The notes: a model not told the origin generated them from the letters alone. A DNA stretch of 27,699 nt from a virus (IMGVR_UViG_3300043442_001092:1-27699); one strand, 5' to 3'; shown: positions 1 to 27,699, numbered from the stretch's first letter. A program made the numbers and translations.

Positions 1-130
1 ATCCGAATCTACCCCCGAGTCCCTCGCGCCAGAGGGACCCGCCCGGCGTTGCAACTGAGAATCAGTCGCAACAGAGGCGCCCGGGGGTGGGCCAGGGCCA
101 GCCGGCCGGCCGTCAATCCTGCCCCGGTTC

Positions 131-208
131 GCATCACAAACAGCCCCGCAAACAACAGGAGCAAGGCATCACAAACAGCAGCGCAAACAGCCACGCAAAC
201 AAACAGCC
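131..208. repeat. Cluster of CAAACA(G)C repeats, including two copies of GCATCACAAACAGC
   Basis: GCATCACAAACAGC at 131-144 and 166-179; CAAACAAC 149-156; CAAACAGC 184-191; CAAACAAACAGCC 196-208. A-rich island within very GC-rich DNA. Confidence 0.9.
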
Positions 209-240
209 CCACCCGATCAAACGGGCAGGGCTCGCCACAT

Positions 241-271
241 AAAAAGGCCCCCGCCGGGTGAGGGCGGGGGC
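241..271 (-). terminator. Rho-independent terminator of the GC-rich minus-strand operon
   Basis: 9-bp stem GCCCCCGCC (247-255)/GGCGGGGGC (263-271) followed on the minus strand by a U-tract (AAAAA at 241-245 on +), about 25 nt after the stop at 296. Confidence 0.88.
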
Positions 272-295
272 TCGGATTGTCAGGGGCCCAGGCCG

Positions 296-1411
296 TCACC
301 ACCCGAGGGTGACCACCCCATCCGGGAGCTCCTGCGGCAGGCCGTGGGGCGTTAGGTGGAACGGTGCGGCCTCGGGCCCTGCCCCACGGCTGGCCTTGCT
401 CCTAAGGATCACAGCCACGCCCCCGGGCTCCCGGTAGCGGTGGTCTGAGAGGTCACCGTTAACGGTGGGGACCTGCAGGGTGCGGCCACCGGCCGTAAGG
501 GTGAGGGTGCGGGGCAGGGCCTGACCCCGGGCCAGGGCCACCGGTACGGCCAGGCGGAACCCGTCAGCGAGGGCGGCCAGGGCGTCAGCGGCGGCCGTGG
601 CCCTGTCAGCGGCCAGGCTGGCCGTAACGTCCCAGCCGGCGGCCCTTTGCGCCTGCAGGCCGAGGGGGCCGGTCAGGGGCGCCTTGCTGTAGTCGTAGAG
701 GGTGAGGCCCTCGGCGCGGGCGGGGGCCAGGGCCTCGGCCAGGGTCACAGCCTCACCCGGGGCCACGGGCAGGCCAAACCGGCGGCCGAGGGCCTGAGCC
801 TCGGCAGGGGTGACGGTCAGGGCCAGGCGATGCCACCCGATACGGGGGCCTTCATCGGTCCCGCGGAGCCTGACGGCCAGGCTCAGGGCCTCGGCCTGAG
901 CTCGGCGCCACTGCCACCCGATCGCCCATAGGACGGCCCGGCCGTACGTGACGGGGTCCGCCACCATTGCGAGGGTGCGGCGGCCCCGGGCCAGGGCCAC
1001 CCCTGTGCCGAGCCCGCCGCGGCCGCTGTAATTCAGGCAGCCGGCCTCACATGCTCGGGTGGCCCACGGGCAGCCCATATGGGCCAGGGCGGCGGCTGTG
1101 AGGCCCTCGGCCTCGGCCAGGGCGGCCAGGGCGGGCAGGTGGGCCCGGGCGGCCACAGGGTGGGCGGTGGTGGTGGTGACGGCGGCGGCCAGGGCCCGGG
1201 CGGGCAGGTGGTGGAGGATCACGGCGGCCCCGTGACCGAGGGCGGCCCCTTTGGACAGCTTCGGATTGGCCCCGGTCAGGAGCCCGGGCAGGGTGAGCCC
1301 AAACCGGGCCAGGAGCTCGGTCACGTCAGAGGGCAGGGCCAGGGGGGCTGTAGGGCGGGTGAGGATCACGGCAGGTAAGCGGCAAGGGTGGGCGGTGGCG
1401 GTGAGGGCCAC
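296..1411 (-). CDS. GP88-family (gene product 88, radical-SAM-like Cys motif) phage protein
   Basis: Ordered motifs match the family as I recall it: NPKLSKG, CPWATRACEAGCLNYSGRG (Cx6Cx3C), RRT, AVRLRGT, YDYSK, VNGDLSDHRY, GVAVILRSK. Confidence 0.78.
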   Translation of the reverse strand: MALTATAHPCRLPAVILTRPTAPLALPSDVTELLARFGLTLPGLLTGANPKLSKGAALGHGAAVILHHLPARALAAAVTTTTAHPVAARAHLPALAALAEAEGLTAAALAHMGCPWATRACEAGCLNYSGRGGLGTGVALARGRRTLAMVADPVTYGRAVLWAIGWQWRRAQAEALSLAVRLRGTDEGPRIGWHRLALTVTPAEAQALGRRFGLPVAPGEAVTLAEALAPARAEGLTLYDYSKAPLTGPLGLQAQRAAGWDVTASLAADRATAAADALAALADGFRLAVPVALARGQALPRTLTLTAGGRTLQVPTVNGDLSDHRYREPGGVAVILRSKASRGAGPEAAPFHLTPHGLPQELPDGVVTLGW

Positions 1412-1441
1412 AGGGGCCCCCGTGGGGGCCTGTGAGGCCGT

Positions 1442-1657
1442 CTAGTCGCGGTCACTGATCAGCCACCGGGTGGCCGGCGGTGGCGGTGGGGCCAGGCCGG
1501 CCCGTACGGCCTCACGGTGGGCGGCCTCGGCAGCCACCGCGGCGGCATGCCGGCGGATCAGCTCGGCAAGCCACGGGGCCCCCGGGGTGGCCAGGCCCAC
1601 GGGGTGGCCGGTGGCGCTCCTGACCGTGGCCAGGGGCGGGCGGGTGGGGCCTGTCAT
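1442..1657 (-). CDS. Hypothetical protein (71 aa, ends WLISDRD)
   Basis: ATG at 1657 is coupled to the upstream stop (TGATG); codon usage matches the neighbouring genes. Confidence 0.65.
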   Translation of the reverse strand: MTGPTRPPLATVRSATGHPVGLATPGAPWLAELIRRHAAAVAAEAAHREAVRAGLAPPPPPATRWLISDRD

Positions 1658-1893
1658 CACAGCCCCCACGCTTGATAAGCCACGGTAGGCAGGGCAGCCG
1701 CACCCCATAGGGGCTGTGAGTCTGCAGCCAGGCCCACCCGGCGGCCGTGCTGATCAGCGGCCCATGCGTGAGGCAGCCGGCAACCGGCGGGCGGCGGCCC
1801 GTAGGTTGCCTGCCGGCGGCGGCCGGCCAGGGTGAGCCAGGCCCGGTAGCGGCCCGGGCCCACCTGCCGGGTGCGGATCACGTACGGGGTCAC
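1657..1893 (-). CDS. Hypothetical protein (78 aa)
   Basis: GTG start overlaps the stop of 1890-2660 (GTGA); its stop overlaps the next start. Confidence 0.6.
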   Translation of the reverse strand: MTPYVIRTRQVGPGRYRAWLTLAGRRRQATYGPPPAGCRLPHAWAADQHGRRVGLAADSQPLWGAAALPTVAYQAWGL

Positions 1894-2660
1894 AGCAGCC
1901 CCCGGGCGGGATCGAGGGCGGCCACTACGGCCGGGCAGCCACCGAGGGCGGCCAGGGCCAGGGCCACCCCGGCGGGGTCAGGCTGGCCCGGGTGACGGGC
2001 AGCCACGGCGGCGGCCTCGGCTGTGAGCTGCCACCCGGCGGCCTGTGCGGCGGCCAGGGCCCCGGCGGGGCTGAAGGTATCGGGCAGGGTGAGCACCACC
2101 TGCCCGAGGGGGTCCAACAGGGCCACCGGGCCGGCCGAACGTATGGGGCCCATGATTCCCCACCCGGCCACCACCGGCCGCACAGGGGCGGCCCCCGTGG
2201 CCATCCGGGCCAGGGCGGCGGGCAGGGCCAGGGCCTCGGCATCGCCACCACCGGCCAGGGCGGCCAGGAGCTCACGGCAGGCGGTGACGGCCAGGGCGGC
2301 CCGGTCACCGTGGGCCAGGGCCAGGCCCTCGCCGGGGGTGAGGGCCGCCACGTACGCGTAGGACTCACCGCCATCCAATGAGCCAGGGGCGGGCAGTATC
2401 CGCCACGGCAGGCCCTCCCGGGCCAGCAGAGCGGCGGCGGCGGCATCCGGGCCCTCGGCGGCCGGTACGGCCAGGCGGGCGGCCCTCTCCCGGGGGCCAC
2501 GCTTAAGGGTGGCGACCCACTGCCCCCGGCCGTGGGAGTCGCATCCGTAGCGCACGACCACGGCGGGCCGGGAGCCCACCACGGGGGCGTGGGCGGCATC
2601 CGTGGCCACCCGGTCACGGCCGAGGGCGGCCAGGGCGGCGGGATCGTAGGGGTGAGGCAT
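1890..2660 (-). CDS. Hypothetical protein (256 aa, Ala-rich)
   Basis: Long ORF with ATG after a pyrimidine-rich leader; translationally coupled to the downstream ORFs. Confidence 0.75.
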   Translation of the reverse strand: MPHPYDPAALAALGRDRVATDAAHAPVVGSRPAVVVRYGCDSHGRGQWVATLKRGPRERAARLAVPAAEGPDAAAAALLAREGLPWRILPAPGSLDGGESYAYVAALTPGEGLALAHGDRAALAVTACRELLAALAGGGDAEALALPAALARMATGAAPVRPVVAGWGIMGPIRSAGPVALLDPLGQVVLTLPDTFSPAGALAAAQAAGWQLTAEAAAVAARHPGQPDPAGVALALAALGGCPAVVAALDPARGLL

Positions 2661-2725
2661 GGCAGCAAACGGTAAGGGGTGAGGGTGGCCCCGGCGGCCA
2701 GGGCGGCCGGGGCGGGGTGAGGGGC

Positions 2726-2938
2726 TCAGGCCAGGGCGGCCAGGAGCTCGGCGCGGCGGCCGTACGTGTAGAAGCGGCGGCTGAACCGGCGGGACTGAGC
2801 GGCCAGGCGGCGGAGCTCAGCCACGGTCAGGGCCTCGAGCTCAAGCGATGCGGCCGGCGGCAGGGCCAGGGGTGCCGGGGCGGTGGCGGCCCACAGGCGG
2901 GCGGCCAGGGCGTGGCAAAGGGCGATCAGGCGGAGCAT
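2726..2938 (-). CDS. Small protein with a Rho_N/SAP-like helix-extended-helix nucleic-acid-binding domain
   Basis: C-terminus LEALTVAELRRLA...GRRAELLAAL fits the Rho_N pattern LxxxTVxELRxLA...RKxELIxxL; ATG at 2938. Confidence 0.65.
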   Translation of the reverse strand: MLRLIALCHALAARLWAATAPAPLALPPAASLELEALTVAELRRLAAQSRRFSRRFYTYGRRAELLAALA

Positions 2939-2969
2939 GGCAAGCGTTAAGGGTGAGGGTGGGCAGGGC

Positions 2970-3143
2970 TCAGAACGACGGCCGGATGTTGTGGCATTGA
3001 TCCTGATCCCACCCGGCGGCCAGGCATTCGGCCACCCGGTGGGACTGATCAATCGCGCGGGCACCCTGAATGGCCAGCATTGTGCCGCCGGCAACAGCGA
3101 TCAGGGCCAGGCAGGCGGTGGTGAGGCTCAGCTCGCGGGGCAT
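2970..3143 (-). CDS. Small membrane/secreted protein (57 aa)
   Basis: MPRELSLTTACLALIAVAGGTMLAI hydrophobic N-terminus and a Cys pair in the C-terminal part; ATG at 3143. Confidence 0.65.
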   Translation of the reverse strand: MPRELSLTTACLALIAVAGGTMLAIQGARAIDQSHRVAECLAAGWDQDQCHNIRPSF

Positions 3144-3251
3144 GGCAGGCAAGGGTAAGGGGCAACGATGCGGCCGGGTGATCCGGCCTGCGGCCATCCT
3201 GAGACCGCCACCCCCGGGGATGCCTGAGCGGGGGTGACGGTTTTTCGGCCG

Positions 3252-4079
3252 TCACACTACGGCCCGAGCCCGGGCGGCCCGGCATGCGGCAAGGGCCCGC
3301 TCCTGAGCCACGGTCACCGGCGGCAAGGCGGCCAGGGCCACCGCGGCGGCCTGCAGACAATCCGAGGGCAGGTAATCCAGCGCCTGAGCCACCGGCCAGG
3401 CCCCGGCCATCACCGGGCCATCCGAGGCCCACGCACCGGGCAGGGTGAGGCCCGCACCCCGTACGGCCTGAGCGATGGGCCACAGGGTGGCCACCCGCTC
3501 ACCCTGCAGGGCCACCCGGGCCCGGGCCTCGGGGGTGCCGGGATCCCACGGCTGGCCGGCCAGGGTGTCACCCGCGGCAGGGCGGCGGCCACCCTGCGGC
3601 AGGCCGAGCTCACGGCCGAGGGTGCGGGCCAGGGCGGCCAGGCTCACAGGGCGGCCGGCGGCGGCATCACGGCGGAGCTCGGGCAGGGTGGGCTCAGGGG
3701 CGGGCCAGGCCGGGGGCTCGGGCGGCAGGGCCTCACCCGGGAGGGTGGGGCGGGTGCGGGTGAGCTCCTGAGCGGCCACAGGATCGGCCACAGGGGCAGG
3801 GGCAGGGGCCGGGGCAGGCTCGGCCACAGGCTCAGGAGCGGCCGGGGCCTCGGCCCACGGATCCTCCACCACGGGGGCCAGGCGGGCGGTCGAGCCCGGG
3901 CCCCACTTCGCTAGCTGTTTGGCGGCCAGATCCGGGCGGCCGGCCCACGACTGAGGCCATGCCTGGCCGAGGGCGGGGTCACCGGTCACCACCACCGCCA
4001 CATAGGTGCGGGCGGTGCGGCGGGTGATACGGGTGCCGGTGGCGGGATCGAGGGCGGTGATGGTGCGGGTTTGGGCCAC
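3252..4079 (-). CDS. Hypothetical early protein (275 aa, Pro/Ala-rich linker)
   Basis: GTG at 4079 follows a putative promoter; globular-looking N-terminus (TRRTARTYVAVVV...WAGRPDLAAK), then a PAPAPAP linker. Confidence 0.7.
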   Translation of the reverse strand: MAQTRTITALDPATGTRITRRTARTYVAVVVTGDPALGQAWPQSWAGRPDLAAKQLAKWGPGSTARLAPVVEDPWAEAPAAPEPVAEPAPAPAPAPVADPVAAQELTRTRPTLPGEALPPEPPAWPAPEPTLPELRRDAAAGRPVSLAALARTLGRELGLPQGGRRPAAGDTLAGQPWDPGTPEARARVALQGERVATLWPIAQAVRGAGLTLPGAWASDGPVMAGAWPVAQALDYLPSDCLQAAAVALAALPPVTVAQERALAACRAARARAVV

Positions 4080-4232
4080 AACAGATAAAGGCAACGGGTG
4101 CCCGCGAAGCATGCCGAGGCACCCCGCCGGATCCCGGGGCGCCTGTGCCACTTTTTCAGGCGGCCCCGTTGCCCTGGCCACGGCCACCCCGGGCAGGGTG
4201 CGGGGGCCACCCGGTCACCACCGGCGGCCCGT

Positions 4233-4255
4233 GGCTGTTTGCATCACAAACAGCC
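4233..4255. repeat. Palindrome GGCTGTTTG-CATCA-CAAACAGCC; 4241-4255 is identical to 131-145
   Basis: Perfect 9-bp inverted arms with a 5-nt spacer; exact 15-bp direct repeat GCATCACAAACAGCC. Confidence 0.9.
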
Positions 4256-4439
4256 GCACACAGTAAGGATAGAAAACACCTAGCACGGTTGCGCTAACGG
4301 TCGCCAGACCGTGGCCTCGCTGCGCATCAACAACTCCGCCGCACGGTTTTTCACACCGTCGGCCGCACCGGTTTGGGTAGCTAACTGCCCATCACACTAC
4401 CGGCATGTGCGCCCATAACGATACCGGCATGGCCGCAAT

Positions 4440-4490
4440 GGTACACCAGTGCTACCTAGTACACCTGTACTACTCTAGTACGTTTGTACG
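4440..4490. promoter_or_regulatory. Three tandem cyanobacterial LexA (SOS) box-like sites
   Basis: GGTACACCAGTGCT (4440-4453, one mismatch), AGTACACCTGTACT (4458-4471) and AGTACGTTTGTACG (4477-4490) versus the cyanobacterial LexA consensus RGTAC-NNND-GTWCB. Confidence 0.7.
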
Positions 4491-4561
4491 GGTGTGTGCG
4501 CCTATTCCTGGCGCGGTCCTTCACTATACCAGCAGCATGCGCTGCTGCCTTGTGCAGTGAT

Positions 4562-4658
4562 GGGGGGGAGGGGCTTTTAAACGGCTCAAGTTGTGTGTGT
4601 AAAAACAACACTAAAAACACCCTTTAAAAGCCGACCCCCCGCAGGTCCCTAAAAGCCG
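4562..4658. other. Candidate genome terminus/packaging site (inverted repeats with G- and C-tracts)
   Basis: GGCTTTTAAA (4572-4581) and TTTAAAAGCC (4623-4632) form an inverted pair flanked by G7 and C6 tracts around an A-rich core; TAAAAGCCG is repeated at 4625 and 4650. Confidence 0.4.
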
Positions 4659-4831
4659 GCAGGCCGCGAGTCCCCAAACGAAAACTCGAGGCAGGCTTCA
4701 ACCAGCTCGTCGTCGGTGGCAGCCATCAGGTCGTCGCGCAGCTCGAGCATTTGATCTTCGAAGATGTCGCCAGACTTCACCATCGCAGCCACCAGGCCGG
4801 CAACGACGTCAATGCGCTCGTCGTGTGTCAT
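4649..4831 (-). CDS. Hypothetical acidic protein (60 aa)
   Basis: ORF with ATG and typical codon usage, in an operon with the upstream ORF. Confidence 0.7.
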   Translation of the reverse strand: MTHDERIDVVAGLVAAMVKSGDIFEDQMLELRDDLMAATDDELVEACLEFSFGDSRPAGF

Positions 4832-4837
4832 GTCAGT

Positions 4838-5065
4838 TCAAGCAAAGGCGGGAGCTGCGTGATCATTGGCCTCGAGCTGCTCAGCCAGGCGCTCGGCACT
4901 GTCAAACACCGCAAGCCAAGCCGTGGTTGGTGGTTGGTAGCTGATGCTGTAGAGGTCGTTGCTCAAGCCATGAGCCTCGATGTGCCAGCCAGCGTCGTGC
5001 AGGGCACGGATCACCTGCTGGGCGTAGTCGCGGGTCTTGTTGAGGGTGAGCTCGCGGGTAATCAT
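4838..5065 (-). CDS. Hypothetical protein (75 aa)
   Basis: ATG at 5065 downstream of a promoter-like element at 5093-5136. Confidence 0.7.
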   Translation of the reverse strand: MITRELTLNKTRDYAQQVIRALHDAGWHIEAHGLSNDLYSISYQPPTTAWLAVFDSAERLAEQLEANDHAAPAFA

Positions 5066-5145
5066 GACGGGTAAGCGGTAAGCGCTGAGGGAACAGTAAG
5101 CGGCCACCAGTACCCCGGCAGCCGCATCGTTACAAACCGAAACGA

Positions 5146-5499
5146 TCAGCTTCCAGTGCTGAGGCTCACGTACACAGTCGGCCGATCGACGGCCACGCCC
5201 TTCTGCTGCTCCTCCTTCTGCAGCTGACGCACGCGCAGCTGGAACGCTTCCATGTAGGCGCTGTAGCTCCAGTTGTGACGCACCTTGCGGGTGGCTTTGA
5301 AGCCGCCCAGCTCGATCCGGTCCAGCTGCTGCTGGGTCATGTGATTCAGCAGGAACTCGCGGTGCCGGCTGAGCTCAGCCTCAAGCTTCTGGATCCGCAG
5401 CTGCAGCTCGTGAGCCTTGGCGAGGCGACGGCCGACGCGGCCGGCCGGGGAGTAGGCCCGCTCTTGGCGGGTGGTGGTGGTGGTGGTGGTAACGGTCAT
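5146..5499 (-). CDS. Coiled-coil hypothetical protein (loosely Gp157/Gam-like)
   Basis: ELQLRIQKLEAELSRHREFLLNHM...IELGGFKATRK; ATG at 5499 followed by poly-Thr. The family resemblance is weak. Confidence 0.7.
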   Translation of the reverse strand: MTVTTTTTTTRQERAYSPAGRVGRRLAKAHELQLRIQKLEAELSRHREFLLNHMTQQQLDRIELGGFKATRKVRHNWSYSAYMEAFQLRVRQLQKEEQQKGVAVDRPTVYVSLSTGS

Positions 5500-5577
5500 G
5501 GTGCGCAGGTGAATTGCTGAACGCCCCGCAAGCATGGCCGCCAGCCGCTCCCAGCGGCCAGTAGTTGCAACAATTCG

Positions 5578-6348
5578 TTACCTACCCATCACCTCACGCA
5601 GCTTCTTCTCAACCAGCTCCGGGAAATACTGATACGCCAAGTTCTCAGTGATGCCATAAAAGTCATACTTCGGCTGCACTGTCGGCGGCTTCGGCAGTGT
5701 CTTGAACACCATCCCCAAGTCGCCACCTTTCCGCCGGTAGATGCCCGGCTTCAGTCCCTGGCCACCTCGACGTGGATCAGGCGAAATGAAAAACGAATCA
5801 CCGCCGCGGCGCTTCTTGGCGTACCCCGACAACGGAGACTCCATGGCACCAATTGCAAACAGGATCTTGGTGTATTGGCCAGGGCGAATGTTGCCGTACT
5901 CGTTGAGCAGATCAGCTACGTTGCCGTTTCGCTTCAGCGGCGTCAGATACTGGTTGCCATAAATCAACCCCATCCGCTGCACGCGTTTGGTGAAGCGGGT
6001 GACGTAAACCTCTTTCGCTCCACCGCTATCTCGTACTTGCGGAAACAGGTAGTAGCTCGGCGGCTGACCCTTGGCGCCATCCTCCGAAATCCAGAACCCC
6101 ATCTCGAGGTTGGACTTATCGCTCCGCACCCACGGCTTGTAACCCTTGGCACCCCACCTCACGCTGTTGAGCGTGAACGGCACCGGGTTGTTGAATGTCT
6201 GCCCCATGCGCTGCTTGTGGGCATCGCGGATCTGCGGCGCCATCGTGTTGAGCGCCCAGCTCATCACGAACGGCATCTGCACGCGCTCGAGGTAGGTCAA
6301 GTTCTTGACCAGAGCTTCGGCGTCGAAGGTGATGGTGCGGCCGGCCAT
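5578..6348 (-). CDS. Conserved basic phage protein of the type usually encoded just before the packaging site/terminase genes
   Basis: QMPFVMSWALN...FNNPVPFTLNSV...YLFPQV..GG...LNEYGNI...GIYRR...PKYDFY pattern recognised from memory; function unverified. Confidence 0.6.
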   Translation of the reverse strand: MAGRTITFDAEALVKNLTYLERVQMPFVMSWALNTMAPQIRDAHKQRMGQTFNNPVPFTLNSVRWGAKGYKPWVRSDKSNLEMGFWISEDGAKGQPPSYYLFPQVRDSGGAKEVYVTRFTKRVQRMGLIYGNQYLTPLKRNGNVADLLNEYGNIRPGQYTKILFAIGAMESPLSGYAKKRRGGDSFFISPDPRRGGQGLKPGIYRRKGGDLGMVFKTLPKPPTVQPKYDFYGITENLAYQYFPELVEKKLREVMGR

Positions 6349-6361
6349 GGGCCCTCCTACG

Positions 6362-6385
6362 AAAAAGCCCCGCGCTGGGCGAGGC
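6362..6385 (-). terminator. Rho-independent terminator after the replication operon
   Basis: Minus strand reads GCCTCGC-CCAGC-GCGGGGC-TTTTT. Confidence 0.6.
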
Positions 6386-6410
6386 AGGTGACTCTTCCGA
6401 CAGCCCGACT

Positions 6411-6623
6411 CTAGCCGGGTCTGACGTTCCGCGCATCAGCCACGTAGACGGTCCGCTGCTCCTTCCCCACCCAGACGGCCCCAGAAGGCCCGTGGAGGCC
6501 CTGCCAGGTGCCCGAGGCCCATCCGTGGCCCATGTAGACCTTCACGGCCGCTCCCGGGTGCAGGACGGGCCATCTGGTGGGGCTGCCGGCAAGGCGCTGG
6601 TGGTCGGAGATGGGCTTGGGCAT
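6411..6623 (-). CDS. Hypothetical protein (70 aa, SH3-like beta pattern)
   Basis: GAAVKVYMGHGWASGTW...VWV...TVYVADARNVR; ATG at 6623. Confidence 0.6.
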   Translation of the reverse strand: MPKPISDHQRLAGSPTRWPVLHPGAAVKVYMGHGWASGTWQGLHGPSGAVWVGKEQRTVYVADARNVRPG

Positions 6624-6624
6624 C

Positions 6625-6893
6625 GCTGAAACGCTGTAACGGTCTTGTAACGGTGAGCGTTACAGCCAAACCCCTTGCGGCAACTGGGTTGTAACGTTGT
6701 AACAAACAAATCTATTATTAAAGATAATAGAAAATAGAGGGGAAAGGGGGTCTGAGGGGGGTAGGGGGTATGTATATCTCTATGGGTGTTTCCCGGGAAA
6801 AACCGTTACAAGCGTTTCGCGCGTCACATCCCTTGCGGCGCAAGGGTTTTCGGTGAAACACCCACCGTTTCATGACCCCCAAAACCGTTACAA
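6625..6893. other. Candidate replication origin (TGTAAC/GTTACA iterons around an AT-rich core)
   Basis: TGTAACGGT at 6635 and 6646; TTGTAAC at 6689 and 6697; AAAACCGTTACAA at 6799 and 6881; AT-rich 6701-6737; palindrome CCCTTGCG-G-CGCAAGGG at 6830-6846; lies directly downstream of the primase-helicase gene. Confidence 0.7.
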
Positions 6894-9476
6894 AGTCTCA
6901 AGCGTCTCAAGTGGGACCAACGTTGCGCGTGCAACGCCGCTTCCTTTGAATCGGACGGTCCCGGCACTGGTCGAGGCACCAGATAGCCGCCTCAGGGCTT
7001 GCCGGTAGGCGTTGCCGGCCCACGGGGTGTCTTTCAGCAGGGCCTGCAGGTTGGTGCTGTTGTTGGCCACGGCGAGCGTGCCACCGGTCACCTTCAGGCC
7101 GTAGCGACCGAGGATCGTCTCGATCTCATCGGAGGGGTGGTCACGGCCCGGGATGGCGAAGATCACGCCGCGCTGGGCCATCTGGACGAGCTCCAGCACC
7201 GACATCCGCTTGCCGCCATCCACCTGGATCAGGGCCTGGAGGATGTGGTTGATGCACTTGACCTCGTCCGCATCGGTGGCGTCCACCTCGCGGCTCTCCC
7301 AGTCCATCATGTTGATCCACTCCATGGCCTGATAGAGCGTCAGCTCGCCACCACCGCCGGGCTCGAGCGTCCAGGCGCCAGCGAGCAGGGTTCCGTACTG
7401 ATCGCCGAAGCGCTGCCCGAAGCGGCGTGAGAGGGCAGCTGCGAGGGTCTTGGCGTTCCTGCGGATGGTCGGGATCTGCTGAAGGGTGCGAGCCACCAGA
7501 CGACGCCCGTTCTCCTCAGTGCAGGTGTTCAGGATCTGCTGCTCGAATTCATTCCAGTCGTCCTTGTCCATGTGGTCTTTGCGGAGGCTCAGGACGCAGA
7601 AGCGATCGAGATCAGCGCGTTGAATCAGTGCGACGTTGATAGAGCTACAGCAGAACATTGAGCGTATCTCAAATGAGTTTGAGCCGCCGGATGTTGTGCC
7701 TTTGTAAATCTTTCCGCCCTCGGAAGATGCGATGCGTGCTAAGGCGAGAATGTTCTGGACGGTCTGCTTGTCCTTCTGCTCATTCTGCTCGAGTTCGTCG
7801 AACACGACCGGGATAGCATCGGAGCGCAACTGACCCCGCAATCCGGCCTCGGTTGTGCCACCAGTCGCGCCCTCAAACATGCCACCAAGCAGTGGCTTCA
7901 TGAAAGCTTTGAGGATGGTCGTCTTGCCCGTGCCAGCACCACCGGTGACCCAGATGTGTGGCCGCCAGTCGAGTGCGCCACAGACGGGCGCGAGAACGAT
8001 CCAGCCGAGGAGCAAGTTGGCGGAAGCGGGTGTCTCCCAACGAAAACGTTCGGCGATGATGCGCACCTCGGCGCAGAGGTCATCAGAGAGGACGTCACTG
8101 CCGGGGCCGTCGATGGCTTTGGCGTTTTCGTAGAAGTAGAAGGTCTTGAACTTGAGCGGCAGCTTGGTGATGGGGTGTGAGTAGCCGTCGATCACGAGGC
8201 GGTTGCCGAGGTGAAGGATCACCCGGGAGGAATCAGCCCAGGCACCGCGACCACGAATGCGGGACGGGTCGTAGACGCCCTGCGAGATACAGGAACCCAT
8301 GATGGCGTTGGCGGCTGAATCCCAGTCGATGCGGCCGTTGTCGTTGCCGAAGCCGTTTGCCCACCACTCGAGGGGGGCGAGCTGCAGAAAGTGAGACTTA
8401 TTGTGCTGAGCGGCGGTGAGGGCAACGACCTGGCAGGCCGCTGCTGGCAGGTAGTAGTAGATGCCGTGATCAAAGCCGAGGGGGCGGAAGGGGAGGTTGT
8501 CGGCAGGCTCAGGCTGCGGATCGATGGGAGCTGCCTGCTGGATTGAGGGGAGCTGCCGCAGCTCAGGCGGGCCGGGCCGCACGCGCACCGGCGCCCGGTA
8601 ACCGTGCTCCTTGGCCCAGTACCAGAAGGTGCCAGCACCGACGTCGTTGCCACCGGATCGAGCGACCTGATCGATGCCATGCCACTGTGGTGAGTGGGCA
8701 GCCATCATCGAGATGGCAGTGGCCTCGGAGTTGCCGGCCTCCTCGACGGCGGCGATCAGACCCCAGAGGATGTTGCGGTACATCGGGTAGGTGCCACCAC
8801 CAGGCACCCGGGGCGGGATGTGGTTGAGAGCCTTCTGGATCTCGTCGAGCCCCTGGGCCTCGTAGTCGTTGAAGGTGCGGGCCTGCTCGATACGCTGATC
8901 GACCACCGGCGCCGGCATGGTCGCGGCGAACTCGGTGAGTGAGTAGCGGGCATCAGAGAGGTGGATCAGCCTGGCCTGCTCACCGGTTTCAGGGTGCGGG
9001 GTGCCGGGCAGTCGCATGACCCTCGAGGGGTTCTTGAGCTGGCGGTCGGCGTTGGCGTGGTCGAGCAAGCGGGTCTGGACGGGTTTCCAGAGCTCGGGGC
9101 TGACCGAGCCGGAGAGGATCCAGTAGTTGTGGATCGACTTGCCACCGGTGTCGACCTGCATCGAGGGCTCCGGGAGGCCGAGCTCCTTCCATGCGGTGAT
9201 CTGCCAGTCTTTGGGGCGATCGTCCCACTCGCAGAAGAGGGCGATGCACTCGGTGATGTCGGCGTCCTTGTCCCCGCCGTTGTTGATGACGACGTAGACG
9301 CCGCGGCCATCGGCCACCCAGGATTCGATCAGCGATTTACTGGGATCACCCTTGGCACCGTGGTCGTTTGCTTTGCGCGGATCGGTCTTGGCGTAGAAGC
9401 CGCGGAGGCGGATGGTGCCTTTGGGTTTGCCGAGGGCGGCCAGGAACTGGCGTACTGCATCAATGTCAACGGGCAT
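6888..9476 (-). CDS. Primase-helicase (RepB-type primase + PriCT-2 + P-loop helicase)
   Basis: VYVVIN, LFCEWDD, TGGKSIHNYW and RVMRLPGTPH (RepB primase); GAGTFWYWAKEHGY (PriCT-2); Walker A GGAGTGKT and Walker B VVFDE. ATG at 9476 preferred. Confidence 0.9.
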   Translation of the reverse strand: MPVDIDAVRQFLAALGKPKGTIRLRGFYAKTDPRKANDHGAKGDPSKSLIESWVADGRGVYVVINNGGDKDADITECIALFCEWDDRPKDWQITAWKELGLPEPSMQVDTGGKSIHNYWILSGSVSPELWKPVQTRLLDHANADRQLKNPSRVMRLPGTPHPETGEQARLIHLSDARYSLTEFAATMPAPVVDQRIEQARTFNDYEAQGLDEIQKALNHIPPRVPGGGTYPMYRNILWGLIAAVEEAGNSEATAISMMAAHSPQWHGIDQVARSGGNDVGAGTFWYWAKEHGYRAPVRVRPGPPELRQLPSIQQAAPIDPQPEPADNLPFRPLGFDHGIYYYLPAAACQVVALTAAQHNKSHFLQLAPLEWWANGFGNDNGRIDWDSAANAIMGSCISQGVYDPSRIRGRGAWADSSRVILHLGNRLVIDGYSHPITKLPLKFKTFYFYENAKAIDGPGSDVLSDDLCAEVRIIAERFRWETPASANLLLGWIVLAPVCGALDWRPHIWVTGGAGTGKTTILKAFMKPLLGGMFEGATGGTTEAGLRGQLRSDAIPVVFDELEQNEQKDKQTVQNILALARIASSEGGKIYKGTTSGGSNSFEIRSMFCCSSINVALIQRADLDRFCVLSLRKDHMDKDDWNEFEQQILNTCTEENGRRLVARTLQQIPTIRRNAKTLAAALSRRFGQRFGDQYGTLLAGAWTLEPGGGGELTLYQAMEWINMMDWESREVDATDADEVKCINHILQALIQVDGGKRMSVLELVQMAQRGVIFAIPGRDHPSDEIETILGRYGLKVTGGTLAVANNSTNLQALLKDTPWAGNAYRQALRRLSGASTSAGTVRFKGSGVARATLVPLETLETL

Positions 9477-9582
9477 GTCGGCGTGGAGGAGAGTTGAGTG
9501 CGCGGTCCATCTCTTCGTCGGTCGGCTCCGGGAACCACTCAACGAGCTTGCTGAAGAAGCGTTGCAGCTGCTCAGACGCCAC
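9466..9582 (-). CDS. Possible small protein (38 aa, MASEQLQRFF...)
   Basis: GTG start overlaps the VRR-NUC 3' end and the ORF fills the gap to the primase gene. Confidence 0.35.
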   Translation of the reverse strand: MASEQLQRFFSKLVEWFPEPTDEEMDRALNSPPRRHAR

Positions 9583-9943
9583 GGAACGGTTCTGTCGCAA
9601 TTTGCAATGCGTCGTTTGTGGAGCGAACAATGCCAGAGATGCCGCCGGCTGATCGGATGTGCTCGATGAAGCGGCGCTGCTCTGGGGTGGCGCGACCGGT
9701 TGCGGTCTTGACCTCGAGGGCGGTGAAGACGGCGACTTTACGGCCGACCATGTCTGGGGTGATCTCGATGGTGCGGTAGCCGATGAGGTCGGAGCCACCG
9801 GGGGAGGCGACACCGAACTGGACCCAGCGGCCGGTGCGGGGGTCGGGGAGCTTGCCGGAGTTGTTTCGCCAGAGGCGGAAGCCGTGAAGAGTGCCAACTG
9901 CGAGACGGATCCGTTGCTGGATCTCGGTCTCGATGTTGGCCAT
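9572..9943 (-). CDS. VRR-NUC domain nuclease (PD-(D/E)XK, junction-resolving type)
   Basis: ETEIQQRI, WRNNSG, GGSDLIG, LEVK, ATPEQRRF, GG..GIVRS motifs. Confidence 0.9.
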   Translation of the reverse strand: MANIETEIQQRIRLAVGTLHGFRLWRNNSGKLPDPRTGRWVQFGVASPGGSDLIGYRTIEITPDMVGRKVAVFTALEVKTATGRATPEQRRFIEHIRSAGGISGIVRSTNDALQIATEPFRGV

Positions 9944-9968
9944 GGATCTGTGCAGGACGCTGGCTCCA

Positions 9969-11342
9969 TCATGCTGCGGTTCGCTTGCGCTGCCGCGCCG
10001 CGAGGATGTGCCGCGCCCAGCCTTCGGGGTACTTCATGCCGCGGCGGCGGCCGATCTCAATCAGCTGCTCGAGCGATTGCGCCCCAGCTTGTTCGCGATT
10101 CCGCTGACGCCGTAGAGCTGCTGGATCCACCTCCACCAGCTCGCCGTCGACCTGTTCAGGGCCTTGCGGCACTGTCTCCCGGACATATACGTGGCCACAG
10201 CAGGGGCAAACAGGAGCCGGAGCATGGGCGGCAAAGCAGGACGGACATTCGCGAACAGCAGGGGGACTGCCGGCTCGCTTTGGTTTGGCATCCAGTGTCC
10301 ACTCGCGTGGATCTTGCGGAAGGCCATGCGTAAAGACGCAACTGGCGTGATCTAAGACGATCAGATCGCGTTTGCCATTCGCTATTCGCAAACCACGACC
10401 GACTGACTGCAGGTACATGGTCAGGGACTTGGTGGGGCGCAGCAGGATGACGCAGCCGATCTCGGGGCAGTCGACACCGGCAACCCAGAGGGCGCAGTTG
10501 CAGACGACGTCGATGGCGCCGGAGCGTAGGCCGGTGAGGGCGTCCTGGCGCTCCTGGCGTGTGGAGTTACCGGAGATGGCGACAGCGCGGTAGCCGGCAC
10601 CGGTGAAGGCCGCGGCGGTGTGCTCGGCGTGGGCGATGTTGACGCAGAAGGCGACAGCGGGCCGGCCGTGCGCGATGCGGCGGTAGTGGGCGACGGCATC
10701 ACCGATGATCGATGGCCGGTCGACGGCCTCTGCGAGCTGAGCGACGGCGTAGTCGCCGGCCTGGGAGCGGATGCCGGTGAGGTCGGGCTTGGTGGGGGCG
10801 TAGTAGCGGATGGGTGCGAGCAGGCCCTCGGCGATGAGGTCACCGGTGGAGCAGGTGGGGATGATGAGATCAGAGACCTCGCCGAGGCCGCGACCGTCCA
10901 GCCTGCTCGGGGTGGCCGTAAGCAAAAGCAGCCTTGGGTTCCCGGCCTCGGCGACCACCTTCTTGTAGGTGTCAGCTACACAGAGGTGAGCTTCATCGAT
11001 GATGATCAGGCTTGGCTTGGTGACAACCGGCCGGCGAACAGCGGTCTGCACCGAGACCACCTGGACCGGCTTGAAGGGGTTGCGGGGCATGCCGGCCATG
11101 ATGAAGCCGTGCTCGATGCCGGCTTGTTCAAGGCGTCGGGCGGTGTCGTCGAGGATCTCGCGGAGGTGAGCGAGGAACCAGACGGTTCCGCCCTTCTCAA
11201 TAGCGGATCGAATGATCTCTGCGGCGATAGTTGTTTTGCCTGCACCGGTGGGAGCGACCAGGCATGGCGCTTTGTAGCCGGCAGCATAAGCAGCGCGAAG
11301 ATCCGCGATGGCCTTGGCCTGGCGAGGACGAAGCTGGATCAT
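9969..11342 (-). CDS. Superfamily II DEAH-box helicase with C-terminal zinc ribbon (RadD/YejH-like)
   Basis: LRPRQ, APTGAGKT, IIDEAH, TATP, QSVGRGLR, CPSC...CPCCG. Confidence 0.93.
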   Translation of the reverse strand: MIQLRPRQAKAIADLRAAYAAGYKAPCLVAPTGAGKTTIAAEIIRSAIEKGGTVWFLAHLREILDDTARRLEQAGIEHGFIMAGMPRNPFKPVQVVSVQTAVRRPVVTKPSLIIIDEAHLCVADTYKKVVAEAGNPRLLLLTATPSRLDGRGLGEVSDLIIPTCSTGDLIAEGLLAPIRYYAPTKPDLTGIRSQAGDYAVAQLAEAVDRPSIIGDAVAHYRRIAHGRPAVAFCVNIAHAEHTAAAFTGAGYRAVAISGNSTRQERQDALTGLRSGAIDVVCNCALWVAGVDCPEIGCVILLRPTKSLTMYLQSVGRGLRIANGKRDLIVLDHASCVFTHGLPQDPREWTLDAKPKRAGSPPAVRECPSCFAAHAPAPVCPCCGHVYVRETVPQGPEQVDGELVEVDPAALRRQRNREQAGAQSLEQLIEIGRRRGMKYPEGWARHILAARQRKRTAA

Positions 11343-11998
11343 CGCTCCGACCTCCGCTGTTGCTGATTAAAAACGCGCTCGATTGACCAGCCGCGATCTA
11401 AGCGGTGCTTGAGAGCGGCGTAGGAGTAGCCAGTCTCTCTAGCCCAGTCGGCAATCGTCTTTGTCTCACCGTTGTAGGTAATCCAGCGATTGCGGGTCGT
11501 GTTGTTCATCTGGACGATTGCGTCGACGAACCGACAGTTCTCAGGGCAGTAGTCGCCATTTACGTCCATGCGATCAATTTGCAGATCGGGGGCGGCGCCG
11601 TTCTCGATGCACCACTGATAAAAACGCTTTCGACCGGCTGGCCCTATCCAATCGTCGCAGACGCGGATTCCCCTGCCTCCGTAGTGCGAATAGCGCTCGC
11701 TACCAGGGTCGTAGCAGCGCCGGAGCATGTTGCCGTAAGCGTGCTTCAGCTTTTGACGCAGCTCTGTCGGAATCCAGTTGTTGCGACTCCTGTGCTGCTC
11801 GCAGTTGGCTCGCGCTTGATCCTTTGATCCGCACCCGCAGCTCTTGGTCGAGCCGTAGCGCAAGACCGCCCCGCGGACGATGGTCTGCTTGCCGCAAGAG
11901 CACTGGCAGAGCCAGTGAACGCCGTTGTTGCTGTGGGCGCGTTCGGCGACGCGCAGCCTCCCGAACACTTGGCCCGTGAGGTCGATTGCTTGGCCCAT
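11339..11998 (-). CDS. Phage HNH-type homing endonuclease
   Basis: DLTGQVFGRL, WLCQCSCG, SCGC, YGGRGIRVC, IDRMDVNGDYCPENCRF and a C-terminal YNGETKTIADWA HTH; ATG at 11998. Confidence 0.85.
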   Translation of the reverse strand: MGQAIDLTGQVFGRLRVAERAHSNNGVHWLCQCSCGKQTIVRGAVLRYGSTKSCGCGSKDQARANCEQHRSRNNWIPTELRQKLKHAYGNMLRRCYDPGSERYSHYGGRGIRVCDDWIGPAGRKRFYQWCIENGAAPDLQIDRMDVNGDYCPENCRFVDAIVQMNNTTRNRWITYNGETKTIADWARETGYSYAALKHRLDRGWSIERVFNQQQRRSER

Positions 11999-12138
11999 AA
12001 AACCGTGATCGCGGTTTGATGGTAGCAAGGGCGTCAAGCTGTTGGCCGTTACTTGCATGGGTCTTGACCTGAAGCGGTCAGTAACGGATAAAAGAAAAAG
12101 CCCAGCAATCCTAAGGGCTTAGCCGTGAAAAGTCGTGA

Positions 12139-12192
12139 AGTGCGAAGAATTACAACAGGAGACCGCGAAGGTGCGTGAAGAGACGGTAAGGT
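12139..12192 (+). promoter_or_regulatory. Putative early promoter for the recombination operon (in the divergent intergenic region)
   Basis: AGTGCGAA/ATTACAAC pair with a 10-bp period, a 30-nt gap, then -10-like TAAGGT at 12187-12192, 20 nt before the ATG at 12213. Confidence 0.5.
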
Positions 12193-12212
12193 TGCGCGAG
12201 ACACGCGTTGGC

Positions 12213-13040
12213 ATGACCCTTACCAATGCCGAGTACCACGCTCGGCCAGAGGTCTCGAAGTCAGGGCTGGACATGGTCCGCCGCAGCCCACTGCACTTCT
12301 GGAACCGCTACCTCAACCCTGATCGCATCATCGAGCCACCGACAGCTGCGATGACGATCGGCTCAGCGCTGCACACACGGGTGCTGGAGCCGCACCTGTT
12401 CGACGACGAGTATGCAGTGGCACCGCACTGCGACCGGCGCACGAAGGAGGGCAAGATGATCTGGGCGGATTTTGAACAGGAAGCGGCTGGCAAGACACTG
12501 CTGAAGGCCGAGGATGCGCTGCAGATCACTGCGATGGCGGATTCACTGCGCCGTCACCCGGCGGCCAGGGTGCTGCTGAACAAAGCCGGCAAGGCAGAGC
12601 AGTCTTACTTCTGGACTGATGATGAGACCGGCGAGAAGTGCAAGTGCCGGCCGGACTTCCACACGGACGATCGACGGATCATCGTCGACGTGAAGACCAC
12701 TGAGGACGCCAGCCCTGGCAAATTCCTGCGCAGCTCGGTGCTGCAGTGGCGGTATCACGTCCAGGCAGCGTTCTACATGCAGGGCGTGCCCGAGGCTGAG
12801 CTGTTCTTGTTTGCGGTTGTGGAGAAGAAGCCGCCGTTCGCAGCTGCGGTGTACACGCTGCCGACCAAGCTGGTGGAGCGCGGCCTGGAGGACGCCCGGG
12901 CCGACCTTCGGTGCATCGCTGAATGCCGGGCTGCCGATCGGTGGCCGGGCTACGGCGACGAGGTACAGGAACTCTCGCTGCCGAAGTGGCTCGAGGACGA
13001 TCGAGCTGTTGACCTTATCTCTGAAATCGAAGGTTTCTGA
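12213..13040 (+). CDS. RecE/exonuclease VIII-like PD-(D/E)XK nuclease (DUF3799 type)
   Basis: NAEYHA..VSKSGLD, GSALH..VLEP, KCRPD, IVDVKTT, YHVQAAFY. Confidence 0.9.
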   Translation: MTLTNAEYHARPEVSKSGLDMVRRSPLHFWNRYLNPDRIIEPPTAAMTIGSALHTRVLEPHLFDDEYAVAPHCDRRTKEGKMIWADFEQEAAGKTLLKAEDALQITAMADSLRRHPAARVLLNKAGKAEQSYFWTDDETGEKCKCRPDFHTDDRRIIVDVKTTEDASPGKFLRSSVLQWRYHVQAAFYMQGVPEAELFLFAVVEKKPPFAAAVYTLPTKLVERGLEDARADLRCIAECRAADRWPGYGDEVQELSLPKWLEDDRAVDLISEIEGF

Positions 13041-13696
13041 TGTCTAATTCGCTCACGACCACCACCAATGAGGGTGTCTTCACCGGCATCCAGCAGTTTG
13101 AGAACGCCCAGCGGATCGCCAAGGCACTGGCCAGCAGCCAGCTGGTGCCGAAGGAGTTCCAGGGACAGCAGGGACTGGCGAACGTGCTGGTGGCAATGGA
13201 GATCTCGGGCCGGATGGGCCTGAGCCCGCTCCAGGTTATGCAGAATCTGCATGTGATCCATGGCCGCCCGTCATGGAGCAGCCAGTTCATTATTGCAACG
13301 ATCAACGGCTGCGGCCGGTTCACGCCGCTGGATTACAACATCACTGGTGAAGGCGACAATATGGCGTGTCAAGCTGTCGCAACCGAGATTGCAACAGGCA
13401 AGGAGTTGAAGGGTCCGACCGTTTCTATTGCAATGGCAAAGAAGGAGGGTTGGTACAGCAAGACCGGCTCCAAATGGCAAAGCTTCCCGGAACTGATGCT
13501 GCGTTACCGTGCGGCAGCATTCTGGGGCCGTGTGTACGTGCCCGAATATCTGGTCGGCATGAAGACCCAGGAAGAAGTGATCGAAATCGAAGCAGTGGAC
13601 GTTTCAGAAGCAAAGAAAGGCAAGCCTGCGATCGTTGAAGAGATCAACGCGCAGATAGAAGAGACAACGGGGGAAATGGATGACACAGTCTGGTAA
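13040..13696 (+). CDS. RecT/Red-beta-like single-strand annealing protein
   Basis: Coupled to the RecE-like gene; LVPKEFQG, GLSPLQVMQNLHVIHGRPSW, KWQSFPELMLRYRA. Confidence 0.8.
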   Translation: MSNSLTTTTNEGVFTGIQQFENAQRIAKALASSQLVPKEFQGQQGLANVLVAMEISGRMGLSPLQVMQNLHVIHGRPSWSSQFIIATINGCGRFTPLDYNITGEGDNMACQAVATEIATGKELKGPTVSIAMAKKEGWYSKTGSKWQSFPELMLRYRAAAFWGRVYVPEYLVGMKTQEEVIEIEAVDVSEAKKGKPAIVEEINAQIEETTGEMDDTVW

Positions 13697-13895
13697 CTAC
13701 TTGACGCCACGCGAACTCGCTGAGCGTTGGCGTAATGTTGTGAGCCTGTCGACCTTGGACAACTGGCGATCACAGCAACGTGGTCCGCGATGGTTCAAGG
13801 CCGGGGGTCGGGTGCTCTACCCGATTCACGAAGTCGTCCAATTCGAGCAGCGCAACATGCGCGGCTTTCCCAACACCATCACCGGAGAACGATGA
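13680..13895 (+). CDS. Excisionase/AlpA-like winged-HTH DNA-binding protein
   Basis: YLTPRELAERW...STLDNWRSQQRGPRWFKAGGRVLYP. Confidence 0.85.
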   Translation: MTQSGNYLTPRELAERWRNVVSLSTLDNWRSQQRGPRWFKAGGRVLYPIHEVVQFEQRNMRGFPNTITGER

Positions 13896-14143
13896 ATCGC
13901 ATCACTGCCGAGCAGGCCCTTGCTCAGACCGGCCGCCAGTCGAAGACAGCTCCGCTGCGCAACGAGATCCTGGATCTTGAGCCCGGTGAGGCCGTCGAGG
14001 TGACTTTCGACGAGTTCAAACCGACCACGATCGCCCAGGTAGCCGGTAACCTGAGCCGCCGCGACACCACCCGCCGTTACTCGGTGCGGAAGCGTCGCGA
14101 TGGCGCCGGCTGCTTCGTCATCTGCCAACCCCGTAACGATTGA
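13892..14143 (+). CDS. Hypothetical small DNA-binding-like protein (83 aa)
   Basis: ATGA overlap with the upstream stop; LEPGEAVEV...RRYSVRK pattern. Confidence 0.7.
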   Translation: MNRITAEQALAQTGRQSKTAPLRNEILDLEPGEAVEVTFDEFKPTTIAQVAGNLSRRDTTRRYSVRKRRDGAGCFVICQPRND

Positions 14144-14145
14144 TC

Positions 14146-14571
14146 ATGTTCAACGGAACCCTTACCGGCAACCTGGGCCGAGATCCCGACTTCCAGACCA
14201 CGCAGTCTGGCCAGATGGTGGCGAAGTTCTCGCTTGCCGTTCGCCAGCCCAAGAAGGACGCACCTGCGTTCTGGGTCAAAGTGGAGGTCTGGGGCAAACA
14301 GGCCGAGTACGTCGCCAACTACTTGAAGAAGGGCGCCAGCGTTTGCGTCACCGGACAGGTGGCGGAGGAGACCTGGAACGACAAGAACACCGGCGAGCTC
14401 AAAAAGGCCGTCGTGATCAAGAACGCCTCCGTGGAGAGCTGGCAGGCTCGAGCCGAGCAGGCACCTGCTCCTACGCCCGCTCCTCGTCCAGCACCAGTTG
14501 TGACGGTCGCTGCTCAGAGCGTCGCTGATAATTTCGCCGGTGACGTCATCAACGACGACATTCCCTTCTGA
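14146..14571 (+). CDS. ssb: Single-stranded DNA-binding protein
   Basis: LTGNLGRDP, VAKFSLAV, VWGKQAE..YLKKG, acidic C-terminal DDIPF. Confidence 0.95.
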   Translation: MFNGTLTGNLGRDPDFQTTQSGQMVAKFSLAVRQPKKDAPAFWVKVEVWGKQAEYVANYLKKGASVCVTGQVAEETWNDKNTGELKKAVVIKNASVESWQARAEQAPAPTPAPRPAPVVTVAAQSVADNFAGDVINDDIPF

Positions 14572-14585
14572 TCTACGACAACATC

Positions 14586-14610
14586 GGCCCGAGTCTTTCG
14601 GGCCATTTTT
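14586..14610 (+). terminator. Rho-independent terminator after ssb
   Basis: GGCCCGA-GTCTT-TCGGGCC-ATTTTT. Confidence 0.8.
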
Positions 14611-14630
14611 ATTTCGATCTGTTGCAACGA

Positions 14631-15107
14631 ATGAAGCTCACTTTTCGCAGTCACGAGTTCGGTCGCGATGTCGCTTTGGAAGAGGTCTACGAGATGGATC
14701 TCGAGAACGTCAGACGGTTTCACGTTGAACTGACGATTGCGGTTCAGGGCATGGACGACGCGATCATGCAAGCGCTGAGGCTTGAGAACGACGCCGGCAT
14801 GCCGTTCGATCGGGACTGGATGCACAAGACCCGGAAGAAGCGTCGGATCACGATTGCGTTTGCCAGCGAAGCCAAGCGCCGGCTGATGAAGCTGGAAGGG
14901 TTTGAGCCGATCAAGCGGCAGTCGATCTACGACGCTCAGCGCACCAAGTTCCAGATCATGCGGCACGACAAGCTGCGAGAGCTGCTGAAGGATGAGCTTG
15001 GCCCTGGTGTGCTCGAGGAGATCGAGAGCGAGGCGCACGAGGCCGCTGAAGAGCTGTTCAGGACGTGGCTGACCGAGAACAAGTACGAGCAGGTGTACGT
15101 GACATGA
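14631..15107 (+). CDS. Hypothetical helical protein (158 aa)
   Basis: Long ORF with typical codon bias; ATG at 14631. Confidence 0.8.
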   Translation: MKLTFRSHEFGRDVALEEVYEMDLENVRRFHVELTIAVQGMDDAIMQALRLENDAGMPFDRDWMHKTRKKRRITIAFASEAKRRLMKLEGFEPIKRQSIYDAQRTKFQIMRHDKLRELLKDELGPGVLEEIESEAHEAAEELFRTWLTENKYEQVYVT

Positions 15108-15180
15108 AGAAATGCGACAGGGTCACTGCCGGTGGCGCGGTGCCTTGCTTTGATGTGCGGGGTTCTGCCTAGGAGGGCGA

Positions 15181-15456
15181 ATGACATTCCTTGAGGTCGT
15201 CGGTGCCGTGGCATTGGTCATGGCTGCCGCCGGCGCTGTCCGAAGGGTGATTCACAAGCCGGAACCGTTGATCTCGATGTCGACAGCCGAGATACACATG
15301 GGCGTGGCAATTCGCGACGCTTTCCAGGCTGGGATGCTGTGCGCAGCGGACATCGTTACCCATAGCGGCAACGAAGCCCTTGCGGGCGACATTCGCAAAA
15401 CCGTTGAGTACGTGCGACTCAACGGTGCAAACGACAACCGATTCACACACTCATGA
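15181..15456 (+). CDS. Hypothetical protein with an N-terminal hydrophobic segment
   Basis: GGAGG RBS upstream; ATGA coupling to the next gene. Confidence 0.7.
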   Translation: MTFLEVVGAVALVMAAAGAVRRVIHKPEPLISMSTAEIHMGVAIRDAFQAGMLCAADIVTHSGNEALAGDIRKTVEYVRLNGANDNRFTHS

Positions 15457-15677
15457 AAGGCGGACCCGTTAGTTTTCAATGGCAGGAGCACCCTCAGGGC
15501 TTGTTCGGTCCGGGTGTCAGCAGGCCGGCTGAGCCGAAGCGAGCCAAGCCGTTCACGCTGATCGTGAAGCAGCAGACAGCGCGGCCGATCAAGGTCACGC
15601 TGATGGCCGAGAACAAGACGCTGGCGAAGCGCTATGCCGCAAATCGGTGGCCTGGTGCTGAGGTGGAGGCGGCATGA
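15453..15677 (+). CDS. Hypothetical protein (74 aa)
   Basis: ATGA-coupled at both ends; ends AKRYAANRWPGAEVE. Confidence 0.75.
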   Translation: MKGGPVSFQWQEHPQGLFGPGVSRPAEPKRAKPFTLIVKQQTARPIKVTLMAENKTLAKRYAANRWPGAEVEAA

Positions 15678-15820
15678 TCGAACCACCGATTGAACTGATC
15701 GAGCATTGGATCGAAGACGCGCTTGACATGATCCAAGAGGGCGTGATCGACGCCGAGGCCATGCCGTTCCACATCGCGTTCTCCGCTGCAGAGTGGGGGT
15801 ACAACCAAGCCAAGCAATGA
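15674..15820 (+). CDS. Hypothetical protein (48 aa; not in ORF track)
   Basis: MIEPPIELIEHW...AAEWGYNQAKQ, ATGA-coupled at both ends; resembles the N-terminus of 18402-18746. Confidence 0.65.
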   Translation: MIEPPIELIEHWIEDALDMIQEGVIDAEAMPFHIAFSAAEWGYNQAKQ

Positions 15821-16023
15821 ACTCACCCAAGAAGCTCTGCCACAAGTGCGGTCGCATGCTGGGCGGCTTTTACATCGATGACCGCTTCGTCGGTCCTGTT
15901 ACCCACATTGCCACCTTCAAGCTGCGCACCTGTGACGTGTGCGGCACCAAGGGTCCCGTCGCTGATCTGAACGACTTCGGCGGGCTGAAGAAGGACTGGC
16001 AGTACTACCTGAGGAAGCGATGA
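15817..16023 (+). CDS. Zinc-ribbon protein
   Basis: CHKCG...CDVCG; ATG at 15817. Confidence 0.7.
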   Translation: MNSPKKLCHKCGRMLGGFYIDDRFVGPVTHIATFKLRTCDVCGTKGPVADLNDFGGLKKDWQYYLRKR

Positions 16024-16343
16024 CTCCTTCTTATCCCGAGAGCAGGCTGCTTGAGATCTACCGCGAGCAGATGAGCCCAGTTCACCCACCGGATGTGGTG
16101 ACACTGATCCGCTGGGCTGACCGGATCGAGACCGCAGCGCAGTTCAACGTGGCACGGCGCGGCTGGAGCTACGAGCGGGCCGGCACGTTGGTGGATGAAG
16201 TGAACGAGCTGATGCGGCTGTGGCGCTCAGAGCTGCCCATCTGGGTGGTCGAGATGCCCTGCGACGATGGCATGATCCACAGCCGCCACATCGAGGCGCC
16301 GACCTACGAGCAGGCGATTCAGCTCTGGGATCGACGGGGGTAG
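16020..16343 (+). CDS. Hypothetical protein (107 aa)
   Basis: ATGA-coupled start; typical codon usage. Confidence 0.7.
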   Translation: MTPSYPESRLLEIYREQMSPVHPPDVVTLIRWADRIETAAQFNVARRGWSYERAGTLVDEVNELMRLWRSELPIWVVEMPCDDGMIHSRHIEAPTYEQAIQLWDRRG

Positions 16344-16522
16344 TCCATCAGCAGGAGCTCTAGCCGGGCGATCTCGTTGACCGCCTGCTGGAGCTGAAAC
16401 TGCTGCTGGCAGCACAGCCGGTAGAGCATCGCTGTGCGTGGATCCTCTTTGCGGGCAGTGATTTCCACTTGCCACTTGTCTTCAGCCGTCATTTCAGCCT
16501 GCAACCATCGACCGAATTCCAT
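16319..16522 (-). CDS. Small coiled-coil protein on the opposite strand
   Basis: MEFGRW...QQQFQLQQAVNEIARLE; fills the gap between plus-strand genes. Confidence 0.65.
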   Translation of the reverse strand: MEFGRWLQAEMTAEDKWQVEITARKEDPRTAMLYRLCCQQQFQLQQAVNEIARLELLLMDYPRRSQS

Positions 16523-17018
16523 GGATCAACGGGAAGAGGACTTGTCCACCGTAGGCAGCGGTGTCTGTGGCCATCAAAACAACAGGATTGTTTCCACTGG
16601 TCTGAATTATGACGGCACCAGGTACAAGGTTCGCTTGTGCAAGGACTGCGGCCACCGCTGGATGGAGGGCCGCGTCTATGCGCAGCGCCGCAAGCTGTCG
16701 GACGAGGACGTGCTGGAGATTCTCGCGACGCCACGCACGGTATCGGACAGGATCATGGCCGAGCGCTTTGGTGTGAGCCGGGAGGCGGTGCGCCAGGTGC
16801 GGGCAGGGTTGATCCACGCGACGGTGGCCGCTGAAATCGATCGATCGCAGGCTGGGCGGCTGTGCAGCAGCTGCTCGTTTTTCGACCTCGAGGATGGCTG
16901 CCTGATGCAGTTTCCAGATTTTGAGGAGCTCGGGCCGGCGTTCGCCAGGGAATGCAACGCCTATGTAACGAGTTGCGACAAGCCGGCTGCGTCACCCAGC
17001 GCCGGCAGCCAAGATTGA
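16521..17018 (+). CDS. Zinc-ribbon + HTH + Cys4 putative regulator
   Basis: CGH...RLCKDCGHRW (NrdR-like ribbon), KLSDEDV...MAERFGVSREAVRQVR (HTH), CSSC...C...C at the C-terminus. Start uncertain. Confidence 0.75.
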   Translation: MDQREEDLSTVGSGVCGHQNNRIVSTGLNYDGTRYKVRLCKDCGHRWMEGRVYAQRRKLSDEDVLEILATPRTVSDRIMAERFGVSREAVRQVRAGLIHATVAAEIDRSQAGRLCSSCSFFDLEDGCLMQFPDFEELGPAFARECNAYVTSCDKPAASPSAGSQD

Positions 17019-17036
17019 CCCGTCACCCAGACACCC

Positions 17037-17156
17037 ATGAAGCGCATTCTCATCTTCATCATCCCTGTCCTGACCATCGCCGCGATCGTGCATGAGCACG
17101 CCGTGCGCTGCCAGACCGCTGCTACTCCGGCAGGTCAGCTGCCGATCTGCGAATGA
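17037..17156 (+). CDS. Small membrane peptide (39 aa; not in ORF track)
   Basis: MKRILIFIIPVLTIAAIV...; follows a promoter-like element at 16951-17015; ATGA-coupled to the next gene. Confidence 0.6.
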   Translation: MKRILIFIIPVLTIAAIVHEHAVRCQTAATPAGQLPICE

Positions 17157-17344
17157 CCTTGCGCAACTACCACTTCACCATTCCACAGTCGAACATCTTC
17201 GACTTTGTTACCGCTGAGAGCTTTACTGATGCCAAAGCAAAAGCTTTTGACGAATACGGCCCCTGGTGGAGCCTCATCGAATGGCTCGACCCGGGCGATG
17301 ACGTTGAACGACGCGCTGGCCCCCTGGATGGTGGTGCGCGATGA
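17153..17344 (+). CDS. Hypothetical protein (63 aa)
   Basis: ATGA-coupled; YHFTIP...VTAESFTDAKAKA. Confidence 0.65.
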   Translation: MTLRNYHFTIPQSNIFDFVTAESFTDAKAKAFDEYGPWWSLIEWLDPGDDVERRAGPLDGGAR

Positions 17345-17549
17345 CGTCGACTGGGACAGCTGCCCAGACAAGATCTGGGACCAGCTGCTGAGCCAGGCGC
17401 CAAAGGTCGCAGCCATCAGCCGGTTCTGGTTCCTGAAAGGGATCCACCGCGCCATCGCCGAGATGGAGCGCAAGATCGACGGCAAGCCGCTCTGGTCGAC
17501 CCGTCAAGAACTCATCGATCACCTCAACTCGATCAATGCACCCAACTGA
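17298..17549 (+). CDS. Hypothetical protein (83 aa)
   Basis: ATG at 17298; typical codon usage. Confidence 0.6.
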   Translation: MTLNDALAPWMVVRDDVDWDSCPDKIWDQLLSQAPKVAAISRFWFLKGIHRAIAEMERKIDGKPLWSTRQELIDHLNSINAPN

Positions 17550-17925
17550 AGACGACTTCCGGCTGATACCGGAGACCACGGTCTACATGAGCACCAGAAC
17601 CATTAACTCACTGTTGCGCGGTGGGTATCTGACGGCCGAGCAGATCATGTTGGCCAGCAGCGACGACCTGATGAAGCTGAAGAACTTCGGTCTGCAGGCG
17701 CTGGCTGAGGTGGCTGCCTGGCGCGATGCGCTGATGGAGCCTGATCCGCGGCTGTACAAGGAGACTTTTGATGTGGTCGCCGAGGCGCTGGATGGATGCG
17801 GCTCGATCATGGCCGACCACGAGGCGGTGGTGGCGATGAAGACGATCTGGGGGCTGATCGCCCGCGGGCCGTTCACCGCCAGCCGGATCCGTCAGATGCT
17901 GATGCCACCGGAGGTGCAGTCGTGA
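17536..17925 (+). CDS. Protein with an RNA polymerase alpha C-terminal-domain-like module
   Basis: MSTRTINSLLRGGYLTAEQIMLASSDDLMKLKNFGLQALAEV aligns with the alpha-CTD pattern LSVRSxNCLKRAGIxTxxEL...EDLMKxxNLGRKSLEEV. Confidence 0.8.
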   Translation: MHPTEDDFRLIPETTVYMSTRTINSLLRGGYLTAEQIMLASSDDLMKLKNFGLQALAEVAAWRDALMEPDPRLYKETFDVVAEALDGCGSIMADHEAVVAMKTIWGLIARGPFTASRIRQMLMPPEVQS

Positions 17926-18185
17926 AGCGCCTCATGAGCGACAAGGACTACTACCTGTCGATGGCCAACCGGCCGCTGCCGAAGGGGAAGTTCAGCAAGT
18001 ACCGCGGGGTGCAGAAGAATACAAATCCCAAGAAGCCGTATCGCGCTGCATTCCGGTACAAGGGCAAGCAGTACATGCTCGGAGCGTTTGAAACCGAGAT
18101 CAAGGCTGCGCTTGCGTACAACAAGGCAGCGCTGGCGGTGATCGGTGAGTACGCGCTGCTGAATGAGGTGCCGAGTGATGAGTGA
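17922..18185 (+). CDS. Stand-alone AP2-domain DNA-binding protein
   Basis: SKYRGV...YRAAFRYKGKQYMLGAFETEIKAALAYNKAA...GEYALLN; GTGA-coupled start; no HNH domain. Confidence 0.85.
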   Translation: MKRLMSDKDYYLSMANRPLPKGKFSKYRGVQKNTNPKKPYRAAFRYKGKQYMLGAFETEIKAALAYNKAALAVIGEYALLNEVPSDE

Positions 18186-18402
18186 CGTGATTGCGACGAT
18201 CATGGCCGTGGCTATTCACCGCGAAAACGACAACCCCTGCTATGCGGAGGGTGTGATCGAGCTCCGGATGGCCGACGAAACCGGCGGAGCGTTCTTTGAG
18301 CTGCGACAGGAGGATGTCGGACCGATCCGCGCTGACCTCGAGGATCTGGAGCTGCTGGCCAAGCAGGCACGGCGGCTGATGCGCCAGAAGGGGGTGTGGT
18401 GA
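18178..18402 (+). CDS. Hypothetical protein (74 aa)
   Basis: Overlapping start/stop chain. Confidence 0.7.
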   Translation: MSDVIATIMAVAIHRENDNPCYAEGVIELRMADETGGAFFELRQEDVGPIRADLEDLELLAKQARRLMRQKGVW

Positions 18403-18746
18403 TGACTGACCAACACCCGATCACCCCACCGCCGGAGCTGGTGCAGCAGTGGGAAGCAGACGCCACGATCAGCCGAGAAGCTGCGTCTTCGTGGACTGCG
18501 GCTTTTGCCACCCGTGCCGCCCAGTGGGGCGCAGACACTGAGCTGGAGGCGTGCTGTGAGTGGCTAAAGAAAAATACTAATTACCACATGACTATTGAAT
18601 ACCTCCGCGCTGCCCGCCGCCCCAAGCCGCCGAGCTTGAAGGAGCAGGCGCTGGCTGCACTGGGACGGTACATGACCGGGGAAACAATTCTCACCAAGGA
18701 CTCCCTTGACACCATCCGCCGCGCCCTAGAGGCGCTGCCCGAATGA
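18402..18746 (+). CDS. Cyanophage-type hypothetical protein (ADxELEACCEWL family)
   Basis: HPITPPPELVQQW...AAQWGADTELEACCEWL...RRPKPPSLKEQAL...TIRRALE. Confidence 0.8.
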   Translation: MTDQHPITPPPELVQQWEADATISREAASSWTAAFATRAAQWGADTELEACCEWLKKNTNYHMTIEYLRAARRPKPPSLKEQALAALGRYMTGETILTKDSLDTIRRALEALPE

Positions 18747-18955
18747 AGTATCTAACAGGCCACAGTCAAGAAATCCGAGGTCTACTTGTAGCTCTCGGCA
18801 TTGAGTGCAAGGGCGTCACTGGGCTTCGCTTAATTGTTGAACCCGATCGCATTGTTCGGCTTGAACTGGAGCGATTGGTTACTGACGATGAAGTAGCAGA
18901 GCTGACGACATGGATCTTGAAGCAAAACATTGAAGCCGAGCAACTCGATGGCTGA
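18743..18955 (+). CDS. Hypothetical protein (70 aa, lower GC)
   Basis: ATGA-coupled start. Confidence 0.6.
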   Translation: MKYLTGHSQEIRGLLVALGIECKGVTGLRLIVEPDRIVRLELERLVTDDEVAELTTWILKQNIEAEQLDG

Positions 18956-19379
18956 CTTCCGAACACTTTGCGCTGAGCTTGTTGACTGCTTGGAAAAAGC
19001 CAACTGGCCCTTGCGGTATAAGACTGTCTTTGGGATCTGCCTTGACAACGCCCGCGCCGCCTTGGCCCAGCCCGAGCCGCAGGGGCCGACGGATGAGGAG
19101 CTATGGGAGCTGTATGACGAAATGGGCGGAGTTCCAGAAGACTCTGCGTGGTGCCTTAACTACGCCCGCGCCGTCCTTGCCCGCTGGGGCCGCCCCGCCA
19201 TCGAGCCGGTGCCTGTCGCTGAGCGCCTGCCAGGGCCGGAGGACTGCGATGCGGAGGGCTGCTGCTGGGTTGCCAGCGAGGACTGTCCTGCCTGGCACCG
19301 TGTCAGCCGTCACTATGACGCCTGGCATTACTGGCTCCCCCACCACGCGTTGCCGGTGCCGCAGCAGGAGGCTGCGTGA
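18948..19379 (+). CDS. Cyanophage-type modular hypothetical protein
   Basis: DFRTLCAEL...ARAALAQPEP.GPTDEEL...ARAVLARWG...ERLPGPEDCDAEG.CW...WLPHHALPVP. Confidence 0.8.
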   Translation: MADFRTLCAELVDCLEKANWPLRYKTVFGICLDNARAALAQPEPQGPTDEELWELYDEMGGVPEDSAWCLNYARAVLARWGRPAIEPVPVAERLPGPEDCDAEGCCWVASEDCPAWHRVSRHYDAWHYWLPHHALPVPQQEAA

Positions 19380-19447
19380 TGATTTCCATGGTGATTGCTT
19401 TCATCGCTGTCTTCCTCATCGGCTTATTCGTAGGTAGCCTGCGATGA
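19379..19447 (+). CDS. Tiny membrane peptide (22 aa)
   Basis: MISMVIAFIAVFLIGLFVGSLR; start and stop overlap both neighbours. Confidence 0.45.
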   Translation: MISMVIAFIAVFLIGLFVGSLR

Positions 19448-19590
19448 CGCGATGGTTTTCTATCCGCAAAGCTGAGTTTGACAAAACATTCTTTGTTGGC
19501 ATTGGCTTTGGCGGGGACATTCTGAAGATTGAACTCGCTGTAATTGTCGTGATCGGACCTCGTGTAATCTGCCTCGGACCCCACAAATGA
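19444..19590 (+). CDS. Hypothetical protein (48 aa)
   Basis: MTRWFSIRK...; ATGA-coupled at both ends. Confidence 0.5.
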   Translation: MTRWFSIRKAEFDKTFFVGIGFGGDILKIELAVIVVIGPRVICLGPHK

Positions 19591-19841
19591 CTGACCTCTC
19601 ACCTGCCGCAATCGCAGTTGATGATGCCCTAGCTGCTTGTATCCAGCTTCAAGGCGAAATAATCCGTGCTCGCCCTCTCGCTGCCGCCGCCCTGCGTGCT
19701 GCTGCGGATCAGGTGGTGCCAGCTGTGGATGATCGAGAATGGTGGCCTGGTAACTGCCGCGAAAGGAACATCAAGGCCGAGCAGCAAGACATCCGCCGCG
19801 AACTCCTCGCCATTGCCGCCGAGCTGGAGGGTGCGCAGTGA
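19587..19841 (+). CDS. Cyanophage-type hypothetical protein (LSPAA...AAALRAAADQVVP family)
   Basis: MTDLSPAA...AAALRAAADQVVP...LLAIAAELE. Confidence 0.8.
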   Translation: MTDLSPAAIAVDDALAACIQLQGEIIRARPLAAAALRAAADQVVPAVDDREWWPGNCRERNIKAEQQDIRRELLAIAAELEGAQ

Positions 19842-20200
19842 CCACCGACTTTCGCGCACTGTGCGTTGAGCTGACCGACTGCCTTGAGAAGGCCGACTGG
19901 CCGCACCGCTACAAAGTCGTGTTCCAGCAGTGGACGGACATCGCTCGCGCCGCCCTTGCCGAATCAGATGGACCGGCTGTGTCCGATGACAGGGAGCCGG
20001 CCTCTGTCATGGATCAGCTTAAGTACCAGCTCTTCCTCAAAGTGAAAGCTGATCTGATCCGCGAGGTGATCAACCAAGCCTTGAAAGACACCGCTTCAGT
20101 CCACTGGCGTGTGACCGACACCGGCGAGCAGATCGTTCGGGTTGGCGATCTGCTGAGATGGGCTGAGCAGGCTGCAAGCAAAATCGAGCAACAAGCATGA
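19838..20200 (+). CDS. Modular hypothetical protein, N-terminus paralogous to 18948-19379
   Basis: DFRALCVELTDCLEKADWPHRYK versus DFRTLCAELVDCLEKANWPLRYK. Confidence 0.8.
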   Translation: MTTDFRALCVELTDCLEKADWPHRYKVVFQQWTDIARAALAESDGPAVSDDREPASVMDQLKYQLFLKVKADLIREVINQALKDTASVHWRVTDTGEQIVRVGDLLRWAEQAASKIEQQA

Positions 20201-20349
20201 CTATCGAAGAAGCCAAAGCCGCTAAGGCAGCACTGCGCGAGCGGATTCGTCTGGCGCTGCGCGAATTCACCAGGGACACGGGCCTCACGGTGGAACGCTT
20301 GGAGCTCAGTCCTCCTCATTACTGGGTAGACATAGAGGTGCAGTTGTGA
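20197..20349 (+). CDS. Hypothetical protein (50 aa)
   Basis: MTIEEAKAAKAALRERIRLALREF...; coupled at both ends. Confidence 0.6.
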   Translation: MTIEEAKAAKAALRERIRLALREFTRDTGLTVERLELSPPHYWVDIEVQL

Positions 20350-20603
20350 ACGATCTCTCCTCGGACCAAATCGCCGCCATCGAAGCCGCCGCCCAACAGC
20401 ACCTTCAGGACTGCCGCAACCGGCCAACGCTCCCAACCGACACCCAGCTCTTCGAGGAAGCCATCGCCTGCGGCCTCGTCACCCACATCCGGCTGGCCGC
20501 CGCCTGCCACCCGGACAAGATCAAGCTCGAGGAGGTGTGCTCACCTGCCAATGCGGCGCTGATTGTGTTTGCACGTAATGTCCTCGCCCGCTGGAGCCAA
20601 TGA
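20346..20603 (+). CDS. Hypothetical protein ending FARNVLARW
   Basis: GTGA-coupled; shares the ARxVLARW module with 18948-19379. Confidence 0.7.
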   Translation: MNDLSSDQIAAIEAAAQQHLQDCRNRPTLPTDTQLFEEAIACGLVTHIRLAAACHPDKIKLEEVCSPANAALIVFARNVLARWSQ

Positions 20604-20689
20604 CCCTCACCACCGCCCTCTGGCTTGCAGCCGGCTACTGGCTGGTCTGCATCCTTTTCCTGTGCCTCTGCAAGAAACTCCTGCCATGA
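20600..20689 (+). CDS. Tiny membrane peptide (29 aa)
   Basis: MTLTTALWLAAGYWLVCILFLCLCKKLLP; ATGA-coupled at both ends. Confidence 0.55.
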   Translation: MTLTTALWLAAGYWLVCILFLCLCKKLLP

Positions 20690-20844
20690 CCCCCGGCTTT
20701 TACCGCATCCGCCTGACCCGTCCCGACGGCACCAGCTGGATCTGGCTGGCCTGGGCTGTGACGGCCACCAACGCCCACTGGATGGCGACCGAACTGCATC
20801 CCGATTGCCAGATCGCAGTGCTTGGCCTAGAGGGCGAATGGTGA
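20686..20844 (+). CDS. Hypothetical protein (52 aa)
   Basis: MTPGFYRIRL...ATELHPDC...LEGEW. Confidence 0.65.
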   Translation: MTPGFYRIRLTRPDGTSWIWLAWAVTATNAHWMATELHPDCQIAVLGLEGEW

Positions 20845-21035
20845 TTCACTCGGAGCAGGGGATCTACAAGGGTCAAAACCACCCCTGCTACGGCGTGCAT
20901 CCCGTCGACCGCGGGCTGGGGCTAGCGTTCCAACCGTGGTGCTTTGACGGCGCCTACGTCACCTGGGGCCCCTCCTTTGAGACACACTCGGAGGCGCTCG
21001 CTCATGCTCGCATTCTCGCTGGACACGATGTTTGA
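20838..21035 (+). CDS. Hypothetical protein (65 aa)
   Basis: ATG at 20838 overlaps the end of the previous gene. Confidence 0.6.
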   Translation: MVIHSEQGIYKGQNHPCYGVHPVDRGLGLAFQPWCFDGAYVTWGPSFETHSEALAHARILAGHDV

Positions 21036-21240
21036 CTGCCACCCCGCCCAAGAGCAAAAGAAGGCTGACTTCCTCGACCATCTGTACGAGCAGTCTTGCC
21101 GTGATGACCTGCCCGTGGGCGATCCGCGCCGCAAGACCTACACCGGCCTGTGGCAGGAATTTGAGCGTCGCAGCGCTGAAGAAGCCCGCGATGCCTGGTG
21201 GGACACTCAACAGATTGATCCTGAAGCCTTTGACCGATGA
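21028..21240 (+). CDS. Cyanophage-type hypothetical protein (LY...YTGLW family)
   Basis: ADFLDHLYEQSCRDD...TYTGLWQ; ATG at 21028. Confidence 0.65.
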   Translation: MFDCHPAQEQKKADFLDHLYEQSCRDDLPVGDPRRKTYTGLWQEFERRSAEEARDAWWDTQQIDPEAFDR

Positions 21241-21803
21241 ACAACGACTACGACCGTGAGGACAACATCCAGCTGATCGGGCTCTACAGCCCAGCGCCGC
21301 AGTCAGGCAAGACCTTTGCGGCAACGGTGCTGGCTCATCAGGGCTATCACCCGGTGTCCTTTGCCGAGCCGCTCAAGCGGATGGCGATGGCATTCCTGCG
21401 GGACTTTGGTTACCGCGAAGACCAGGCCGCTCGGCTGGTGTGGGTCGACAAGCACAAGCTGGTGCCCGAGGTTGGCGTCACGGTCCGCGAGATCCTGCAG
21501 CGCCTTGGCACCGAGTGGGGGCGCCAGCAGATCGCCGACGATGTCTGGATCCGATGCTGGCAGGCGCGGGTCAAGGGGCACGATCAGGTGGTCACCGACG
21601 ACGTGCGCTTCCTGAACGAGGCCGAAGCGGTCAAGGCTGCCGGCGGTCAGGTGTGGATGATCCGCCGGCCAAGTGCTGCGCACAACGGTGAGCACGTTTC
21701 TGAAGGTGCTCTGGATAATTGGGACGGATTTGACGTTGTCCTCGATAATGACGGCAGCCTTGAAGAATTCCGTCGCAAGATCGACGTAGCGCTATGGGGA
21801 TGA
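21237..21803 (+). CDS. Deoxynucleoside monophosphate kinase
   Basis: LIGL..PQSGKT P-loop, SFAEPLK, REILQRLGTEWGR, DDVRFLNEA, HVSE. Confidence 0.9.
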   Translation: MNNDYDREDNIQLIGLYSPAPQSGKTFAATVLAHQGYHPVSFAEPLKRMAMAFLRDFGYREDQAARLVWVDKHKLVPEVGVTVREILQRLGTEWGRQQIADDVWIRCWQARVKGHDQVVTDDVRFLNEAEAVKAAGGQVWMIRRPSAAHNGEHVSEGALDNWDGFDVVLDNDGSLEEFRRKIDVALWG

Positions 21804-22132
21804 TGCGGTTTCATGCCGGGCGCATGATCCTGAACCAACAGGACAGCATCTGGCATCTCCGCATCAGGCTTGGGTCAACACCAGACAAGCAGCTCCGAAC
21901 CAGCCTTGAGACCGCCGATGTAGAGGAAGCGATCTTCAAGGCGGAGCGGGTCTATGCCGACATGAAACGGCAGCTCTGCAACAAGGCCGATCAGAAGCCG
22001 CTGTGCTGGCAGTGCATTCACTGGGAGGCGGTTCGCGCACAGTGTGGTTTCGGCTGGCCAGAGGCGAGCCAGACTGGTGGAAGGTTCGCCGCCCAGTGCT
22101 CGGTCTTCAAAGCATGCCCAACCCGACAGTGA
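21800..22132 (+). CDS. Integrase-arm-like N-domain + Cys4 module protein
   Basis: WHLRIRL...LRTSLETADVEEA resembles integrase N-terminal DNA-binding domains; CWQC...C...C at the C-terminus. Confidence 0.7.
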   Translation: MMRFHAGRMILNQQDSIWHLRIRLGSTPDKQLRTSLETADVEEAIFKAERVYADMKRQLCNKADQKPLCWQCIHWEAVRAQCGFGWPEASQTGGRFAAQCSVFKACPTRQ

Positions 22133-22287
22133 TCGGCCGCCTCGAGCGGGACGGCGGCTACATCGAGACGCTGGAGCCGGAAGGCGGCGGCGAGCTCTAT
22201 TACATGTCATGCGCTAACGGCTACTGCCGCTACTCAAGCGATCTGTGGCAGGCGGAGCTGTATCTTGATCATCTGCTGGCGCGATGA
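22114..22287 (+). CDS. Cyanophage-type hypothetical protein (57 aa)
   Basis: ERDGGYIETLE...YYMSCANGYCRYSSDLWQAELYLD. Confidence 0.7.
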   Translation: MPNPTVIGRLERDGGYIETLEPEGGGELYYMSCANGYCRYSSDLWQAELYLDHLLAR

Positions 22288-22364
22288 GCATTCCTCCGGT
22301 CGTTGTCTTCGGCCTGACCTGGCTGCTGGGAATGCTCGTGGTGACGATCTGTCTGACGCTGTAA
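22284..22364 (+). CDS. Tiny membrane peptide (26 aa)
   Basis: MSIPPVVVFGLTWLLGMLVVTICLTL; ATGA-coupled. Confidence 0.5.
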   Translation: MSIPPVVVFGLTWLLGMLVVTICLTL

Positions 22365-22454
22365 AGGGTTGGCCGGTGGCGCCGACTCACGCATCCGCAC
22401 GCCTCACCGCTGCCGGCCGCAACGGACATCCCTCCGCATGAAGCAAAGGAGTCA

Positions 22455-22772
22455 TCACTCTATGGACTGGTTGATCCATTCGTGGATGACCTGGGCCCTG
22501 ATCTCGGAATAGAACGGTTGAGACTCAAACCACGGCAGCCAGTCGTGGTGCTGCTTGTGGGCATTGCACGCCAGGCATGCCGGCACCAGATTGCGTCGGT
22601 CGGTGGTGCCGCCCTTCGCCTTGGGTACGACGTGATCAAGGGTCGCCGAACGGCCTAGGTACTCATTGCAGTACGCGCACTTGTAGTCCCACCTGAGCAG
22701 GATCTGGTCACGGAACCGGAGCTTCGCCTCCTTCCTCGGGATCAACTCCGTCTCCGAAATCTGGTGATCCAC
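22455..22772 (-). CDS. HNH endonuclease (zinc-finger McrA-like type)
   Basis: CAYC...TLDHVVPKAKGG...NLVPACLACNAHK; GTG at 22772 preferred. Confidence 0.9.
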   Translation of the reverse strand: MDHQISETELIPRKEAKLRFRDQILLRWDYKCAYCNEYLGRSATLDHVVPKAKGGTTDRRNLVPACLACNAHKQHHDWLPWFESQPFYSEIRAQVIHEWINQSIE

Positions 22773-22941
22773 CTGGCTCCTGGGGTAGGGGAAAGGCATC
22801 CAGCTCGATGTCGATGATGTGCTCGTCGTCGGGGACGAACTCAGCGATGCGCGAGTAGGTGTTGGCGAGGAAGGTTTCGATGTCCTCCTCGTCGGCGTGC
22901 ACCACCACCTTGGCCATCACTTCGAGGAGGTAGGTCGCCAT
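22708..22941 (-). CDS. Acidic hypothetical protein (77 aa)
   Basis: MATYLLEVMAKVVVH...; ATG at 22941; overlaps the HNH 5' end. Confidence 0.65.
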   Translation of the reverse strand: MATYLLEVMAKVVVHADEEDIETFLANTYSRIAEFVPDDEHIIDIELDAFPLPQEPGGSPDFGDGVDPEEGGEAPVP

Positions 22942-23002
22942 GGGCGCCCCGGACAAGGTCCTTGGAAACGGTAGCCAGCAGTACCGCTGCCCAAGGTTTT
23001 CT

Positions 23003-23044
23003 TTGGGATCACTGCGGGATTGGGGTGCGCGAATAGTGCGCGAA
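23003..23044. repeat. Arm-type direct repeats of an att-like region
   Basis: GTGCGCGAA at 23025-23033 and 23036-23044 (11-bp period); a second looser pair (T/C)GGGAT with an 11-bp period just upstream. Confidence 0.55.
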
Positions 23045-23067
23045 CGGCCGCTGGCACAGCACTGGCG

Positions 23068-23095
23068 GCTTAACATAATATTTTTTATGTTGCTG
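23068..23095 (-). other. dif-like XerC/XerD recombination site (11-6-11)
   Basis: Minus strand reads CAGCAACATAA-AAAATA-TTATGTTAAGC versus E. coli dif GGTGCGCATAA-TGTATA-TTATGTTAAAT. Confidence 0.78.
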
Positions 23096-23152
23096 AGCTT
23101 GCTGGAAGAATTGATAAACTTGTCTGGAATTAAGCTCCAAATTTTTGGTTAA

Positions 23153-23499
23153 GACTTCTCCATTCTTGCTTCAGACGAAGAGTTGAAGCGGCTCATAGCC
23201 GCACTGGACACGTTCCCCACCACGCCACTGCAGTGGCGCTTCGCTCAGCTGGTGAAGCTGTTGCCGTTGGCTGGGTGCCGCCTGAATGAGATCTGCTCTG
23301 GCAGATGGGAATGGCTCAACGAGAAGGCAGTTGTTCTGGTGATTCCGAGAGAGTGTCACAAGACCGGCAAGAAGACCGGCAAGGATCGGGTCGTGCATCT
23401 TCCTCCTGCAGCGATTTGCATCCTGAGAGAGTTGAGACTCAAAACGAACTCAGAATGAATTATCGCAGGTCGGGCAGATGAGCGCTTGATCAGCGCCGA
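23153..23499 (+). pseudogene. Truncated tyrosine integrase remnant
   Basis: SDEELKRL...LAGCRLNEI (catalytic Arg)...HKTG (catalytic Lys)...RVVHL...NSE*IIAG. In-frame stop at 23150, TGA at 23456 where a Trp is expected, and no HxxR/Tyr region. Confidence 0.85.
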
Positions 23500-23811
23500 T
23501 CAGCTCGGGTTGTAGTCCTCGTCATACCAGGGCGAGGGCTTGTAGGCCGGCTCGAGCTCATCGGTGAGCAGCGGCTGCACCTGCCGATCGATGATCATCT
23601 GGTGCAGCGTCACGTAGGCCATCATCTCCTTCAGGTGGGTCGCCAGGGCGTTGTACTCGCTCTCGCCGACCACGCCAACTTCGTTCTCCTGGTCGGCGTA
23701 GGCGAGAAACATCATGGCCGCCTCCCGCGGGCGGCCGTCCTCGAACAGCTTGTAGGCCATCTCGAGGCCCTCCCGAGGGCTGACCTCGCCAGAGCGGGAA
23801 GCGAACCTCAT
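23500..23811 (-). CDS. Hypothetical protein (103 aa)
   Basis: ATG at 23811 overlaps the thyX stop (ATGA). Confidence 0.75.
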   Translation of the reverse strand: MRFASRSGEVSPREGLEMAYKLFEDGRPREAAMMFLAYADQENEVGVVGESEYNALATHLKEMMAYVTLHQMIIDRQVQPLLTDELEPAYKPSPWYDEDYNPS

Positions 23812-24539
23812 GGCGCCAGCCGTGCCTTGTGCAGGCGGGTTTTCTCGTACCAGGCGGCAATGTCCGGCGCCCAGATCGCGAACGGCTTCATCATCAGATC
23901 GCACAACGCCTGAATCTCAGGCTGAGCGTCGGCCTTGGCCCGCAGATCGAGGAAGTGCATCAGCGCCCGCATGCTGAACGACACCACGAAATTCTGGCGG
24001 AAGTCGAACGGCAGGATGCCGCGAGCGTGCTCTTCGGCGTAGCCGGCCTTGAGCATCTCTCTGTACTTCCAGGCAGCAGCGTTGCACCAGTCCAGGTCAA
24101 TCCCTCGCTGGTAGTCGCTGTAGGTGTACCGCTTGCCCTGTCGGTCGCGGTATTCGCCAACCGGGCGCAGGTAGAACACGTCCTCGATGTCCAGCTCGCC
24201 GGCGGCGGCCCGCACAATCCGCTCGCCGGTGTAGCGCATCGACTGGACGTCAAAGCTGATACCCACGCGATGCGTGCGTGCCTGCTGCATCACCGAATGC
24301 GGGAAGCCGGCAGTCGCCAGCGTGATGCTCGGGTGCTCGAGCGGGCCATAGTGGCCGCGCTCACCGGCCAGCAGGTGCTTGACCACCAGCTCGCCGGCTT
24401 TGCGCTCCTCGGGTGCCTCGCAGTCGAGCACCGATCCCTCGAAGTAGTCGGTGTGCATGGCCCGCCAGATGGTGGTCTGCGCTTCAGGCGTCCAGGTGAG
24501 GGCACCGACGCGGAAGCGAGGATCGATCAGGCTTCCCAT
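23808..24539 (-). CDS. thyX: Flavin-dependent thymidylate synthase (cyanobacterial type)
   Basis: GHYGPLEH, QQARTHRVGISFDVQSMRY (ThyX motif), EHARGILP, RALMHFLDLR, AQPEI. Confidence 0.95.
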   Translation of the reverse strand: MGSLIDPRFRVGALTWTPEAQTTIWRAMHTDYFEGSVLDCEAPEERKAGELVVKHLLAGERGHYGPLEHPSITLATAGFPHSVMQQARTHRVGISFDVQSMRYTGERIVRAAAGELDIEDVFYLRPVGEYRDRQGKRYTYSDYQRGIDLDWCNAAAWKYREMLKAGYAEEHARGILPFDFRQNFVVSFSMRALMHFLDLRAKADAQPEIQALCDLMMKPFAIWAPDIAAWYEKTRLHKARLAP

Positions 24540-25045
24540 GACGGCATGACGTGGGTGTGCTTGTTGTAATGACCGACCTGGGCGTAGGAGATGTCCGGGA
24601 TGCCAGCCATCAGGAAGAACACCATCTGCCCAATCTTGAGCCCTGGGTAGAGCGGCCGTGAGCGGAGCTGGCGAGCGTTGGTGAGCTCAAGGGTCAGCTT
24701 TGAGCCGTTCCACTGCGGATCAGCAAAGCCGGCGTGGCTGTGCTCAAGGCCCTCGCGTGCCCGGCTGGACTTCAGGAAGAACAGCCCCGCCACGTCGTCG
24801 GGCATGTTGAAGGTCTCCCATGTCTCGCCCAGCACCCACTGACCCGGCCGCAACCAGTAGGGGTCGTCCTTGGTGCAGTCGCTGATATCGACGCGCACTA
24901 GGTCGTCGCCAACAGCGCTTTCGATCATGATCTCGTTGCCGAGAAGCAGGTCGTAACTCGCTGGGTTGAGCTGATCAAGGTCGAAGGGAACGATCATCCG
25001 TTCTTCTTCGCAAAAGCGGCGAATCTCGCGGTCGTGAAGGATCAC
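24527..25045 (-). CDS. dcd: dCTP deaminase
   Basis: ILHDREI, NPASYDL, KSSRAREG, AGFADP.WNG, LTLEL.N, LYPGLKIGQMVF. Confidence 0.92.
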   Translation of the reverse strand: MILHDREIRRFCEEERMIVPFDLDQLNPASYDLLLGNEIMIESAVGDDLVRVDISDCTKDDPYWLRPGQWVLGETWETFNMPDDVAGLFFLKSSRAREGLEHSHAGFADPQWNGSKLTLELTNARQLRSRPLYPGLKIGQMVFFLMAGIPDISYAQVGHYNKHTHVMPSWEA

Positions 25046-25257
25046 GGCACTTCTGTGATTTCGGCCTCAGGGTACTCTTCGGCCGCGACGGTGGAGATTA
25101 CGTTTTGCGACTGCCGCTGCTCCAGCCACAGCCGTGCAAACCCCTCGTGAAACGTCCGCCGGGTCTCGCCTGCCCAGGCCGCCATCCAGACAGTGCCGCG
25201 GCCGGGCACGAACAGCTTCCACAGGCCTGGTGCCACCTTGCGGTTGATGGGGTCTAT
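25042..25257 (-). CDS. Hypothetical protein (start uncertain)
   Basis: ...IDPINRKVAPGLWKLFVPGRGTVWMAAW...; stop overlaps the dcd start (GTGA); no in-frame ATG near the lysozyme stop. Confidence 0.5.
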   Translation of the reverse strand: MDPINRKVAPGLWKLFVPGRGTVWMAAWAGETRRTFHEGFARLWLEQRQSQNVISTVAAEEYPEAEITEVP

Positions 25258-25676
25258 CCATCGGTGCCCGTCTGCATCATCCTCGAGAGCCGCTGCGCCC
25301 TCATCCCCACCTGCTTGGCCCAGAGGCTGTCCAGCATCATCTCGCCGGCTTTCTGGTAGTTGCCAGCCTCGATCGTCGCCAGGGTGTTGCGGAACTTCAG
25401 CAGGCCATCGATTCCGAGATTGAAGGCCATGTCGAGCAACACACGCTGCCGCACATCGCTCAGCCCAGTCACCCACGGAAGTCTCGCGTTCAGCTCTGTC
25501 CATACCCTGTCGATGTCGTTGCTCAGCAGATAGGCCGACTCCTGGGCCGTGATCCCGCGATCATCCAGATTGCGCCCGACACCGATGGTCAGCTTGCCGG
25601 CGGTGCAGCGGTAGGGCTTCAGCCGCTCGCCTTCATGACGGCGGAGCTGCTGGATCAGCTTCTGACGATCGAACAT
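25254..25676 (-). CDS. GH24 (T4-like) lysozyme / endolysin
   Basis: HEGERLKPYRCTAGKLTIGVGRNL catalytic region, DMAFNLG, LDSLWAKQVGMRA; ATG at 25676. Confidence 0.93.
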   Translation of the reverse strand: MFDRQKLIQQLRRHEGERLKPYRCTAGKLTIGVGRNLDDRGITAQESAYLLSNDIDRVWTELNARLPWVTGLSDVRQRVLLDMAFNLGIDGLLKFRNTLATIEAGNYQKAGEMMLDSLWAKQVGMRAQRLSRMMQTGTDG

Positions 25677-25905
25677 GGCGTGATCTCCGCGGCGGGATGG
25701 CTGGTGCGCTGGGCGAATCGATGAAGTAGGCGAGCAGGGTGGACAGCAGGCCGCTGCTGACGGTGAAGCCCTTGTCCCATTCGGCTGAGCACTGACCGGA
25801 GCGCATGCGCTCGCAGACGGCGATCTGGGCGCCGGCGAGGCCCAACTGGTAGGCAAAGCCGACACCGATGCCGGTGACGATCGCCTGCTGCACTGCCCGG
25901 TTCAT
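25633..25905 (-). CDS. Small membrane protein, holin-like
   Basis: Two hydrophobic segments joined by a Cys-bounded loop; lies between two lytic enzyme genes; ATGA-coupled. Confidence 0.6.
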   Translation of the reverse strand: MNRAVQQAIVTGIGVGFAYQLGLAGAQIAVCERMRSGQCSAEWDKGFTVSSGLLSTLLAYFIDSPSAPAIPPRRSRHVRSSEADPAAPPS

Positions 25906-26603
25906 GGCCGCTCCGCAATGATGCACCACCCGGTGTTGGCGCCATCGGGCATCCAGCGCGGGCCGAAATTCTTCCGGCTGTAGCTCAGGCCGGCACCCTT
26001 GCTGCTCAGGTAGGTGCCGCTGACTAGGTCAAGATCTCCGTAGGGATCGTTCACCAAGACCGCATCGCGGTTGAAGCCGATCACGGTGATCCAGTGCCCC
26101 CCACCTACGGGATGGCCGACCGGCCCTTTGTGAAGGATGCCGCATGGCACCGGAATGCCGGCCTTGATCTGTTTCTCGATCAGTCCAAAGTTGCCGTTCG
26201 TGACGAAGCGAGCCGTGATGCCGAAGCTGGCCAGCGCCTTGATCTGTGCCTGACTGTCGGTGGTGTCGCCGTAGCGGAAGACGCGGCCGAGGTAGGTGTC
26301 ATCACCGTTCGGGCCGGCCAGCGTGCCGGGCTTCAGCGCCTCGAGGAGCATTGCACAGCTGCTCGAGAAGCACATCCGGTGGGCGTGCGCCGTGCCGGAG
26401 TCGCGCTGGCTGTAGTAGGGCACCCGGAGCGGGTTGGTCGGCGGCGATGGTTTGGGGTCCACCGCCGCCTTCCAGATACTGCCGAGTTCACCGGTGGGCT
26501 CGAGCGAACCAGGCGGCAACTTTTCTTCGACCGCGTTCCAGAACGCGATGTGGTGCGAGAGCGACAGATCGCTGTGCTTTACGTGGTCGAGGAGTTTGGC
26601 CAT
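25902..26603 (-). CDS. Peptidase C39-like protein (probable cell-wall peptidase)
   Basis: VPYYSQRD, MCFSSSCAM (Cys), GHWITVIGF (His), VNDPYG (Asp). Confidence 0.88.
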   Translation of the reverse strand: MAKLLDHVKHSDLSLSHHIAFWNAVEEKLPPGSLEPTGELGSIWKAAVDPKPSPPTNPLRVPYYSQRDSGTAHAHRMCFSSSCAMLLEALKPGTLAGPNGDDTYLGRVFRYGDTTDSQAQIKALASFGITARFVTNGNFGLIEKQIKAGIPVPCGILHKGPVGHPVGGGHWITVIGFNRDAVLVNDPYGDLDLVSGTYLSSKGAGLSYSRKNFGPRWMPDGANTGWCIIAERP

Positions 26604-26607
26604 CCTT

Positions 26608-26751
26608 TCAGGGGCGACGCTTCGGGAAGGCGAGGCGCAGCATCTGCATGACGAGCTGCAGCCAGCTGTTGGACTTCAGGGGACTGATCGCGATGATCTC
26701 GGAGCCTGCAGCGACGATGATCGCGATGATCGCAACGGTAGTCGGGTCCAT
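26608..26751 (-). CDS. Small membrane protein (47 aa; not in ORF track), holin-like
   Basis: MDPTTVAIIAIIVAAGSEIIAISPLKSNSWLQLVMQMLRLAFPKRRP. Confidence 0.75.
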   Translation of the reverse strand: MDPTTVAIIAIIVAAGSEIIAISPLKSNSWLQLVMQMLRLAFPKRRP

Positions 26752-26784
26752 CTCTGGGGTCATGTGGCGCTCCTAAGGCTAGCC

Positions 26785-27048
26785 CTACTTTGAAATGACA
26801 GCAGCGGTCGGCTTGATGTCGAGCTGGAAGTGCTGGCCGAGGAATGACGCAAGCGGTGGCAACACGAGACTGGCGATCACTGCCACCAGCACCACCTGCG
26901 CCATGCGTATCTCAAGCCGGTTCAAGCGGGTGAAGATGTCCTTCTTCTCCTCGTCGTCTGCCGTTCGACTGAGGATGATGGCATCCATTTTGCCTTGGAG
27001 GATGCCGAGTTCCCGATAGATCTCAGCGTGTGAAACCTCGCGCTCCAT
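26785..27048 (-). CDS. Coiled-coil + single-TM protein (XhlA-like lysis-cassette component)
   Basis: VSHAEIYRELGILQGKMD...RLNRLE followed by a hydrophobic helix. Confidence 0.75.
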   Translation of the reverse strand: MEREVSHAEIYRELGILQGKMDAIILSRTADDEEKKDIFTRLNRLEIRMAQVVLVAVIASLVLPPLASFLGQHFQLDIKPTAAVISK

Positions 27049-27074
27049 CGGGGCTCCTGGCCAATCTCATCATC

Positions 27075-27224
27075 CTAGTGATCGACCCTTGGTGGGTCTC
27101 CAAGAGGATCTGGCCTACCGGCAAGGATGGCAAGAGCACGCTTGTAGTACCAGTTGTCGGTTTTACCCGCTGCTTCGAGAGCGTCCCTGACTTTGCGCCA
27201 GTTTTCCCGCTCATGCTGGGTCAT
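27075..27224 (-). CDS. Cyanophage-type hypothetical protein (49 aa; not in ORF track)
   Basis: MTQHERENWRKVRDALEAAGKTDNWYYKRALAILAGRPDPL..., translated by hand. Confidence 0.7.
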   Translation of the reverse strand: MTQHERENWRKVRDALEAAGKTDNWYYKRALAILAGRPDPLGDPPRVDH

Positions 27225-27300
27225 GGTCTGCCGCGACTAAGGTAGGGGTGCCCCAGCGGGTTGCCGCCCCTGGAGCGCGACCACCTGTAAGTCCCAGGCG

Positions 27301-27699
27301 ATGCCAAATTTTAGGCCGCTGCCGCCGATCTGTCGGCTGCGCGAAATTTTTCAAATCGATGCGAGCTGCCCAAGCGGCCTGCGGAATCTCAAGACCCGTG
27401 GGCGATTAAGGGCAGGACTGCCAGCTGGCAACAAGAGTACGTTTTACTGGGTCGTTGGAATTGACGGCGATTACTTCAATGTCCAGCGCATCGTTTACGC
27501 AATTCACTATGGCACCGATCCGGGCGATAGTCTCGTGGATCACATCAATAGAGACAGGTTTGATAATCGCGCAAGCAACCTTCGCCTAGTTGACCACGCT
27601 TTAAATGCAGTAAACTGCGGTGTCTACGCGCACAATACGACTGGAGTCAGGGGCGTGAGCTACAACAAGCGCGACAGGGTGTACTACGCTCAAATTAAG
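27301..27699 (+). CDS. HNH-AP2 homing endonuclease (3' truncated by the window)
   Basis: Hand translation: MPNFRPLP...QRIVYAIHYGTDP...VDHINRDRFDNRASNLR...NTTGVRGVSYNKR...YYAQIK. Confidence 0.88.
   Translation, partial: MPNFRPLPPICRLREIFQIDASCPSGLRNLKTRGRLRAGLPAGNKSTFYWVVGIDGDYFNVQRIVYAIHYGTDPGDSLVDHINRDRFDNRASNLRLVDHALNAVNCGVYAHNTTGVRGVSYNKRDRVYYAQIK

Follow-up and report, generated by a model that had tools for sequence, protein, structure and literature searches.

In the available part of the work on phages T5 and BF23, restriction is effective only where sites lie in the first-step-transfer region, a terminal region of pre-early genes, some of them transcribed toward the end, that is bordered by repeat-rich non-coding DNA (PMC10644984). 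In T7 and T3, as described in the accessible portions of two sources, a first-entering gene directed against Type I restriction (encoding Ocr and a SAMase, respectively) shields a genome that is not purged of sites, and Type I restriction itself needs SAM (PMC3874165; 10.1101/2023.02.27.530186 for the phage genes, PMC3874165 for the cofactor). Orthodox Type II sites are avoided genome-wide in phages, whereas Type I and IIG sites are not, according to the available text of PMC6286503.

We analysed a 27,699-nt stretch of viral DNA (IMGVR_UViG_3300043442_001092:1-27699, hereafter the window) that, judging by its sequence, likely belongs to a phage of picocyanobacteria; all endolysin matches (105 of 105) were to cyanophages. 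Its right cos end is purged of Type I site geometry, most likely as unmethylated DNA that enters the cell first and awaits a predicted inhibitor of SAM-dependent restriction.

The locus resembles the first-step-transfer region of T5/BF23 in its terminal genes transcribed toward the end and in its repeat-rich non-coding border, as far as that region is described in the available text, and T5 has a faint signal of the same kind in the spacing of A and T (A..T at distances d8 and d9 of 8 and 9 nt, 0.84 and 0.85). It differs from T5, which has a 10-kb terminal repeat where a 13-nt cos end is found here, and which carries A1/A2, for which there are no matches here; the present purge is also 2-4 times deeper at d7-8 and joined to a 15-point rise in GC. 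Unlike in T7 and T3, no homologue of Ocr or SAMase was found in the block and its genes face the genome end, and the first 1.3 kb of T7 is without a clear A..T dip. The non-block genes avoid palindromes, in keeping with the available part of PMC6286503; in contrast to the genome-wide absence of Type I avoidance described there, Type I geometry is avoided here strongly, independently of any single specificity and only in the terminal 2-5 kb. Our literature search, in which subscription papers were thinly covered, found no paper on the block, on GP88 function or on avoidance of A..T spacings.

A GC-rich block at the right cohesive end

The GC content of positions 131-4260 is 75.6%, compared with 61.0% in 4651-27699, and is raised at all three codon positions of the block genes, whose A/T content is around half that of the other genes. 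The first-pass annotation had given a GC of 78-85%; the excess over the remainder of the window stands, although at slightly lower values (68-80% in 500-nt windows). Its hand counts were exact, both in 301-900 (GGCC 31, CCGG 10, GCGC 3, CGCG 2, TCGA 0) and in 7201-7800 (GGCC 2, GCGC 3, TCGA 4). Across 131-4260 there are 192 GGCC, 92 CCGG, 11 GCGC and 13 CGCG, and the scarcity it had noted of GTCG, CGAC, GAAG and CTTC extends to the entire block (4, 4, 3 and 3 occurrences).

This odd vocabulary is confirmed as real and beyond chance, as the skew persists after correction for GC, codon and amino-acid content with synonymous and k-let shuffles. Relative to the mean of 300 synonymous-codon shuffles, the block is depleted in CCCAG (1 vs 24.7), CTCGC (4 vs 24.4), GGCGA (6 vs 25.3) and CCGAC (0 vs 10.7), contains more GGCC than expected (173 vs 131), and has fewer distinct 6-mers (789 vs 924±13). 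The edge of the block falls at 4235 by GC and at 4258 by A..T spacing.

The window derives from a lambda-type cos phage, and positions 1-4258 form the right, cohesive end of its chromosome (Table 1). The 13-nt terminal sequence is present at both ends of two complete relatives (G001 and G002), at the same position as here, and in a further lineage (L009) the identical 13-mer continues into terS. The motif GGGTCC, which we take to resemble lambda cosQ, lies at a fixed distance from contig ends: in 28 of 38 cos-motif loci (15 lineages) the contig stops 39-40 nt away, counted from the first base of the motif, and another 9 loci continue into terS-terL. The proposal that the block lies near a physical genome end is upheld by these shared stops and by the 13-nt overlap in relatives. 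In relatives, terS begins 150-330 nt from the left end or directly past cos; terS and terL lie outside the window, and terL matches gpA-type terminases, with S-LBS1 as the best match. Complete records hold a single GP88 copy each, with an overlap of 13 nt and no long direct terminal repeat, and contig depth over the block is not doubled. We infer a 5' polarity for the cohesive overhang. A scan of viral contigs with a cos pattern, which was too strict, gave no match.

Table 1. Features at the right end of the window and in the adjoining DNA.
Feature	Coordinates	Strand	Evidence
Cohesive-end sequence, cosN-like, 13 nt	1..13	-	physical right chromosome end; position shared with G001, G002
GC-rich zone purged of A-N6..9-T frames	1..4258	.	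A..T spacing counts, boundary 4258
cosQ-like GGGTCC	35..40	-	motif at fixed distance from contig ends
Terminator-like hairpin closing operon	247..271	-	9 G-C pairs and T tract
GP88-family protein, 357 aa	296..1369	-	PF17338 E 1e-5, above cut-off
71-aa ORF	1442..1657	-	phrog_14769 E 6e-5; matches in 2/61 other lineages
78-aa ORF, no family	1657..1893	-	open frame; matches in 6/61 other lineages
256-aa ORF, no family	1890..2660	-	open frame; matches in 14/61 other lineages
70-aa ORF, no family	2726..2938	-	open frame; match in 1/61 other lineages
57-aa ORF, hydrophobic N-terminal stretch, no family	2970..3143	-	open frame
275-aa Pro/Ala-rich ORF, first block gene	3252..4079	-	open frame; matches in 12/61 other lineages
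Cyanobacterial LexA-box matches	4440..4490	.	pattern RGTACNNNDGTWCB (PMC3091678)
Candidate extended -10 element TGGTATAGT	4523..4531	-	read by eye, weak
Two tandem 21-nt repeats GGAC(YY)GC-N7-CGGYTT, outer hinge edge	4628..4673	-	strict matches
Three small ORFs (60, 75, 117 aa), normal GC	4649..5499	-	mild A..T deficit
gpZ-like gene marking approach to right end	5578..6348	-	phrog_1924 E 1e-34

The gpZ-like gene, which in the records of phages F10 and MD8 is found at the end, was used as bait for relatives regardless of GP88. As the first-pass annotation had envisaged, relatives have a comparably biased block in this place but with a different gene content, both in GP88 lineages and in GP88-negative segments. 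The block genes turn over among them, while the GC-rich, purged package persists in two phage groups.

Depletion of A..T spacings and the geometry of Type I sites

Within 131-4260, A..T occurs at distances of 7, 8, 9 and 10 nt 14, 28, 27 and 38 times, against around 60 expected, with 107 occurrences at these distances compared with 239±13, 235±14 and 223±12 in shuffles preserving 3-, 5- and 6-lets. Measured against synonymous shuffles, the observed/expected ratios at d7-10 are 0.42, 0.62, 0.84 and 0.73 in the block genes; for 62 GP88 genes they are 0.63, 0.69, 0.83 and 0.85, with z from -19 to -10. As the lineages share ancestry, pooled z and p values overstate significance. The same shuffles give normal values for the mirror T..A (1.01, 1.01, 1.02, 0.94) and for control genes (0.99, 0.97, 0.99, 1.00). 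At other spacings A..T is normal in the block, and the deficit is symmetric between strands. The distances concerned match the interval of 6-9 bp at which Type I sites are methylated (Table 1 in the available part of PMC3874165).

Taking a ratio below 0.85 as the mark of a purged segment, we found the purge in 62 of 62 GP88 genes (one per lineage), in 32 of 34 segments of other block DNA and in none of 36 upstream flanks. GP88-negative terminal segments, fetched by gpZ, were purged in 11 of 12 cases, the exception being L216 (0.96). Each of ten long records has a single dip, located at the block, and there is none at the left genome end in G001-G005; nor is the hinge upstream of the block purged. 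The DNA around the GP88 genes of L5, Mildred21 and S-EIVl is without the four-distance purge.

Only 4.7% of the generic Type I motif space has a site in the first 4260 nt, compared with 21-25% in nine equal windows and with the 10% that GC alone would give; high GC and purge together lower generic Type I sites around fivefold. This geometry is the clearest cause of the odd vocabulary, and the purge points to Type I (bipartite, m6A) systems and probably to other asymmetric m6A systems as well. The first-pass view of a block purged of defence motifs applies to Type I geometry and fails for palindromic sites, which the block does not avoid. Selection on site geometry, rather than on one specificity, suits hosts with varying Type I specificities. 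In the family of G011, a genome bin holding the identical block, hsdR was above cut-off in 36 of 151 genomes and MmeI_Mtase in 58 of 151.

The restricted contiguous vocabulary likely arose because asymmetric motifs with m6A on a single strand (IIG, III, BREX) are avoided as well, and this is the weaker part of the reading. In 45 of 62 lineages (p 2e-5), compared with 24 of 39 controls, the 6-mers that are absent tend to carry A at positions 4-5. The proposed comparison with REBASE was suggestive for asymmetric sites relative to anagram controls, but listed words were not significantly more depleted than unlisted ones of like form (p 0.42 and 0.11); among six tests of the difference between listed and unlisted words, one reached p 0.01. 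No picocyanobacterial methylome motifs were found in the literature, including the supplements of PMC4752239, and those of 10.1101/2021.11.30.470565 may list some.

Genes of the block, the slot before cos and the hinge

The seven minus-strand frames and the terminator-like hairpin of the first reading were recovered, with no internal stops, and comparable hairpins lie 3' of GP88 in relatives. The 57-aa ORF had matches in none of 61 lineages (filtered tblastn), and the N-terminus of the 275-aa ORF is fused to GP88 in L016. No block protein matched known anti-restriction families in Pfam, PHROG or further protein searches, none of the seven had an A1/A2 match in Pfam or PHROG, and there is no Ocr-like, strongly acidic small protein among the seven (net charge -1 to +9). 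Contigs of a relative in RNA run X9 lie over the block, which is no proof of transcription.

The GP88 protein scores 26 bits against PF17338 (curated cut-off 24.4), which is matched by all 88 aligned GP88 relatives; C100, C107 and C111 (CX6CX3C) are invariant in these 88 sequences, at a mean column identity of 23%. A structural model (pLDDT 88.7) predicts a partial TIM barrel in which the cysteines follow strand 49-53. Compared with 48,161 chains by VIA, its top seven matches were radical SAM enzymes (Z 5.4-6.1, rmsd 4.4-5.3, 174-199 residues aligned; Z below 8 is the noise range of the tool), followed by glycoside hydrolase barrels (Z 5.3). Foldseek of the model against PDB gave nothing at E 0.001, no radical SAM link was seen by sequence in PDB, or in Pfam for the 88 members, and the canonical motif CxxxCxxC was not found. 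Our leading guess, offered tentatively, is that GP88 may be an Fe-S enzyme, with a fold like that of radical SAM proteins, by which SAM is destroyed or sequestered; the effect would be that of T3 SAMase, reached by other chemistry.

The protein belongs to the same family as L5 gene 88 (PF17338; phrog_1617), which also lies near the right end, at 2 kb; in Streptomyces phages GP88 is 4-5 kb from an end, and in S-EIVl it sits among replication genes. At 357 aa, with insertions, it departs from that family, and the surroundings in L5 and Mildred21 lack the purge. A protein search for GP88 in cultured phages gave one weak match only.

Depending on the relative, the slot before cos holds GP88, DUF7227 or acidic proteins. 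DUF7227 (PF23872) takes this position in 8 of 12 GP88-negative relatives; its cysteines (CX3CX6C in L223 and L215) are in register with those of GP88 in a profile comparison with a probability of 9% and E 0.004. For the acidic replacement in L225/L226, T7 Ocr ranked first of 217 sequences (E 0.067), with an hhalign score (11.9) equal to that of shuffled Ocr (mean 12.2).

In the hinge, LexA boxes at 4458-4471 and 4477-4490 are exact, and that at 4440-4453 has one mismatch. The hinges, 39.6 kb in all, contain 53 matches to this pattern, compared with 12 in 484 kb elsewhere. The candidate extended -10 element TGGTATAGT is weak, because the promoter scan did not flag it. The 21-nt repeat has only the two strict matches in the window, and in 15 of 36 lineages it is found close to where the block starts. 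In the ORFs upstream of the hinge, A..T at d7 and d8 amounts to 19 and 16, compared with 31 expected; none of the three matched a family in Pfam or PHROG, and the 60-aa ORF, which is acidic (25% D+E, net -11), had no usable match in an atlas search.

Order of entry and alternative explanations

We consider it probable that the purge protects first-entering DNA. The right end, packaged last, would enter first, and the unmethylated block would stay uncut until the seven-gene operon makes the predicted inhibitor. Host RNA polymerase would fire the hinge promoter, host LexA would then bind the hinge boxes and damp it, and the last-slot product (GP88, or DUF7227 or acidic proteins in relatives) would blunt Type I and other SAM-dependent systems, through which the unpurged remainder of the genome would survive. 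A more elaborate version is possible but doubtful: that two uncultured cyanophage groups share a LexA-timed first-entry module, recoded against a geometry common to all Type I sites, with a possible paused step at the hinge repeats and a GP88/DUF7227 that removes SAM against Type I, IIG and BREX.

If true, GP88/DUF7227 would be Fe-S enzymes of a new, radical-SAM-like class, and the spacing ratio of A..T to T..A would by itself, with no data beyond the sequence, locate the leading region and the anti-restriction genes of any phage or plasmid. The spacing statistic is simple, and directs attention to the relevant end and to the genes worth examining. Avoidance at the level of geometry would explain how a phage copes with hosts of shifting Type I specificities, and two function-less families, DUF7227 and GP88 (the latter in hundreds of cultured actinophages), gain a concrete hypothesis.

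Several observations count against first entry: the hinge promoter would enter 4.5 kb late, because the block genes point toward the end; the hinge is unpurged; and lambda is reported to eject the one end in vitro about as often as the other (available text of PMC10287942). The last of these, and the genes facing the end from an interior promoter region, would also fit a Type I avoidance that is real but unrelated to entry order, in which the whole genome enters fast and the block is purged solely because, as the earliest operon to be transcribed, it has to remain intact while breaks elsewhere are forestalled or are mended by the phage's recombinase. The window has RecE-like, RecT-like and SSB genes, and no fixed contig end was seen for the block in the second phage group. 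We regard this as unlikely, given that the purge of the cos group runs from the hinge to cos, where contigs stop, that G001-G005 have no left-end dip, and that GP88 also lies near ends in L5 and the Streptomyces phages.

Much less probable is a block purged of palindromic Type II sites that keeps host-methylated safe words. GCGC (9 vs 35.6) and CGCG (12 vs 31.9) are indeed depleted in the block relative to synonymous-codon shuffles, GGCC and GATC are enriched in the 62 GP88 genes (1.17 and 1.30), and their methyltransferases are widespread in cyanobacteria (accessible part of PMC6105098), so that GGCC as a safe word is plausible. However, GCGC and CGCG stand at 0.97 across lineages, and CGTACG, GGGCCC and CCCGGG are commoner in the window's block (6, 11 and 18) than in its other genes (0, 1 and 4). 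Control genes avoid palindromes as a class, with a mean log2 of -0.53 compared with -0.16 for anagrams, but GP88 genes do not, the corresponding values being +0.01 and -0.14; this contradicts palindromic Type II avoidance as the main cause.

Equally improbable is a mutational or physical origin (GC-biased conversion at an end prone to recombination, escape from AT-binding silencers, RNA structure or avoidance of UV dimers), although such a cause could add to the rise in GC. The low word diversity, the GC rise at every codon position and the tandem repeats that in many relatives follow the terminator fit it, but none of these processes predicts loss of A..T without loss of T..A at 7-10 nt, and the DNA adjoining cos is AT-rich in many relatives. 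The strand symmetry of the depletion argues against an RNA-level cause, and avoidance of template-strand UV dimers is unsupported, as the dipyrimidines of the template strand do not show the strongest depletion.

A chimeric assembly, or recent acquisition of the block from a donor of high GC, could account for the sharp compositional boundary and for the lack of a DNA match to the block in cultured phages, but is refuted by a contig from a second sample that crosses the boundary (3466-5523) with 0 differences, and by the relatives, which are all phage-like and whose blocks, in genomes of around 49-65% GC, are GC-elevated over their own flanks with lineage-specific vocabularies.

Spacing of A and T in the terminal block

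The GC-rich block that borders the cos end of the window (1-4258, mostly measured over 131-4260) contains seven frames, all on the minus strand, with 75.6% GC vs 61.0% in the rest. The window is an entire virus contig of 27.7 kb. Type I restriction enzymes place one methyl group on an A of the left half-site and another on the A that pairs with a T of the right half-site, at an interval of 6-9 bp (PMC3874165, Table 1 and section 6), which corresponds to A followed by T (A..T) at distances of 7-10 nt. We identified 14, 28, 27 and 38 such pairs in 131-4260 at distances 7, 8, 9 and 10, vs about 60 expected at each; 65-81 pairs occur at distances 4-6 and 11-12, and mirror T..A pairs number 47, 71, 77 and 47 at distances 7-10. 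The A..T total, 107, lies far below shuffles preserving 3-, 5- and 6-mers (239±13, 235±14 and 223±12), indicating that the spacing deficit is not a by-product of vocabulary.

A search with an alignment of GP88, the family of the block's final gene, returned 160 loci; with the window added, 159 genes were usable, and these fell into 62 clusters. Under synonymous shuffles, the observed/expected A..T ratios at distances 7-10 were 0.63, 0.69, 0.83 and 0.85 in the 62 GP88 genes, and 0.99, 0.97, 0.99 and 1.00 in control genes (39 of the 62 clusters). Ratios below 0.85 were found in all 62 GP88 genes, in 32/34 samples of other block DNA and in 0/36 upstream flanks, and in 10/10 long records (nine rated at least 98% complete) the dip was at the block alone. 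Because these loci had been chosen via GP88, we fetched 26 further loci with the gpZ-like gene as bait, and kept the 12 without GP88 in which the whole stretch up to cos or terminase was present (excluding eight with GP88, four truncated, one near-duplicate and one without a recognisable end). The ratio fell below 0.85 in 11 of these 12 terminal stretches (pooled, 0.63, 0.73, 0.73 and 0.84). The lineages are related, so that pooled statistics overstate independence, which does not affect the single-genome test. The position, purge and conservation of the block are direct observations, and the check named in the first-pass annotation, whether relatives carry a block of the same kind, in the same place, with other cargo, came out positive.

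Within the first 4260 nt, only 4.7% of the generic Type I motif space has a site, vs 21-25% elsewhere, and 0.6% has two, vs 5-6% elsewhere; GC alone would leave 10% with a site, the lower value reflecting GC and spacing together. In the remainder of the window, counted alone, 65% of these motifs have a site.

Vocabulary and palindromes

The word counts of the first-pass annotation were reproduced exactly, and many words remain depleted with amino acids and codon usage fixed: CCCAG occurs once vs 24.7 expected, CTCGC 4 times vs 24.4 and CCGAC 0 times vs 10.7, with 789 distinct 6-mers in the block vs 924±13. On the coding strand, depletion of a word tracks that of its reverse complement (Spearman 0.51), indicating a cause that operates on double-stranded DNA. 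Expected-but-absent 6-mers exceed the null about 8-fold in the block, 2.2-fold in GP88 genes and 1.1-fold in controls, and are biased to A at positions 4-5. A purge of palindromic sites, as one reading of the first-pass annotation, is not supported: palindromes are depleted in control genes but not in the block, where CGTACG, GGGCCC and CCCGGG are frequent while rare in other genes. Self-complementary words would be cheap where asymmetric motifs must be shunned on both strands, and the host may methylate GGCC and GATC (PMC6105098). Whether asymmetric IIG, III or BREX words are avoided draws mixed evidence: the absent 6-mers and their A bias speak for it, but REBASE-listed asymmetric words were no more depleted than unlisted words of equal form.

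The blocks of two related loci (L067 and L061) have a CTCT/GAGAG-rich vocabulary very unlike the others, yet the same A..T purge, indicating that vocabularies are lineage-specific. The direct repeat GCATCACAAACAGC occurs at both block borders (window 131-144, 166-179 and 4241-4254), the copy at 4233-4255 belonging to an inverted repeat.

Genome end, relatives and cargo

Among 38 loci with the GGGTCC...cos motif, identified by pattern, 28 (15 lineages, the window included) stop at a distance of 39-40 nt from the motif's first base and one at 58 nt, and nine continue, those examined running on into terS, terL and portal; the block thus lies at a genome end, as the first-pass reading requires. 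Two complete relatives (G001 and G002) have an identical 13 nt at either end, with window 1-13 as counterpart, as would be expected from a filled-in cohesive end, and the terminase belongs to the gpA type known from lambda. A second-sample contig covers 3466-5523 with 0 differences, and contig depth over the block is not doubled, which excludes an assembly chimera and a long terminal repeat. A Cyanobacteriota-titled genome bin shares 11,372 identical bases and the same end base, from a sample perhaps not independent. Tandem repeat arrays lie past the GP88 stop, between terminator and cos, in L086, L111, L116 and L081.

Sufficient flanking sequence was available for 36 clusters; in these, the GC-rich block, mostly 2-4 kb, stops at or just past GP88 and is preceded by an AT-rich hinge, the GC step being weak in two. 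We additionally identified the same block in a second phage group of 68-75 kb, with a different terminase and ribonucleotide reductase. Outside the block, the window encodes primase, helicase, VRR-NUC, RecE-like, RecT-like, SSB, ThyX, dCTP deaminase and lysis genes, and the endolysin matched 105 records, each of them a cyanophage. A short integrase remnant (23183-23458; Pfam E 1.6e-5, below cut-off) adjoins an AT-rich stretch.

The window's non-GP88 block genes are each found in 0-14 of 61 lineages; their proteins gave no named-family or PADLOC match, and no block protein is acidic. The GP88 structure model (pLDDT 88.7) has radical SAM enzymes as its best seven structural neighbours, with weak Z; three cysteines are invariant, and past the second strand lies an RGTDEGP stretch that we take to be reminiscent of the GGE motif. 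The last slot of the 12 GP88-negative blocks holds DUF7227, which cross-matches GP88 weakly, in eight, a weak DUF7227/phrog_2554 match in one, and acidic proteins in three (D+E about 18%), of which that of L225 may have a weak likeness to T7 Ocr. Among cultured phages, the L5-like and Streptomyces phages have GP88 close to an end, and S-EIVl has it internally; the DNA around it lacks the purge in L5, Mildred21 and S-EIVl. In G006 (L179:10973-12637), GP88 is fused C-terminal to a segment homologous to the N-terminus of the protein encoded at window 3252-4079.

Features of the block, hinge and related loci
Feature	Location	Remark
Terminator-like hairpin	window 247-271	closes block
Predicted cyanobacterial LexA boxes	window 4440-4490	in the hinge, upstream of the block; two exact, one near match
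Tandem 21-nt repeats GGAC..GC..CGGYTT (n=2)	window 4628-4673	outer hinge edge; hinge-specific
Acidic protein	L225:11504-11974	GP88/DUF7227 slot
Acidic protein	L226:11547-12011	GP88/DUF7227 slot
Acidic protein	L227:11610-12254	GP88/DUF7227 slot

Proposed entry order and the hinge

In the standard model, the last-packaged end goes first into the cell, and the block, as that end, would enter first. This order has been disputed for lambda (PMC10287942). The entering block would present few Type I sites, cleavage requiring two (PMC10644984), and its operon would produce a predicted inhibitor, by which the rest of the genome, rich in such sites, would then be protected. Of 151 genomes in the family to which the bin belongs, 36 had Type I hsdR and 58 had MmeI-type methylase domains above cut-off; neither was found above cut-off in the incomplete bin itself. 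In its working, the block would resemble the first-step region of T5 and gene 0.3 of T7 and T3, though it belongs to neither kind. The T5 region (L198:1-9100) has a fainter A..T deficit (0.84-0.85 at distances 8 and 9), gone further in, and the T7 left end, lambda ends and S-LBS1 have little or none. Literature searches returned no paper on the block module or on avoidance of Type I sites at the level of spacing; PMC6286503 reports Type I avoidance as absent genome-wide.

Naked incoming DNA would allow a brief expression burst, followed by LexA repression. Using a cyanobacterial LexA-box pattern (PMC3091678), we identified hinge boxes in 21/36 lineages, from both phage groups, with 53 matches in 39.6 kb of hinges vs 12 in 484 kb elsewhere, and also at many gpZ-picked loci. 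The hinge tandem repeats resemble DNA beside cos, just left of cosN, and could be protein or terminase half-sites. Just beyond the hinge lies an acidic 60-aa ORF (4649-4831; 25% D+E, net -11) of no family, a candidate DNA mimic.
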